Both the position numbers and the translations under genes were made by a program. Of a stretch of DNA of 64,000 nt, positions 1-64,000 are shown piece after piece. The DNA is taken from positions 144,869 through 208,868 of the forward strand of contig JAHPZH010000008.1 in the NCBI GenBank assembly GCA_019058315.1, in the 5' to 3' direction. The notes under the pieces were generated by a model. That model was not told the DNA's origin, did not search any database, and saw nothing but the letters and a program-made list of their open reading frames with translations. Each line of letters starts with the position of its first letter. The stretch's first letter is position 1. The stretch comes from Candidatus Helarchaeota archaeon (lineage in GTDB: Archaea; Asgardarchaeota; Lokiarchaeia; Helarchaeales; RDOG01).

Positions 1-1
1 A

Positions 2-304
2 AATGAATATAAAAAAAGAAGAGATATTTTAAGCAAAGGTCTGGTTGATGTGGGATTTGAAACATTTCCGACTGAAGGAACTTATTATATTGTAGCAGAT
101 ATTACCCCTTTCGGATTCAATGATGATATTAAGTTTTGCGAATTTTTAATAAAAGATATTGGAGTGGCAGCAATCCCTATGAGTGAATTCTACTCAAAAC
201 AATATAAAAGAAAAAATTTAGTTAGATTTTGTTTTTGTAAAAAAATTAAAAACTTGGAAATGGCAAATCAAAGGCTTCAAAAACTAAAAGAGTATGAATC
301 CTGA
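2..304 (+). CDS. PLP-dependent class I/II aminotransferase, C-terminal fragment (5' truncated by window edge)
   Basis: Frame open from nt 2 (NEYKKRRDILSKGL...). Motifs P.GTYY, GVAAIP.SEFY and VRFCFCK are typical of YbdL/kynurenine-aminotransferase-like C-termini. Confidence 0.85.
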   Translation, partial: NEYKKRRDILSKGLVDVGFETFPTEGTYYIVADITPFGFNDDIKFCEFLIKDIGVAAIPMSEFYSKQYKRKNLVRFCFCKKIKNLEMANQRLQKLKEYES

Positions 305-325
305 TAATTTATAAAAATAAAATCT

Positions 326-661
326 CTATTTTTGCCCATTCTCCTTTAATTGACGTCTTAGAACTTTCCCTGTTGCTCCTGTAGGAACTTCATCTAATAT
401 TACAATTTGTCTTGGATATTCATTTTCTGGTAAATGTTCTTTAACCCATTTTAATAGATCTATAGAAGTAATTTTCTCACGTGATTCTTCCTTCAAAGAG
501 ACATAAGCTTTAATTGAGTCTTCCCCATTTTCATCCTTAATTCCAATTACAGCAGCTTGTAAGATATGTTTGTTTTTATATAATTTTTCTTCTATTTCTG
601 CAGGATTTATAGAGTTTCCCTTAAAATTGATCATTTCTACCATTATTCTTTCTCCATTCAT
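326..661 (-). CDS. Stand-alone AMP-binding enzyme C-terminal domain (ANL superfamily small subdomain)
   Basis: MINFKG..INPAEIE, AAVIG..D...GE...AYV and PTGATGKVLRR (A10 lysine motif). No N-terminal adenylation domain; overlaps the upstream gene by 4 nt. Confidence 0.8.
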   Translation of the reverse strand: MNGERIMVEMINFKGNSINPAEIEEKLYKNKHILQAAVIGIKDENGEDSIKAYVSLKEESREKITSIDLLKWVKEHLPENEYPRQIVILDEVPTGATGKVLRRQLKENGQK

Positions 662-1473
662 TCTTTTTTAAATAATAACCACATTGCACCAAGAAAACAA
701 GGTAGGGATATTGCTGTTATTATCATTTCTGCAATAAAAATTGTTATCGCTTGTAAATGAAACAGAATTGCAAATAAATTTAAAGATATATGAATCCCAA
801 CAGCAAAAAGATAATAAATAATATATGGTTTAATAGTAATATCTTTAAAATTAAGCTCGGGAGTGTCGGTTTTAAACCCATAACCAATTATTATTGCGGT
901 TGCAGAATGAAAGAGCACTACAATAAATCGTTCATATAAAACCAGTAAAGGTATTCCAAATAAATTTGCAATAGAAGTATATTGAATCCATGCAAAGAAA
1001 TAATAGAGGATATAAAATTCATATAAAGGTGAGAGTGGAGGAAGTAATATGTACCAAATAATGCTATTTACAAATAAGTTTTGGATATTTATTATTTCAG
1101 CGGGTATTGCTGGAACGAAAGCGAGCATTTCACCTGCTCCAAATCCTAATCCTACAATAAGACCGAAATACATTTTATTTTCTTCATCTGGATTTATTTT
1201 CCTTAAAAGGAGAAAAATGACAATAATTTTCATTCCTTCTTCAACAAAGGCTCCAACTATGAGATTAACCCAATAAAGTGCAGGTAATGGAACGAATGGA
1301 GCATAAACTCCCCGAATTAATCCTACATAAAAGAAAAGAGCACCCATTATAAAAGCAATAAGGAAAAATTTCCATTTTTTATCTTCAAATTTTAATATTT
1401 TGAATATTATTGCAACTCCAAGGGGATATAGTATGCTTATCAACACACCCAATAAAATTCCAATCGAATACAT
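658..1473 (-). CDS. PrsW-family intramembrane glutamic/metalloprotease
   Basis: Multi-TM protein with GAFVEEGMK, GLGFGAGE, ERF...FH and H...N motifs. Confidence 0.75.
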   Translation of the reverse strand: MYSIGILLGVLISILYPLGVAIIFKILKFEDKKWKFFLIAFIMGALFFYVGLIRGVYAPFVPLPALYWVNLIVGAFVEEGMKIIVIFLLLRKINPDEENKMYFGLIVGLGFGAGEMLAFVPAIPAEIINIQNLFVNSIIWYILLPPLSPLYEFYILYYFFAWIQYTSIANLFGIPLLVLYERFIVVLFHSATAIIIGYGFKTDTPELNFKDITIKPYIIYYLFAVGIHISLNLFAILFHLQAITIFIAEMIITAISLPCFLGAMWLLFKKE

Positions 1474-1593
1474 CCTATTACCTTACCAACCATCTTTAAA
1501 ATTCAAATAAGTAATTCATACTAAATAAATAATCTTTGATAATTTTTAAGAATATTTTTTATATGTAAATAATTAATTCAAAATAAATTTAAT

Positions 1594-1953
1594 TTGTCCA
1601 AAAATTTTAGGATGAATAAAATGGTATCAAATAATACAACTATTGGAGCAATACTCATATTTTCTGGATTAGGTTTGTTGTTTTTGTTATGGATCAGTGT
1701 AATTTCACCAAATACTGAAATGCGTACTCTTTGGGTTATAATTACGACAATCTTTTGGATCCAATTACAGGATATTAATCAGATTTTTTGGGTTATATCA
1801 GATGAATTTGAATCTTTTCTATTTGCAGTTTGTATTTTAGCACTTGTTTCCCTCCCTGTAGAAATTTTTGGCTTAAATATTGAAATTTTTGTCTATAGTT
1901 CCATAGTCCTTATTCTTGCTGGAGTTATTGCTGTTATTGTTAGTTCTAAATAA
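1594..1953 (+). CDS. Small multi-TM membrane protein, unknown function
   Basis: 119-aa hydrophobic ORF filling the gap between genes; true start may be the ATG at 1612 or 1621. Confidence 0.55.
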   Translation: MSKNFRMNKMVSNNTTIGAILIFSGLGLLFLLWISVISPNTEMRTLWVIITTIFWIQLQDINQIFWVISDEFESFLFAVCILALVSLPVEIFGLNIEIFVYSSIVLILAGVIAVIVSSK

Positions 1954-1968
1954 TACCTATATTTTTTT

Positions 1969-3672
1969 TTACATAATTTTTTCTCTTACATATACAATTA
2001 ATATAAAGCATATTACTGCTATTATGCCATAAAGACTTACCATTGTAAAAATCTGAGGGTAACCTGCATCAGTTGTTAGACCATAAAGAAAACCCATAGC
2101 GAAATATGCGCTAATTTCTAAAATAAATAAATAATAAGGTTCTATGTATTTTTTATCACGCACTTTTTCTTGTTTTGTATAAATTTCAGTACCAATAATT
2201 TCTTCTAATCCTCTTCCTTTACTCTCAGGAGCTAACATATAAACAGCATAAAGAAGCACGGTTAAAATCATACCCATAAGAGCAAACATAAATTGATATG
2301 ATAGACCTAATCCACCAGCTTTCTCTGCTCCATACATCATAAAGAAAGGCGCTAATATCATAGCCCCTCTACTTATGGATCCCATCCAACCCATTGCGGT
2401 GCTTCGGACATGAGTTGGCATCATCTCTAAAGGAAGAATTGTGAGTCCGGCCATTGATAATATAAGGCTAAACGCACCTAAGGTTCCACCGGCAACAACA
2501 ATACTTATAATAATTGGATTTGTTATATTTCCCTCCACAAAAACAGCAGGACAAGAAAACATCAAACCTCCAATGAAAGTAAGATAAGAGAAACGTCTTA
2601 CACAAGCTATTCTACCCCATCGATCAAGTAGAGGTCCAGCCAGAAGGAATCCTATTCCACCAGCTCCTGCTACAGGTAAAGCCGCCAAACCTATTAATTC
2701 TGGAGACATATTCAATTCTTGGCGGAAATATATTCCAAAAAAGGTAAGTTGAGCAAAATTTATCAAATTTCCGCAAAAACCTCCCACACAACCTAAAATC
2801 ATTCCACGAGCATATTGTTTTTTTAAAGGAGCGAACCAGCCAGTTTTAGGTTTTAGACCTTTTTTCTTTCGCCAATCCTCGTATTTCTTCATAGCAGTAA
2901 ATCGTTTGGTTTCTTTTAAAAGGAAGAATAAAGGGATAAAGAAAATATATCCTACAATAGTAAAGAAAAACAAACTCTGCCAAGTTGTCATATAATTACC
3001 CCAAGGTCCAGGAATAGCTGCTCTAATTCCTAACATTTGAATTGTTGCACATGCTATTCCCCCTATTGCATTTGTCGCAAGGACTATGCCAATCAAACGT
3101 CCTCTTAGATGATCGGGAGCTTCTTCTGCCATAATAATTGTAACAATATCTGCTGAAAGAAAATAATTTGAAAAAATTCGCATAATAACAAAATAAATCA
3201 AGCCATCCGGACCAGGAGGAGAAAATGCCGTTAAAACTGTAAATGTAGTAAAACCTATAGCGGTAATAAGTGTCATAGGACGACGTCCATATTTATCAAC
3301 TAAATATTTAAATGAAATTGCAGCAATCACACCTATTCCAGCAAAACTTAAAACGACCCCCATAATTAGAGGGCTAGCAGAAAGTCCGAAATAGCTAAAC
3401 AAGTCTTGATCCAACAATTGGTTAAAGAAATTAGAAAAATCCTGTCCTTCAAAACTTGACATAGCCAAAGTGATCGCAATTGTGCACCAGCCATCGAAGA
3501 ACGTCACAATCCCAGCAAATATGATAACGAAATAGAGATATTTATTCATTTTTGTAGGAAAACCTTCTTCTGATCTTCTTTTTTCTCTAATTCTCTTGCG
3601 TTCTTCCTTTGGAAGCTTTTTGAATGTCTCAAGGTCTGTGTTTTGTTCTATTTCTTTATCTTTTTTTAGCAG
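1969..3672 (-). CDS. MFS transporter with two extra C-terminal TM helices (probable CTG start at 3672; first ATG at 3549)
   Basis: DKYGRRP and DRWGR loop motifs, EEAP..LRG, EMMPT..RS, PESKG. The frame stays open 41 codons upstream to a CTG preceded by GAGGGAG. Confidence 0.88.
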   Translation of the reverse strand: MLKKDKEIEQNTDLETFKKLPKEERKRIREKRRSEEGFPTKMNKYLYFVIIFAGIVTFFDGWCTIAITLAMSSFEGQDFSNFFNQLLDQDLFSYFGLSASPLIMGVVLSFAGIGVIAAISFKYLVDKYGRRPMTLITAIGFTTFTVLTAFSPPGPDGLIYFVIMRIFSNYFLSADIVTIIMAEEAPDHLRGRLIGIVLATNAIGGIACATIQMLGIRAAIPGPWGNYMTTWQSLFFFTIVGYIFFIPLFFLLKETKRFTAMKKYEDWRKKKGLKPKTGWFAPLKKQYARGMILGCVGGFCGNLINFAQLTFFGIYFRQELNMSPELIGLAALPVAGAGGIGFLLAGPLLDRWGRIACVRRFSYLTFIGGLMFSCPAVFVEGNITNPIIISIVVAGGTLGAFSLILSMAGLTILPLEMMPTHVRSTAMGWMGSISRGAMILAPFFMMYGAEKAGGLGLSYQFMFALMGMILTVLLYAVYMLAPESKGRGLEEIIGTEIYTKQEKVRDKKYIEPYYLFILEISAYFAMGFLYGLTTDAGYPQIFTMVSLYGIIAVICFILIVYVREKIM

Positions 3673-3807
3673 ATTTGCTCCCTCATAATTTTTTATAAAA
3701 TAATTAAATGATTAGTAAATTAAAGAGTTTTTAAAATCATTTGATTATAGGAATTAATTAATTATTTTATTGAAATCTTCTTTATAGGAGAATTTTAAAA
3801 AAATAGA

Positions 3808-4332
3808 ATGAAATCATGGAAATATATAAAGAGCACATATAAAATGGATAATAACCTAAAAAATTTCAGAGATTCCTTTTCTAACCTTGAGAAGGCTATC
3901 CAAACTAAGCATATACTTGAGATTATTAAAGATTTTGAATTTCTACTTGAAAAAATAATCTTAAATGAAAAAATTTCTTGCGAAACTGATTGTTTAATAG
4001 ATATTACTATGTCATCAGAAACCAATCCTGAAAAAATTCGAGTAAATCTTGTAATTCCTGATAAAAAGAATCCTCAAATTCTTATTTTTATAAAATTTAT
4101 AATCGACTATCCAGAAGTCTTGATGAATTATATGATTGAAGTTACGATGATAAGAGAACATTTTGGAAATGATATTAAAATAGTTTATATTTTACATGAT
4201 ACTAATCAAAAATTTTTTGAAGAACCTATTTATCAGACCCTTATTAAGAATATGATAGAACAAAATCAACTTAATGAGCTATTATTTCTACCCAAAGAGT
4301 TTAATAAATTTTTAGATATTATAAAATCCTAG
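3808..4332 (+). CDS. Hypothetical cytoplasmic protein
   Basis: 174-aa ORF with normal composition; no family confidently recognised. Confidence 0.55.
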   Translation: MKSWKYIKSTYKMDNNLKNFRDSFSNLEKAIQTKHILEIIKDFEFLLEKIILNEKISCETDCLIDITMSSETNPEKIRVNLVIPDKKNPQILIFIKFIIDYPEVLMNYMIEVTMIREHFGNDIKIVYILHDTNQKFFEEPIYQTLIKNMIEQNQLNELLFLPKEFNKFLDIIKS

Positions 4333-4448
4333 TTTTATCCAAGTTTTTTTTCAATAAATTTCAAAAATAATGTTAAAAATATTTTTTATAACAATAATCT
4401 CAATATAATAAAATAGCTAAAACTAAATATTATAAAAGGAGACAAATT

Positions 4449-5498
4449 ATGTACGTCGGAAAATTAAGAGCTCAATTGATCTTTACAATTTTTATCATGT
4501 TTCTATTGCCTTTCATTTTTGTATTCGCTCTATTTTATATAAATTCAGAAATTTACGATGTTACATATAAAACCCAAGATTATCTCATTATATTTGGAAT
4601 AGCAGGGGCTTTTGCTGGTTTTCAGCTTCTTCTCTTATATTTCATAGGACCAGCTTCTATTGAACGGCATTACGGGGGACAGATTCAATGGATTAGTAGT
4701 GATTATGACTCCCGGTTATGGGAGATGATACAGGTTAGAGCGAAAGAGGCAGGAGTAGGTTTAACAAAAATTGGAGTCCTTCAAACTGACGAAATTAACG
4801 CATTTGTTTACGGTTATGGAAAGAAAAAAGGGAGATTAGTATTAACACAAGGATTATTGAAACATTTAGATTTCGATGAAGTGGAAGGTGTAGTAGGACA
4901 TGAGCTCGGACATGTTAGACATAGAGATATGTCAATTACATTAATGCTTATTGCAGTACCTCTATTAATTTCAAGCCTCTATAGATTTTCATTCTATACA
5001 AGTGGTCGTGGAAGAAGGGACAGAAACAATACTTGGCTCATCATAGTCATTATAATTTTGTTTTTTGCAACCTATTTTGCTTCAATTTTATTAATGAGAT
5101 ATGTTAGCCGTATCCGAGAGTATTATGCAGATGCTCATTCTGTAGAATTATTAAAGGATCCACGACCCATAGTGCAAGGGCTAGCAAAATTGACATATAA
5201 AAATGCTATTACTGAAGATACAATCATTAAAACTCGAACCAATACCCATGCGTTAATGATTGTTAGTCCTATGGCATCAGCACATCAAGCCGATGAAGCA
5301 CGAAAAACAATAGCAGAAGTCAAGGTTGATTTAGATAAATACGGTGATGTCGGAGGAGCAGATATAGATGAGGAGAAATTGGAGGACGCAATGGAGAAAG
5401 AGCTGAAAGGTGGAGAAAGTATAATGAGAACCCATCCATTAACAGCTAAAAGAATTTTAGGAGCTTTAAAATACGCTGAAGAATTGAAATTAATTTAA
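4449..5498 (+). CDS. htpX: HtpX-family (M48) membrane zinc metalloprotease
   Basis: INAFVYG, GHELGH..HRD, SRIREYYAD and THP...RI motifs; AAAGGAG SD upstream. Confidence 0.92.
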   Translation: MYVGKLRAQLIFTIFIMFLLPFIFVFALFYINSEIYDVTYKTQDYLIIFGIAGAFAGFQLLLLYFIGPASIERHYGGQIQWISSDYDSRLWEMIQVRAKEAGVGLTKIGVLQTDEINAFVYGYGKKKGRLVLTQGLLKHLDFDEVEGVVGHELGHVRHRDMSITLMLIAVPLLISSLYRFSFYTSGRGRRDRNNTWLIIVIIILFFATYFASILLMRYVSRIREYYADAHSVELLKDPRPIVQGLAKLTYKNAITEDTIIKTRTNTHALMIVSPMASAHQADEARKTIAEVKVDLDKYGDVGGADIDEEKLEDAMEKELKGGESIMRTHPLTAKRILGALKYAEELKLI

Positions 5499-5597
5499 CA
5501 TTTTTTTTGATTTTTTTATTTTATCCAAAAATATTTTATTTAAACAAGTTAAAATTACATCTAATATTACATAAATCGCGACTGGACTAAGGAGAAA

Positions 5598-7025
5598 TTG
5601 AGTAACAGGGATGAAAAAAAACTAATCTTGAAAGATTTAGAAGATCAAATAGATAATCTAAGGGGAAAGATTAGAGAAAATATTATCAAGAATGAAGAAC
5701 AAATCAAGGTAATAAACGAAATTGATAAAAATATTGATACAATGAAATCTGAAGTTTTCAAATTATCGGAAAAAGAAGAAGATCAGGCAAAAATAATAGA
5801 TTCTAAAATAAAGGAATATGATTACTTATTGGGTCAAAAAATTGATGAAAATGAGAAACTAAATTCAACAGTAAATGAATTACAAAATAATATAGATACA
5901 AAAGATAAAGAAATCAAGGCATTGGAAAGTGAAATTAGTCTAATGAAAGAAGAATTTTCTAAAGAAATGAATAGAGTAATTACTGATAAAGATGATTTAT
6001 TATCTAAAGCCAAGCTTGTTTATCAAAGCACAGAAAAAGACAAAAGAAATGCAATTCGTCAATTAGAATTAAAATACGAAGAAATTAGGAATAATTATGA
6101 ATCAGAAATTAAGAATCAGGAAAAAGATTGGAAAGAAAAATTACAAGTGCAAAAAAAATCATATGAAAAGAGATTAGGGGAAAAAGAAGACTTCATAAAG
6201 AAAAAAACTAAAGTGTATGAGGATATCATTAAAGATAGAGAATCTAAGATTTCAAAATTTCAGAAAAAAGGAGAAAAAATCGAATCTACAATTGCTGATA
6301 CTAAGCAGGGGTATGATATCACAGAAAAAAATGATTTAGAGATTTCAAAACTAGAGGAAGAAATTTCAAATCTTAAAACCACCTTAATAAAAGACGCAAA
6401 AGTTTATGAAGACATTATTAAAATGAAAGACTCTGAAATCTCAACCTTAATAGAGCAACTTCAAACTGCCCAAGCAACTTCTTCAATTGATGTTAAAGTC
6501 TATGAGGAAGAAATTGAAAATAAGGATTCAGAGCTTTCGAAAATGAGACTTCAGCTTCAAAATATCCAAATTAAATCAGAAAATGATTCAAAATTCTATG
6601 AAGATGTTATAAAAAATAAAGATTATGAAATCTCAAAGCTGAAGTCGCAACTTCAAGACATTCAAGTAAGCATATCAAATTCAAAAGCCTATGAAGATAC
6701 AATTAGCAATAAAGAATCAGAGATCTCCAATTTAAAAGAACAACTTCATAAAAATCAAGCAACTTCAGAGAATAAAACTAACGAGTATTTGAATAAAATT
6801 AAAAATAAAGATTCTGAGATCTCCAAATTAAAAGAAAAAAGTCAAAATATGCAAAAAATCTCAGAAAATGATAAAAAAGTGTTTGAGGAGACTCTTAACG
6901 ATAAAGATTTAGAGATATCAAAATTAAAAGAAGAACTTGAAAAAGTTAAAACCACACTAGAGGAAAAACCTAAAAAGATTAAAAAGAAGAAAAAGAAGAA
7001 AAAAGGAAAAAGAAAGAAAAAATAA
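5598..7025 (+). CDS. Long coiled-coil protein with ~32-aa repeats and a polybasic C-terminal tail
   Basis: E/K-rich heptads, repeated K.YED.I..KD.EISKL unit, ends in KKIKKKKKKKKGKRKKK. TTG start after AAGGAG. Confidence 0.8.
   Translation: MSNRDEKKLILKDLEDQIDNLRGKIRENIIKNEEQIKVINEIDKNIDTMKSEVFKLSEKEEDQAKIIDSKIKEYDYLLGQKIDENEKLNSTVNELQNNIDTKDKEIKALESEISLMKEEFSKEMNRVITDKDDLLSKAKLVYQSTEKDKRNAIRQLELKYEEIRNNYESEIKNQEKDWKEKLQVQKKSYEKRLGEKEDFIKKKTKVYEDIIKDRESKISKFQKKGEKIESTIADTKQGYDITEKNDLEISKLEEEISNLKTTLIKDAKVYEDIIKMKDSEISTLIEQLQTAQATSSIDVKVYEEEIENKDSELSKMRLQLQNIQIKSENDSKFYEDVIKNKDYEISKLKSQLQDIQVSISNSKAYEDTISNKESEISNLKEQLHKNQATSENKTNEYLNKIKNKDSEISKLKEKSQNMQKISENDKKVFEETLNDKDLEISKLKEELEKVKTTLEEKPKKIKKKKKKKKGKRKKK
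6399..6960 (+). repeat. Six degenerate 96-bp (32-aa) coding repeats
   Basis: Units start at 6399, 6495, 6591, 6684, 6780 and 6876. Confidence 0.8.
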
Positions 7026-7117
7026 ATTACAGATAAAATTTCTGCATTCTAAATTGTCAATAGTGTTTTTCATTTAAATTTAATAAAATTTTTAAATTCC
7101 ATTAAAAAATCCTATAT

Positions 7118-8215
7118 ATGGAATTGAATGAAAAAACTCCGAAACCAATAGTTAGAATTAAAGCTATGGATACTGCAAGAGGTATCGCGACTTGGTTATT
7201 GATGCCGGCACATTTTTCTCACTGGTATCTAAAAATTATCCCTAATCCTAGCTGGATGCAATATCTTTTTCGTTCAATTTTAGGTACAGCTTTTCAATAT
7301 GTCTTTGTTACATTACCTGGAATGGCTGTAACATTGCAGTTATATATTAGTAGAAATAGAGGAATTGATGAAAACCAATTAAAGGTTTCCATAATAAAAA
7401 GAGGATTGATATTAATTATCATACAATTTATATGTAATTTCTTCTCATATCAACCATTTTTTACTTTTAATTGGTTTATACTATCTTTTATAGGTTTATC
7501 GATAATACTTTCTTACTTCTTTACAGGTACTTCTGAAAAATTAAGGATTATTCTTATTTTAATAATTATAATTTTATCACCAATTTTGAAATTTATTTTC
7601 TGGAATTTCTATGTATTAACAGCTTTTCTATCAAATGCATGGTCTATTGAGATTTTTCTTAATAAAATGTGTTTTGAAGTAAATTTTCCCTTATTTCCAT
7701 ATCTTGCATTACCTATTTTTGGAACTTTATTTGCAGAAAAAATGATTAAAGCCATAGAAAGTGAGAATCAGATGAAGTTCATAAAAAATTCATTGATTAT
7801 AGGTGGAATATTAATTATGTTTTATATATTTACACTTAATTTTGATTATATTCTAAATTTTCCACATATTGCCTTTTATAGCTTACCTACTCGCCAGGAA
7901 GTACTTTATTCCTTTGGAGTAGTTATGGTTGTTATAGCTTTATTATTTTGGATTCAGGATATTAAGGGAAAGAATTGGAAAATATTTAGACCTTTTGAAA
8001 TTTATGGGGCTATATCTTTGACTGTATTTGTGACACATTTTTATTTATTTCCTCCTCTTTTAGAATTATTGTACGATCCATTACAAAACTTAAGTGAATT
8101 TACTGTTTTTCAAATTTGCTCATTTTTTTGGGCAATATATTGGATCTATGGCGTAATTTGGCGCAGACATCAAAGAAAATATAGTCTAGAATGGGTGCTA
8201 AGACGGTTATCATAA
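7118..8215 (+). CDS. DUF1624 / heparan-alpha-glucosaminide N-acetyltransferase-like membrane acyltransferase
   Basis: RIKAMDTARGIA...M..H, KRGL, FPLFPY, G.ISLT.F.TH and LEW.LRR motifs. Confidence 0.8.
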   Translation: MELNEKTPKPIVRIKAMDTARGIATWLLMPAHFSHWYLKIIPNPSWMQYLFRSILGTAFQYVFVTLPGMAVTLQLYISRNRGIDENQLKVSIIKRGLILIIIQFICNFFSYQPFFTFNWFILSFIGLSIILSYFFTGTSEKLRIILILIIIILSPILKFIFWNFYVLTAFLSNAWSIEIFLNKMCFEVNFPLFPYLALPIFGTLFAEKMIKAIESENQMKFIKNSLIIGGILIMFYIFTLNFDYILNFPHIAFYSLPTRQEVLYSFGVVMVVIALLFWIQDIKGKNWKIFRPFEIYGAISLTVFVTHFYLFPPLLELLYDPLQNLSEFTVFQICSFFWAIYWIYGVIWRRHQRKYSLEWVLRRLS

Positions 8216-8289
8216 GTTAAATTCTAAAAAAAATAAATATTAGATAATTTAATTTTAATGGATTCTGATAATAAATTTCAAAGATCTAT

Positions 8290-9447
8290 TTGGTTATTTT
8301 CTTGAGTACAAAGGCAAATCAATTTAAAACTGAAAAAAAAGGAGTTTCCACTAATAGAGTAAAAGCTCTAGATACAGCAAGAGGTTATGCTACAATTATG
8401 ATGGTAATAGGTCATTATATTCAATGGTACTTGAAATCTATTATCCCAGCGTCATTTATACAAAACATTTCTTCTCCATCAATTATTCATTATATTTTTG
8501 TTCCATTGCTAGGTATTTCAGCGCAAAATCTCTTTGTAACAATACCGGCCATGGGGGTCATCTTCCAGCGAAATTTGTATAAACAAAGAAATATGGATGA
8601 GAATTTATTAAGAAAATCGGTATTGAAAAGAGGGTTATTGTTAATTTTAGTACAATTTTTTTGTAATGTTATTTTTTCAGATCCTGGATATACTTGGGCT
8701 TGGTTTATTCTTTCTTTTATTGGAGTATCAATAATAGTTGTGTATTTTATCTCGAAATATTCACCTTACATAAGAATCATAATTGTAATCGCTATTATTA
8801 TGTTATCTCCATTTCTGAAATATTATTTCTTTTCGGCGTTTCTTTCATTATTTTTTTATAAAAATGCATGGTCTATTGAAATATTTATTTATAAAATGAC
8901 TTTACAAGTGGTTTTTCCTATATTTCCTAGTATAGTTTATCCGATAATTGGAACAATTTATGCAGAAAAAATAATTGAAGCAAAAGAAAATAATACCCAA
9001 TTTGAATTAGTTAGAAACTCGTTAATATGTGGAATTATTCTAATTTCAGCATTTTTCTTATTAGGAAATATTTATGCATTAGTGAATTATCCAGATTTTT
9101 GGCTCAATTTGCCATCAAGAGTCGACGTATTATATGTTTTTGGAACTAATTTGGTTATCTTATCCATTTTCTATTGGATCCAAGATTGGCAGGAAAAGTC
9201 TTTGAAGATTTTTGAGCCATTTAGAGTATTTGGAGCAATTTCCCTTACTGTATTTATAACACACTTTTATTTATTTCCGATATTTTTTGAACGAATTTTA
9301 TACAAAGGAGCACGTCAAAGTACAGATTTATACACAATTATGCAATTTTCATTAGCATTGATTATTTTATATTATATTTATGGGCTTTATATATTACGAA
9401 ATGACAGAAAATATAGTGTTGAATGGTTATTAAGACGTTTTATTTAG
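8290..9447 (+). CDS. DUF1624 / HGSNAT-like membrane acyltransferase, tandem paralogue
   Basis: Same motifs as 7118..8215 (RVKALDTARG, KRGLLL, FPIFP, GAISLTVFITHFYLFP, EWLLRR). Confidence 0.8.
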   Translation: MVIFLSTKANQFKTEKKGVSTNRVKALDTARGYATIMMVIGHYIQWYLKSIIPASFIQNISSPSIIHYIFVPLLGISAQNLFVTIPAMGVIFQRNLYKQRNMDENLLRKSVLKRGLLLILVQFFCNVIFSDPGYTWAWFILSFIGVSIIVVYFISKYSPYIRIIIVIAIIMLSPFLKYYFFSAFLSLFFYKNAWSIEIFIYKMTLQVVFPIFPSIVYPIIGTIYAEKIIEAKENNTQFELVRNSLICGIILISAFFLLGNIYALVNYPDFWLNLPSRVDVLYVFGTNLVILSIFYWIQDWQEKSLKIFEPFRVFGAISLTVFITHFYLFPIFFERILYKGARQSTDLYTIMQFSLALIILYYIYGLYILRNDRKYSVEWLLRRFI

Positions 9448-9685
9448 ATACCACAATTTAAAATTTGATAAAATATTTAGAGTATGTATCGAATTTCATT
9501 ATTAAGTATTTTTTCCTTATTTTGATTCTTTAAAAGTAAATTAACTATGAATTTAAATTATAAGTAATTAAACAATTCTAAAAAATAATATTTTTAAATC
9601 AAGTTAATGTAATTAATTTAAAATTCTCAAAAATTTGAAATTTACAATCAGAACTAATCTTAAGTAAAAACGGAGAGTTTAAACT

Positions 9686-10402
9686 TTGAGTTCTCAAGTA
9701 AAAAATATAATCCAAAATGCTCTGAAAGAAGGAAGAACAGCTTTAATGGAGCATGAATCTAGAGATATTATTCAAGCTTATGGTATTGAAATAGGAAAAT
9801 ATAAAATTGTTAATAGTCCCGATGAGGCTGTCGCTGCTGCCAAAAATATTGGCTATCCTGTAGTCTGTAAGATTGCTAGTCCAGATATCATACACAAAAC
9901 AGATGCTGGTGGCATTAAACTAAATTTAAAAACTGATGATGAAGTTAAAAATGCTTACAATGAAATTTTACAGAATGCTAAAAAATATAAAGCAGATGCA
10001 AAAATTATTGGAATTAACGTTCAAAAAATGACTGAAAAAGGAATAACTGAAGTTATTATTGGTATGACAACAGACCCACAGTTTGGACCAGCATTAATGT
10101 TCGGTTTAGGTGGTATTTTTGTTGAAATTTACAAAGATGTTAGTTTCAGAGTTTGTCCCATTACAGAGTATGATGCTAACGAAATGATAAAAGATATAAA
10201 GGCGTTTCCATTATTAGATGGATTTCGCGGAGCACCTAAAGCAGATATTAAATTTTTAGTCGATGCTTTGATGAAAATTTGTAAGTTATCCCTTGAAGTT
10301 CCAGAAATAGACCAAATAGATCTGAATCCTATTATTGCATTACCAAAAGGCGCAGCGGTAGTAGATGCACGTATTATTTTAAAAGAGCCTAAAAAAGAAT
10401 AA
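9686..10402 (+). CDS. acdB: Acetate/acyl-CoA ligase (ADP-forming) beta subunit
   Basis: ATP-grasp motifs GYPVV.KI.SPDI.HKTDAGG, DPQFGP.LMFGLGG.FVE, DLNP and VDARI. Confidence 0.93.
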   Translation: MSSQVKNIIQNALKEGRTALMEHESRDIIQAYGIEIGKYKIVNSPDEAVAAAKNIGYPVVCKIASPDIIHKTDAGGIKLNLKTDDEVKNAYNEILQNAKKYKADAKIIGINVQKMTEKGITEVIIGMTTDPQFGPALMFGLGGIFVEIYKDVSFRVCPITEYDANEMIKDIKAFPLLDGFRGAPKADIKFLVDALMKICKLSLEVPEIDQIDLNPIIALPKGAAVVDARIILKEPKKE

Positions 10403-10420
10403 ATTTTGGGAGATTAACAT

Positions 10421-10789
10421 TTGTCAGATGATGATGAAAAAAAGGATCAAAAGCGAAAATTAGGATTAATTGAGGTAGAAACATTACCAAGTTTAATAGA
10501 TATGGCAGCAAGAAGTATGCAACCTATTATACAACATCTCCAATTCCTCGGGGAACATATATATTATCTTCAATTTGGGGGTATACCCGGATTTGGAACA
10601 ACAATTTATTTCATTCGGCAAAAAGACCCAATCACTCAAAAGTACATTGTATATAATAAAACTGAAGATAAAATTTTATTTACTGATAAGTTAGATCCTC
10701 GTGGAAACCTTATTTATCTGCCAATTATACATATAAAGAAACAAAATATTTTTTCAGAGAAAGAATTAAAAGAATTTATAGAAAAATAA
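10421..10789 (+). CDS. Conserved archaeal hypothetical protein
   Basis: TTG start after GGGAG, co-oriented 18 nt after acdB; globular alpha/beta composition. Confidence 0.7.
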   Translation: MSDDDEKKDQKRKLGLIEVETLPSLIDMAARSMQPIIQHLQFLGEHIYYLQFGGIPGFGTTIYFIRQKDPITQKYIVYNKTEDKILFTDKLDPRGNLIYLPIIHIKKQNIFSEKELKEFIEK

Positions 10790-10993
10790 ACATTTTTCTA
10801 CCTTTATTTACAAAATTCACTTAAATTTCGCTTTAAAATTCGAATATTTTGCTTTATTGTACAAAATTTACTTTATTATCTTAATTATTTTTATTTATCC
10901 TCAAAGTACTTTTCTTCTTATTAAATGGGCTTACAAATTTTATATATCAAGACTTATTCATTAAATATATATTAAAAAAATAACGAATACGGA

Positions 10994-11851
10994 TTGGTAA
11001 GAAAAATGTCTGATAAAGATTTTCCAGACGACTTATTTGACAAAGCTTTAGATGCACTAGATGAAACAAGTAAAGAACCTATAAAGACTGAAGGTATTAA
11101 GGCAATTCCAGAATTATTAGAAAGAGGTTATTATGATAAAGCAGTCGATATAATGATTAAAATAATTGAAGATCCCGATCCTTATTCCATAAATGATAAA
11201 ATTGCGGTAACAGATATTGCTCATCAAGTTGCTCAACAGGATGCTAATATAATTCGTCGTTTATTGCCTTATCTTTATGTAATTTATAATAAAACGGAAG
11301 CATATCTTACGAGAGCAGCTCCTGATCCTGTATTAATCATGAATACAGCAAACGTTTTAACACATGCAAAATCAGTTTTATATGATGAAATTGCTCGACT
11401 GAAACAATTAATAATTGATGTAGCCAATCAGATTTCAAACGAATATAAGACAAATAATATACCGTTAGGTGATGTTGCACCTCGAGTAGGATTATCGCTG
11501 GTTGTTGTGTTACTATTAGTAGATGAAATGTTACTAAATAAAGAAGTCAGGGGGCATTATGATTCTGTTGGTGATATTTTAACATTAGAATCCGATAAAG
11601 CCAGATGTTATAATTGTGGTGCTGAATTTCCTAAAGACCTAGAGAAGTGTCCCTCTTGTGGTATTGAGTTTCCAAAGTGTGTTATATGCAGATTAATTAT
11701 CCGGACAATACCAGTTACTTGCCCTAAATGCGGTAATAGTGCACATCGAGAACATATGCTTGAATGGCTGAAAATGAGTCACGATAAAAAGAAGGGTAAG
11801 GGCATGTGTCCTATCTGCCAAAACTATTTGGCTCCCGAAGATCTAAAATAA
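10994..11851 (+). CDS. Helical/PCI-like winged helix + zinc ribbon + RING-H2-like domain; putative E3 ligase
   Basis: LVDEMLLNKEVRGHYD (PCI-like end), CYNC..CPSC ribbon, then C-x2-C-x10-C-x2-C-x4-H-x2-H-x3-W...CPIC. Confidence 0.72.
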   Translation: MVRKMSDKDFPDDLFDKALDALDETSKEPIKTEGIKAIPELLERGYYDKAVDIMIKIIEDPDPYSINDKIAVTDIAHQVAQQDANIIRRLLPYLYVIYNKTEAYLTRAAPDPVLIMNTANVLTHAKSVLYDEIARLKQLIIDVANQISNEYKTNNIPLGDVAPRVGLSLVVVLLLVDEMLLNKEVRGHYDSVGDILTLESDKARCYNCGAEFPKDLEKCPSCGIEFPKCVICRLIIRTIPVTCPKCGNSAHREHMLEWLKMSHDKKKGKGMCPICQNYLAPEDLK

Positions 11852-11853
11852 CT

Positions 11854-12588
11854 TTAAGTTAATCTAACCAAACAAATTTTTGCTAATTTACATTTTTCAT
11901 TAAGTTGAATTTCAATAACTACATTTTTATCAGAATATTTCTCAATCTTTTTCTTTTCTTGTTTACAAAACTCATTAATGGAGGGGCACTCATAAATTAT
12001 TCCAGATCTTTTCTTACTTAACTCTTGGTCTTCCAAATATTGATAAATCTTTTCAATGGATTCCTTGGCGTTATTTTGAACAATTTCGTCTGGATCATAA
12101 ATTGCTTTCAATAAAAAAGGGATAGCACGAATATCATTTAATTTTCCAAGCGCCCAGGCAGAATTCTCGCGTACTTCACTATTTTTATCATTTAGACTCT
12201 TAATTAAAGGTTCAAAAGCTTTTTTGTCTTCCAGCTTCCCAATAGACCACGCTGAATTCGCTCTGATCTCATCATTTGGATCATTTAATAATTCAATCAG
12301 AGGATCTACGGCGGCTTGTTCTTCGATGTTTCCAAGAACTTCAATCACATACTTTCTCACGCTTTCTAATTTATGATTCAAATTTTTAATGAGAATATCG
12401 CCTGCCTTTAATAATCCCAAATTCCATATTGCACAATCGCGAATTTGTTCGATAGGATCATTTAATAACTTTGAAAGTGAATCTATAGCTCTGGGATCAC
12501 CTAGTTCACCCAAACCTTCTATGGCATTAATTCTAGTATCTATATCAGCACTTTTTAAGTCTTCTATTAAAGTTTCAAAATTAGACAA
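11854..12588 (-). CDS. HEAT-repeat (PBS-lyase-like) protein
   Basis: Repeated L.D....IR..A..LG.L.D.RA...L units; short Cys-containing tail. Confidence 0.9.
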   Translation of the reverse strand: MSNFETLIEDLKSADIDTRINAIEGLGELGDPRAIDSLSKLLNDPIEQIRDCAIWNLGLLKAGDILIKNLNHKLESVRKYVIEVLGNIEEQAAVDPLIELLNDPNDEIRANSAWSIGKLEDKKAFEPLIKSLNDKNSEVRENSAWALGKLNDIRAIPFLLKAIYDPDEIVQNNAKESIEKIYQYLEDQELSKKRSGIIYECPSINEFCKQEKKKIEKYSDKNVVIEIQLNEKCKLAKICLVRLT

Positions 12589-12650
12589 TTTATCTCAAAT
12601 AATTAATAGCGCTATTAAAATATAAATAAAAAGAAAGAGATTAAGATGCT

Positions 12651-13817
12651 TTAAGAAGCTTTAATTGTTTTAGCTATTACTTTTTCCGGTAATTTCTTTA
12701 TTATTTCTTCTGCTTCACTCATTATGCCTTCAACTAAATCCTTTATAGTTGGGATGGAGTCAATTCTTCCTGTTACTTCGCCACCTAAAATAATACTATT
12801 ATCAACATCACCGTCGAATAAAGCTGCCATTCCTTCCATTTCCAATTTCATGATTTCTGATGTACTTTCCATGGGTTTACCCAAAAATACTTCTGGGATG
12901 CTTTTTAAAGTTTCTTCTACTACTTTGATTGATTGAGCATTTCGTAAAAATCTCATTGGACCAAATAAACCACGCCCTACTAGTGTACCTCTTTCATCTC
13001 TTTCAACTATAGCTTTTTTCCAAATATCCTGAAATTCGGATTCCTTTGTTGCAATGAATCTAGTACCCATTTGAATGCCTATAGCGCCCATAGCTATTGC
13101 AGCAGCTAATGATCTTCCATCACAATAACCACCTGCTGCAACTACAGGTTTGTTTACTGCTTTGATTACAGCCGGTAGAAGAACCATACTATGAACAGGA
13201 TCCCACGCTATATGAGCACCACCTTCATGACCAGATGCAATTATAATATCAACGTCTGCCTTTTCAGCTCTCTTTGCATGAACCACAGCGGGGACAACGT
13301 GACACCAAGTTATATCATCATGAAAAGTCTTTGGCTGATATTTTGCAGGTCTTTTTGCACCCTTAGCTTTAGCATCAATTGCCCAAGGTAAGGGATCTCC
13401 GGCACTGGTAACAATCACTTTAAGCTTTTGTTTAATTTCTGGATGTTCTTCAATTGTATTAACGATTCCTCTCATTAACCTTTTTGCAACAGCTACGAAT
13501 TCATAAGAAACTGGAATATTTACTCCGAATACAGCGTCGGGAAAATCTTTTAAACCATCCCATACTTTCATTATCGCGTTGCTAATTAGGACATCAGGGC
13601 TACCTTTTCCAAAGACTTTGGAAGCTGAGTCAGGGGTTGCAGCGGAAAGACCGACACCCATTCCAATTGTAGAGATTAAACCTACTGCGCCAGCTCTAGC
13701 GGCATAAAGACTTAATTCTGTTGTCGAATATGGACCCATTCCTGCTTGAATTATCGGATACTTTGTTCCTATCATTTCTTGAAACTTAGTTCTTACAACC
13801 AAATTTATTCGCCTCAT
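12651..13817 (-). CDS. Nitronate monooxygenase / FabK-like FMN-dependent enoyl reductase (likely TTG start ~13802)
   Basis: YPIIQAGMG, G.EGGAH, PVVAAGG..DGR.LAAA and GIQMGTRF.AT.ES motifs. Confidence 0.9.
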   Translation of the reverse strand: MRRINLVVRTKFQEMIGTKYPIIQAGMGPYSTTELSLYAARAGAVGLISTIGMGVGLSAATPDSASKVFGKGSPDVLISNAIMKVWDGLKDFPDAVFGVNIPVSYEFVAVAKRLMRGIVNTIEEHPEIKQKLKVIVTSAGDPLPWAIDAKAKGAKRPAKYQPKTFHDDITWCHVVPAVVHAKRAEKADVDIIIASGHEGGAHIAWDPVHSMVLLPAVIKAVNKPVVAAGGYCDGRSLAAAIAMGAIGIQMGTRFIATKESEFQDIWKKAIVERDERGTLVGRGLFGPMRFLRNAQSIKVVEETLKSIPEVFLGKPMESTSEIMKLEMEGMAALFDGDVDNSIILGGEVTGRIDSIPTIKDLVEGIMSEAEEIIKKLPEKVIAKTIKAS

Positions 13818-13980
13818 AAGGTTTAAACTTGAAATTAATTTTGATAATAAAACTTTTTTCGTATGTTGGAATTACAACATATTAAAATTTCAAGAAAAAG
13901 TAGCAAATTTGAAATTATTTTATAAAATTAGAATTAGATCTATGTATTTTTAATATAAAGAAAAGAATTTATTTGAAATT

Positions 13981-15327
13981 TTATTTTTCTTTAGTCAAAT
14001 CTTGAACTGCAATTACTTTATGAAGATAGAGGGGCAATTCACCAATATCGCAGAGGAGAATTTCAGCTGGAATATTTGTTTTTTTCTTAATTTCTTCTGC
14101 AATACCAATTTCAAGCTCTTTTCTTCTTTCTTCAGTAATTGCTTTTCTCATATTTTGGATTCCAACATGGATCTTAAATTTCTCCATAATTTTTACATCT
14201 TTAATTATTGTAAATTCAGCAGTTCGAGTTTCTGGAAAGCTGCGAATTTCATCTATAACATCATAGGGAAACAGTGCTTTATTTTGGATATGGAACATGA
14301 AATCTTCTCTTCCTAGGCATTTAAGTTTGTGTTTTCTTCCGCATGGGCATTTTTCAGAATGGATATGTCCCATATCATCGCTCATCCATCTAATTAGAGG
14401 AGTTGCTTGGCGATCAAATTCGGTGTAAGTAAATTCACCTCGTTCACCTGCTTCTAAACGTTCCCCAGTTTCCGGGTCGGTCACCTCAAAATAAAACAAG
14501 TCTTCAGGAATGTGACATCCCTCCTTTTGCCAACATTCAAAAAATCCGAATGATGCATCACTCATAGCGTAGGCTTCGAAAATATCTTTGATATTTAATT
14601 CTTCTTGCATAAATTTCCTTGTACCCTCTGAAACTGCTGCACTTGTCAAGGACATAATTGCATCTTCGGGTAAATTTAATTCTTTTGGCTCAACACCCAC
14701 TTGTTTCATAAGTTCGAAGAATAAAACTGTGAAATCCATAATCCCAAACCAGAAATTAGGTTGTAAATTAGAAATCCATTTAATCCATTGTTGAACTTTC
14801 ATGGATAAAATATCAAAAGCTATCCAATTTGATTTTAAATTTAACATCTTCACTGCTTTATTAATGCCTGGCCAGATTCCATGCCAAGCTGTTCCTGATA
14901 AAAGAGTTGTCATTTTCGGAAGGACACCTATACTCCAAAATCCCCTAGCCCATCCTTCACCTTTGAGTTTTATATCATCACTAGTCCAGGCGTGAAAGTT
15001 TGATTCTCCAGAAGTTCCAGTGCTAACAGTGATCAATTTTATATATTCTTGAGGGGAGCAGAGAATTCCACAAAAAGGATCTCCTGTTTCACTTCGATAT
15101 TTTCTCAACATACTTTTATCGATTAGTGGAACCTTTTTAAGATCGTCTACATTTCTTATATCAATAGGATTTACATTTGCGTCTTTTAAAATTTGTTTAT
15201 ATAATGGTGAGTAAAGATATGTATACTTTATCATAGCTTGGAGCTTTCTATTTTGAATTTCTAATAATTCTTTGTCGGTCAACCAAGCCTCCATTTGAGG
15301 GTTCCAATAAGGTCTTTGTTCAGACAT
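13981..15327 (-). CDS. Phenylacetate-CoA ligase (PaaK)/F390-synthetase family acyl-CoA ligase
   Basis: P-loop VSTGTSG, YAMSD, GERGE...T, PLIRW..DD and CPCGR...GREDF. Start placed at MSEQRP after GGAG. Confidence 0.88.
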   Translation of the reverse strand: MSEQRPYWNPQMEAWLTDKELLEIQNRKLQAMIKYTYLYSPLYKQILKDANVNPIDIRNVDDLKKVPLIDKSMLRKYRSETGDPFCGILCSPQEYIKLITVSTGTSGESNFHAWTSDDIKLKGEGWARGFWSIGVLPKMTTLLSGTAWHGIWPGINKAVKMLNLKSNWIAFDILSMKVQQWIKWISNLQPNFWFGIMDFTVLFFELMKQVGVEPKELNLPEDAIMSLTSAAVSEGTRKFMQEELNIKDIFEAYAMSDASFGFFECWQKEGCHIPEDLFYFEVTDPETGERLEAGERGEFTYTEFDRQATPLIRWMSDDMGHIHSEKCPCGRKHKLKCLGREDFMFHIQNKALFPYDVIDEIRSFPETRTAEFTIIKDVKIMEKFKIHVGIQNMRKAITEERRKELEIGIAEEIKKKTNIPAEILLCDIGELPLYLHKVIAVQDLTKEK

Positions 15328-15340
15328 AATTAATTCTCCA

Positions 15341-16339
15341 TTATTTAGTATAAACAATTCTTGCGGTTGTTCTTCCGCAGGGGCAGGGATCTTTTAGAAT
15401 TTTAATCTTTTCTTTAGATAGCGTGAATCTTAATTGAGGGGTAGCCCTGAAAAGCAGATTTGTAATTGAAAGCGATCCTTCTTCACCTTCATTCATCACT
15501 TCTCCAGTTTTAGGATTCACCGCTTCTACGATATAAAAATCTTCAGGGATATGTAAGCCTTGATGCTGTTCGCAATCGATAGCAAAAAAACTAGCAATAT
15601 CATTATGACGAAACTGAAAAAATTCTCCTAAAAATCCTTTTTCTTTAAAAAATTCTTTATGTTCTTCTTTTAGAGTTTTTTCTGTAAAAATAACTGTTTT
15701 ATAGCATTTCAAATATTCAGCTGGATCTACATTAAGTTCGAAGTTGCATACATTAATCATAGCTCTAGCCATAGCAGGAGGACCAATAAAAAAGGGTGGT
15801 TTTAAATGTTTAATTGTTATCATAATTCGCTTTGCATCCATCGCTTGACGCATACAATTTAATGTAATTGCACCAATTTGAGAAAGAGATTGAAAGAATA
15901 TTCTTTGACGGATATCAATTTCTGAAGTTAATACATGAACTAAATCACCAGTATGAATCCCTGCCATATACCAGATCCTAGTTAATAAATTTGACAATAA
16001 GTTCCAATCATTTTCCGTATAGGCAATAAAATTTGGGACTTTGGCCTCAAAAAAATCTGGAGCAAATCGATATACATGTTCCCAATCCACCGTTAAATTA
16101 CCACAAAAGAGATCATTTATTTTATCGATTTCTTTTTTCATCTCTTTAAATATAGTAAGCGGAATTTTATTAAGATCTTCCAAATTTTTTATATCTTCTA
16201 CTGAAATATTCCCTTCATCTAATTTTTTATGATAATAATTGGAATAATTGTCGAGATAATATAATTGAGATTTTAATTTTTCAAATTGCTGCTTTTCTAT
16301 TTCTGATCTGCTTTGATATTCTAGTCTGGTAGTTAAAAT
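15341..16339 (-). CDS. Degenerate, C-terminally truncated PaaK-like protein (probable ATT start at 16339)
   Basis: Homologous to the downstream ligase (EDL.KIP, HIPEDF..E, GEEG.L..T, CPCGR). The frame extends 52 codons upstream of 16183 with PaaK-like N-terminal sequence. It lacks the P-loop and stops at the hinge. Confidence 0.75.
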   Translation of the reverse strand: MLTTRLEYQSRSEIEKQQFEKLKSQLYYLDNYSNYYHKKLDEGNISVEDIKNLEDLNKIPLTIFKEMKKEIDKINDLFCGNLTVDWEHVYRFAPDFFEAKVPNFIAYTENDWNLLSNLLTRIWYMAGIHTGDLVHVLTSEIDIRQRIFFQSLSQIGAITLNCMRQAMDAKRIMITIKHLKPPFFIGPPAMARAMINVCNFELNVDPAEYLKCYKTVIFTEKTLKEEHKEFFKEKGFLGEFFQFRHNDIASFFAIDCEQHQGLHIPEDFYIVEAVNPKTGEVMNEGEEGSLSITNLLFRATPQLRFTLSKEKIKILKDPCPCGRTTARIVYTK

Positions 16340-16373
16340 TTTATTTGCACCTTTTTTTTATTATAGAATGAAA

Positions 16374-16622
16374 TCAATCAAATTGGGTTCTGTGAACGGG
16401 ATGTTTAAGAAAGTGTTTCTCTAAATCATCTTTTGATCTAAATCTATTTCCACACTTTTTACAACGAGTATCATAAAGTTTAAGTGTACATTTTTTACAA
16501 TAAGGAGAATCTTCTACACCTGCTGCTGCTCCCGAGCAAGAGGGGCAAAACCCTTTTCCACAATTATCACATTTTACAATAGGTCCCGAAGAACCGCAAA
16601 TATCACACGCCATAATAGCCAC
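16374..16622 (-). CDS. Small multi-zinc-finger protein (Cys-rich N-terminus + classical C2H2 finger)
   Basis: CDIC, CDNC, CPSC and CKKC pairs, then C-x2-C-x3-F-x5-L-x2-H-x3-H. Probable start is the ATG at 16613. Confidence 0.8.
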   Translation of the reverse strand: MAIMACDICGSSGPIVKCDNCGKGFCPSCSGAAAGVEDSPYCKKCTLKLYDTRCKKCGNRFRSKDDLEKHFLKHPVHRTQFD

Positions 16623-16647
16623 CTTTATTAAAACTTAATTTAATGTG

Positions 16648-16670
16648 TGACAATATTAAATTTATTGTCA
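16648..16670. promoter_or_regulatory. Inverted repeat TGACAATA-N7-TATTGTCA in a divergent promoter region; candidate transcription factor operator
   Basis: Perfect 8-bp arms between the divergent zinc-finger and phosphorylase genes. Confidence 0.4.
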
Positions 16671-16755
16671 TAGTATTAACAATTTAAAAAACATTAGATA
16701 ATTCTTTATTGAATTTTAACTAAACAAATTTAACCAATTCAAATTAAAAATTTAA

Positions 16756-17538
16756 ATGATAACTTTAGTTAATACTTATTCTGACCTTAATAATAGGAAA
16801 ATATTTGAAATGGAATCATTTATTGTTCAAATGTTATTAAATTGCAGCCCAAAAAGAATAGCAAAAACAATATTACTTCCTGCTGGAGATTTATCTCAAA
16901 ATAGAATAATTTCAAAGCTCAAAGAAGTTAAAAAATGTGGTAGAACTTATCGTGGGAAGATAGGTGAGTTAAAAGTATCTGTCGTTAATTCTGGGATTGG
17001 TGCTCCATTTGCAGCAACCATTCTTGAAGCTTTAATTAGAGCTGGCGTTCAAAGGATCATACGTTTAGATTTTTGTGGAGGTATATCTGAAGATATTGAA
17101 ATTGGAGATCTCGTCATTTCCTCTTCAGCAATTCGTGGAGATGGTACAACTCCCCATTATTTACCAGATTCTAAAGATTTAAAAATTGATGGAGATATTA
17201 AATTAACAAATCACATGGTAGAACAATTTAAACAAGCTAAAATTCCTTTCCATGTTGGTCCAGTTTACTCTCATGACGCTATATTTAAAGAACCAGACAG
17301 TTTAATTCAAAAAATAAAAGAATTAAATTGTATCGCTATTGATATGGAGACATCCATACTTTTTACAATAGGTGCTTTGAATAATATATCCACAACTTCA
17401 ATTATGGTGGTTTCTGACCATCCAGCTAAAAATCAAAAACTTTTTGAAATGAAGACTTTATCTCCAGTCATTTTTAAGAATTTAGACAGAGCTATTGATA
17501 TCGTTTTTAATGGTTTGATTAAATTTCAGAAATTTTAA
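16756..17538 (+). CDS. Nucleoside phosphorylase (PNP/uridine phosphorylase family)
   Basis: LLPAGD, SGIGAP, AIRGDGTT.HY, S.DA and DMETS motifs. Confidence 0.88.
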   Translation: MITLVNTYSDLNNRKIFEMESFIVQMLLNCSPKRIAKTILLPAGDLSQNRIISKLKEVKKCGRTYRGKIGELKVSVVNSGIGAPFAATILEALIRAGVQRIIRLDFCGGISEDIEIGDLVISSSAIRGDGTTPHYLPDSKDLKIDGDIKLTNHMVEQFKQAKIPFHVGPVYSHDAIFKEPDSLIQKIKELNCIAIDMETSILFTIGALNNISTTSIMVVSDHPAKNQKLFEMKTLSPVIFKNLDRAIDIVFNGLIKFQKF

Positions 17539-17550
17539 GGATTTGAAAAA

Positions 17551-18165
17551 ATGAGTGAAATATACGATTATTCTAGCATACCCGAATTCACAAGAAGATG
17601 GTATCTAACCGAATCTAAAAACCATTGGATTGATTTAGTAGTAGTTGAGTCCGGATTGAATTATATCGGGACTGATTGGAGTGTTCAGAGTGGTGGGGGT
17701 TATATGGCAGGATTTCAGTCCTTTGACGAATTTTTTAAAAAAGGGCCAATTAACAACATGCCTGAGGAAATTCATAACGAATTAAAACAACATCTAATAA
17801 AATATCGACGCAAAGGCGGAGCGGGATTACTCTTAACCCATAAAAATGAACTATCAGAATTAGTATTGTGGAGGGCATTCGTCCACCTTGATGATAACCC
17901 TATAAGAATTATTTCAATTTCTGAAATGGGCAATCAGCCGGAAGTTGTTTTTTTTGACGGTGCTCTACCAGTAGGCGAACATAATATTGGTTTTGTATTC
18001 ATATTTAAGAAACATGATAAACAGGGAGAAAATGACCCCTTGTGGAAAGTTCGAGCTGATTTTGATTTTACTATAGAATCAAATCTGAAAGAAAAAAAAG
18101 TAATAGAAATTATAACTTCGAGGGACTCAAAAGGTGTTATAAAAACTCGCTGGACTGAAATCTGA
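17551..18165 (+). CDS. Hypothetical protein
   Basis: 204-aa ORF co-oriented 12 nt after the phosphorylase; no family recognised. Confidence 0.65.
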   Translation: MSEIYDYSSIPEFTRRWYLTESKNHWIDLVVVESGLNYIGTDWSVQSGGGYMAGFQSFDEFFKKGPINNMPEEIHNELKQHLIKYRRKGGAGLLLTHKNELSELVLWRAFVHLDDNPIRIISISEMGNQPEVVFFDGALPVGEHNIGFVFIFKKHDKQGENDPLWKVRADFDFTIESNLKEKKVIEIITSRDSKGVIKTRWTEI

Positions 18166-18271
18166 AGAAATTAATAGTTATTTTTGCATGAATGATAATA
18201 TTTTTAAATAAAAAATCATAAAAAAAGTTAATTTCAAAAATTTTAAGTTAAGCTGGATAATTAAGGAGTTT

Positions 18272-19825
18272 TTGTATTTGAGAAAAAAATCAATTACATT
18301 TGTATTTATACCTTTATTCTTAATTTTTTCAGTTGGTCTACAAAGTTCTGATTGCGTAAGTGTTCAACCTTATATAGCTACTGATACCGATAATACGCTC
18401 ACAACAGCTGCGAATTGGTCTAATGCAACCGTGATTTCAGATGACAATACAAATTGGAATGATGGTAGTAGTTTTTCTCCTGATATTGCAATTGATGCTG
18501 ATGGAAACGTGTATGTAGTCTGGTATGATCACACTGATGGTGAATGGGGAATTGACCAAGAAATAATGTATACCAAACATACTAGTGCTGGTTGGTCTAA
18601 TGCAACTGTGATTTCGGATGATGAAACTGGATGGAATATTGGTGATAGTTCATTTCCTTGCATTGCAATCGATGATGATGGAAATATACATGTAGTCTGG
18701 CATGATACAACAAATGGCGAATGGGGTGTAGACGTCGAAATCATGTATGCAAATTATACTGGTGATAACTGGTCTAATGCAACAGTTATCTCGGACATTT
18801 ATGGTTGGAATGATGGAAATAGTTATTCTCCCGACATCGCAATCGATGGTTATGGAAACATCCATATGGTATGGTATGATTATACTATTGGGGAATGGGG
18901 CGGTGACGGCGAAATTATGTATTCCAAATACAATGCGGCTGGTTGGTCTAATGCAACTGTGATCTCAGATATTTATGGTTGGAATGATGGTAATAGTATT
19001 AATCCTTCTATCGCAGTCGATGGTGATGGAAATGCGCATGTAGTATGGGAGGATGACACTAATGGTGAATGGGGAACTGACCAAGAAATAATGTATTCCA
19101 AACATACTGCAGCTGGTTGGTCTAATGCAACGGTGATCTCGGATGATGGCACTGAATGGAATGATGCTGATAGTTATTCTCCCAACATCGCAATTGATGG
19201 CGATGGAAACATATATGTAGTCTGGTATGACAAAACTATTGGTGAATGGGGAACGGACCAAGAAATAATGTTCACTAAAAATACTGCAACTGGTTGGGAA
19301 ACAACTATAATTTCGGATATATATGGCTGGAATGATGGTAATAGTCAATATCCTGACATCGTAATTGATGGCGATGGAAATGTGCATGTAGTCTGGTATG
19401 ATTATACAAATGGCCAATGGGGAACGGATGCTGAAATTATGTATGTAAACCGCATTGGTACTAGTTGGTCTAATGCAACCGTGATCTCGGATGATGCAAC
19501 TGGATGGAATGATGCTGGTAGTTATTTTCCTAGTATTGCAATCGATGGTGATGGATATGTGCATGTAGTTTGGCGTGATGGAACTAATGGTGAATGGGGG
19601 GCAGATGATGAAATTATGTATTCAAAGAATTTAGCTAGAGAGACAAGCGATAGCGATGAGCCAATAAACATCGTTATTGTACCCTCGCAAGATTCTTCTA
19701 TATCATTACTCTCACCATTGGGATTAATAATAATGGCAAGTATCGCTATAATAACCTCTATAATCGTATCAACAATCATCACAAAAAGTTTAGGCAAAGG
19801 AAATAATCATAGAAGGATTAAGTAA
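18272..19825 (+). CDS. Secreted, C-terminally anchored seven-repeat beta-propeller-like glycoprotein
   Basis: Signal peptide, 7 x ~58-aa WSNATVISD...P.IAID.DGN.HVVW.D...EWG.D.EIMY units, C-terminal TM and basic tail. Confidence 0.85.
   Translation: MYLRKKSITFVFIPLFLIFSVGLQSSDCVSVQPYIATDTDNTLTTAANWSNATVISDDNTNWNDGSSFSPDIAIDADGNVYVVWYDHTDGEWGIDQEIMYTKHTSAGWSNATVISDDETGWNIGDSSFPCIAIDDDGNIHVVWHDTTNGEWGVDVEIMYANYTGDNWSNATVISDIYGWNDGNSYSPDIAIDGYGNIHMVWYDYTIGEWGGDGEIMYSKYNAAGWSNATVISDIYGWNDGNSINPSIAVDGDGNAHVVWEDDTNGEWGTDQEIMYSKHTAAGWSNATVISDDGTEWNDADSYSPNIAIDGDGNIYVVWYDKTIGEWGTDQEIMFTKNTATGWETTIISDIYGWNDGNSQYPDIVIDGDGNVHVVWYDYTNGQWGTDAEIMYVNRIGTSWSNATVISDDATGWNDAGSYFPSIAIDGDGYVHVVWRDGTNGEWGADDEIMYSKNLARETSDSDEPINIVIVPSQDSSISLLSPLGLIIMASIAIITSIIVSTIITKSLGKGNNHRRIK
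18416..19630 (+). repeat. Seven ~171-177-bp coding repeats
   Basis: Recurrent tggtctaatgcaac.gtgat and gaaat.atgta units. Confidence 0.9.
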
Positions 19826-19924
19826 AATACTAAAAATTTATTATAATTTCTTTTTTTTTGAGATTATTTTTTATAACAGTTTAAATTGATCCCGATTAAA
19901 TAAAAAATATATTGGGATAAAGGA

Positions 19925-21247
19925 TTATTTATTCATCACTTTATTTGCAATACCGAGCACTTCATCCATAGACAAAGCCATTCTTCTAATTGTATCATAA
20001 TAATTTTTTACGAATTCTTCCTTTATCTTCGCTTTTTCCGCTTCACGCTTTTCTTGTAAATCTTTCACTTTTAGAGTAATTTCTCGCAGTTGTTCCTTAT
20101 TTGGTTCTACACCATGAGGTTTTAATGCTTCTTCAAGGACCACAGCAGTTCCAGAGAATTTTCCAAATGCAAACTCGCTTTTTCGACCTAATAAATCGTG
20201 TGGAATCATTTCATAGATGTGCGGATGAGCAAGTACACCGTGTGCGTGAATTCCTGATTCATGTCGAAAAGCATTCATTCCCACGATCGGTTTATTGACA
20301 TGTATTGGTATTCCCGCATATCTGGAAACCATTTCACATAATTCCATTAATTTATCGTATTTAATCCGTAATTTTATTCCGTAAATTGTTCTGAGTGCAA
20401 CAACTATTTCCTCTATTGCGGTGTTTCCGCACCGTTCTCCTATACCCAGAACTGTACCTGATATTGCTGCAGCTCCTTCCTCGAGACATGCAAGAGTATT
20501 TGCTGTGGCTAATCCATGATCATTGTGAAAATGCATTGCCAGAGACATTCCTTCTAATTTATCCTGAACAGTTCGGAAGAACCATTTTGCAGATAGAGGA
20601 TTAAATACACCAACTGTATCGCTAATACCAGTTCCTGCCCAACTATTTCCACAAGCTTCTTTGATAGCTTTAACTATTCTTACATAATAGTCTGTATCGG
20701 ACCTACTAATGTCTTCCATACCGAAAACTATCATAAACCCATGATCTAACGCATAATCTAATAATTCTAAGTATTTATTGATGTTGGATTCTAGATCTAA
20801 TCCCATTTTTTCTCTAATATGAAATTCTGAACAACTGGTGAATAAATCTAACATTCTTGCATCACTACGGATTGCGGCATCAATATCATTTTTGTTCGCA
20901 CGAGCCATAACAAAGCACATAGTCTTTGGAGCGTTTTCACTAATCATTTTACAAGCCCGTTCTTCTTCCTTAGATACACCAGGATATCCTATCTCACACG
21001 CAGCAACTCCAACTTCACCAAGCATTTGAACAATATCTACTTTCTGCTCAGGAGTGAAGACTATTCCCACTTGTTGTTCTCCGTCTCTACAAGTGGTATC
21101 AGTAATTGTAATACTAGATGAAAACTTATAATGTTTTTTAACTTCTTCCACTTCTACTGCGTAATTATGAGCCCAACCTTCTTCATAAGGTTTACGATAT
21201 TCTTCGGGTAAGAGCTTTAAAAATTTCTCTAATTTAATTTTTGGCAT
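19925..21247 (-). CDS. Homocitrate/isopropylmalate synthase family (DRE-TIM) enzyme without regulatory domain
   Basis: DTTCRDGEQQ, HFHNDHGLA, GIGERCGN, AFRHESGIH and GKFSG motifs. Confidence 0.92.
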   Translation of the reverse strand: MPKIKLEKFLKLLPEEYRKPYEEGWAHNYAVEVEEVKKHYKFSSSITITDTTCRDGEQQVGIVFTPEQKVDIVQMLGEVGVAACEIGYPGVSKEEERACKMISENAPKTMCFVMARANKNDIDAAIRSDARMLDLFTSCSEFHIREKMGLDLESNINKYLELLDYALDHGFMIVFGMEDISRSDTDYYVRIVKAIKEACGNSWAGTGISDTVGVFNPLSAKWFFRTVQDKLEGMSLAMHFHNDHGLATANTLACLEEGAAAISGTVLGIGERCGNTAIEEIVVALRTIYGIKLRIKYDKLMELCEMVSRYAGIPIHVNKPIVGMNAFRHESGIHAHGVLAHPHIYEMIPHDLLGRKSEFAFGKFSGTAVVLEEALKPHGVEPNKEQLREITLKVKDLQEKREAEKAKIKEEFVKNYYDTIRRMALSMDEVLGIANKVMNK

Positions 21248-21450
21248 AAAATCTTCCTAATAAATTAATTTTGATTAAGTATATTTGATAATTAGGTTTA
21301 TAATATTTTACATAATGAAATCAAAGCTAATTGTCTATTATTAAAAACGGAAAATAAATGGTAAAACGCTAATTGAGTAAAAATTAGATTTTTAAGGTAA
21401 TTATTAAATGTAAATAAAGGTTTTACCGCACTAATTCATATTTAAATATA

Positions 21451-21466
21451 TATCTAATATTAGATA
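21451..21466. promoter_or_regulatory. Perfect 16-bp palindrome TATCTAATATTAGATA between the divergent synthase paralogues
   Basis: Self-complementary sequence in the shared intergenic region; AT-rich, so chance cannot be excluded. Confidence 0.35.
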
Positions 21467-21527
21467 ATTTTTGAATTAGATAAATTTTTAATAATTCTTT
21501 ATGTTTTAAATCCTAGATATAAATTAA

Positions 21528-22883
21528 TTGAAAAAGGGAAAAAAAATGCCAAAATTATCTATGAAGAAATTTTTGAAACTTATGCCAGAAGAATATCGAG
21601 CAGCATATGAACAAGGAATGATTCATAATTATACTATAGAAGTTCCAGAAGTTGTGGAACAGTTTAACTTTGCTCCATCAGTTGTTATTAGTGATACAAC
21701 TTGTCGCGATGGAGAACAGCAACCAGGGGTTATTTTTACTCCCGAGCAAAAAGTGGATATTGTCCAAATGCTAGGGGAAATAGGCGTTAGTTTAATAGAA
21801 ATAGGTTATCCAGGCGTCAGTGAAGATGAAATGAAAGCTTGTAAGATGATTTCTGAAAATGCACCAAAAGCTATTTGTTTTGTTATGGCAAGAGCAAACA
21901 AGAGAGATATTGACTCAGCTATGAAAGCAGATGCAAAAATGTTAGATTTATTTACTTCTTGTTCAGAGTTTCATATACGCGATAAACTTGGGTTGACACC
22001 CGAGTCGAACATTGAAATGTACATGGAAATGCTTGATTATGCTATTGACCATGGTTTCATGATTGTTTTCGGAATGGAGGACATTTCTCGTAGTAGCCTG
22101 GATTATTACGCAGATATAATAGTAAAGGCGAGAGAACGAGCTGGTTCACATTGGGCAGGAACTGGAATTTCCGATACTACTGGGATATTTACCCCGAAAT
22201 CCGCTGCATGGTTTTATCTCGAAGCAAAGAAAAAATTAGCTGAGAGAGGGCATCCAGATTTTGCCCTGGGGATGCATTTCCATAATGATCATGGTCTTGC
22301 AGTTGCCAATTCACTAGCGTGCTTAGAGGTGGGAGCTGGAGCGATACAGGGAACAGTTTTAGGTATCGGTGAACGTTGTGGTAACACTCCAATAGAAGAA
22401 GTAATGGTAGCGCTTCGTACATTATATGGCATTAAGTTAAGAGTAAAATATGACAAAATCCCAGAATTATGTGAAATGGTATCAAAATATTCTGGAATTC
22501 CAATCCCCGTTAATAAACCGATAGTGGGAATGAATGCTTTTCGCCATGAATCAGGCATCCATGCTCATGGAGTCCTTGCTCATCCGCACATCTATGAAAT
22601 GATTCCACACGATTTGTTAGGTCGAAAAAGCGAGTTTGCATTTGGAAAATTCTCTGGACAAGCGGTTGTGCTTGAAGAATGTTTAAAACCGCATGGAATT
22701 ACACCAAATAAGGAACAACTTCTACAAATTACGCTAAAAGTAAAAGCTAAGCATGAAGCAAGAGAAAAGGAAAATCAAAAGAAAAAAGTAGAATTTGTAA
22801 AACTTTATCAAGACACTATGAGACAATTGGCACTCTCGATGGATGAAGTTATTGAAATTGCAAAAGAAGTAATGGGTAAATAA
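21528..22883 (+). CDS. Homocitrate/isopropylmalate synthase family enzyme, divergent paralogue (likely ATG 21546)
   Basis: Same motifs; shares the identical block NKPIVGMNAFRHESGIHAHGVLAHPHIYEMIPHDLLGRKSEFAFGKFSG with 19925..21247. Confidence 0.92.
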   Translation: MKKGKKMPKLSMKKFLKLMPEEYRAAYEQGMIHNYTIEVPEVVEQFNFAPSVVISDTTCRDGEQQPGVIFTPEQKVDIVQMLGEIGVSLIEIGYPGVSEDEMKACKMISENAPKAICFVMARANKRDIDSAMKADAKMLDLFTSCSEFHIRDKLGLTPESNIEMYMEMLDYAIDHGFMIVFGMEDISRSSLDYYADIIVKARERAGSHWAGTGISDTTGIFTPKSAAWFYLEAKKKLAERGHPDFALGMHFHNDHGLAVANSLACLEVGAGAIQGTVLGIGERCGNTPIEEVMVALRTLYGIKLRVKYDKIPELCEMVSKYSGIPIPVNKPIVGMNAFRHESGIHAHGVLAHPHIYEMIPHDLLGRKSEFAFGKFSGQAVVLEECLKPHGITPNKEQLLQITLKVKAKHEAREKENQKKKVEFVKLYQDTMRQLALSMDEVIEIAKEVMGK

Positions 22884-22937
22884 TACCCTATTTTTTTAAT
22901 CCTATTTTTTTAATATTTTTTAATTTCATAATTATTT

Positions 22938-24185
22938 TTACCATATTCCAAAAATAAAATACGAAACCAAACCCATTACAATTGGTAGCATTAGTGGATT
23001 CACAATATTATCTGATAGTTTTATTGGAGGAGAAAAATAATCAAATATCAGAAATGCGATTGCTCCTATTAAATTTACTACAATGCCAATTATTAATATA
23101 CTCATAAAAGACAGTTTTTGACCATACCAGACCAATCCCACGAGAACATAACTAACAAGCCCCAAAGCAAATGAACTGGTAAATCCTGCTATGCAGCCTT
23201 CCCAAGTTTTACTTGATTTTCCACCTTGAATTTTTCTTTTTCCAACACTAACCCCAACAATTGTTGCAGCAGCATCCCCAAATCCACTCATTGCAATTGT
23301 ACTCATCGCAATAGGACCAGAGAACAGCACAGTTGAAAAAAGAAGTCCAAAAACTAAGTAGATATGAGGTCCTAGAACAGAACGTTCCCTTTCTCGATAA
23401 ACAAATGTTATTTCTTTTATTGGATAGAATCTATAATTGTAAATTCGAATAAAATCGGTTACCATCAATAGATTTCCTATAATTACAAAGGCAAAGACGC
23501 ATATACCTTTTCCTAGCGTGAGTTCAATTCCTGGGAACCAAACTGTTGGTCCGTATTGGGCTAGATATTGGAGTGGGTGTTCAGTTTCTGTAATATCGAT
23601 TGGGATAGAAAATATTGATCTATAAAAACTTTGGAATCCAAGGAAAAAGTAATCATAGACTTGCGCAATTGAGTCATAAACAGCTGTACCTATAAGGTCT
23701 CCCACAACCAAATAACAGACTATTACTCCTATGACGCAGATATGAAAGGTTTTTCGTGATAATTCCTTATCTAATGGATGTATCTTTTTTCGGTCTTCAG
23801 GTTCGTATATACCAACCCATTTTTTACCCCAGGATTCATAATAATAATATAAAGCAACAAATAAGAAGATAATACCTCCAAAATAAAAAACCATGGAAGA
23901 AAAAGGAATTGGAACTGGGAGCGCTACTGCTCTATACCACGAAATCATTAATTCATGGGCAAAAATCACTTTTAAAGATTGAAGTAAAACTGGTAATGAG
24001 ACTATAATAAAATATACACCTACCACCACACAACTTAAAAAGACTAGAATTGAGGATTGACTTGCGTATCGATTATCTTCCCAATGATCTTTTATAAGTT
24101 TATAGATAAATGGGCAAAAAACCAGTAGAAGTACTCCAGTAAATAAATTATAGATTCCAAATACTGACATATAAGAACATTCCAT
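22938..24185 (-). CDS. Dolichol/phytol kinase-like CTP-dependent polyprenol kinase with extra N-terminal TM region
   Basis: RKTFHI, GDAAA.IVG..G and KTWEG..AGF motifs. Confidence 0.82.
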   Translation of the reverse strand: MECSYMSVFGIYNLFTGVLLLVFCPFIYKLIKDHWEDNRYASQSSILVFLSCVVVGVYFIIVSLPVLLQSLKVIFAHELMISWYRAVALPVPIPFSSMVFYFGGIIFLFVALYYYYESWGKKWVGIYEPEDRKKIHPLDKELSRKTFHICVIGVIVCYLVVGDLIGTAVYDSIAQVYDYFFLGFQSFYRSIFSIPIDITETEHPLQYLAQYGPTVWFPGIELTLGKGICVFAFVIIGNLLMVTDFIRIYNYRFYPIKEITFVYRERERSVLGPHIYLVFGLLFSTVLFSGPIAMSTIAMSGFGDAAATIVGVSVGKRKIQGGKSSKTWEGCIAGFTSSFALGLVSYVLVGLVWYGQKLSFMSILIIGIVVNLIGAIAFLIFDYFSPPIKLSDNIVNPLMLPIVMGLVSYFIFGIW

Positions 24186-24188
24186 TGA

Positions 24189-24446
24189 TTAAATTGGGGG
24201 CATTCCAAAAAGCATTGGCCAAACAAAATTCAAAGTGATTAGGATAGCTATGATAATACCACCTATAGTAGAAATTATATACATTAATTTGTGATATTTT
24301 TCATTATAAATCGTTAGAAAGAATATAATTGTTATTGTAAAGTAAATGATTATAAGCGTTGTTCCCATAATTGTTTCAACTGTATTTTGAAGCTGACCGT
24401 AGCCGCTTAAGAAAAAAAATGACCAAAATTCAATTTGAAAAGCCAA
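24189..24446 (-). CDS. Small two-TM membrane protein
   Basis: TTG start after AGGAG; stop 3 nt before the kinase start. Confidence 0.65.
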   Translation of the reverse strand: MAFQIEFWSFFFLSGYGQLQNTVETIMGTTLIIIYFTITIIFFLTIYNEKYHKLMYIISTIGGIIIAILITLNFVWPMLFGMPPI

Positions 24447-24606
24447 TTATAACACTCCTAGAGCCGATAAATCTAATGCTTTAGAATAATCTAACATAAA
24501 TATTAATTTCAATTTAAACTTTATTTTAAATTTATAAAATATGATTACAATAAAATTTTAAATTAATTTAATAGAATTAAAAAAAAATTAGAGTAGATAT
24601 AAGAGG

Positions 24607-25095
24607 TTAATATTCGTATTCCTCAGTAACTTCAATCGTTCTTTGTTCTTCCATTCCAAGAATACTAATAATAAATTGAAGTATATAGATCGATAAGATA
24701 AGGGTGCTATAGAAGGAATCAATAGTATAAAAAATGTAAGGTAACATAGAAATAAACGCTGCATAATATAAAATCAAAAAAGGAATAAGGATTTTTTTAT
24801 TCTCACGAAAATCATAATCAACAATTTCAATATATTCTAAAAGCAAGTCAAGAATTACGAATGCAATAAATATTAAAGGTATTACTATTGTCCACCAGTA
24901 ACGTCCAGCTATAATATTGGAAATTAGAACATATCCAGCGGGGATTCCATGTAAAATAACGAAAATTCCAATGATTTCTTGCGCCTTTTCCCAATTTTTA
25001 ATGCGACAAATCATAACACCTATCATTAATAGGTTTGTAAGCAGTACAACAATGAAAAATATGAAATCTATAAGAAAATAATCAGGAACTAACAT
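24607..25095 (-). CDS. Multi-TM membrane protein, unknown function
   Basis: About 5 hydrophobic segments. Confidence 0.65.
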   Translation of the reverse strand: MLVPDYFLIDFIFFIVVLLTNLLMIGVMICRIKNWEKAQEIIGIFVILHGIPAGYVLISNIIAGRYWWTIVIPLIFIAFVILDLLLEYIEIVDYDFRENKKILIPFLILYYAAFISMLPYIFYTIDSFYSTLILSIYILQFIISILGMEEQRTIEVTEEYEY

Positions 25096-25391
25096 TTTAC
25101 TAACCTATAGAATAAAAAAGAAATATATTTTAATTTAATTTTTCTTAATAAATATGATACAAACTATCAAATGAATTTAAAGGGGTTTAATAAGTTCTCT
25201 ATGATTTTTTCAAAACTTTTATGATTTTTATTATTTTTTTTCTTCATTTTTTAATAACATCTTTCATTTTATTATCAAATTTAGATTTTTGTTTATTATG
25301 AATTTTATTCATGTTTTTATATTAACTCAATGCAAAAGATAATATACATTTACTCATTCTTTTTATTGAAATAAATCTGGAGCTTTCAAAC

Positions 25392-26417
25392 TTGTCAGAA
25401 TTATCAGAAGTACGAGATATTGTAGAAACTGTAGAAATTACCAAAGCTTTTGATGAAAATGTAGCAGTTGATCATGTTAGTTTCAACATTAAAGAAGGCG
25501 AGATTTTCGGTTTATTAGGACCCAATGGTGCTGGTAAAACTACAATGATTAAAATGTTATGTACGTTATTGGTCCCATCTGATGGAATTGCAAAAGTTGG
25601 TGGTCATGATGTTATTAAAGAACCATTAAAGGTCAAAGAAATAATAGGCTATGTTCCTCAAGACATAACAGTTGATGGTTTTTTAACAGGTCGGGAAAAT
25701 TTAGAGCTACAAGCAGCCTTATATAATATTAAAGGGGAAGAAAGAGAAAGGAGAATAGACGAGGTTCTGAAATTAGTTCAATTACGTGAAAGAGCAGATG
25801 GTCTTGTTAATTATTTTTCCGGTGGTATGAGAAGGAGATTAGAAATTGCAAGAGGACTTATGGTTGAACCTCAATTATTATTTCTTGATGAGCCTACGCT
25901 TGGATTAGATCCAGCATCTAGAAAGGCAGTTTGGAATCATGTTCAAAAATTACGCAAAAAACAAAAATTAGCAATTCTAATGTCAACCCATTATATGGAA
26001 GAAGCAGATAAACTCTGTGACAGAATCGCAATTATAGATCGAGGACGATTTATTGCTTTAGATACTCCTACAAATTTAAAAAAGCAAATTGGTGGAACAA
26101 TTATTGAAATAGAACTTTCCAAGTCTATTAATCGAATGAAAAAATTACTTACTCAAAATAACGATTATATAGATAATATAAATCAAATAAATGAAACTAC
26201 ATTACAAATAGAAGTGCAAGATAGTGATACGGCTCTTCCAAAAATTTTTAAAGTAGCTAGTGGAGCAGATATAGATATTAACCAAGTTAGAATAAGGCAA
26301 CCTACTCTAGAAGATGTATTCTTACATTATACGGGAAAAACTCTTCGTGATGAAGATTTAAATGACCCTTTTTCATTTGTAAGGAGCCAAATTTCTAAAC
26401 GAATGAGGAGTTTTTAA
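25392..26417 (+). CDS. ABC-2 (DrrA-type) exporter ATP-binding subunit
   Basis: GPNGAGKTT, FSGGMRRR, LDEPTLGLD, THYMEEA and PTLEDVF motifs. Confidence 0.95.
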   Translation: MSELSEVRDIVETVEITKAFDENVAVDHVSFNIKEGEIFGLLGPNGAGKTTMIKMLCTLLVPSDGIAKVGGHDVIKEPLKVKEIIGYVPQDITVDGFLTGRENLELQAALYNIKGEERERRIDEVLKLVQLRERADGLVNYFSGGMRRRLEIARGLMVEPQLLFLDEPTLGLDPASRKAVWNHVQKLRKKQKLAILMSTHYMEEADKLCDRIAIIDRGRFIALDTPTNLKKQIGGTIIEIELSKSINRMKKLLTQNNDYIDNINQINETTLQIEVQDSDTALPKIFKVASGADIDINQVRIRQPTLEDVFLHYTGKTLRDEDLNDPFSFVRSQISKRMRSF

Positions 26418-26439
26418 GGAATTTATTGAGGTATTTAAA

Positions 26440-27543
26440 ATGTTAGGATTTGATTGGTCAGGAATTTGGGGTATAACAAGACGAGATATAATAAAATATT
26501 TTCGAAATAAAAATCAAATTATCACTTCATTATTGATGCCAACCATCTTTATGATTTTTATGCGACAAGGATTTGGCTCAGTAGCGCAAAATCCATTTTT
26601 TAATTATGCTAATTATATTGGTGCAGGTATCTTTTGTATGACATCAGTCATGGGTGGTCTTTTTTTGTCTGGAATGCCCATTCTCTTCGATAAAATGATG
26701 GGATTCTCAGATGTTCTAACCGTATCACCTGTAAATCATAAAAATATCGTCTTTGGTTTTATACTTGCTGGAACTTTGAAAATATTATTTCAAGGTTCAG
26801 TGATTTTATTCATAGCTATTTTAACAGGACTTTATCCTGTGGACAATGGATTGGGAGTTTTTGGAATGATCCTCTCAATATTTCCGATATATTTGATCAT
26901 TATCATTGCAGCTATGGCATACGCAAGCATAGGAATTTGTATTGCAGCAAGGTGTGATATGCAAAACTCATTCTTATGGACAACAATCATCCAAATACCA
27001 TTAGTATTTATAAGCGGGGCAATGTTTCCAGTTACTGGTTTTCCACCAATTGTAGCTCAAATCGCTACTTTGAATCCATCTACTTTTCTTGCAGATGGAA
27101 TTCGTATATTTTTAGGAGGAGAAATAGGAAATGCTGGAACTTCCAATATAGTTGGAGGTAATGTGTATTTGGGATATCTGATTGATTTAGGTGTGGTTTG
27201 TATATTTTTTATCCTAATGATAAATTTAGCTTTTATAATATACGGGAGAAGTTTAAAAGAAAGTTCGGGTGGATTTACTGGGATGGTTTCCAAACAGATG
27301 GAAAAACAAAGAAAAAAAATGATGAAAGGTTTAGATCCAGAAACTAGGGAAGTAATGAATTTACTATGGAATAAATTTGGAGCCGGAGATATGCCAAAAT
27401 TATTCATGAAAATGGCAGAGGGTAAAGAGTCTGAAGTTGAACAAATGTTTGCTGATCGGGGAATTTCAAAGGAAGATGCAAATAGGATTTTCGAAGCGGG
27501 TAAGAAAATGATGGAACAAATGGCTTCTGGTAAGAGGAAATAA
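26440..27543 (+). CDS. ABC-2 permease with Met-rich C-terminal cytoplasmic extension
   Basis: Six-TM ABC-2 pattern (SGA.FP, LNP.T...D..R) followed by a ~95-aa helical tail. Confidence 0.88.
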   Translation: MLGFDWSGIWGITRRDIIKYFRNKNQIITSLLMPTIFMIFMRQGFGSVAQNPFFNYANYIGAGIFCMTSVMGGLFLSGMPILFDKMMGFSDVLTVSPVNHKNIVFGFILAGTLKILFQGSVILFIAILTGLYPVDNGLGVFGMILSIFPIYLIIIIAAMAYASIGICIAARCDMQNSFLWTTIIQIPLVFISGAMFPVTGFPPIVAQIATLNPSTFLADGIRIFLGGEIGNAGTSNIVGGNVYLGYLIDLGVVCIFFILMINLAFIIYGRSLKESSGGFTGMVSKQMEKQRKKMMKGLDPETREVMNLLWNKFGAGDMPKLFMKMAEGKESEVEQMFADRGISKEDANRIFEAGKKMMEQMASGKRK

Positions 27544-27676
27544 ATTTTACTATTCTTACTTTCTTTTTGTTACTAAATTAATTTATAAAAAAATTTTAAG
27601 TGAAAATTAGGACAAACTTAATAAAATCTTAGTTTCAATCTAAATTCAATTTCTTATTACATTTAAAAGTGATATT

Positions 27677-28831
27677 ATGCCTTATGAAGCAGAAAAACTT
27701 TCAAAAATTAGACCTTCAGGTATCAGAAAAATTTTTGATTTAGCTCAAGGTATGGAAGGCGTAATTAGTCTTGGACTGGGTGCTCCCGATTTTCAAACTC
27801 CCCAATATATTAAGGATGCAATGGTTAAGGCACTAAAAGACGGATTCACGTCATATTCACCAAATTTAGGATATTTAGAGCTAAGAGAACAAATAGTGAA
27901 AAAATATAAAATAGAATATGATTTGGATTACAGAAATGATGAAATATGTATAACTTGTGGTGCTGCAGAAGCCTTATTAGATGTATTTTTAGCGTTTGTT
28001 AATCCTAAAGAAGAGGTTTTAATTCCAGATCCAGGATTTTTAACATATCCGGCACAAGTCATCTTGGCAGGGGGAATTCCAAAGCCTTATCCGCTATATG
28101 AGAAGAATGATTTTAAAGTTGATGCAAATAATCTTAATGAATTAATTACGCCTAAAACTAAAATGTTAGTATTAAATTACCCAAGTAATCCAACTGGGGC
28201 GGTTATGGATGAAAAAGAACTTAAAAAAATTGCAGAAATGGCTGAGGATAATAATTTACTAGTATTTTCGGATGAATGTTATGAAAGACTCATTTATGAC
28301 GGATTAAAACATACATGTTTAGCCTCTTTAGGCATTCAAGATAGAACTATTGTTGTGAATTCATTCTCCAAAACTTTTGCTATGACGGGATGGAGAATTG
28401 GATATATTGTAGCAAAATTAGAATTAATGAAATCAATTTTTAAAACACATCAAATGAATACAGCTTGTGCAAACTCTGCTGCACAAATTGCGGTTTTAGA
28501 GGGACTCAAATCATCCCAGGATTTCACAACAGATATGGTAAAAGAATTCGATAACAGAAGAAAAATTATTGTTAATGGTTTAAATAAAATTCCAGGAATA
28601 AAATGTTTTATGCCTAAGGGAGCATTTTATGCGTTTCCTAATATAGAAGGTACGGGTATGACCTCTACAGAATTTTCTGAATATTTAATTGAGAAAGTGA
28701 AAGTAGCAACTGTTCCTGGCAATGAATTTGGTGAACATGGAGAAGGTTATTTAAGACTTGCATATACAGTTTCTGGGGAAAAATTGTCTGAAGCTCTCGA
28801 TAGGATTTCGCAAGCACTTTCGGAAAAATAA
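27677..28831 (+). CDS. Aspartate/aromatic aminotransferase (PLP class I)
   Basis: NYPSNPTG, SDECY, SFSKTFAMTGWRIGY and GYLRLAY motifs. Confidence 0.95.
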   Translation: MPYEAEKLSKIRPSGIRKIFDLAQGMEGVISLGLGAPDFQTPQYIKDAMVKALKDGFTSYSPNLGYLELREQIVKKYKIEYDLDYRNDEICITCGAAEALLDVFLAFVNPKEEVLIPDPGFLTYPAQVILAGGIPKPYPLYEKNDFKVDANNLNELITPKTKMLVLNYPSNPTGAVMDEKELKKIAEMAEDNNLLVFSDECYERLIYDGLKHTCLASLGIQDRTIVVNSFSKTFAMTGWRIGYIVAKLELMKSIFKTHQMNTACANSAAQIAVLEGLKSSQDFTTDMVKEFDNRRKIIVNGLNKIPGIKCFMPKGAFYAFPNIEGTGMTSTEFSEYLIEKVKVATVPGNEFGEHGEGYLRLAYTVSGEKLSEALDRISQALSEK

Positions 28832-28835
28832 TTAA

Positions 28836-30203
28836 TTATAGAAAACATTGATGAATAGCATTAATAGTATTTTTTAATTGGGCCTTTGGCACCAATATTG
28901 ATATATTTAGACCACCACTAGCTTGGCTGATAGCTAAAACTTCTATTTTTTTTTCACCTAAAGCAGAAAAAACTTTCCCTAATATACCAGGATTACCCAA
29001 ACCTTCTCCTATAATAGCAATTTCTGCTACTATTTCTGATTTAACTTCAAACCATTTTCTAAAAAAATCATCATTTTTTATTATTTTTGTTGCTCTTTCA
29101 CACTCTTTTTTATCTACAACAAAAGTTGTATTAACTTCTGAAGAGGATTGTGAGATCAATGTAACATTAATTTTATTTTCTCCCATTAGTCCAAATAATT
29201 TAGCAACAGTTCCTGGAACTTCTACTAAGGCTTCACTTATTGCAGAAATCATAGCTACTTCATCAATGTAAGCAATTCCCTTTACAGTTGACTTTTTATC
29301 GCCATATTTAGTAATTTTAGTATAGTTCTCTTTGGTTAAATCTTTTATATCTCTGATTTCAAGAGGTATTTCCTTGTATTGAATGTGTTGAATACATGAA
29401 GGATGTAATACTTTTACACCATAATAAGAGATTTCTTTTGCTTCTTCATAGGATAAATTTTCAATTAATGTTGCAGATGGTTCTATTTTTGTATCTGCGG
29501 TCATAATACCAGCTATGGTTTCCCAAAAAATTATTTTAGTATTATATTTTTCTCCTTGCAAAGCATCGGCAATAATAGTTGCAGTTAGATCATTTCCTCC
29601 AGGTCCTAGGGTCGTGATATGCCCTTCTTTATTCCTCCCAATAGAACCAGAAATAATTGGAATTGTATTATTTTCTAAGAAAGGTATAATTATTTCTTGA
29701 ATCTTTTTAGTTGTTACATCCATTATCGGAAGTCCATCTTCACCTATAACGATGAAATTATTAGCAGAGATATATTCAACGTTACAATCATGATTTAATA
29801 GAAAATTTGATAATATATAAGTAGAAAATAATTCCCCAAAAGATATTACAAAGTCAATTTTATAGTTTGAAATTCCAAATTCTTCAATATCCTCTAATTT
29901 TTCTTTAATCTTCTCTAAATTATCCTGAAGAAATTCTTCTAATAAATGAACTTGATATTCAGAAAAAATAGAATGAATAACTTGATTATGTTTATTCTGA
30001 ATATTCTGTAAAATTGAACTAACATCTTCATGTCTTTCAGATTTTAATATAGATTCTCCTAATAACTCAGTAATTTCTGGAAGAGCTGGAATTACAAAGA
30101 TTAATTTTGAATCTTTATATTGATCAATTATTTCTAACATTTTATTATATACATTAATGTCTCTCAAACAACTTCTTCCAAATCTCATAATAGTTAAATT
30201 CAT
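28836..30203 (-). CDS. Aspartate kinase-like protein with two ACT domains (catalytic motifs degenerate)
   Basis: SFGE..S, TTLG.GG.D, LSYEEA.E....G.KVLHP and ISQSSSE (ACT). The usual KFGG reads RFGR. Confidence 0.85.
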   Translation of the reverse strand: MNLTIMRFGRSCLRDINVYNKMLEIIDQYKDSKLIFVIPALPEITELLGESILKSERHEDVSSILQNIQNKHNQVIHSIFSEYQVHLLEEFLQDNLEKIKEKLEDIEEFGISNYKIDFVISFGELFSTYILSNFLLNHDCNVEYISANNFIVIGEDGLPIMDVTTKKIQEIIIPFLENNTIPIISGSIGRNKEGHITTLGPGGNDLTATIIADALQGEKYNTKIIFWETIAGIMTADTKIEPSATLIENLSYEEAKEISYYGVKVLHPSCIQHIQYKEIPLEIRDIKDLTKENYTKITKYGDKKSTVKGIAYIDEVAMISAISEALVEVPGTVAKLFGLMGENKINVTLISQSSSEVNTTFVVDKKECERATKIIKNDDFFRKWFEVKSEIVAEIAIIGEGLGNPGILGKVFSALGEKKIEVLAISQASGGLNISILVPKAQLKNTINAIHQCFL

Positions 30204-30357
30204 TCAATTTTCCTCCATTTCATCAAAACTTAATTATTTTACTTTTAAAATATTATAAATTCAATATTTAAAAATTTATAAGGAATTAAACTTGATCGAA
30301 GAATGTGCTATAAATAACCAATTAATAATATATGTAATCTTAACGAAAAAGGATACT

Positions 30358-30825
30358 TTAGACTCCAACAATTTTAATTGCTTTGCTCAAGCAGTATACT
30401 TCACATACGTCACAAGATGTCTTAGGAGGTTTTACTCTTCTGCATTCATCAAGATTAATTATCTTTAATTTACCATCCACTACTTTATATAATATTTCTT
30501 TATCGCTGAGAGGGCCTCCCTCTGCACACTCTGCACACAATCTTACATTAACAGGACATGCAGTTACGCAATTACCACAACCAGTACAAAGATCAGGATC
30601 TAAAGTTACACCAGAAGGATGCACTTTTCCTATTTTACTAAAAATTTCCTTTAATTGTTCCCCACCTTTTTTATATTTTGGCTCTTCCAGTAATGGGCAC
30701 TCGTCAACTTTTCTTTCTTGGTTTAAAAGCTTTGTAGCAAATGCCATGCATGTCGCTTCACCACATTTTTTACAATTAGTCTTGGGGAGTAACTTATATA
30801 TTGTAAACGCGCTTAATTTCGTCAT
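30358..30825 (-). CDS. fwdG: FwdG-like ferredoxin: N-terminal Fe-S domain (LPKTNCKKCG..CMAFA) + 2[4Fe-4S]
   Basis: LC.GCGNCV.ACPVN...GG......V.DG...I.N...C matches the formylmethanofuran dehydrogenase subunit G pattern; mch is in the same window. Confidence 0.65.
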   Translation of the reverse strand: MTKLSAFTIYKLLPKTNCKKCGEATCMAFATKLLNQERKVDECPLLEEPKYKKGGEQLKEIFSKIGKVHPSGVTLDPDLCTGCGNCVTACPVNVRLCAECAEGGPLSDKEILYKVVDGKLKIINLDECRRVKPPKTSCDVCEVYCLSKAIKIVGV

Positions 30826-30965
30826 TTTTTCTCCAATAATACAATTGCTTAAATTAATTAAAATAAGTCGGTCAGTTATTGAATTGTATCAAAATAACTA
30901 ATTAAATAGATGATTAATTCAAATTGGAAAAAAAATTAAATTATATAATAATTAAGCAAAATTAA

Positions 30966-32126
30966 GTGTTGGAAATGCCTTTTAGATATGCAGATATTCC
31001 AGAATCGAGAACAAAACAGTATTACGCAATAGGTAGACATATTTGGAAGATGCATAAAGAACTTGGACATGATTATTTAGTTAGGCTACAAGATGAGAGT
31101 GTGGAGATGATGTATCCAGAAATTAAAGAACGGTTAAATATGACGATTCGTTCAGCAAGGGAAATAATCGAAGGAAAACTTTCTCCAGAAAAAACACTAA
31201 CATACATGTTATTTCCCCCTGTGGTCACTCAACGTGGAGATTTAACACAAGGGTCGATGAAATTATTATATGGTGAGTCTTGTGACCTTACGTTTATAGT
31301 TATTGATGATAATAAAGAAGGAGAAATATTTTTTATTTTAAATGGACATGCAGAGGATGGTATTCCTGTCGATTGGTGGTTAGAGAAGCCTGATTCAGAA
31401 TTACTGGATAGACGACATCAAAAATTAGGTTATAAACTCAGAGAAATACCATCGAGAATCAAAAATTTAACTAAATGTGGAATTAGAATAATCGAAATTT
31501 TAAAAGATGTTCGCAATGAGCGCACTCCCCAATGGAATCTTGCTTCTTATCATATATCCATGGTCTGGGGAACTGGAATGTCTAATCAATTATTCGAACG
31601 TTCATCGTGGGATGGTTTTGCCGAACTCTGGGATGGAGTTAATGCTAAGCGATTGGGGCTTCCAGATTATTGGTTTTGTTACGTTCCTTGGCCATTAATG
31701 GTTAAAACCCTATTTGATATGCCTCGTCGAAGTTGGACTCTCAGGATAACAGGTCTTTTTCTCGGTCATAAATTTTATATTCAGGGACTTGAAGATATTG
31801 CTATCGATTGGATTAAGGAAAATTTTCCAGAGGTTTTCGAGATTGGGGTAAAACAACAAATTCAAGAAGAGGGCATTCCATTGCCTTGGCAAACTCTAGG
31901 TTGTGTTAGCCCTAACTTGAATGATCCTGATGTATATAAAAATGAAGCCTTTGATTTCAAATATCCAAAACCTGAAAAATTTCTAAAACCTACAGATCTG
32001 GATATGAGTTTGGAAGATATACTAAAAGGCGTTTATCTTGATATTACTCATGAAACCAAAGAAAAAATTTCTAAAGATCACATTATTTCACAGGGGATAG
32101 GACGAGAAACAACTTATTTAAAATAA
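30966..32126 (+). CDS. Conserved hypothetical soluble protein (paralogue A)
   Basis: Alignable end to end with 32243..33400. Confidence 0.85.
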   Translation: MLEMPFRYADIPESRTKQYYAIGRHIWKMHKELGHDYLVRLQDESVEMMYPEIKERLNMTIRSAREIIEGKLSPEKTLTYMLFPPVVTQRGDLTQGSMKLLYGESCDLTFIVIDDNKEGEIFFILNGHAEDGIPVDWWLEKPDSELLDRRHQKLGYKLREIPSRIKNLTKCGIRIIEILKDVRNERTPQWNLASYHISMVWGTGMSNQLFERSSWDGFAELWDGVNAKRLGLPDYWFCYVPWPLMVKTLFDMPRRSWTLRITGLFLGHKFYIQGLEDIAIDWIKENFPEVFEIGVKQQIQEEGIPLPWQTLGCVSPNLNDPDVYKNEAFDFKYPKPEKFLKPTDLDMSLEDILKGVYLDITHETKEKISKDHIISQGIGRETTYLK

Positions 32127-32242
32127 AACTTTATCATCAAATTCCTTTAAAAACGCTTGATCTTATTAAATCATTTTAATTTTTCTTCAAAATTATAGAA
32201 TTCAAATCTTATGTCCAAACATTTTAATAATTTCTTTAATTA

Positions 32243-33400
32243 TTGTTCCTAGCCATGACTCATTATTTTGGAGAAATTCCGGAAAATTTACGGACAAAAA
32301 TTTTTTATCCATTAGGAAGAAATTTATGGAAATTATTTAAAGAGTTCGGATATGAGAGAATCCTTAAATTTCAAGAAAAATCTGAAGAAATTGTATATGA
32401 AGAAATTCAAGAACGGTTAAATACTACTTTAATTACTGCAAAACGTGTTTTAGAGAAAAAAGTTCCACATCCCGAACAAGTCCTAACATATCTTTTATTT
32501 CCTCCAGTTGCTTCAATCCGTACGGATCTCCAACAAGGTACTATGAAATTGTTATATGGAGATAGTGTTGATCTCTCATTTATTGTTATGCGGGATGAAA
32601 CTCAAGATATTTTTTTCATTCTTTCAGGTCATTGTGAAGATGGAATACCTGTCGACTGGTGGATGACCAGATCTAATGATGAATTATTGGATAGAAGGCA
32701 TTCAAAGATCGGATTAAGACTAAATGAGATACCAAAACAGAAAAATTTTCTTCAATGCGGTTTAAGATGTTTAGAAATATTAACAGATGTAAGGAATGAA
32801 AGAACGCCTCAATGGGCTACTTCAGCATCTCATGTCAGCCCAGTATGGACATCAGGATTATGGAATACTTTATTGGAAAGAAGTGGACATGAAGTTCATG
32901 CTGCTCTATATGATGGTTGTGTTGCAGATAAAGCTTTTGGAGAGCCATGGTTTGCCTATATACCTTGGCCCGTAATGATTAAAACTCTATTAATGATGAA
33001 GCGAGAGGATTGGGTGTTAAGATTGACTGGTTTAATGTATAGGCATTATCTCCATTGGCAAGGTTTGGAAGATATAGCAATCAACTGGTTGAAGGAAAAT
33101 TTTGCAGAAGTTTATTCTTATAGTTTGAAAATTTGGGATGAAGGAATTCCATTTCCAATACAGACAATAAATTCAAGTCCCCCAAATTTGAAGGATCCAA
33201 AGGTTTGTAGAAGGCAATTATTTGATTGGTACTTTCCATTTCCAGAGAATTTTATTCAACCGAGACATATCGGAATGGATATAGAAGAAGTACTTAAAGG
33301 TGTTTTTCTGAATATCACCCATGAAACACCTCATAATGAAATTATTAACGCTTCGCATATAATTTCAATTGGAACAGGTTTAAATACTAAATTCTTTTGA
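32243..33400 (+). CDS. Conserved hypothetical soluble protein (paralogue B)
   Basis: Shared motifs QG.MKLLYG.S.DL, GH.EDGIPVDWW, LLDRRH, DVRNERTPQW, PWP.M.KTL and QGLEDIAI.W. Confidence 0.85.
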   Translation: MFLAMTHYFGEIPENLRTKIFYPLGRNLWKLFKEFGYERILKFQEKSEEIVYEEIQERLNTTLITAKRVLEKKVPHPEQVLTYLLFPPVASIRTDLQQGTMKLLYGDSVDLSFIVMRDETQDIFFILSGHCEDGIPVDWWMTRSNDELLDRRHSKIGLRLNEIPKQKNFLQCGLRCLEILTDVRNERTPQWATSASHVSPVWTSGLWNTLLERSGHEVHAALYDGCVADKAFGEPWFAYIPWPVMIKTLLMMKREDWVLRLTGLMYRHYLHWQGLEDIAINWLKENFAEVYSYSLKIWDEGIPFPIQTINSSPPNLKDPKVCRRQLFDWYFPFPENFIQPRHIGMDIEEVLKGVFLNITHETPHNEIINASHIISIGTGLNTKFF

Positions 33401-33480
33401 TTTTTTTTTAAAATGATAGAATTATTATAAAATAAATTTGTTATTTTAAAAATCTTAAAAATCTAATAACCAAACAAATA

Positions 33481-33912
33481 GTGAAAAATATGAATGAAGA
33501 TCAAAAACTCAAAATTATTAGAATAGGCTATTGGATCGGTATAATTCTTGATTTATTATTTGCTATTGAAATGTTCCTTGCTAGCTTAACCGGAATGCCT
33601 AATTTTTTATCCCCAATATTTTCATTGGCAATTTTTAGTGGTTTATTTTATCGTTACGCCATAGCAATTGGAGCTGCAATGATGTTTGGGTGGACTATGC
33701 TTTTAATTTGGGCAGATAGAAAGCCAATAGAGCGAAAAGATATTTTTCTTTTAACATGTTTTCCTGTAATGATATTATTAATGTATAGTAATATATTATC
33801 AGGCAGCTTAGGTTTAATTAGTATTGGAGAAATGATTTTCAGAACAATTTTTCAATCAGGAGTAACCAGTTTATTCGTTTTTTGTTATTTTTTAGCTAAA
33901 AATCTTTCTTAA
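33481..33912 (+). CDS. Four-TM membrane protein
   Basis: M.GWT.LL.WADRKP.ERK motif within hydrophobic segments. Confidence 0.7.
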   Translation: MKNMNEDQKLKIIRIGYWIGIILDLLFAIEMFLASLTGMPNFLSPIFSLAIFSGLFYRYAIAIGAAMMFGWTMLLIWADRKPIERKDIFLLTCFPVMILLMYSNILSGSLGLISIGEMIFRTIFQSGVTSLFVFCYFLAKNLS

Positions 33913-33938
33913 TTTTTTTTTAAATTAGAAATGTCAGT

Positions 33939-34865
33939 TTGGTGAATTTTATGATTGGATATTTTATAGGAATTTTTCTAGCAATATTATCAGCCTTTAT
34001 TTTTAGTTTAGGAGCCATATTTCAAAAAAAAGGTGTAGAGGAAATGCCAGATATTAAATTTGATAATATTATGGACTCTGTAAAAGCTATGTTTAAGAAT
34101 AAAATTTGGGTTATTGGTTTAGTTTGTGCTACTGGTGGTGGAATTCCTTATTTTTTAGCACAATTTTTTGTTGGAGTGGCTTTATCTCAGCCTCTTATGG
34201 GAACTGGTTTATTATTTGTAGCACTTTTTGCTATAAAATGGTTGAAAGAATCCCTTAAATTAACAGAAATAATAGGAATTACCATATTAATTATCGCACC
34301 TATTTTTCTTACCTTCGGAAATGTTACAAATACAGCTGTTCAAATTGCAGATCCTATTTTTCATTTTTCTTTTATCATATTTTACATCATTTGTTTTATT
34401 GCAATAGGTATAAGTTTTCTTTTTTACTGGAAATCTGATAAATTTGTGTCTGAAAATATGGCAGCGAATTCTGGGATTTTTTTTGGTGCCGGTGCAATGG
34501 CAGCACAATTGGCCGTATTGGCTTTAAGACCATTTCTTTCAAATACTGCATTTTATATTTCTTTAAATCCATTTTTTATAGAATATAGACCCAATTCTGA
34601 TTTTTTTATTGCAATATTCGGTTTGATAATATTATTGATTGGGAATTCGGTTGGAACTTTTGTTGTTCAAATAGCTTTTCAAAAAGGAAAAGCAGCTATA
34701 GTCGTTCCTATTCAATCCGCTGGAAATTTATTAATTCCTATTATAGGAGGAGTTTTAATATTTAAACAAACAATAGGAAATTTGTTATTCTTCATAACTG
34801 GAATCATCTTAATGTTATTCGGCACAATTTTACTCGCAAGACTGCAAGCTGAAGCTCAAGCATAA
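33939..34865 (+). CDS. DMT-superfamily transporter (NIPA/EamA-like)
   Basis: LGAIFQK.G, W..G, QPL, L.E.L...E..G, Q.AFQ.G.A..V.P; about 9 TM. Confidence 0.8.
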   Translation: MVNFMIGYFIGIFLAILSAFIFSLGAIFQKKGVEEMPDIKFDNIMDSVKAMFKNKIWVIGLVCATGGGIPYFLAQFFVGVALSQPLMGTGLLFVALFAIKWLKESLKLTEIIGITILIIAPIFLTFGNVTNTAVQIADPIFHFSFIIFYIICFIAIGISFLFYWKSDKFVSENMAANSGIFFGAGAMAAQLAVLALRPFLSNTAFYISLNPFFIEYRPNSDFFIAIFGLIILLIGNSVGTFVVQIAFQKGKAAIVVPIQSAGNLLIPIIGGVLIFKQTIGNLLFFITGIILMLFGTILLARLQAEAQA

Positions 34866-34966
34866 TATGAGAAAAAATATAGAAACCAAAAATTTTAATG
34901 GAAAAATGGTTTTGCTTTTACGAGAACAAAATTTTTAATCATTCATTAATTTTGGATTGAGTATTA

Positions 34967-36802
34967 ATGCAATATGCTGGCTATACTGGAAAATTACTAG
35001 AAATAAATCTAACCACCAAAAAATCGAAAGAACGATATATCCAAGAAGATTTTGCTATTAGATATATTGGTGGTCGAGGATTTGGTGCAAGATTAGTCTG
35101 GGATCTCACCGATAATAAAACAAAACCTCTTAGCCCAGATAATATTATCTGTATAGCAGCAGGACCTCTAACTGGTTTATTAGCACCTGGTTCTAGCAAA
35201 ACTGCAATAGTATCATTATCACCAGCAACTGATATCTATGGAGATTCAAATATTGGTTCACATATTGGATTTGAGTTAAAAAAAGCAGGTTATGATATTT
35301 TACTATTAAAAGGAAAAGCAAACAAACCTGTAATAGTTATGTTAGAGGATGGCGATATTGAATTTCAGAACGCAGAAGCCTATTGGGGGATGGGAGCTCG
35401 GGAATCTGAAGCAGAAATTAGAAAAGATTTAAAAGATATTCATTGGTCAGTAGCTACAATTGGTCCAGCGGGAGAAAAGTTAGTAAAATTTGCAGCAATT
35501 CAATCTGAAAATCGTGTAGCTGGCAGAACAGGTATGGGAGCAGTATTAGGTTCAAAAAATGTAAAAGCTATAACAATTAAAGGAACTAAATCACTTAACG
35601 CAGCAAATCCTGATAAATTAATAAACACTTTTCAGAGAGCAAATGATTATTTAAAATCCCATCCAATTGCGGATGTTTATGCAAAATTTGGGACTTTTGG
35701 GCTATTAGAAGGTGTTAATGAACGTGGTATTCTCCCTGTTCATAATTTCCAAGATGCTATTTTTGAAGATGTGAATGAGATAAGTATGGATAAATTTGAT
35801 GAAAAATTTCCAGATACAAAAAGTCAAACTTGTCTATATTGCCCTGTTTCATGTGAAGGTGTTTTAAGAAAAAACAGCCAAATCATGCTAAGACCCCAAT
35901 ACGAAACTTTAGTTATGCTTGGACCTAATTTAGGAATTTCAGACTTGGATAATATTGTAGAATCAAATCATTTCTGCAATGAAAATGGGCTTGATACTAT
36001 CAGTAGTGGAAATATCATTGGATTGGTAATGGAATTATTTCAAAGAAAAATTTTAACTAAAAAGGATTTAAATGGAATTGAATGTAATTTTGGAAATTGT
36101 GATGCAGTACATAAATTGTTAGAAATTATTACAAAACGTGAGGGTATTGGTAACTTTTTAGCAGATGGAATAAAAGCAATTATTAAAAAATGGCCAGCTA
36201 GTGAACGTTATGCCTTACATTGTAAAGGATTAGAACAATCTGGATACGATACTCGTGCATTAAAAGCAATGACCCTTGCATATGCGACTGCAGATATAGG
36301 TGCACATCATAATCGAGCTTGGCCTGCTTATCATGAATTGATTAAAAAAAGAACTAATAAAGAATTAGCAGAATTGGTAATGTTCCATCAACATATTCGT
36401 CCCTTAATGGATTGCCTTGGAGTTTGTAGATTTCCATGGATAGAATTTGATATAGATATCAAGTTATATGGGGATTTTTATAAATATGGAACTGGAGTAG
36501 ATTTGAATATTCAAGATTTACTACACAAATCTGAGGGCATATATAATTTAACTCGAGCTATTAATATCCGTAGAGGAATTACACGTAGAGATGATCAGCC
36601 ACCTCCTCGAGTTTATGAAGATCCAATTCCAAAAGGTCCTTTTAAAGGAAAGAAAATTGATAAAAATGAATTTCAGAACCTACTTGATATCTATTATAAT
36701 CTACGTGGCTGGGATAATAAGGGAATTCCTACATTTGAAACATTGAAAAAATATGGATTGGAGGACATAGCTAAAGAAATTTATGCAAAAGAATTGAAAT
36801 AA
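34967..36802 (+). CDS. aor: Aldehyde:ferredoxin oxidoreductase family (tungstopterin)
   Basis: IGGRG.G, GPLTG, IGPAGE, AGRTGMGAV.GSKN.KA, C..CP..C, GLDTIS.G and YY..RGWD..G.P motifs. Confidence 0.93.
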   Translation: MQYAGYTGKLLEINLTTKKSKERYIQEDFAIRYIGGRGFGARLVWDLTDNKTKPLSPDNIICIAAGPLTGLLAPGSSKTAIVSLSPATDIYGDSNIGSHIGFELKKAGYDILLLKGKANKPVIVMLEDGDIEFQNAEAYWGMGARESEAEIRKDLKDIHWSVATIGPAGEKLVKFAAIQSENRVAGRTGMGAVLGSKNVKAITIKGTKSLNAANPDKLINTFQRANDYLKSHPIADVYAKFGTFGLLEGVNERGILPVHNFQDAIFEDVNEISMDKFDEKFPDTKSQTCLYCPVSCEGVLRKNSQIMLRPQYETLVMLGPNLGISDLDNIVESNHFCNENGLDTISSGNIIGLVMELFQRKILTKKDLNGIECNFGNCDAVHKLLEIITKREGIGNFLADGIKAIIKKWPASERYALHCKGLEQSGYDTRALKAMTLAYATADIGAHHNRAWPAYHELIKKRTNKELAELVMFHQHIRPLMDCLGVCRFPWIEFDIDIKLYGDFYKYGTGVDLNIQDLLHKSEGIYNLTRAINIRRGITRRDDQPPPRVYEDPIPKGPFKGKKIDKNEFQNLLDIYYNLRGWDNKGIPTFETLKKYGLEDIAKEIYAKELK

Positions 36803-36838
36803 AGAGTTTAAAAAAAAATTACATTTAAAATTTTAAAA

Positions 36839-37096
36839 TTAGCTCATGGGACCTTTAAATCCCCCTCTTTTACCGGTATTTTGCCCTCCTCCATAACGTA
36901 ATTTTTCAGTTCTCTTATCCTTCTTTGATTTCTTTTTATATTCTTTATAATGTTCCTTACACAAATAAGCTCTTGACATATTCTTTTCTATTTTTAAATC
37001 TAAATAACTACTAACTTGTAATAAGGAAATTGATCTAATTGATTCATTTTCGCATAATTTTACGCTGCATTGTCTTCCTTTTGTAATTCTGCCCAT
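36839..37096 (-). CDS. Small basic archaeal zinc-binding protein (C-x4-C...C-x2-H)
   Basis: MGR..KG..CSV..C....RS and AYLCKEHYKEYKK; GGAG SD. Confidence 0.75.
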   Translation of the reverse strand: MGRITKGRQCSVKLCENESIRSISLLQVSSYLDLKIEKNMSRAYLCKEHYKEYKKKSKKDKRTEKLRYGGGQNTGKRGGFKGPMS

Positions 37097-37177
37097 TTCA
37101 TGTTCTCCATTATTTAAACATTAAAAAATAGCAATATTTTAATTTTTTTAATATTGATAAGTATTTAATAAATTAAT

Positions 37178-37921
37178 TTATTTTTTTCCACAAGCGGGGC
37201 ACTTATCATTAGCTTTAATTTGGATTTTTTGGAATGACATTGATAAGAGGTCAAATATCAATAAATAATTCGTAAGAAGACCTTCTCTAAGACCAATTAT
37301 GTATTTTATAGCCTCCATTGATTGAATCGTCCCAGCAAAACCCGGAGTTGCTCCTACTACAGGTAATGGTGAATCTGAAGGAGGAGGAGGAGATGAAAAG
37401 ACACACCTATAACACGCTGATTTGAGAGGAATAACAGTCATTAGTTGTCCTTCAAAACCGCGTACGCCACCAACGCTGAATGGAATATTTTCTTTAATAC
37501 AAGCATCATTTACAAGATATTTTGCATTAAAATTATCAGAACAATCCACCACAAAATCATAATTTTTAATAATAGAAACAGCATTTTTGGAAGTTAATTT
37601 CTTATTAATTTTCTTATAATTCACATTTGGATTTAATTTTGATAATTTATCAAATGCTGAGTCAGTTTTATTCTTCCCAACTTGTTCAGTTGAATGGATT
37701 ATTTGCCTTTGGAGGTTAGATAAGCTTACAACATCCATATCCATCAGACCAAGAGTACCTATACCAGCGGCTGCAAGATAGTACGAGACTGAGCTGCCAA
37801 GACCCCCTAACCCCATTACTAATACTGATGCATCTTTTAACTTCTCTTGTCCTTTTTCGCCTAATTCGACAGCGATGATTTGGCGATTATATCTCTCCAA
37901 TTCTTCTTTAGATAGCTTCAA
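37178..37921 (-). CDS. ThiF/MoeB/UbaA E1-like adenylyltransferase
   Basis: RY.RQI, GLGGLGS, D.V..SNLQRQ, DCSDN, CYRC and CPACG motifs. Confidence 0.93.
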   Translation of the reverse strand: MKLSKEELERYNRQIIAVELGEKGQEKLKDASVLVMGLGGLGSSVSYYLAAAGIGTLGLMDMDVVSLSNLQRQIIHSTEQVGKNKTDSAFDKLSKLNPNVNYKKINKKLTSKNAVSIIKNYDFVVDCSDNFNAKYLVNDACIKENIPFSVGGVRGFEGQLMTVIPLKSACYRCVFSSPPPPSDSPLPVVGATPGFAGTIQSMEAIKYIIGLREGLLTNYLLIFDLLSMSFQKIQIKANDKCPACGKK

Positions 37922-38056
37922 TGAATTTAACCTCTATCAATTTAAAAATTCATTATTTTATAAAATTGTATAATCAATTATTAGTGATGAAATAAGAACT
38001 TTTATTTCATTCCAAGATTAAAAATAGAATTTTAAAAAGAATGTGAAAGAAATTTA

Positions 38057-38443
38057 TTACATTGATGTTTTTATTGCATCTCTGGGACAAGCATCGACAC
38101 ATAATTTACAATAGACACAGCGATCTTCAACATAGACAAATGCTAATGTTTCTGGATCGATAGTTAATGCATTTACATAACATAGGCTAACGCATAAACC
38201 ACATTCGATGCATAAATTATTATCGATAACAACATGACGTTTGCTTAATACTTGTAAGCCTTTTTCTTTAAGCATTTTTGTAATAATATCAACTTTATCA
38301 TCGGGAACTGATACAATACCTTCTCCGCCCTCTGAATGTATTTTAATTGATATAAAACTTATTGGAACCTTAGATTCTAATATAATATTTGCTAAGATTG
38401 GTTCATACGCGAGACTTAACGGGAATGTAAGATATAAATCCAT
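38057..38443 (-). CDS. NIL domain + 2[4Fe-4S] ferredoxin (MA1822-like partner of aspartate semialdehyde sulfurtransferase)
   Basis: EPIL NIL-like N-terminus, CIECGLCVSLC and CVYCKLCVDACP; abuts the DUF39 gene. Confidence 0.88.
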   Translation of the reverse strand: MDLYLTFPLSLAYEPILANIILESKVPISFISIKIHSEGGEGIVSVPDDKVDIITKMLKEKGLQVLSKRHVVIDNNLCIECGLCVSLCYVNALTIDPETLAFVYVEDRCVYCKLCVDACPRDAIKTSM

Positions 38444-39949
38444 TTATAAAACCCTCCTTGTTCCTAATAATTTCATTAGTCCCTCAGCGGTTACCATTCC
38501 TAAAACTCGTCTTTCGGCATCTATAACTGGTAGTGCCGAAATATCATGAGTCTCAAGCTTGCGTGCTGCGGCAGCTGCTGGTTCGTCTAATGTTGTGGTT
38601 ATTACCTTCCTCGTAATAACATCAGCTAAGGTTAGATTATTTTGGGCAACCGCTCTTGTTATATCAAATGAGGTGACAATACCTTGTAATTTTTTGTTTT
38701 CATCTACAATTATTATATGATTAATGTTTTGATCAATTATTTTTTTAGCCACTATTTCTATAGAAGTAGTAATTTTACATACTGTTGCAGGACCCATGAT
38801 TGACCTTACAAAGGGAATTTCTTTAGTTAATTTCATGGGTTTAAATACTGTTGTTGTTGGTAATTTTTCTACAGGTGCTGATAATAGGAATTTGCCCTCT
38901 TCAATCCAATTTTTCAGACTATCTGCTATTTTCTTGGATTTTTTTAGTCCTGTTAATGGTGAAACTTTAATCTTTTTACCATTTAATTCAATACTTCCTG
39001 ATTTTAATTCTTCATAATCTGTTATTTTTAATGTGGGTCTAGCTCTCCTTGGAACTCCATAATCAATTAAATTAGTTTTTAAATCTTTATCACTAATTGA
39101 TGTTTTCTTAGCTAATCCTTCGTTTAAGATTGGGATCGGTATTCCAATTCCTACATATAGAGTAGTTCCGTAATTTGTAAAATTTGCACCCTTTAAAAAT
39201 TCAGATCTCATTTGTTTTAGATCTCCTTTTACCATGATTGTTCCAAACTGGTTTTTTGGATTATGTTGGGTTCCTTCTCCTATTATATAACCAATACCTC
39301 CGCCTAGAAATATTCTTGTACCCATTCCTATTGTTTCATAATCTGGATCATTAGATAAGGGTGATAAACAACCAGAGCCTGCAAACGTTACATTTCCGAA
39401 TCGTGGAAGCAATTTGCCCATATATGTATATAGAGTATCATCGCGACTATTACATGCAGCATTATACCTTTGATAACCATTTCTAGGATTACATAAAACA
39501 GCTTGATTTAAATCATCGATGGTAAGGTTAGTATCTACTCTAAGTCTTGGATAACAATCTGTAGCATAAGCTGTTGCTCTCAAATTTATTTCTTTTTTTG
39601 CGACTAAAGCTTCTATTACATGCCCGCCACCATATTCAATGTTAGTATCACTCCTTCTTGTCGCTCCAATATAGACATCAACTGCAGCATTTCCATGATA
39701 ACAATGTACATCGTTTAACCAAACATGTTCCATTTTAATGGGTGGATCACTATGCCCGAAATTTAAAAATGCACCCGAAGAACACATTGCTCCGAAGGTC
39801 CCTGTTGTTACAACATCAATATCTTTCGCGGCTACTTCAATACCTTCATTTTCTACTAATTTGGTCATTTCATCTGCTGTAATTACTTGAACATCACCAT
39901 TCTTTATTTTCTGGTTAATTTCTTCGTAAGTTCTTAATTTTTTACTCAT
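38444..39949 (-). CDS. L-aspartate semialdehyde sulfurtransferase (DUF39 + CBS, MA1821-like), homocysteine synthesis
   Basis: DVVTTGTFGAMCSSGA, YGGGHVIE, NPRN.YQ.Y, TYMG.L.P, GTRIFLGG and C-terminal CBS pair. Confidence 0.93.
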   Translation of the reverse strand: MSKKLRTYEEINQKIKNGDVQVITADEMTKLVENEGIEVAAKDIDVVTTGTFGAMCSSGAFLNFGHSDPPIKMEHVWLNDVHCYHGNAAVDVYIGATRRSDTNIEYGGGHVIEALVAKKEINLRATAYATDCYPRLRVDTNLTIDDLNQAVLCNPRNGYQRYNAACNSRDDTLYTYMGKLLPRFGNVTFAGSGCLSPLSNDPDYETIGMGTRIFLGGGIGYIIGEGTQHNPKNQFGTIMVKGDLKQMRSEFLKGANFTNYGTTLYVGIGIPIPILNEGLAKKTSISDKDLKTNLIDYGVPRRARPTLKITDYEELKSGSIELNGKKIKVSPLTGLKKSKKIADSLKNWIEEGKFLLSAPVEKLPTTTVFKPMKLTKEIPFVRSIMGPATVCKITTSIEIVAKKIIDQNINHIIIVDENKKLQGIVTSFDITRAVAQNNLTLADVITRKVITTTLDEPAAAAARKLETHDISALPVIDAERRVLGMVTAEGLMKLLGTRRVL

Positions 39950-40156
39950 CTCATAGACCTCATAATTTATTATTTAATATTGAAAACATTACAGATTTTA
40001 TATATAAATATTACTATAAGTCATATTTCTGGTCTTTATTATGAGTGTCAGTAATTAATTATTATTAAAAAATTGTGACATAGAAAAAAAGTATATATAT
40101 ATATAAATAATCTAATTTTTAATCCTCAAAATTAATTAAAGGATCCTAATTTTAAA

Positions 40157-41437
40157 ATGTCTGAATTTGAATTAGAGCAAAAAGAATGGATTGGATATCA
40201 TAGTTATTTGATAATATTACTTTCAATCTTTAGATTTATATCCCTTTTTAATATAACATACACAACTCTTATATTACCACAAATTGCAGCATCTTTTAAC
40301 ATTCCTTCTGCTACCATTGCTTGGATATTTTCAATAATTGGAATTGGGGTCCTTGTATCAGTCTTTATTCGTCGTTTGCCTGATGTTTGGGGAAGAAAAC
40401 CAACTCTTTTGGTAATTGGAATAATAAATATTACGTGTATTTGCATCGCTGCACTAATGACGAACCTAATATTACATATTATTTTTAGACTTCTCTCGGG
40501 TATTTTTGCAGTTAATACCAGTAATATTATTGTCGCCGAGGAGATGCCAGCACGTTTTAGAGGTAGAGTATCTGGTATAATAGTCTCAATCGGAATGTCT
40601 AGTGCTATGCTAGCAAGTTACCTAGTAACTTGTAATATAGTGAGAATGTGGAGATATTACTATTTAATAGTAGATATTCCTGCAATGATAATTTTTGGGA
40701 TATTATGGTTAAAAATGAAAGAAACTAGACGTTTTATGTTTGAAAAAGACAAATTAAAGGAGAAAAAGGGTTCCATATTCGGCATATTCCAAAGAAAATA
40801 TTTAAGAATTCTAATTTTAGTCAGCTCAATTTTGTTTATGAGTCAATATATATACTCTTCTGGGATAAAGAGATACTTCACTATTTTCCTTTTTGAAGAA
40901 AAAGGTTTTAACCCATTCAGCTACGGGCTATGGCAACCATTCAGAAATGATGCCTTTATTGGTATTTTATCGGCTTTATCATTTATAGGATCAATAATTG
41001 GCTATTGGTTATCGGGATATTTTGCCGATAGGTTTGGAAGGAAGTTGACGATTTATGTGGCCACAGCTGTTCATTTAGTAGCACAACTTATCTTTATTTT
41101 TGGTTTAACCGAGTTAGAATTTATTTTAAGTCTATTTTTTATCAATCTGACCTTTGCAGTTTTTCATACCTGTATTTTGGTTTTTAGCGTTGAATTTTGG
41201 CCTACAGAACAAAGATCTACAGCTTCCGGCTGGATTTTTGTTTTTAGCAGTATTGCAGGAGTATTTGGGAATATAATTGTATATTTTCTAGCAAGCAGTT
41301 ATGGTTGGGGTTTTACTTTTCTTATACTAACAATCCTCCCGATATTATTAATAATAATTACTGTATTTATACCTGAAACTAAGCAAAGAGTCGTGGAAGA
41401 GATTTTACAAACTGAAATTGAGCAGAAATTCAAATAA
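40157..41437 (+). CDS. MFS transporter
   Basis: D.WGRKP, EEMPA..RG, DRFGRK, EFWPTEQRS and PETK motifs. Confidence 0.92.
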   Translation: MSEFELEQKEWIGYHSYLIILLSIFRFISLFNITYTTLILPQIAASFNIPSATIAWIFSIIGIGVLVSVFIRRLPDVWGRKPTLLVIGIINITCICIAALMTNLILHIIFRLLSGIFAVNTSNIIVAEEMPARFRGRVSGIIVSIGMSSAMLASYLVTCNIVRMWRYYYLIVDIPAMIIFGILWLKMKETRRFMFEKDKLKEKKGSIFGIFQRKYLRILILVSSILFMSQYIYSSGIKRYFTIFLFEEKGFNPFSYGLWQPFRNDAFIGILSALSFIGSIIGYWLSGYFADRFGRKLTIYVATAVHLVAQLIFIFGLTELEFILSLFFINLTFAVFHTCILVFSVEFWPTEQRSTASGWIFVFSSIAGVFGNIIVYFLASSYGWGFTFLILTILPILLIIITVFIPETKQRVVEEILQTEIEQKFK

Positions 41438-41521
41438 AATCATTTATAAATAGAAGATAAATACTATATTTTTATTCAAAATTTTATCATCATTGTAATA
41501 ATCTAAGGGTTAAAGCTAAAA

Positions 41522-42799
41522 ATGTCTAAAACTGTCTTGGAACAAGAAGAATGGACAAGCTATCATACATTTTTAGTTATATTTCTTTCGGTTTATAATT
41601 TTATTAGCCTTTTTTCGATTGTATATACGGGTCTTGTCTTACCAGCAATCGCAGCCACTTTTAACATAGGGACTCCCGTTATTGCAAGTATATTTTCAAT
41701 AATTGGTATTGGTGTCATATTTTCAGTATTTGTAAGGCGAATTCCCGATAAAATAGGTCGTAAACCTTCTATGTTAATCATTTCATTGATATATGTAGTT
41801 AATCTTTGTCTTTCTGCGATAGCTCCAGAATTAACACTCTATATTATTTTTCGTTTAATTTCAGGAATTTTTGCAGTCAATATTAGTAATATTATTATAG
41901 CTGAAGAAATGCCAGCTCATAATAGAGCCAAAATATCGGGAGTCGTGGTATCAATTGGCATGTCAAGCTCTATATTAGCAAGTTTTATCGCGACTTTTAA
42001 TATGTTAGCTTATTGGAGACATTTCTTCCTTATTGTGAACATTCCAGGTATCATAGCTTTTTGCATATTATGGTTTAAAATGAAAGAAACGAGAAGATAT
42101 GAACGCACTAAAACAAAAAAAGTTGAAAATCATACTCTTTTTAGTATATTTCAAAAGAAATACATAAGAATTCTTCTTTTAACCAGCCTAATTATGTTTA
42201 CAAGTCAGTGGATCTATTCAGGGGGAATAAAACGATACTTCACTGTTTTTCTTTTTGAGGAGAAAGGGTTTAACCCATTTAGTTTTGGGACTTTCCAGCC
42301 ATTTAGGAATGATTTCTTTATCGGATTTTTGAGTATGTTCTCTTATATAGGTTCTATAATCGGTTATTGGTTATCTGGTTATTTTGGTGACCGTTTTGGA
42401 CGAAAAAAATCAATTTATGGAGCCGCCTCTATCTATTTAGTTGGTAACGCAATTTTTATATTCGGTACGACTGAAATTCATTTTCTTATAGGCATGTTTA
42501 TAATCAATATTAACTTTGCTATTTTTTCCACTCTAAATCAAGTTATGAGCGTTGAATTTTGGCCCACGGAACAGAGATCCACGGCAAGTGGTTGGGTTTT
42601 TGTTTTTAGTAGCACGGCAGGAATATTTGGAAATATGATTGTTTTTTATCTCGCAAGCACTACCTCATGGGCTTCTACCTTTATTGTTTTATCAATTCTT
42701 CCAGTACTGCTAATAATATTTATTAGCTTTTTACCTGAAACAAAAGCACGTGTTGTTGAAGAAATTTTTGAGACAGAAATTGAGCAAAAAACCAAATAA
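41522..42799 (+). CDS. MFS transporter, tandem paralogue
   Basis: Same motifs, including the shared GIKRYFT.FLFEEKGFNPFS block. Confidence 0.92.
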   Translation: MSKTVLEQEEWTSYHTFLVIFLSVYNFISLFSIVYTGLVLPAIAATFNIGTPVIASIFSIIGIGVIFSVFVRRIPDKIGRKPSMLIISLIYVVNLCLSAIAPELTLYIIFRLISGIFAVNISNIIIAEEMPAHNRAKISGVVVSIGMSSSILASFIATFNMLAYWRHFFLIVNIPGIIAFCILWFKMKETRRYERTKTKKVENHTLFSIFQKKYIRILLLTSLIMFTSQWIYSGGIKRYFTVFLFEEKGFNPFSFGTFQPFRNDFFIGFLSMFSYIGSIIGYWLSGYFGDRFGRKKSIYGAASIYLVGNAIFIFGTTEIHFLIGMFIININFAIFSTLNQVMSVEFWPTEQRSTASGWVFVFSSTAGIFGNMIVFYLASTTSWASTFIVLSILPVLLIIFISFLPETKARVVEEIFETEIEQKTK

Positions 42800-42860
42800 T
42801 TTAACTTATAAATTTTTAAATTAAAAAAAAATAGGGAAGATTTGACTAAAATACTTTTTA

Positions 42861-43292
42861 TTATAGTTGGCCATAAGCCATTTTTGTGTCTTCTTTGAAC
42901 AAAATCCAGAGATAAATAATTCCTATTATAGCAAGAATCATTATTATGGAAATCAGGACAGTTAGAACCCACGCCCAGCTTTGATTAGTATAAAGACCGT
43001 AAACGTCAATAAATACAATGATAGCTACAATAATTACAAGAATTCCGAGTACTGGTAACATTCCTAATAATGGTTGGCTACTGATGGGGTCTATACCGAA
43101 CATTTGTCCTATTATAGGGAGACGATTGATAATTCCAGCAATTCCCGTTCCTTTAGCAATCCCAATAATTGTCATCGGACTTGCAAGTGCTAAAATTCCA
43201 GCTATAATAAATGCTATTGCTGCAGCTACAAACATTATAATTATAAACCAGATTCCACCGCTTTTTTCTTCGCTCATTTTTCCAAACCTCAT
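42861..43292 (-). CDS. Small membrane protein
   Basis: 3-4 TM; YGL.....WAW motif and LF..D.K..YG end; likely start MSEEK. Confidence 0.7.
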   Translation of the reverse strand: MRFGKMSEEKSGGIWFIIIMFVAAAIAFIIAGILALASPMTIIGIAKGTGIAGIINRLPIIGQMFGIDPISSQPLLGMLPVLGILVIIVAIIVFIDVYGLYTNQSWAWVLTVLISIIMILAIIGIIYLWILFKEDTKMAYGQL

Positions 43293-43419
43293 ATTCTACT
43301 TAATAAAATATTTAATTTGATAATGATAGTTAAAATTAAAAAATAGTCTATAAATAATTTTTTAATATAAAAAAATGAAAAATGTAGAATAGAATAAAAA
43401 ATATTAAATTATTATAAAC

Positions 43420-44724
43420 TTATTTTACTTTTGCTTCAAATTCTCGGACAATTTCTGCCATTGGATGCTTCTTTCTTAAATCTATAAATCGCTTTCCTTT
43501 TCTTCCAATTTGGGGAATATTTTCTACAAATTTAACGGAAGTTGGACTGAGCTTCAAATGAGTTTTAATAGATTGAACAATTTTATTTTTAAGATTATTA
43601 GACTCATCAGCATCCACATAAATTCGAATGACATCGCTATCTTCAACCTTATCTATCACACAAAGATAGGTTCTTATATCATTATTAAACATGGCACTTT
43701 CAAATTGGTATGGGTTAACAAGTGTTGCCTTAATCTTAGTCAAATCGTCCAACCTTTGTTCAATTAAGGAAATCCTTACTAAATTCCTTCCGCATGCACA
43801 ACCTCTCCCAAGGATACTTGATTCATCCCCTGATTTATAACGAATTGCGATAGTACCTGTTTTGTTTAAAGTGGTAAATACAAGTTCTCCTTTCTCATTT
43901 GGTCCTAATACTTCACCTGTCTTTGGATCTACCACTTCTACGATCACATCATCTTCTGGCCAATGGATTCCGTTTTTTTCTTCGCATTCAGATCCTGCAC
44001 CAATTTCAGACAGTCCATATCCAATTTTACAATCTACACCCCATAAATCTTCAATTTTTTTACGAACTGAAGGAGGCACTGGTTCTCCTAATACATAGGC
44101 TTTTTTTAGAGTCGAATCACTTGGATTTTTACCTATTTTTTTCCAAGTATTTCCCCATCGTAAAAAATATTGAGGAAGCCCGATAAAAACAGTTGGACGA
44201 AAAATTGGATTGAAAATATTATTCAGATGTGCCATACCAGTCTTTAATGTGGAAGCTGGAATAATAAAACCGCCTAATTCCTTCGCGGCATCATGTAAAA
44301 CCTGACCAGCAAAGAACATTCCATATGGGGTTGAATTATAATATCTATCTTTTGCTGTACATCCACAACGCACAAGACATCTTACATTTTGGGCTACATA
44401 GGTTTTCCAGTCTGATTTAGTAAAAAACACAATTGTTTCTCCTTGTCCAGATGTTCCTGACGTTGTATGAATTTTAAAAACATTGTTTAAATCCCCCACT
44501 GCACCCTCTGGATCACTTACAATATCAATTTTTGAAGAAAATGGTATTTTTTTCAAATCATCAAGTGTTTTTATATCATCAGGTTTTAAACCAACAGATT
44601 TTAACTTATTCTTATAAAGACGAGTATTATCATATGCATAATGAATAACTTTTCTTAAACGATTTTCTTGTAATTTTATAAGATCTTTTTCTTTTATAAA
44701 ATCAAGATCCTTATCAAATGACAA
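43420..44724 (-). CDS. Phenylacetate-CoA ligase family acyl-CoA ligase
   Basis: TTSGTSG, GEP, YGLSE, GELVFTTL, RY.SGD and C.CGR.....R.DD motifs. Confidence 0.92.
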   Translation of the reverse strand: MSFDKDLDFIKEKDLIKLQENRLRKVIHYAYDNTRLYKNKLKSVGLKPDDIKTLDDLKKIPFSSKIDIVSDPEGAVGDLNNVFKIHTTSGTSGQGETIVFFTKSDWKTYVAQNVRCLVRCGCTAKDRYYNSTPYGMFFAGQVLHDAAKELGGFIIPASTLKTGMAHLNNIFNPIFRPTVFIGLPQYFLRWGNTWKKIGKNPSDSTLKKAYVLGEPVPPSVRKKIEDLWGVDCKIGYGLSEIGAGSECEEKNGIHWPEDDVIVEVVDPKTGEVLGPNEKGELVFTTLNKTGTIAIRYKSGDESSILGRGCACGRNLVRISLIEQRLDDLTKIKATLVNPYQFESAMFNNDIRTYLCVIDKVEDSDVIRIYVDADESNNLKNKIVQSIKTHLKLSPTSVKFVENIPQIGRKGKRFIDLRKKHPMAEIVREFEAKVK

Positions 44725-44733
44725 TAATTTCCC

Positions 44734-44958
44734 TCATAATCGATTTAGTAATTCTTTTAAGCTTGCTGTTGCTTTTTCAATATTTTTTATTGCATCTTCA
44801 AAATATTTTAAAAGGTCATTTGATTTAACTTCCTTGGATAGTTCTCTAAGTTTATCGGCATGTTCGTCTATATGTTCTATATAATGTTCAACATATTTTT
44901 TAATTTTATTTAGATCTTCAGACAAATTTAGCACTTCTTTTTTATTTATCCGTAACAA
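44734..44958 (-). CDS. Small His-containing helical protein (H..EH..EH), possibly metal-binding
   Basis: EHYIEHIDEH motif; directly upstream of the ligase; likely TTG start at LSED. Confidence 0.6.
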   Translation of the reverse strand: MLRINKKEVLNLSEDLNKIKKYVEHYIEHIDEHADKLRELSKEVKSNDLLKYFEDAIKNIEKATASLKELLNRL

Positions 44959-45119
44959 TTGGTCGATCTTATAATAAGATAGATGAATAAGTAATATGCT
45001 ATTTTAGATTTCACTAACCTAAGTAAAATTATAAATTTATTGATTAATTATTTCCGAATCGAAGTAGGACAAAGAATTTAATAAAAAAGAATATTAAAAA
45101 GTAATTAAATGCTAGATTA

Positions 45120-46136
45120 TTAACCCAACTTATCTTTAAGAGCCTCATCTATACTAGCTAATCGATCTGAAATGGTATCTTCCTTTTTCTTATCTTTCTT
45201 CTTCCCTTTTTTCTTATCCTTCTTCTTTTCAATTTCTTGGGTTGGTGGATTTGGTCTAGCACTTGGTGGAGCACTTGGTGGACCTCTAGGTGGACCAGTA
45301 CTTGGTGGACCTCTAGGTGGACCACCACCTGATGGTACATTGCCCCCTAGTTGCTTTTGGAATTTATCGTCTAATAATTTATTCATTTTCTTGGTTAAAC
45401 CTCCGTCAATTGGCTTAGCTGCTCGTGGTTGATGAATTTTAGGAACATAATCTTTTTGAATAGGTCCCATCCCACCTCCACCACCCATTGGACCTACTGT
45501 TCCTGAGCGTTTTCCCAGTTTAGATTTAATTTCTGACATCATCGCCATACGAACGCTCATACCACCCATAGGGGCAGGCCCTCTTGGAGCAGGTGAACTA
45601 ATTGAAGCAGATTTAAAAGAGGATGGTTTGAGTAAATTTTCTTCTACCACAGCTCCTTCTGGTCTGGGAGGAGTTGGAGGTATCCCAACCACTGGAGCTG
45701 CGGGAGCAACAGTCACTGTTTTTTGAAAATCTTCCCATTGTGTTAAAAGTTTCTGGATTACTGATTCAAAATCAACAATTTTTGACCCCATTGAAGTAAT
45801 TTGATTTCGCAAATCTTGTTCATAAGCTGGATTCATTGACCCAGTAGAAGATCCTTGTTGTTGAAGAGATTGAATTTGGAATTCTACTAATTTTTTAAAT
45901 CTAGTTTCCAAATCCCCAACTTTTGAAACGACATCATTCAACTGATCAAACATATATCGAACATATTCATTAATTGTCATTGCATTCTCTTCTAACCTTT
46001 CGGTATAATGTAAAATTGTTTCAATAGATCGGGCTAAAATGATAATTTTATCAGCATCATGTCTATAGGTTGCAATAACATCTAATAGAGAGGGTTCTTC
46101 CTCCTCTTCCACTTCTTCATATTCTTCGTTTTCCAT
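45120..46136 (-). CDS. Coiled-coil + Pro/Gly-rich protein with WH2/EVH2-like short helices
   Basis: Acidic N-terminus, heptads to ~aa140, PPTPPRP, RMAMMSEIKSKLGKR, GGLTKKMNKLL, GPPRGPP repeats and poly-K; AGGTGA SD. Confidence 0.8.
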   Translation of the reverse strand: MENEEYEEVEEEEEPSLLDVIATYRHDADKIIILARSIETILHYTERLEENAMTINEYVRYMFDQLNDVVSKVGDLETRFKKLVEFQIQSLQQQGSSTGSMNPAYEQDLRNQITSMGSKIVDFESVIQKLLTQWEDFQKTVTVAPAAPVVGIPPTPPRPEGAVVEENLLKPSSFKSASISSPAPRGPAPMGGMSVRMAMMSEIKSKLGKRSGTVGPMGGGGGMGPIQKDYVPKIHQPRAAKPIDGGLTKKMNKLLDDKFQKQLGGNVPSGGGPPRGPPSTGPPRGPPSAPPSARPNPPTQEIEKKKDKKKGKKKDKKKEDTISDRLASIDEALKDKLG

Positions 46137-46162
46137 TTAGGTCACCTAATATTACAAAGCAA

Positions 46163-46216
46163 TAAATCGTAATAATGAATATCGATTAATTATTTGTTCG
46201 ATGTTATTACGATTTA
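46163..46216. promoter_or_regulatory. Long inverted repeat/hairpin upstream of the Pro-rich gene
   Basis: TAAATCGTAATAA (46163-46175) pairs with TTATTACGATTTA (46204-46216); inner TATCGA/TCGATG stem. Confidence 0.55.
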
Positions 46217-46416
46217 ATAAATGTAAGTTTTTATTGCGGATTTTTTGGTTGAACCAATATTAATTAAAAAAACATTATTATTTAAGAATTGTTTGAATTA
46301 GAATTTAAGATAAATATTTTGACTCTAAGAAAAAAACATAAATGAAAATATAACAAAAATGGGAAAATATTGAAAATTTAAATAAAAAAATTGAATTATT
46401 TTAAATATTTAAACTA

Positions 46417-47382
46417 TCAAATTCCGAAAGATTTCCGTAATAAGTCTATGTCTAATTTACCTGCCATAATTGTTTTCCCTGTCCTTATGTCATTCACTGT
46501 AATTTGCGCTGGAGCGAATAATAAGGGGTCGATGTTATAAAAATCCTTACCGGCATCAACAAAGATTTGATAAAATGGTTTTCCATATTGTTTAGAAGTA
46601 CTTGAAGGAACTTTTTTAATTACTTCCTCTAAGTTATCGCCCTCTGTACTATTTACATTATAAATTACGCTACCTACAGCTATAATTGCATCATTTGTTA
46701 CTCCCATTGCCTTTGTATCGGATTTTGCTATGGGTGCTATAGGAGTAGAGCCAATTCCATATGCTATTTTCTTGGGATCATAACCTACTTCGTGAAGTTT
46801 ATGAATACCCATTTCTACTACACGAGCTGCGATTTGTACTCCTCCAGCAAGACTAGCAGTTGGAGCTATTAATGCATATACTTTATCAACATCAACTTTA
46901 CATTTAGTCGCAATCACTTCCATTACTTTCTCATTAGGCAATACATTTCCTTCAAGGACAGCAATTGCCACGTCAGCATTGTCTTTATATTGGAGTTCAT
47001 CAAAGAGTCCTTTTTCTCCGCCTTTCAGAGCTCTTGCAGGACCGCTTAACATAGCAAAATAGTTTTCTTCTTTCACATTTAATCTCCAACCAGCGAATTG
47101 AGATCCTAGACAAGCTATATGAGGAAAGTCTGTTGCAATCGTTACTGAAGGCAATACAAATTTTCCAAAATTTGTTGTTGTTAAGTTCACATAACCGAGA
47201 CCACCTAGACAAATCTCACCCAATTTTACTCCTGCTAAATATCCACTTGTGACTTTAATACCCATATCAATAACTGTAGCACCGTTTTGAAGCTTTTTTA
47301 CATCAACTTTATAAACATCTTTATTCTCAATTACGTCTAAAACCAGTTTTAAAGCTTTTTTATTAACTGAAATTTCTGCCAC
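46417..47382 (-). CDS. mch: Methenyltetrahydromethanopterin cyclohydrolase
   Basis: ICLGGLG, ACLGSQFAGW, SGPARAL, APTASLAG.VQI.ARVVE..HK, MG.TND, PSS.S..YG.PF and DFY.ID..LFAPA motifs. Confidence 0.96.
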   Translation of the reverse strand: MAEISVNKKALKLVLDVIENKDVYKVDVKKLQNGATVIDMGIKVTSGYLAGVKLGEICLGGLGYVNLTTTNFGKFVLPSVTIATDFPHIACLGSQFAGWRLNVKEENYFAMLSGPARALKGGEKGLFDELQYKDNADVAIAVLEGNVLPNEKVMEVIATKCKVDVDKVYALIAPTASLAGGVQIAARVVEMGIHKLHEVGYDPKKIAYGIGSTPIAPIAKSDTKAMGVTNDAIIAVGSVIYNVNSTEGDNLEEVIKKVPSSTSKQYGKPFYQIFVDAGKDFYNIDPLLFAPAQITVNDIRTGKTIMAGKLDIDLLRKSFGI

Positions 47383-47596
47383 TTTAATCTCTCCGATTCA
47401 AACAATTTAATTTGTTTAAAGGATAAAATAACATATATTTTTTTGTTTAAAATTTAAAAAAACTTTCTTTACTTTTTTAAAGAAAAACAAAATGAACAAT
47501 AATTCCATTAAATGAACGATTTTTTTATTTTATTTGTTTTAAAAAGATACTTTCTTAGTGAAAGTTTTTAATTTATCAAATTTTAAGTTAAATAAT

Positions 47597-48382
47597 TTAT
47601 TCTTTTCTCTCTCTTCCTAGCATTTTTATTTTATTTATTATTGGCTTACTCCAAGTTCCACTCTTAATTTTCTTCTTATCAAAACTAGATAATTTTGGCC
47701 AAGCGTACATAAACATTTCTTTTGTTCCCCCAACCTTTTCCCAATCTCTAAGCTTCCAACCTGTAATTAACTCATCAAATAATTTAGAACCCTCAAGTTC
47801 AGATTCTCTCCAATCTCCTTCTGGAATCTCTTCTACTGGAGCTGGTTCTTTAAGGTCTTTTTTTCCAGGCAGCTTAGGAATTGGAGCTTGTAATTTAGGC
47901 GCAGCTTCTTTTTTAGGTACCTTTGCTGTGCTTGGACTCGGAGATTCTACTACCGGAGACGTAACCGGTTGAGTCATAATAGCTTGAGCCATAATAGGTT
48001 GAGAAAAATCAATTTTTTCAAGCTCTTCAATTTTTTTATAAATATCTTTTATGGAAAAAATTTTCACATCGGTTTGTAATTGATTTACAATATCTGCTAT
48101 CAATTTTTGGGCATCACTTAGTTTTTCAACATTTGGTTTAATGTTATCAAATTTTTTATTTAATTTTGATGAAATTGGAGGAATTATATCTTGAATCAAT
48201 TTTGGAAATTGTTCCTCTACCATTTTTTCTATTATATCAAGAGATCCCTTGGCATTATTTAAAAATTCAGTCCTTTTATCAATCAATTCTTCTATATTAT
48301 TTAAATAATGTATTCCCTTTTCCAAAATTTCTTTGAATTCTCTAGTTATATCTTCGCTACTGCTCAAAGTAATAACCATCAA
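47597..48382 (-). CDS. Hypothetical: helical N-domain, Pro-rich linker, Trp-rich C-domain
   Basis: 261-aa ORF with clear three-part composition. Confidence 0.7.
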   Translation of the reverse strand: MMVITLSSSEDITREFKEILEKGIHYLNNIEELIDKRTEFLNNAKGSLDIIEKMVEEQFPKLIQDIIPPISSKLNKKFDNIKPNVEKLSDAQKLIADIVNQLQTDVKIFSIKDIYKKIEELEKIDFSQPIMAQAIMTQPVTSPVVESPSPSTAKVPKKEAAPKLQAPIPKLPGKKDLKEPAPVEEIPEGDWRESELEGSKLFDELITGWKLRDWEKVGGTKEMFMYAWPKLSSFDKKKIKSGTWSKPIINKIKMLGRERKE

Positions 48383-48549
48383 ATTTTATTAAAAGTTCCT
48401 TACTTTAATTGTATGTTTCCAATTATATAAAATAATGGAATCTTTATCTTATTGATGAAATGATTTAAAAAAACCAAGTTAAAATAATCCTCCTTAAGAT
48501 AATATATAAATCAATCAAGACTAATTAATGAAAATTTGGAGTAATATTA

Positions 48550-49131
48550 TTGAAAAAAAAGAGAACTAGAGGAATTAAAAATGAAATCAAGCTAGTCGGA
48601 ATAGATGATGCCCCATTTGTTCCTAGGAGCTTTGGTGTAACGCGTTTATTTGGAATTGTAATCCGTGGCTCAACAATTATTGAAGGGGTTGTTCAAACAA
48701 CAGTAGAGATTGACGGTTGGGACGGAACTGATAAAATTATTGAAATGGTAAAAACCTCAAAACATTATAAACAAATTAAGGCAATAATGCTTGCTGGAAT
48801 TACTGTGGGGGGATTTAATGTATTAGACATTGACCAAATTTATAATGAAACAGATAAACCTGTTATAGTTATTATTGAAAAACAACCAGATTTTGAATCT
48901 ATTAAACTTGCACTTCAGAATCTTCCTAGAGGAGATGAAAAATGGGAGATTATTCAAAAATTCACAAAAGTTAAAGAATTACAAACCCAAAAAAATTCGA
49001 AACCAATTTATTATCAGTATTCTGGAATAACTCCAAAGGATGTGGAGAGAATTATCAAGCTTTCTACTAATGTTTCACGTATTCCAGAACCTATCAGAAT
49101 AGCACATTTAATAGGAAGATCTTTTTTATGA
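48550..49131 (+). CDS. DUF99 family (endonuclease V-like) protein
   Basis: GIDDAPF, DG.D.T, ML.GIT.GGFNV and PEPIRIAHLI motifs. Confidence 0.9.
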   Translation: MKKKRTRGIKNEIKLVGIDDAPFVPRSFGVTRLFGIVIRGSTIIEGVVQTTVEIDGWDGTDKIIEMVKTSKHYKQIKAIMLAGITVGGFNVLDIDQIYNETDKPVIVIIEKQPDFESIKLALQNLPRGDEKWEIIQKFTKVKELQTQKNSKPIYYQYSGITPKDVERIIKLSTNVSRIPEPIRIAHLIGRSFL

Positions 49132-49892
49132 AAAATTCCTTGAATACGAATGACAAAGAAATGATTTTATCTTGGAAACATTCCATTTACCTTTGGGTGC
49201 TCCTATTTTTGATTCAAATTTTCCTTTTTTCTACCTTAACATCACTAATTTTAAAAATAAGTGGTTGGAATTTTAACGAACTATTATTAATTTTGGGTAT
49301 TTATGGTCCAACTTATAGCGTTTGGTTGAGTGTTTTTGTAACAGAATTCGGAACTTTAATTATTTCATTATGTTATTTGAGATTTTTTATGAAAAAACAT
49401 CCAGCGATTAAAGATATAGCTGGAATTGAAAATTTTAATTCGAGTAATAATTTGTTAGCACTTGGATTCGTTCCAATAATATTTTTTACTGGGACGTTTA
49501 TTAACAATCTACAGACGTTTTTCTTTGATAGTTCTGTTAACAATTTTATTTATGATGTTATATTTAGACCGAAAAATTATTGGGAACTAATTATTTGGAT
49601 AATTATTATGTTCACCTTAGTAGGTCCCATAGAAGAAATCGTATTTAGGGGTATAATCCAGAAAGGATTCCAAAATAAATTTAAAGAAATCGAAACACCC
49701 GAATGGTATGCTATATTTTTCAGCGGTATATTATTTAGTATTTTTCATTTAGATTTATCTACAATTATTCCCATATTTTTTATGGGAATTCTTTTAGGTT
49801 TGGTTTATTATAAAACCGATTCCAGCATCGTTTGCGCCATTACTCATGGATCTTATGATGTTGTCACAATCATCCTTATATTTTTGCTTTAA
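49128..49892 (+). CDS. CPBP (CAAX/Abi) intramembrane protease
   Basis: PIEEIVFRG, LF...H and H...D motifs; 4-nt overlap with DUF99. Confidence 0.9.
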   Translation: MKNSLNTNDKEMILSWKHSIYLWVLLFLIQIFLFSTLTSLILKISGWNFNELLLILGIYGPTYSVWLSVFVTEFGTLIISLCYLRFFMKKHPAIKDIAGIENFNSSNNLLALGFVPIIFFTGTFINNLQTFFFDSSVNNFIYDVIFRPKNYWELIIWIIIMFTLVGPIEEIVFRGIIQKGFQNKFKEIETPEWYAIFFSGILFSIFHLDLSTIIPIFFMGILLGLVYYKTDSSIVCAITHGSYDVVTIILIFLL

Positions 49893-49933
49893 ATTTCGAA
49901 ATTATATGATTATTATATATATATAGTAATAAT

Positions 49934-50869
49934 GTGAAAAAAATGGTACAATTAAAAGGATTAATTTTTAGACCTCCAAGTGAAGCAGATAGTTTAATAA
50001 TTCAAGCGACTTTAGGATGCAGTAATAATACATGTACTTTTTGTTATTCATATAAACAAAAAAAATTCCAAATTCGCCCAATAAAAGACATATTAGATGA
50101 TTTATTATCAGCTAAACAGATTTATGGTAATTTTGTAAGAAAATTGTTTATAGCTGATGGTGATGCTCTGGTATTGGAGAATAAAGATTTATTGGAAGTG
50201 TTAAACTTTGCATATAGTATTTTTCCTAATTTAAAACGTACAGGAATCTATGCATGTGCTCCTAATGTGCTAAATAGGGAAAATCCGCTAGAAGAATTGA
50301 AAGAATTAAGAAAAGCAGGGCTTAAAATTATTTATCTTGGAATTGAAAGTGGAAGTGATGAAATATTAAAAGATGTTCATAAAAAAATGACTGCAGAAGA
50401 CATGTTTCAAGCTTCTAAATTTATTTTGGAAGCAGGAATTGAACTTTCTGTTACAATTATTATTGGTCTTGGGGGAAAAGCAAAGTGGAAGGAAAATGCA
50501 ATTGAAACTGGAAAGCTACTTAGTCGCATAGGACAAGTTACAACTCCTGAAAGCATTTATTATGTTGGTGCATTATCCTTAATTGTTCCTTCGAAAAAAA
50601 GAGGGTATCCTGTTGATACTCCATTAGCTAAACAAGTAGAACAAGGAAAATTTCAAGTTTTAAATTCAAAAGAACTCCTAGAAGAAATGCGGCTTTTAGT
50701 CGAAAATATTAATGTAAAAAATAAAATAGTCTTTAGAAGCAATCATGCAAGTAATTATTTACCCATAGGAGGAGATCTTCCTCAAGATAAAGAACGTCTC
50801 TTAAATATAATTGATAGTGCATTAAAAAGTGAGATTCAACTTAGACCTGAATTTTTAAGAGCTTTATGA
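49934..50869 (+). CDS. Radical SAM protein
   Basis: RPPSEA.S, GCSNNTCTFC, F.ADGD, GIESG and FRSNHASNY motifs. Confidence 0.9.
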   Translation: MKKMVQLKGLIFRPPSEADSLIIQATLGCSNNTCTFCYSYKQKKFQIRPIKDILDDLLSAKQIYGNFVRKLFIADGDALVLENKDLLEVLNFAYSIFPNLKRTGIYACAPNVLNRENPLEELKELRKAGLKIIYLGIESGSDEILKDVHKKMTAEDMFQASKFILEAGIELSVTIIIGLGGKAKWKENAIETGKLLSRIGQVTTPESIYYVGALSLIVPSKKRGYPVDTPLAKQVEQGKFQVLNSKELLEEMRLLVENINVKNKIVFRSNHASNYLPIGGDLPQDKERLLNIIDSALKSEIQLRPEFLRAL

Positions 50870-50889
50870 TAATTAATTTATTGCGAATC

Positions 50890-51648
50890 TTATGTATTTT
50901 GTGATATATTAGCCGAAATTTCATTAACTATCTTATTATATTTATTAACAGTCTCATAATCTTCTAATTCCGTACTAATTTCAATTACTTTTTTATAAAG
51001 TTCTATTGCTTTATCGAATTTTTTAGCTTTCCTTTCCAAATCTGCAAAAATTACTAATTTTTGTCGCTCCTGTATTTTTTTTATGTGTTCTTGATTGAGA
51101 TCTGTATCTTCAGTAGGTTCACCTTGTATAATATTAAGCAGAATTCTCTCAACATCATAAAATATTTCTACAATATTGGAAGGATTTGCCGAATTCCAAT
51201 TCGTAAGAAGAGGAATTTTTGTCTCTAAGGGTAAAATTGAGATTTTTTTTCTAATTATTTCGGGATCTATAAGTTTGGGTTTACCCGGATAATTTGAGAA
51301 ATCAATATCAAAAATGAAGTGATCATCAAGACTGGCTGATATATAGACTTTTGCACGTGAAATTTTTTCTAGAAAATCTGTTTGAAATTCATACATTAAC
51401 TTATTTGCTTGTTCAGCGATTCCAGCATCTATTTTTTGCTCAGGTGTACCTTTATCTTTGTATTGAGAAATCTTATCTAATATCCCGCGAAGTATATTTT
51501 CTAAAATATCTTTTTTTTCCCTAAATTTATCTAATGTGATTGTTCCTTTTTGAAGATCTGCCTTTAAAGAATTAACTTCTCCTATTATGGCTTTTACTCT
51601 TTGCTTCAATTCTGTAATTGATTCTGTGGCAGATTCTTCTGAAGACAT
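50890..51648 (-). CDS. Helical hairpin (steadiness-box/SHOCT-like) + UEV/UBC-like domain + TPR/MIT-like helices
   Basis: LQKGTITLDKF; F.FDIDFSNYP.KPKL and LLTNWN...P.NIVEI (E2-fold, no Cys anywhere in the protein); FDKAIELYKK. Confidence 0.65.
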   Translation of the reverse strand: MSSEESATESITELKQRVKAIIGEVNSLKADLQKGTITLDKFREKKDILENILRGILDKISQYKDKGTPEQKIDAGIAEQANKLMYEFQTDFLEKISRAKVYISASLDDHFIFDIDFSNYPGKPKLIDPEIIRKKISILPLETKIPLLTNWNSANPSNIVEIFYDVERILLNIIQGEPTEDTDLNQEHIKKIQERQKLVIFADLERKAKKFDKAIELYKKVIEISTELEDYETVNKYNKIVNEISANISQNT

Positions 51649-51672
51649 TTGTTGAACTCCTTATTTACATAT

Positions 51673-52716
51673 TCATTCACGAATTAATGTTTTGCTAGCC
51701 AATTTTTTAAAACCTTCAACATTCATAAAAATAGGGTCTTTTGGAATAATAATCTTATCAAGATCTTCAATGATATTTTCTTCAAGAATATTAAGTTCAA
51801 TTTCTTTCCAAAATATATTTGTTCCTTCTCCGGTTATAATATAATGTTCAATTTGAGCATCATAAGGTAAATTTGATAATAGAACTTTTAGACTATCAAC
51901 AATTATTCGACTTATTTCACGGATAAAAAACTCTTTAGAATCAGTTATATCGTAGATTTTTCCAGCAACATTTACTTGATTGCGGTTTTGTTCTATATTT
52001 GGTAGAAGGTCGAAAGGACTTATAATTTGGTTTGTCGCTTTTTGAAGCACGAGAGCAATTTTGTTAGCTAAAACAGCAAGTGAAGCATCCATCAAGTTTC
52101 CAGAAGCAAGGCGCATTGGCTTTCCTCTATAAAAAGTCAGTATTTCAGTCAAATAATCTAAAGAAACTACTACTGCGTCAGATGCTATCTGTTCCTGGGA
52201 TTCTGAGATTACCTGGTAGTAACTTCCATAGGCTTCTGGCATGACTAAAGTTTTAAGAATATTAATCTTAAGTTTTTTATCTTCTGAAGTGGCTTCGTTC
52301 CTAACGTATAAATCGTAGGTCCCTTTTAATGAACCACTAATTTGTTTCATTAGATCTATATTTGTTGAAATCGGAACACCAGTTGCTATAACAATTTGGT
52401 CCTCATTTTTTATTGAAGTTAACGCGAGTACCGCTTTAATTAAGCGAAAAACATCATCTAATTTTTCTACTTTACCTTTTTCAACAATTAGCCTCTTTAA
52501 TTCACTCTGGAGTCGTGCTAATTCTCCAATGTAAAAAGACTGTTCCCCTTCAAATAAAATCAAATTATCCTTTAATTCTTTTTTGGCTGAAACACCACTC
52601 CAACCAGGATTTGGATTCCCTATAATGCTGGGAATCGAGAATTTTTCTTCCCCACATGAAATTTTTATATTTCCACCGATATCAATGCCTATTGGAATAG
52701 TAATTCTTATCACCAA
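51673..52716 (-). CDS. ParM/StbA-like actin-fold protein with degenerate nucleotide-binding loops
   Basis: GIDIG, IPSIIG.PNPGW, YIGELA, ATGVP, MPEAYG, IITGEG and NVEGF; phosphate-2 reads VVVSLDYLTE. Confidence 0.85.
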   Translation of the reverse strand: MVIRITIPIGIDIGGNIKISCGEEKFSIPSIIGNPNPGWSGVSAKKELKDNLILFEGEQSFYIGELARLQSELKRLIVEKGKVEKLDDVFRLIKAVLALTSIKNEDQIVIATGVPISTNIDLMKQISGSLKGTYDLYVRNEATSEDKKLKINILKTLVMPEAYGSYYQVISESQEQIASDAVVVSLDYLTEILTFYRGKPMRLASGNLMDASLAVLANKIALVLQKATNQIISPFDLLPNIEQNRNQVNVAGKIYDITDSKEFFIREISRIIVDSLKVLLSNLPYDAQIEHYIITGEGTNIFWKEIELNILEENIIEDLDKIIIPKDPIFMNVEGFKKLASKTLIRE

Positions 52717-52995
52717 AAATCGTATTTTTATTCTAAATAATATAATATGTAGTTCATAAAATTTCTAAATCTCATTAATTTGTATAATTTTAATTTTTTT
52801 TAACTAAAAGAGATTTAATTTATACTCTTTTTTTATGAAAGTGATACTACTCATTACCTCATTGAAAATATTTTTCTTCTATTCAAGGTTAATATTTTAT
52901 TAATTTTAGTTAAATAATCAAGTTAATTAAAATAGAGATTATATAAAATAAATCATATAATTAAAGTTTATTATAAAATTTAATGAAGTGAGATT

Positions 52996-54015
52996 ATGAC
53001 AACACACGTTGGAATTGATCTTGGGACGAGTACGATTAAGATCAGTTGTGGTGATACAAAAATCCTCATACCAAGCATCATTGGAGAACCTAATCCTGGT
53101 TGGACAGGAATGAGTAGTGACAAAACACTCGAAAATAATTTAGTTTTAATTGAGGGCAATAAGGAATGGTATGTTGGTGAATTAGCAAGGCTACAAAGCG
53201 AAGTACGTTACGCATTAGCTAGTGAAGGACAAATGAAAAGCGCAGAAAATACTTTTATTGCAGTAAAAGCAGCTCTATCTCTTTTAATGGATAATCCCGA
53301 AGACGACTTTGTTCTTGCGACAGGCGTACCCGTGGCTACTGGAGCAGAAGTAATGAAGAATTTAAGCCGAATGATGAAGGGGGATTTAAAAATAAACGTC
53401 AGAAATGATAGTACTAGTGAGTTGTTCGATTATAAAGCAAATGTCCAGAAAACACTCGTAATGCCAGAACCTTATGGTACATATGTTAAAATTCTTAAAG
53501 AGAAAGGTGAAGAATCAGCAGTTGATACAGTAATCATAGATATCGGACATGGGTCAACAGATATTCTAACAATGTACCAAGGACGCCCCATGAGAACCGC
53601 TTCAGGGAGTTTAATAGAAGCTACAGATACTTTGACTAGTCGAATGGCAAAAGCATTGCAAGATAAGACAGGTGCGATCATAAAACCCTTTGATTTAATG
53701 TCAACCATAAGAAAAGGAAGAGATCAAGTCATGATCGGTGGTCAGTACTATAGTATAAAAGAAATAAAAAATTATTACAGCGATCAAATTGCAAAAATTA
53801 TCATTGATGAAGTAATGCGTCTAATAGCTACCTTGCCACCTGATGCTTTTGTTGAATATTATATCATTACCGGTGGTGGAGCCCATAGTTTCGGAGAACA
53901 AATACGTAAGCAAATAATAGCAAGTAAATTAGTGGCAGAAGGTGACAAAGCCGTCATACCAAGTAATCCTGTACTATCAAATGCAGAAGGATTCGAATTA
54001 ATCGCTCAAAGATAA
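52996..54015 (+). CDS. ParM/StbA-like actin-fold ATPase (intact motifs)
   Basis: GIDLGTSTIK, YVGELA, TGVPV, MPEPYG, IIDIGHGSTD, ITGGGA and SNAEGF motifs. Confidence 0.92.
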   Translation: MTTHVGIDLGTSTIKISCGDTKILIPSIIGEPNPGWTGMSSDKTLENNLVLIEGNKEWYVGELARLQSEVRYALASEGQMKSAENTFIAVKAALSLLMDNPEDDFVLATGVPVATGAEVMKNLSRMMKGDLKINVRNDSTSELFDYKANVQKTLVMPEPYGTYVKILKEKGEESAVDTVIIDIGHGSTDILTMYQGRPMRTASGSLIEATDTLTSRMAKALQDKTGAIIKPFDLMSTIRKGRDQVMIGGQYYSIKEIKNYYSDQIAKIIIDEVMRLIATLPPDAFVEYYIITGGGAHSFGEQIRKQIIASKLVAEGDKAVIPSNPVLSNAEGFELIAQR

Positions 54016-54116
54016 CAAAAATTATTAATTTTCTTTTTTAGTTTTTTTCTTATAAAGAAAAACGTATATTATTGAATTTACATATTTATTATTAATCAAT
54101 GATCTTGGGGCTATGA

Positions 54117-55301
54117 ATGACTGAGAAAGATGAAAAAGAAGTTTCGGAATTGCAGAATGAGATTGAGAACGTTCTTGATGAACTCTCGAATTTAGAAGTG
54201 CAATTCACAGAAATTTTAAAACCAAGAGTTGACTCTACTCAAGCCCCAGTAGATACTGGTTACCTTATGGCTGTTCGAAGGTTTCAAAACGGAATGCGAG
54301 TTTCTCTTTTAAATGGAGCTGAGACTGGTAATAAAGAGACATTTCTTGAAGGTTTCAGATTCTATGAAGGTGCTTTAATCCTCTTAAAATCGCATAATGA
54401 CTCGAATGAAATTCAACAATGCATTAACGAATTAATCCAAATTCTCTTGAAAATTATTTCAAAAGCAAAACCTAAAGCAGAGGAAAATGCTCCTTATGGA
54501 CCATTCTTTTTGCGAAAATCTTGTCAATATATAGCTAATGTTTATGAATCCAGTGGAAATTTCGAAGTCGGGATGAAATTTCATGATCGAGCTGCAAATC
54601 TCTCAACAGGACTTGAAAAAGAACTTGAATTTCTTCAAAAACTAATAAATGCTCTTTTATGTAATAAAATTGAAGTTGTAAATCACACTATACAAATGTT
54701 CAAAATCAAGCATGTTACTAAAATGGCTACTCTATTAGCCAAAGGTTTTACTGAAAACAATCAACAAAAAGTCCAAAGTGCCCAGAGTTTATTAGAAACT
54801 CTTAGTGTTCAAAGAAAAATGTCTATAAATCATATTCTAAGTCTTATTGAAAAATTAACTCAAACTATGCAATCTAAAAAACCAGTTAAAGGGGAAGCTA
54901 AACCTGTAAGTCAGGTTCAACGTATTGCGGCCCCAACTCAATCTCTCCATCTTTCTAATGATGCAATTAGTGAATTACGAACAATACTCACTGAAGGTAT
55001 TCAACAATTAAAATCTGCTAAAGGAGGGGCTTCGGGTGATGCACCTTTAATTGACACCTCTTCTATCGTCTCTGAAATTAAAAGTATGATTTCTCAAGAG
55101 ATTAAATCTATATCTTCTGAAATTGTATCACAACTACTTAACAAGATGCCTGCTGGACTCCCAGCTTCACCTAGAGCTCATAGTGGGGGAACAATTTCTG
55201 ATGATGTTCCAGATATCCAGGTTGTGGCTGCCGCACCTGGAGAAAAACAGGCTCGTCCAAAATTGGATGATATGATAGATTCTATTGTTGTTTGTGAGTA
55301 A
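54117..55301 (+). CDS. TPR/alpha-SNAP-like solenoid + short coiled coils + conserved-looking C-terminal peptide
   Basis: Helical repeats (IANVYESSGNFEVGMKFHDRAA), low-complexity linkers, IVSEIKSMISQEIKSISSEIVSQLL and tail RPKLDDMIDSIVVCE. Confidence 0.7.
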   Translation: MTEKDEKEVSELQNEIENVLDELSNLEVQFTEILKPRVDSTQAPVDTGYLMAVRRFQNGMRVSLLNGAETGNKETFLEGFRFYEGALILLKSHNDSNEIQQCINELIQILLKIISKAKPKAEENAPYGPFFLRKSCQYIANVYESSGNFEVGMKFHDRAANLSTGLEKELEFLQKLINALLCNKIEVVNHTIQMFKIKHVTKMATLLAKGFTENNQQKVQSAQSLLETLSVQRKMSINHILSLIEKLTQTMQSKKPVKGEAKPVSQVQRIAAPTQSLHLSNDAISELRTILTEGIQQLKSAKGGASGDAPLIDTSSIVSEIKSMISQEIKSISSEIVSQLLNKMPAGLPASPRAHSGGTISDDVPDIQVVAAAPGEKQARPKLDDMIDSIVVCE

Positions 55302-55409
55302 ATTAATATAATTTGTTAAAAAGAAGTCTCTACTAGTAATTATATAAGTTCTAAAACTATTATTTTTTTATAAAAATAAAAAAAAGAATTAAAAGTAGAA
55401 TTTTGTTCT

Positions 55410-56627
55410 CTAACCACTGCGAAGTATTCTCTCTATTTCATCTAGTAAGTCTTGGGCGTTTATTTCTTTTGCAATCATTATAGCATCTTCAAAAAATGCC
55501 ATAGCCTTATCTTCTTCGTTTTTATTTAGTAGATCTACTCCGACTTTTATAATCTCCTTTACTTCGTCTCTTTTTTGTTGAATTCCAGTGGAAACTGTTG
55601 GTGTTACAGCTGGTCCAGAAACTTTTCCTTTCACTACTTTTAGGCATCCAGGGCAGAAAGTATCTTTACCTGATTCTATTAATTTAATGCGCTGATCTTG
55701 GAAAGGTTTTTTACATTTTGGACATGTTCTTGTCCTTAAAATTTCTTCAGTGAATTGAATGTCTTCTGCGGTCACACCTGCCTTTGAAACAACTGGTGGT
55801 TTCGGTGTAGGAGGTGTTGTAACTACTGGTTTAGCAACTACTGGCGTAGGAGGTGTTGTAACTACTGGTTTAGCAACTACTGGCGTAGGAGGTCTTGTAA
55901 CTACTGGTTTAGCAGCTACTGCTGGAGGTTTTGCTACCTTTGGAGTTACTTCGGCTTCTCTTACAATTTTTGGAGCTTTCTTTAATGGCGGTTCAACTTC
56001 AGCAGACCTTGTAACCTTAGAAGCTATAACTCCTCCAAGTAGTACAAAACAAAGCGATAACCAAAAACCAGGAGTTATAAAAAATGTTAGAACAAATATT
56101 ATAAGACCGCCAAAAAATTGTGAAATTGGTATGACATTTATGCCAATTAAGTACGTAGTTAAGTATGCTGCTACGTAATAAAGGGCACTACCAATGACTA
56201 TCAGTTCAATTGCCATTATAGAGATCGAAAATGACTTCCAAGAACCTTTTACTCCATTAAAATGGGCATTTTTTCTTTTATAGTAACTTCCTAGAATTAT
56301 ACCTCCAAAAAACCATCCAAAACATGCTGGAACATCGGTTAGAAATTTGAAACCTAAATCAAGATAAAATAGATGGTTTGGTAGGGAAACCTGAATCAAA
56401 TAGAGGCTGGAAAAGAAAGTCAACATACTCCAGTGAAACATAGAAACCAATATGGGATCTAAATAGTACTTACCTATGAAAATAGCGTATCCGAATACAA
56501 TTGCAAATAAAACGCCTAATGAAGCTTCTTTATAGGAGATTGTAGTGATAAAAGGTTTTATATCCGAACTTGTAGTAGATGTGCTCATTTTTTTTTCCTC
56601 ATTTAATTTATTTCTTAGAGATTTCAC
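55410..56627 (-). CDS. Polytopic membrane protein with Pro/Thr repeat linker, zinc ribbon and TPR/MIT-like C-terminal hairpin
   Basis: About 5 TM, PPTPVVAKPVVTT repeats, CPKC...CPGC and EDKAMAFFEDAIMIAKEI; likely start MSTST. Confidence 0.8.
   Translation of the reverse strand: MKSLRNKLNEEKKMSTSTTSSDIKPFITTISYKEASLGVLFAIVFGYAIFIGKYYLDPILVSMFHWSMLTFFSSLYLIQVSLPNHLFYLDLGFKFLTDVPACFGWFFGGIILGSYYKRKNAHFNGVKGSWKSFSISIMAIELIVIGSALYYVAAYLTTYLIGINVIPISQFFGGLIIFVLTFFITPGFWLSLCFVLLGGVIASKVTRSAEVEPPLKKAPKIVREAEVTPKVAKPPAVAAKPVVTRPPTPVVAKPVVTTPPTPVVAKPVVTTPPTPKPPVVSKAGVTAEDIQFTEEILRTRTCPKCKKPFQDQRIKLIESGKDTFCPGCLKVVKGKVSGPAVTPTVSTGIQQKRDEVKEIIKVGVDLLNKNEEDKAMAFFEDAIMIAKEINAQDLLDEIERILRSG
55806..55935. 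repeat. About three 39-bp tandem coding repeats (13 aa)
   Basis: gtaggaggtgttgtaactactggtttagcaactactggc repeated. Confidence 0.9.
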
Positions 56628-59373
56628 TCCCTGTCTCTTTTCGTTTAATACTTATTATCGCAATAATAGGAGCTGCAACAAAAGCTGGAATAAGAATATA
56701 TACGAGTTGCTCTAGGCTTACAAGATTTTGCTCGAAAGGTATCGGTATGAATGTTGGTTCAATATTTTCAGCAATGAAATCGACTAAATCAAAAGTTCGT
56801 AGACCAGCAGCATCAAGTATGTCACCAAGAGATGTTCCAGTCTTCAATGTGAGGTACTCTAATAACTCAAGTGTATCTATACCATAGAGTAATGAAGCAA
56901 TTCCTCCACCTTCTCCGCCAGCTGCCTCAGATGCAATAGAAATTGCACCTAGAAATGTATTAATGGGTAAGGGTTGTGTGTTCCAGTAAGTAATGTTAAA
57001 ATCCGCCTCATTGGCACCGTAACTACTTCCTAAAATATTTTTTGTAATAGTTAACATCCTTTGCCAGATACTATCTGGGTGTCGACTATCTTGGGTTAAC
57101 GCTAAGTATAACATATTACTAAGGAAACCGGTGTCATTATATTTTAAAGCCTTCATATAACTAACATCTGCACTATACGGTCCGCCTGTCCCAGCAGTGT
57201 CAGGTAGCCCATAAAGATCAGTATGTGTGTAGTTTACGTAGAAATCATCCATTTCACCCGTAGTAGAGTTTCGCTCCCATGTCTTTACATAATTTAAAGG
57301 TTCACTCATGTTTTCAAACTGAGCTCCCGGGGCAAAATCAACAAATGCATGAGCTGGAGACATTTTCGGAAAATCTGGAACAATATCTTTTAACAATCCA
57401 ATGTCTGTACCGTTATTCCAAGTTATATCTCCGTAAAAGAATTGGGCTTGTTTCAATGGGCTTATTAATTGTCCTAAATTCTCCAAAAGAAATATTGTTT
57501 CATTGTTGCCGCTAAGCTCTATTAAATATCGAACATCATAATGGTAGTTTACCCACCATAAAAGATCCCAAAAACTCATTCCATCAGTTGTAAAATCATC
57601 AGCTAATGGATTGATAGGAGGATTCAAAAGAATATCTTCAGTTGTGTAACCCTTATAAGTTACATTTCTCCATGCATCTTCCCAGTTATATCCATATGTC
57701 TGATTTAGCACATATGTTTGGTGCCATAAATCGAATATTAAAAATGCAGTTGGATTAAATAATTGCCCGTAGGTTCCGTTAAAATAATCTGTGTCATTAT
57801 CTAGGTAAAAACACTCAGGAGCATCCGCAGGGGTATAATTCCCAGTATGAATTTCCGGAAATGGCGTATCATAATCAACATAGAAATACGAAATTTTAAA
57901 TCCCGGGCGAGTATTTGAACCATTTGTTTTGAAAGTAATATTTACTCTATTTGTTGGAAGGTACGGAGTTCTAATAGATACTGGAATCCCCATAAAATAA
58001 ACGATTTCTAAATCATCTAAATTATCTTCGTCATATATTAATGTCACAGGGTTTGAGTTGTTATGGATGTCTAAATATGAAAATGTAAGGTTATCTGCTG
58101 TAAAAGTACTTGCATTTGCATCACCTTCTATATCTGGTAGACTATCAAATTCTAATTTTATATAATTAGTAACTTTATCTCCAGCTACGGAAAAATTGTC
58201 ACCAGCCTGGATGTACCATTCCCGAGTAATATTATTTTGATAGTTAGCACCTGTTGCGTCTATAGCAGGAATAATTTGGACCAACTCATTTTCTCTCATT
58301 AGTAAGTTAGCTGATTGTCCTAAAAGCAAATTCTGATAAAAATACTCTGGATCTTTGGCTTGTTCATCTGTAAAATTCATATACGTGGGAGGCATAGGAA
58401 AAGGTCCTGGGTAGATTGAATAAGTAAGGTTTTCTGTTTTATCTCCTCTACTATAATCAGTTCCATTGAAGTAGCCCGTATCGTCTAAATCCCATGCTAT
58501 TTTTAAAAGGTTGGAAAGTATATCAACACTAGGATTTGCATTCTCCAGACCGAAGATTGCTTGTTGCACACCTAATCGATTATCCCTATTCTCAATTTTA
58601 GAATTATTTCCTATACCAAAACCGTCATACCATTCCTGTCCGGTTTCCAAATAATAGAATAATGCGAAAACATTAATTCCGTAGGCATCTAAGAATCCTA
58701 TTAATCCTTCTGCATCGAGACCAACTGTATTAGTCAGTTCCTCTAAGTCTACACCATTAGTTTCTATATAATTTAGAAATTGAGTAAGTAGATCTTCTTC
58801 TTCATCATCTGCTTGGAGTTCTTCTTCGATCATTTTTATAACTTCACTTGCAGGATTAAGTGCAGAGACGCCACCAAGGGAAAATGTAATCGGTGGTATT
58901 GTAAAAGGAAGTGAACCAACAAGAGCTTCACCTGAAAGTGTTACTGGTAAGTCCGACCCTTTTAATAACGCGTCAAATAATTTCGTAATGCCAGCATCTT
59001 CACCTCTTATAACTCTTAAGTAAAGAATTGCATTATAATCTAGTAACCAGTAAGACAAAGGATCAATAACCCATTCTATTGGGTTCCATGCAACACCTAA
59101 AGGTGTAAATCCGGCAAATGCAGTTAAATCTAACTTTGGAAATATAATAGTGTTACCTGACGGGTCTAGAATCTTCATTTTTATGACAAAAGTCATAGTT
59201 AAGTCGTCTACTGCTGAGATTTCTAAAGCTGAGATGCCAATATGCGCATTCATTACTCCTAATCTAGGTTGTATTAAATTGAAGTACAAAAGTGGTAGAG
59301 TTCCACCTATAGATATTATGAACAATAAAGAAATTATTCCGAATACAGATTTTTTTGCCATTTTGTATCCCAA
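56608..59373 (-). CDS. Large doubly membrane-anchored surface glycoprotein with LEA_2-like N-domain and CUB-like domain (likely ATG 59361)
   Basis: N- and C-terminal TM helices, many N-x-S/T sequons, NYQNNITREWYIQAG...IKLEF...D.L and NRVNITFKTNGSNTRPGFKISY. Confidence 0.78.
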   Translation of the reverse strand: MGYKMAKKSVFGIISLLFIISIGGTLPLLYFNLIQPRLGVMNAHIGISALEISAVDDLTMTFVIKMKILDPSGNTIIFPKLDLTAFAGFTPLGVAWNPIEWVIDPLSYWLLDYNAILYLRVIRGEDAGITKLFDALLKGSDLPVTLSGEALVGSLPFTIPPITFSLGGVSALNPASEVIKMIEEELQADDEEEDLLTQFLNYIETNGVDLEELTNTVGLDAEGLIGFLDAYGINVFALFYYLETGQEWYDGFGIGNNSKIENRDNRLGVQQAIFGLENANPSVDILSNLLKIAWDLDDTGYFNGTDYSRGDKTENLTYSIYPGPFPMPPTYMNFTDEQAKDPEYFYQNLLLGQSANLLMRENELVQIIPAIDATGANYQNNITREWYIQAGDNFSVAGDKVTNYIKLEFDSLPDIEGDANASTFTADNLTFSYLDIHNNSNPVTLIYDEDNLDDLEIVYFMGIPVSIRTPYLPTNRVNITFKTNGSNTRPGFKISYFYVDYDTPFPEIHTGNYTPADAPECFYLDNDTDYFNGTYGQLFNPTAFLIFDLWHQTYVLNQTYGYNWEDAWRNVTYKGYTTEDILLNPPINPLADDFTTDGMSFWDLLWWVNYHYDVRYLIELSGNNETIFLLENLGQLISPLKQAQFFYGDITWNNGTDIGLLKDIVPDFPKMSPAHAFVDFAPGAQFENMSEPLNYVKTWERNSTTGEMDDFYVNYTHTDLYGLPDTAGTGGPYSADVSYMKALKYNDTGFLSNMLYLALTQDSRHPDSIWQRMLTITKNILGSSYGANEADFNITYWNTQPLPINTFLGAISIASEAAGGEGGGIASLLYGIDTLELLEYLTLKTGTSLGDILDAAGLRTFDLVDFIAENIEPTFIPIPFEQNLVSLEQLVYILIPAFVAAPIIAIISIKRKETGSEISKK

Positions 59374-59426
59374 AAAAAATTGGTAAAATAAATATTTTAA
59401 GTTAGTGGTTTGGTTAATTTATTTTG

Positions 59427-62400
59427 TTACTTGTTTTTTGCATAGAGTGCTAATGCAATAATACCTATTACAGCTAATACTGGTCCTGATAGAGTTGCAT
59501 ACCACATAGGATTCATATATTGGAGTGAAAGCAGTGTGTTAATACCACCAGGGACTAAAAGAAATAGAAATATGTTAATTGCACCAAATAACAATAAGAA
59601 TAATCCGTGAATCCATGAAGGTCCTTTCTCGCCTCTTTCTCTCAAGCGTTTTCTAAGTGCTTCTTCTCGTAAAGTAGCTTTTGTCTGAGCTGTGCCAGTA
59701 GTAGCGACAAATCTTTTCCATTTTTTGGTAGTTTCTTGTTCGTGGCGTCGACTTGAAATCAACGAAGCTGCACCAATAACTGCTGCTCCTACCATAGTTC
59801 CGAATAGGATTAGCATATTAATTCCGATTTCTTCTGGAACGACGACTGAAACATATCGTTCTGAAATAATGCTGTTCCCTGCTGCATCTGTCACGTTGAA
59901 ATAGTAAGTTATAACAGTTCCTGCTGGGAATGGTGGAAAGATTGTACGGTATGGACTACCTTTAGTCATCCTAGTTTTAGCCCAAGGTAGACCTGTTGAG
60001 AACCACACCGCGACTTCACTAATAGGTGCTCCAAATCCTTCATCGGCAAGGTCGATTTCTAGAATTAAACTATCTCCAGGTAACAAGATAAATGGATTTC
60101 GACTAAATCTTATTGCACTAATGTCTGGTGCTGTGGTATCATTAACGTAGAACATAAATTGGATTGTTGAATTAATTCGTCCTGGAGTATCCCTTGCTAT
60201 TACCCAGAAGAATACAAATACATCATAGTCCAAAGTACCCGGGATAGCACCTGAAAATGTGGTACTTGATTCCCTTGTCATGGTAATATTGAATACTGTC
60301 CCATTGCCACCTAATATAAAGTATAAGATAAATGCTCTAGCGTTTGGATCACTGTCTATTATCGTGACATTAATCGTGTAGTTTAGTCCTGCTTCTGCAT
60401 CTACAATTGCAACATCTACGAATATTTGAGGAGTATCAAAGTCAACAACAAATGATACTGTTGCAGTTGCATTTTGAGTTGCATTTTGATCTTTAACTGT
60501 AATTGTTATTGTATATAATCCACCAGGGATGTAGGTTTTGTTTGTAAATTCATAATTACCCCAAGGTTGATTATAAGGTCTCATAGATGAATTGGTAAAA
60601 TCGAAAAGATCTTCTCTACTTATTTTTATGGATTGAATATCTGTTCCTGTGCCGTTCACAAATCCACCTATTCTGATAGCATTACCAGTATAGATATAAT
60701 CACCATCATTTGGATAATCTATAGTTATAGTAGGAGGCGTCGAATCTGCTGCAGGTAAGCTTACATCAATATCACGGGTAATATTTCTCCAATTACCTAT
60801 AGTGTCTTGCATGGCTATCTGGTAGGTGTAAGTACCGTTTACTATAGGTATCCATGAATTATTATAATATGTATCGCCACCTATGTTTTGCATCGTGTAG
60901 CTGGACCCGTTAATCTCAAATAATACTAGGTTTACTCCGGATGGATCAGTTACATTAATCCAAATTTCTAAGGCAGTTCCATTCTCGATTGGATCTGCAC
61001 TTTCTATCGGCTCTGAATAACTCGGTCCATTGGTATCTACCACCGTCACAGTTACGTTATCCGATGCCGAGTTGCCCGATGTGTCGTTCACGCCACACAT
61101 ATACTCATATGTGCCGATGCCAAGTGCAGGAAGGGTATACGTTACGTTGGTCCCGACAGACCAGGTACCGTCAGCTAGATAGGTGCCAATAAGAGTGATG
61201 TTATACTCATTAGGAGCTCCATCATTCCATGCCCATTCTAAGGTATATCCAGCAACTGCTCCCACCTCTAACGTAATGTCCGGTGCACCCGCAATTAAAT
61301 TCGGGCTCGTGGTGTCTACCACCGTCACCGTCACGTTATCCGATGCCCAGTGACCTACAGTATCGTTCACGCCACACATATAATTGTATACGCCCAATCC
61401 CAATGCAGGTAGGGTATACGTTACGTTAGTTCCGACTGACCAAGTGCCGTCAGCTAAATAAGTGCCAATAAGGGTGATGTTATACTCATTAGGAGCTGCA
61501 TCATTCCAGGCCCATTCTAAGCTATAGCCCGCAACTGCTCCCACCTCTAACGTGATGTCCGGTGCACCCGCAATTAAATTCGGGCTCGTGGTGTCTACCA
61601 CCGTCACCGTCACGCTATCCGATGCCCAGTGACCCGCAGTATCGTTCACGCCGCACACATAAACATAGGTGCCAACTCCCAATGCAGGTAGGGTATATGT
61701 TATATTGGTACCGACAGACCAGGTGCCGTCAGCTAGATAAGTGCCAATAAGGGTGATGTTATACTCATTTGGATTTGTATCAGTCCAATCCCATTCTAAG
61801 GTGTATCCAGCAACTGCTCCCACCTCTAACGTGATGTCCGGTGCACCTGCAAGTAAAGTCGGAGCTATGTCTACTGGAGTGACCGTCACAGTCACATTAT
61901 CCGATGCCCAGTGACCCGCACTGTCGTTCACACCGCACATATACTCATATGTACCGATGCCCAGTGCAGGTAGGGTATAGGTTATATTGGTACCGACAGA
62001 CCAGGTGCCGTCAGCTAGATAAGTGCCAATAAGAGTGATGTTATACTCATTTGGATTTGTATCAGTCCAAGCCCATTCTAAGGTGTATCCAGCAACTGAT
62101 CCCACCTCTAACGTGATGTCCGGTGCACCCGCTATTAAACTCGGAGGAGTGTCTACAGGATTAACTGTCACCGTCACGTTATCCCACGCCCAGTTGCCTG
62201 AGGTATCGTTCACACCGCACATATACTCATATGTACCGATGCCCAGTGCAGGTAGGGTATAGGTTATATTGGTACCGACAGACCAGGTGCCGTCAGCTAG
62301 ATAAGTGCCAATAAGAGTGATGTTATACTCGTTTGGTAATAAATCATTCCAGGCCCATTCTAAGCTATAACCCGCAACAGAGCCCACAATCAACGTGATA

Positions 62401-64000
62401 TCTGGTGCGCCTGCAACTAAATTCGGGCTCGTGGTGTCTACCACCGTCACTGTCACGCTATCCGATGCCCAGTTGCCTGAGGTATCGTTCACGCCGCATA
62501 CATAAACATAAGTGCCAAGGCCTAGTGCTGGTAGGGTATACGTTACATTAGTACCGACTGACCAGGTGCCATCAGCTAAATAACTGGCTCCAAGGGTGAT
62601 ATTATACTCGTTAGGAGCTAAATCAGTCCAGGCCCATTCCAGGTCGTAACCCGCAACAGCACCCAGCTCTAACGTGATGTCTGGTGCACCCGCCACTAAA
62701 CTCGGTGGTGTACTTTCCAGCACCGTCACCGTCACGTTGTCAAATGCCGTGTTGCCCAAAGTGTCGTTCACGCCGCACATATACACATATACACCAAATG
62801 TCAACGCCGGTAGGGTGTAGGTTATATTGGTACCGACTGACCAGCTGCCGTCTGCCAGATAAGTGCCAACAAGGGTAATATTATACTCATTAGGATCTGA
62901 ATCAGTCCAAGCCCATTCTAAGGCATATCCAGCAACCGATCCTTCCACTAACGTGATGTCAGGTGCCCCTGCCACGATACTTGGAGCTCCAGTAGATATT
63001 ACCGTCACCGTTACATTGTCAGATGCCCAGTTGCCCGATGTGTCGTTCACGCCACACATATACTCGTAGATGCCAGCTGTTAATACAGGTAGGGTATAGG
63101 TTACATTAGTTCCGACAGACCAGGTGCCGTCAGCTAGATAAGTGTTAATAAGAGTGATATTATACTCGTTAGGATCTAAATCGTTCCAGGCCCATTCTAA
63201 GCTATAACCCGCAACAGAGCCCTCATATAAGGTAATGTCTGGTGCGCCTGCTACAAGGGAAGGTGCAGTATGATCTTCTACCGTCACGGTCACGCTATCA
63301 ACTGCCCAGTTGCCCGACGTATCGTTCACGCCGCACACATAAACATAAGTACCAAGGCCTAATGCTGGAAGGGTATACGTTACATTAGTGCCGACTGACC
63401 AGGTGCCGTCAGCTAAATAACTGGCTCCAAGAGTGATATTATACTCGTTAGGATCTAAATCAGTCCAGGCCCATTCTAAGCTATAACCCGCAACAGCGCC
63501 TAGCTCTAACGTTATATCTGGTGCGCCTGCTACAAGGGAAGGTGCAGTATGATCTTCTACCGTCACGGTCACACTATCAACTGCCCAGTTGCCCGACGTA
63601 TCGTTCACGCCGCACACATAAATATAAGTGCCAAGGCCTAATGCAGGAAGGGTATAAGTTATGTTGGTGCCAACTGACCAGGTGCCGTCAGCTAAATAAC
63701 TGGCTCCAAGGGTGATATTATATTCGTTAGGATCCAAATCAGTCCATGCCCATTCCAGGTCGTAACCTGCAACAGCACCAAGTTCTAACGTGATATCTGG
63801 TGCGCCCGCTACAAGGGAAGGTGCAGTATGATCTTCCACCGTCACGGTCACGCTATCAACTGCCCAGTTGCCCGACGTATCGTTCACGCCGCATACATAA
63901 ACATAAGTGCCAAGACCAAGTGCCGGTAGGGTATACGTTACATTAGTGCCAACTGACCAGGTGCCATCAGCTAAATAACTGGCTCCAAGAGTGATATTAT
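59427..64000 (-). CDS. Giant Ig-like tandem-repeat surface protein (5' end beyond window) with C-terminal TM helices
   Basis: At least 10 complete 93-94-aa units (D.T.P...AGAPDITL...LEWAW.D..PNEYNITL..YLADGTWSVGTN.TYTLP...Y.CGVND..GN), then further DxxPP-type Ig-like domains, TM, basic loop and two more TM. Frame open to the window end. Confidence 0.9.
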   Translation of the reverse strand, partial: NITLGASYLADGTWSVGTNVTYTLPALGLGTYVYVCGVNDTSGNWAVDSVTVTVEDHTAPSLVAGAPDITLELGAVAGYDLEWAWTDLDPNEYNITLGASYLADGTWSVGTNITYTLPALGLGTYIYVCGVNDTSGNWAVDSVTVTVEDHTAPSLVAGAPDITLELGAVAGYSLEWAWTDLDPNEYNITLGASYLADGTWSVGTNVTYTLPALGLGTYVYVCGVNDTSGNWAVDSVTVTVEDHTAPSLVAGAPDITLYEGSVAGYSLEWAWNDLDPNEYNITLINTYLADGTWSVGTNVTYTLPVLTAGIYEYMCGVNDTSGNWASDNVTVTVISTGAPSIVAGAPDITLVEGSVAGYALEWAWTDSDPNEYNITLVGTYLADGSWSVGTNITYTLPALTFGVYVYMCGVNDTLGNTAFDNVTVTVLESTPPSLVAGAPDITLELGAVAGYDLEWAWTDLAPNEYNITLGASYLADGTWSVGTNVTYTLPALGLGTYVYVCGVNDTSGNWASDSVTVTVVDTTSPNLVAGAPDITLIVGSVAGYSLEWAWNDLLPNEYNITLIGTYLADGTWSVGTNITYTLPALGIGTYEYMCGVNDTSGNWAWDNVTVTVNPVDTPPSLIAGAPDITLEVGSVAGYTLEWAWTDTNPNEYNITLIGTYLADGTWSVGTNITYTLPALGIGTYEYMCGVNDSAGHWASDNVTVTVTPVDIAPTLLAGAPDITLEVGAVAGYTLEWDWTDTNPNEYNITLIGTYLADGTWSVGTNITYTLPALGVGTYVYVCGVNDTAGHWASDSVTVTVVDTTSPNLIAGAPDITLEVGAVAGYSLEWAWNDAAPNEYNITLIGTYLADGTWSVGTNVTYTLPALGLGVYNYMCGVNDTVGHWASDNVTVTVVDTTSPNLIAGAPDITLEVGAVAGYTLEWAWNDGAPNEYNITLIGTYLADGTWSVGTNVTYTLPALGIGTYEYMCGVNDTSGNSASDNVTVTVVDTNGPSYSEPIESADPIENGTALEIWINVTDPSGVNLVLFEINGSSYTMQNIGGDTYYNNSWIPIVNGTYTYQIAMQDTIGNWRNITRDIDVSLPAADSTPPTITIDYPNDGDYIYTGNAIRIGGFVNGTGTDIQSIKISREDLFDFTNSSMRPYNQPWGNYEFTNKTYIPGGLYTITITVKDQNATQNATATVSFVVDFDTPQIFVDVAIVDAEAGLNYTINVTIIDSDPNARAFILYFILGGNGTVFNITMTRESSTTFSGAIPGTLDYDVFVFFWVIARDTPGRINSTIQFMFYVNDTTAPDISAIRFSRNPFILLPGDSLILEIDLADEGFGAPISEVAVWFSTGLPWAKTRMTKGSPYRTIFPPFPAGTVITYYFNVTDAAGNSIISERYVSVVVPEEIGINMLILFGTMVGAAVIGAASLISSRRHEQETTKKWKRFVATTGTAQTKATLREEALRKRLRERGEKGPSWIHGLFLLLFGAINIFLFLLVPGGINTLLSLQYMNPMWYATLSGPVLAVIGIIALALYAKNK
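61040..64000. repeat. Array of ~279-bp near-identical coding repeats
   Basis: Unit spacing of 279 nt (e.g. gtcacggtca at 63562 and 63841); visibly more GC-rich than the rest of the window. Confidence 0.95.

Follow-up and report, generated by a model that had tools for sequence, protein, structure and literature searches.

Remodelled nucleotide pocket and predicted loss of ATP hydrolysis in a conserved actin-fold paralogue of the ParM/Alp type from a four-gene cassette of Asgard archaea

In the 64,000-nucleotide stretch of Candidatus Helarchaeota DNA analysed here (the window), gene A (51673..52716, minus strand) encodes an actin-fold protein of the ParM/Alp type whose nucleotide-binding motifs are remodelled, and it lies next to a paralogue, gene B (52996..54015, plus strand), in which all of these motifs are intact. 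Comparison of the two genes with their relatives makes it probable that A is a paralogue that does not hydrolyse ATP, and gives somewhat better than even chances that it acts as the non-hydrolysing partner of B. The locus would then hold an actin-fold pseudo-ATPase paralogue in the ParM/Alp branch, carried in a conserved four-gene cassette, and it shows that Asgard genomes contain a second actin family, of the ParM type. A occurs patchily, in part of a single Asgard class; the comparative support is good.

Both genes are intact, full-length open reading frames (ORFs). Read from a TTG start, A has 347 aa; gene callers start its orthologues one codon later (346 aa), and the start of A itself is probably the GTG at 52713, which gives 346 aa. 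B has 339 aa. The earlier note on this DNA had described A as a full-length ORF and as a paralogue of 52996..54015, and both points hold: the 347-aa frame is intact, and BLASTP aligns A with B along their whole length, with 43% identity in 340 columns (E = 1e-105). The two genes are transcribed divergently, head to head, and are separated by an AT-rich spacer of 279 bp (52717..52995, belonging to neither strand), inside which both promoters are presumed to lie; the spacer is ~150 bp in orthologous cassettes, and the GC content of the window is ~30%. A and B are the only two copies of the family in the source genome (5.79 Mb, 12 contigs). The closest homologues carry the database labels Helarchaeota, Lokiarchaeota, Promethearchaeota and, for one MAG, Hodarchaeota, and the proteins are named either 'hypothetical protein' or 'ParM/StbA family protein'. 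Public runs containing DNA of the locus are all sediment and soil metagenomes; no RNA run is listed among them, which says nothing for or against expression.

The canonical ASKHA motifs (phosphate-1 DxGxxxxK, phosphate-2 DxGxxT.D and adenosine GG), which are well established (Bork, Sander and Valencia, 1992), are all three present in B and are not matched by A. The motif positions given here were verified by translation. The phosphate-1 loop of A reads GIDIGGNIK (52663..52689, minus strand) and is one residue shorter than GIDLGTSTIK in B (53011..53040, plus strand); Thr is lost, while Asp12, Gly14 and Lys18 are kept. The phosphate-2 hairpin is VVVSLDYLTEI in A (52141..52173, minus strand) and VIIDIGHGSTDI in B (53530..53565, plus strand). 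When the cores of the two hairpins are aligned (IIDIGHGSTD in B, VVSLDY-LTE in A), it can be seen that Asp182 is replaced by Ser and Gly184 by Asp, that Gly186 is deleted, and that Ser is changed to Leu and Asp to Glu (B numbering). The adenosine motif, ITGGGAHSFG in B (53866..53895, plus strand), is ITGEGTNIFW in A (51808..51837, minus strand), with Glu in place of the second Gly (GGG to GEG) and Trp in place of the family's later Gly. At the catalytic position, in connect-1, A retains Glu161 as part of an MPE sequence (52234..52242, minus strand; from alignment and translation). The blocks PNPGW, GELARLQSE, PMR.ASG and PFDL occur in both A and B, and may, as the earlier note supposed, belong to the surface or to filament contacts; a GELA.RQ-like sequence is found in distant ParMs too. 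On all of these points, namely a phosphate-1 loop shorter by one residue, a phosphate-2 loop without its Asp and both Gly, TGGGA changed to TGEGT, and four sequence blocks retained, the translations agree with the earlier note. Its description of the loops as 'selectively destroyed' can be kept in part: the changes do cluster in the motifs, but D12, G14, K18 and E161 are still there, and the pocket of A is, as judged from the alignment, remodelled and not uniformly destroyed.

These alterations are nearly fixed. A word-indexed search recovered 66 relatives that fall into two clean types, the A type with 39 full-length sequences, from Asgard genomes of the Loki/Helarchaeota type, and a few fragments, and the B type with 24 sequences. 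The pattern [ST]LD[YLI]-.TE at phosphate-2 and GE[GA] in the adenosine motif are found in all 39 full-length A-type sequences; the phosphate-1 motif is covered by 35 A-type sequences, of which 34 read GIDIG-G.xK and one has Ser at the second Gly. All 24 B-type sequences have the canonical motifs. We defined as clade-discriminating those columns, out of a total of 339, in which each clade is conserved at 90% or more, but on a different residue: 9 of the 11 such columns are inside the 31 motif columns (hypergeometric p = 7e-9). A wider comparison was made with the 128 nearest full-length representatives outside clade A and its sister clade C (described below), drawn from an HMM search that ran exhaustively through 1.8 billion cluster representatives. 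In this set the position of Asp182 in phosphate-2 is D in 126/128 sequences (Ser in A), that of Gly184 is G in 128/128 (Asp in A), and that of Gly294 in the adenosine motif is G in 127/128 (Glu in A); the position of the catalytic Glu is occupied by Glu or Gln in 122/128. The same search shows the family of A and B to be small and isolated, with 11 representatives at E ≤1e-30, followed by the general ParM/Alp background. We also considered Trp303 of A as a general blocker of the adenine pocket and rejected it: the equivalent Gly is conserved at ≥90% in the B type, but is present in 36 of the 128 wider relatives.

As we picture it, a canonical B-like gene was duplicated, and the nucleotide pocket of A would then have been rebuilt, so that ATP hydrolysis would have been lost and, probably, ATP binding as well. 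Both phosphate hairpins of A are one residue shorter, and the tip of phosphate-2 would present two bulky hydrophobic side chains beside an Asp. In ASKHA proteins the glycine backbone of the adenosine loop normally faces the phosphates; in A a Glu would be placed at this point. Asp187, at the phosphate-2 tip, and Glu297, in the adenosine loop, are thus predicted to occupy the phosphate site or to repel phosphates from it; the new carboxylates may pair with the retained Lys18, standing in for the phosphates, and an arrangement of this kind would keep A fixed in a single conformation. A point against this scheme is that the retained pocket residues could mean that a ligand or a metal is still bound. 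The rebuilt pocket might accept ATP without hydrolysing it, or have some other nucleotide, metal or small molecule as its ligand, in which case A would be a sensor or a slow switch. Consistent with such a function, Asp12, Gly14, Lys18, Glu161, Thr190 and Gly296 show a conservation of ≥90% within the A type, the new residues Ser185, Asp187, Leu189, Glu191 and Glu297 are conserved in ≥90% of A-type sequences, as would be the case for a new specific pocket, and sister clade C retains full-length phosphate loops. We nonetheless consider ligand binding by A rather unlikely, given that A has other residues at three positions where the 128 relatives vary little or not at all, that one residue is missing from each phosphate hairpin, and that, going by what is known of the motif, an acidic side chain would sit at the glycine site of the adenosine loop.

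The coding sequence of A is clearly maintained. For the three closest pairs of A genes, dN/dS values calculated by the Nei-Gojobori method (NG86) are 0.042, 0.084 and 0.119, to be compared with 0.058 for B in a comparable genome pair, where only half of B was available; purifying selection on the two genes is of about equal strength. Mean column conservation is 0.70 for A and 0.75 for B. The possibility that A is a decaying duplicate, or a chance ORF, could draw on the loss of the canonical motifs and on the faster divergence of the A protein, which for the same genome pairs shows identities of 49-71% versus 68-86% for B, a rate ~1.5-2x higher. Against it stand the dN/dS values of 0.04-0.12, full-length intact orthologues in ~40 clusters, altered motifs that are nearly invariant, and a predicted fold of high confidence; we regard this possibility as negligible and have discarded it. 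The earlier note, which took A for a selected gene, had proposed dN/dS and motif conservation among orthologues as checks and random decay among them as the sign of a pseudogene. What is found is a dN/dS of 0.04-0.12, similar to that of B, no internal stop in any orthologue, and altered motifs that are frozen across the 39 full-length orthologues, with no random decay. As in other proteins that are called pseudoenzymes, A lacks residues (three in this case) that are the same in 126-128 of the 128 relatives, a canonical paralogue adjoins it, and the gene is selected (dN/dS 0.04-0.12, 39 intact orthologues, frozen motifs). Since its odd motifs are strictly conserved in ~40 relatives, A is most likely a non-enzymatic partner subunit and not a decaying gene.

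With regard to family, the Pfam profile ALP_N (PF17989) matches both proteins above its gathering cutoff of 26.3 (A, 41.3 bits; B, 64.8 bits). MreB-like_C matches B with 46.8 bits and A falls below threshold, because the domain II motifs of A are altered. The AlphaFold2 model of A, obtained with the family alignment, has a pLDDT of 92.3 and a pTM of 0.90. Its best Foldseek matches (E from 1e-20 to 1e-17) are Dh-cParM1 (8x1i), Ta0583 (2fsj), pSK41 ParM (3js6), CorM (9rmi) and pCBH ParM (6ixw), with TM values of 0.72-0.80 to Dh-cParM1, Ta0583, CorM and pCBH ParM; actins rank below these ParM-type structures, with TM values of 0.63-0.68. In the model A keeps the two-domain fold, and this fold is of the ParM type. 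The PDB sequence matches of B are likewise Dh-cParM1, pCBH ParM, CorM and Ta0583, and its orthologues share 68-85% identity with it. The Actin profile PF00022 does not match A and gives 18.5 bits with B, below the cutoff of 27. Membership of A and B in the curated NCBIfam families ParM, FcmB, PRTRC_D, MamK and BeeR was rejected, the scores being far under the cutoffs; as an example, ParM (PRK13917) gives 33.6 bits with A and 48 bits with B against a cutoff of 417, and FcmB gives 28.5 against 300. By their profile scores, A and B form an Asgard branch of their own within the ParM/Alp superfamily. 'Arp-like', the name under which A had been introduced earlier, does not stand as a family label, in that A is of the ParM/Alp type (ALP_N, ParM-type folds) and has no Actin profile match; it describes an analogy alone.

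The direction of change was read from a maximum-likelihood tree (LG+C20, 44 rows) in which all outgroups are canonical. A is monophyletic (support 100/99) and is joined by clade C (A+C, 99/98; C, 100/100), the two lying beside a grade of canonical B-type sequences; on this tree the B-like motifs are ancestral and the altered motifs of A derived. Clade C is found in a family of the same class (f7), alongside a B orthologue. Its phosphate loops are of full length (GIDFGSSLIK, TDIGFGSAE), VYG replaces MPE, so that the catalytic Glu is Gly, and the adenosine motif, TGDG...FW, has in common with A the acidic residue and the Trp; both clades have FW and a one-residue insertion. Because an acidic residue is common to TGDG in C and GEG in A, the ancestor of the two clades probably carried it already, and A and C would then, again probably, have lost different further elements. 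A separate case is provided by family f18, with three copies per genome, where the third copy has MPV for MPE (Glu to Val) and Asn for the last Asp of phosphate-2, in each of the five genomes examined; this unrelated paralogue lost the catalytic Glu independently of clade C. Such recurrent loss of hydrolysis residues from additional copies, followed by strict conservation, is in our opinion the strongest comparative argument that the proteins are used without ATP turnover. Conserved paralogues for which no ATP hydrolysis is predicted have arisen repeatedly in the ParM-type Asgard family.

A and B each have a neighbour of their own. The order of the cassette is Y-A | B-X, with Y (50890..51648, minus strand) downstream of A and X (54117..55301, plus strand) downstream of B, and the same arrangement is found in the window and at six other loci (L016, L017, L029-L032). 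Both flanking genes are conserved: Y accompanies A throughout, in the cassettes as well as where A and B are apart, and X accompanies B in all cassettes and in genome G002. In G002 and at L019, A-Y and B-X are at separate loci, with Y still 1.5 kb downstream of A and X still beside B; the modules therefore can be unlinked. The model of Y (pLDDT 83.6) combines a coiled coil with a central alpha/beta domain and has a helical C-terminus; its best PDB folds are E2/UBC domains, at a weak level of similarity (E 0.04, TMt 0.57), and Y does not contain any cysteine. X is helical, with a disordered, variable linker followed by an invariant C-terminal peptide; its atlas feature matches are TPR-like, with scores of at most 0.86 (below 0.9), and serve as a lead only. 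Neither X nor Y matches a Pfam family, and in particular there is no ParR-like or other DNA-binding Pfam match in either, which would be a hallmark of ParMRC systems. The idea that the two are paralogues of each other was rejected, no relationship between them being detectable (hhalign probability 3%, with an N-terminal match of 25 columns; BLAST E 0.54). A parC-like centromere was also sought in the 279-bp spacer and rejected, as there are no direct repeats, just low-complexity, AT-rich inverted matches. The context of the locus is chromosomal, unlike that of plasmid ParMRC: the cassette is flanked by ordinary chromosomal genes, which differ between genomes, and no integrase or plasmid genes, as signs of a mobile element, are next to it in the window, L016 or L017.

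Within the class the distribution is patchy, with the family present in 14 of 161 genomes; the single-contig genomes of the class have neither A nor B. A is never found without B: all 10 A-bearing genomes have B, and in 9 of the 10 the two genes are adjacent and divergent. This association is consistent with a partnership of A and B, but their co-occurrence is also expected from a simple duplication history. Prediction of the A+B complex returned an ipSAE of 0.58, the best of 3 controls being 0.00, with runs that agree in ≥97% of contacts and a partner pLDDT of ≥85. In calibration 58 of 80 solved complexes reach the ipSAE mark, as do 2 of 110 mismatched pairs; values ≤0.60 are seen for just 7 of the 80 solved complexes and for both passing mismatches, and 0.58 falls in a band that the tool rates more often wrong than right unless the pairing is likely beforehand. 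Furthermore, ParM and actin filaments have already been solved, and the pass may therefore reflect likeness rather than binding. In sum, the complex prediction gives weak support for binding between A and B.

A different view is that A and Y form an independent, nucleotide-independent scaffold or polymer module that makes no contact with B, the adjacency reflecting shared regulation or duplication history. The separation of A-Y from B-X in G002 and at L019 fits this idea, as do the existence of a separate partner gene for each actin-like gene, the lack of a detectable relationship between these partners (hhalign 3%) and the weak A+B score; the absence of any A without B in 10 genomes, and the head-to-head position of the two genes in 9 of these, speak against it, and we think it fairly improbable. 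According to the reading that we prefer, A would be the non-enzymatic partner of B, a predicted ATPase, either in the manner of the non-hydrolysing subunit of a heterodimer or as a cap or nucleator, and it would bring its own adaptor, Y, to the assembly, to which B would bring X. If A is indeed a non-enzymatic subunit of a B polymer, this would be a prokaryotic case of the division of labour known from Arp complexes and the tubulin heterodimer. A stronger version, which we put forward as a doubtful though possible extension, is that Asgard archaea of the Loki/Helarchaeota type have an actin-like polymer found only in them, an obligate hetero-oligomer of two subunits, A and B, with B hydrolysing, A free of nucleotide, much like alpha and beta in tubulin, and each with an adaptor of its own. 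Should this be true, the locus would encode a new four-component archaeal cytoskeleton, with a cysteine-free, UBC-fold coiled-coil adaptor for A and a helical adaptor with a conserved C-terminal peptide for B, and a division into catalytic and non-catalytic members would have evolved repeatedly (clade A, clade C and the third copy of f18) within one prokaryotic actin family.

These findings can be set against systems that are already known; in the full-text literature searched, on Ta0583 and ParM-like proteins in Asgard archaea and on ParM pseudo-ATPases, the A/B pair is not described. The nearest characterised analogues of A and B are chromosomal, domesticated ParM-type actins, Dh-cParM1 and FcmB/FcmC. 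Dh-cParM1 (PDB 8x1i) is a chromosomal ParM-type actin with a partner gene, and it hydrolyses nucleotide (PMC12270681). In FcmB/FcmC of Nostoc, FcmB forms filaments in vivo and serves in cell morphology, not in plasmid segregation (PMC12645912); CorM/CorR of Anabaena (PDB 9rmi) is probably this system under another name. Like A and B, Dh-cParM1 and FcmB/CorM are chromosomal, have a ParM-derived actin fold and adjoin a partner gene, and they are the best matches in sequence and fold; they differ in being single actins with canonical motifs, whereas A and B are a pair of one canonical and one remodelled protein, and X and Y bear no similarity (no Pfam match) to ParR-type proteins. Ta0583 of Thermoplasma (PDB 2fsj, 2fsn) resembles A in being an archaeal protein with a ParM-like actin fold (TM 0.74-0.82 to the model of A), but it has canonical motifs and binds ADP (2fsn), whereas the motifs of A are altered; the Pfam family MreB-like_C, which was defined on Ta0583, matches B but not A.

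In eukaryotes, Arp7 and Arp9 of SWI/SNF and the capping Arp11 of dynactin are actin-fold paralogues with reduced or absent ATPase activity that have been retained for structural or capping roles, and it is with such proteins that the earlier note compared A. The Arps, however, represent a different branch of the superfamily. PF00022 does not match A, whose TM to actins is 0.63-0.68, and neither the profile nor the Foldseek comparison gives any sign of common descent of A with the Arps. Alpha/beta-tubulin and BtubA/B are pairs of paralogues that assemble as a pair, one of the subunits leaving its nucleotide unhydrolysed. Their fold is that of tubulin/FtsZ and alpha-tubulin still binds GTP; the likeness to the proposed pairing of A and B is one of analogy alone. 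MamK and MamK-like of Magnetospirillum are a paralogous pair of actin-like proteins in one cell, the second of them divergent and reported to form filaments (PMC2818848). The MamK genes, in contrast to A and B, are neither adjacent nor divergent, and MamK-like has no remodelling of three motifs comparable to that of A.

Beyond the class, a B-type gene is present in 68 of 400 genomes of the phylum, mostly as one canonical copy, and throughout the phylum it is common for a B-type gene to occur where neither A nor C is present. In the three loci examined, the lone canonical B-type copy lies within ~1.3 kb of a small-GTPase gene.

Clade C, the sister group of the actin-fold paralogue A, is found in f7, another family within the same class, where it is represented by genes at L025:2204-3427, L027:2052-3155 and L028:2241-3386 (minus strand) and also by P0069. 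The phosphate loops of these proteins are intact, the catalytic-position motif MPE is replaced by VYG, and the adenosine motif reads TGDG. The clade C gene is unlinked from the orthologue of the canonical paralogue B present in the same genomes, and no homologues of the cassette genes X or Y were seen near it.

A separate departure from the canonical motifs is encountered in f18, a family of the phylum with three copies of the B-type gene. In each of the five genomes checked, the third copy (L039:3363-4469, minus strand; also at L044-L046 and L048) has MPV in place of MPE and Asn in place of the last Asp of phosphate-2, a loss of hydrolysis residues that is independent and conserved. One homologue of this third copy, G252:C275:2501-3511, carries a single in-frame TAG, which could mean that the copy is broken, that the sequencing is in error at this point or that the codon is recoded.

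The two genes that accompany the divergent A and B pair keep their places, as Y (50890-51648, minus strand) lies downstream of A, and X (54117-55301, plus strand) downstream of B, in all cases. The Y protein, which contains no cysteines, has a coiled coil at its N-terminus, an alpha/beta domain at its centre and a TPR-like helical C-terminus. The top PDB matches of the central domain are E2/UBC domains, and they are weak (E 0.04, TMt 0.57); Y may be a non-catalytic, UEV/RWD-like version of the UBC fold. Gene X matched no Pfam family and gave only TPR-like leads; its variable linker is followed by a C-terminal peptide, RPKLDDM.D...V.E, which is invariant in 7/7 orthologues and is a candidate B-binding tail.

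On other Asgard contigs, solitary canonical B-type genes have Ras/Arf/Roc-type small-GTPase genes at about 1.3 kb or less in three of three loci (L034:4097-4855; L035:2872-3537 and 7947-8618; L036:4253-4777). Within the window, a 338-aa protein encoded 5 kb from the cassette (45120-46136, minus strand) is acidic at its N-terminus and contains a coiled coil as well as long tracts rich in Pro and Gly. A 1486-aa surface protein (59427-63887, minus strand) consists of numerous nearly identical repeats, each about 100 aa long, with abundant N-x-S/T sequons, and the local GC content at its gene is 0.43-0.49, versus about 0.30 in the rest of the window.
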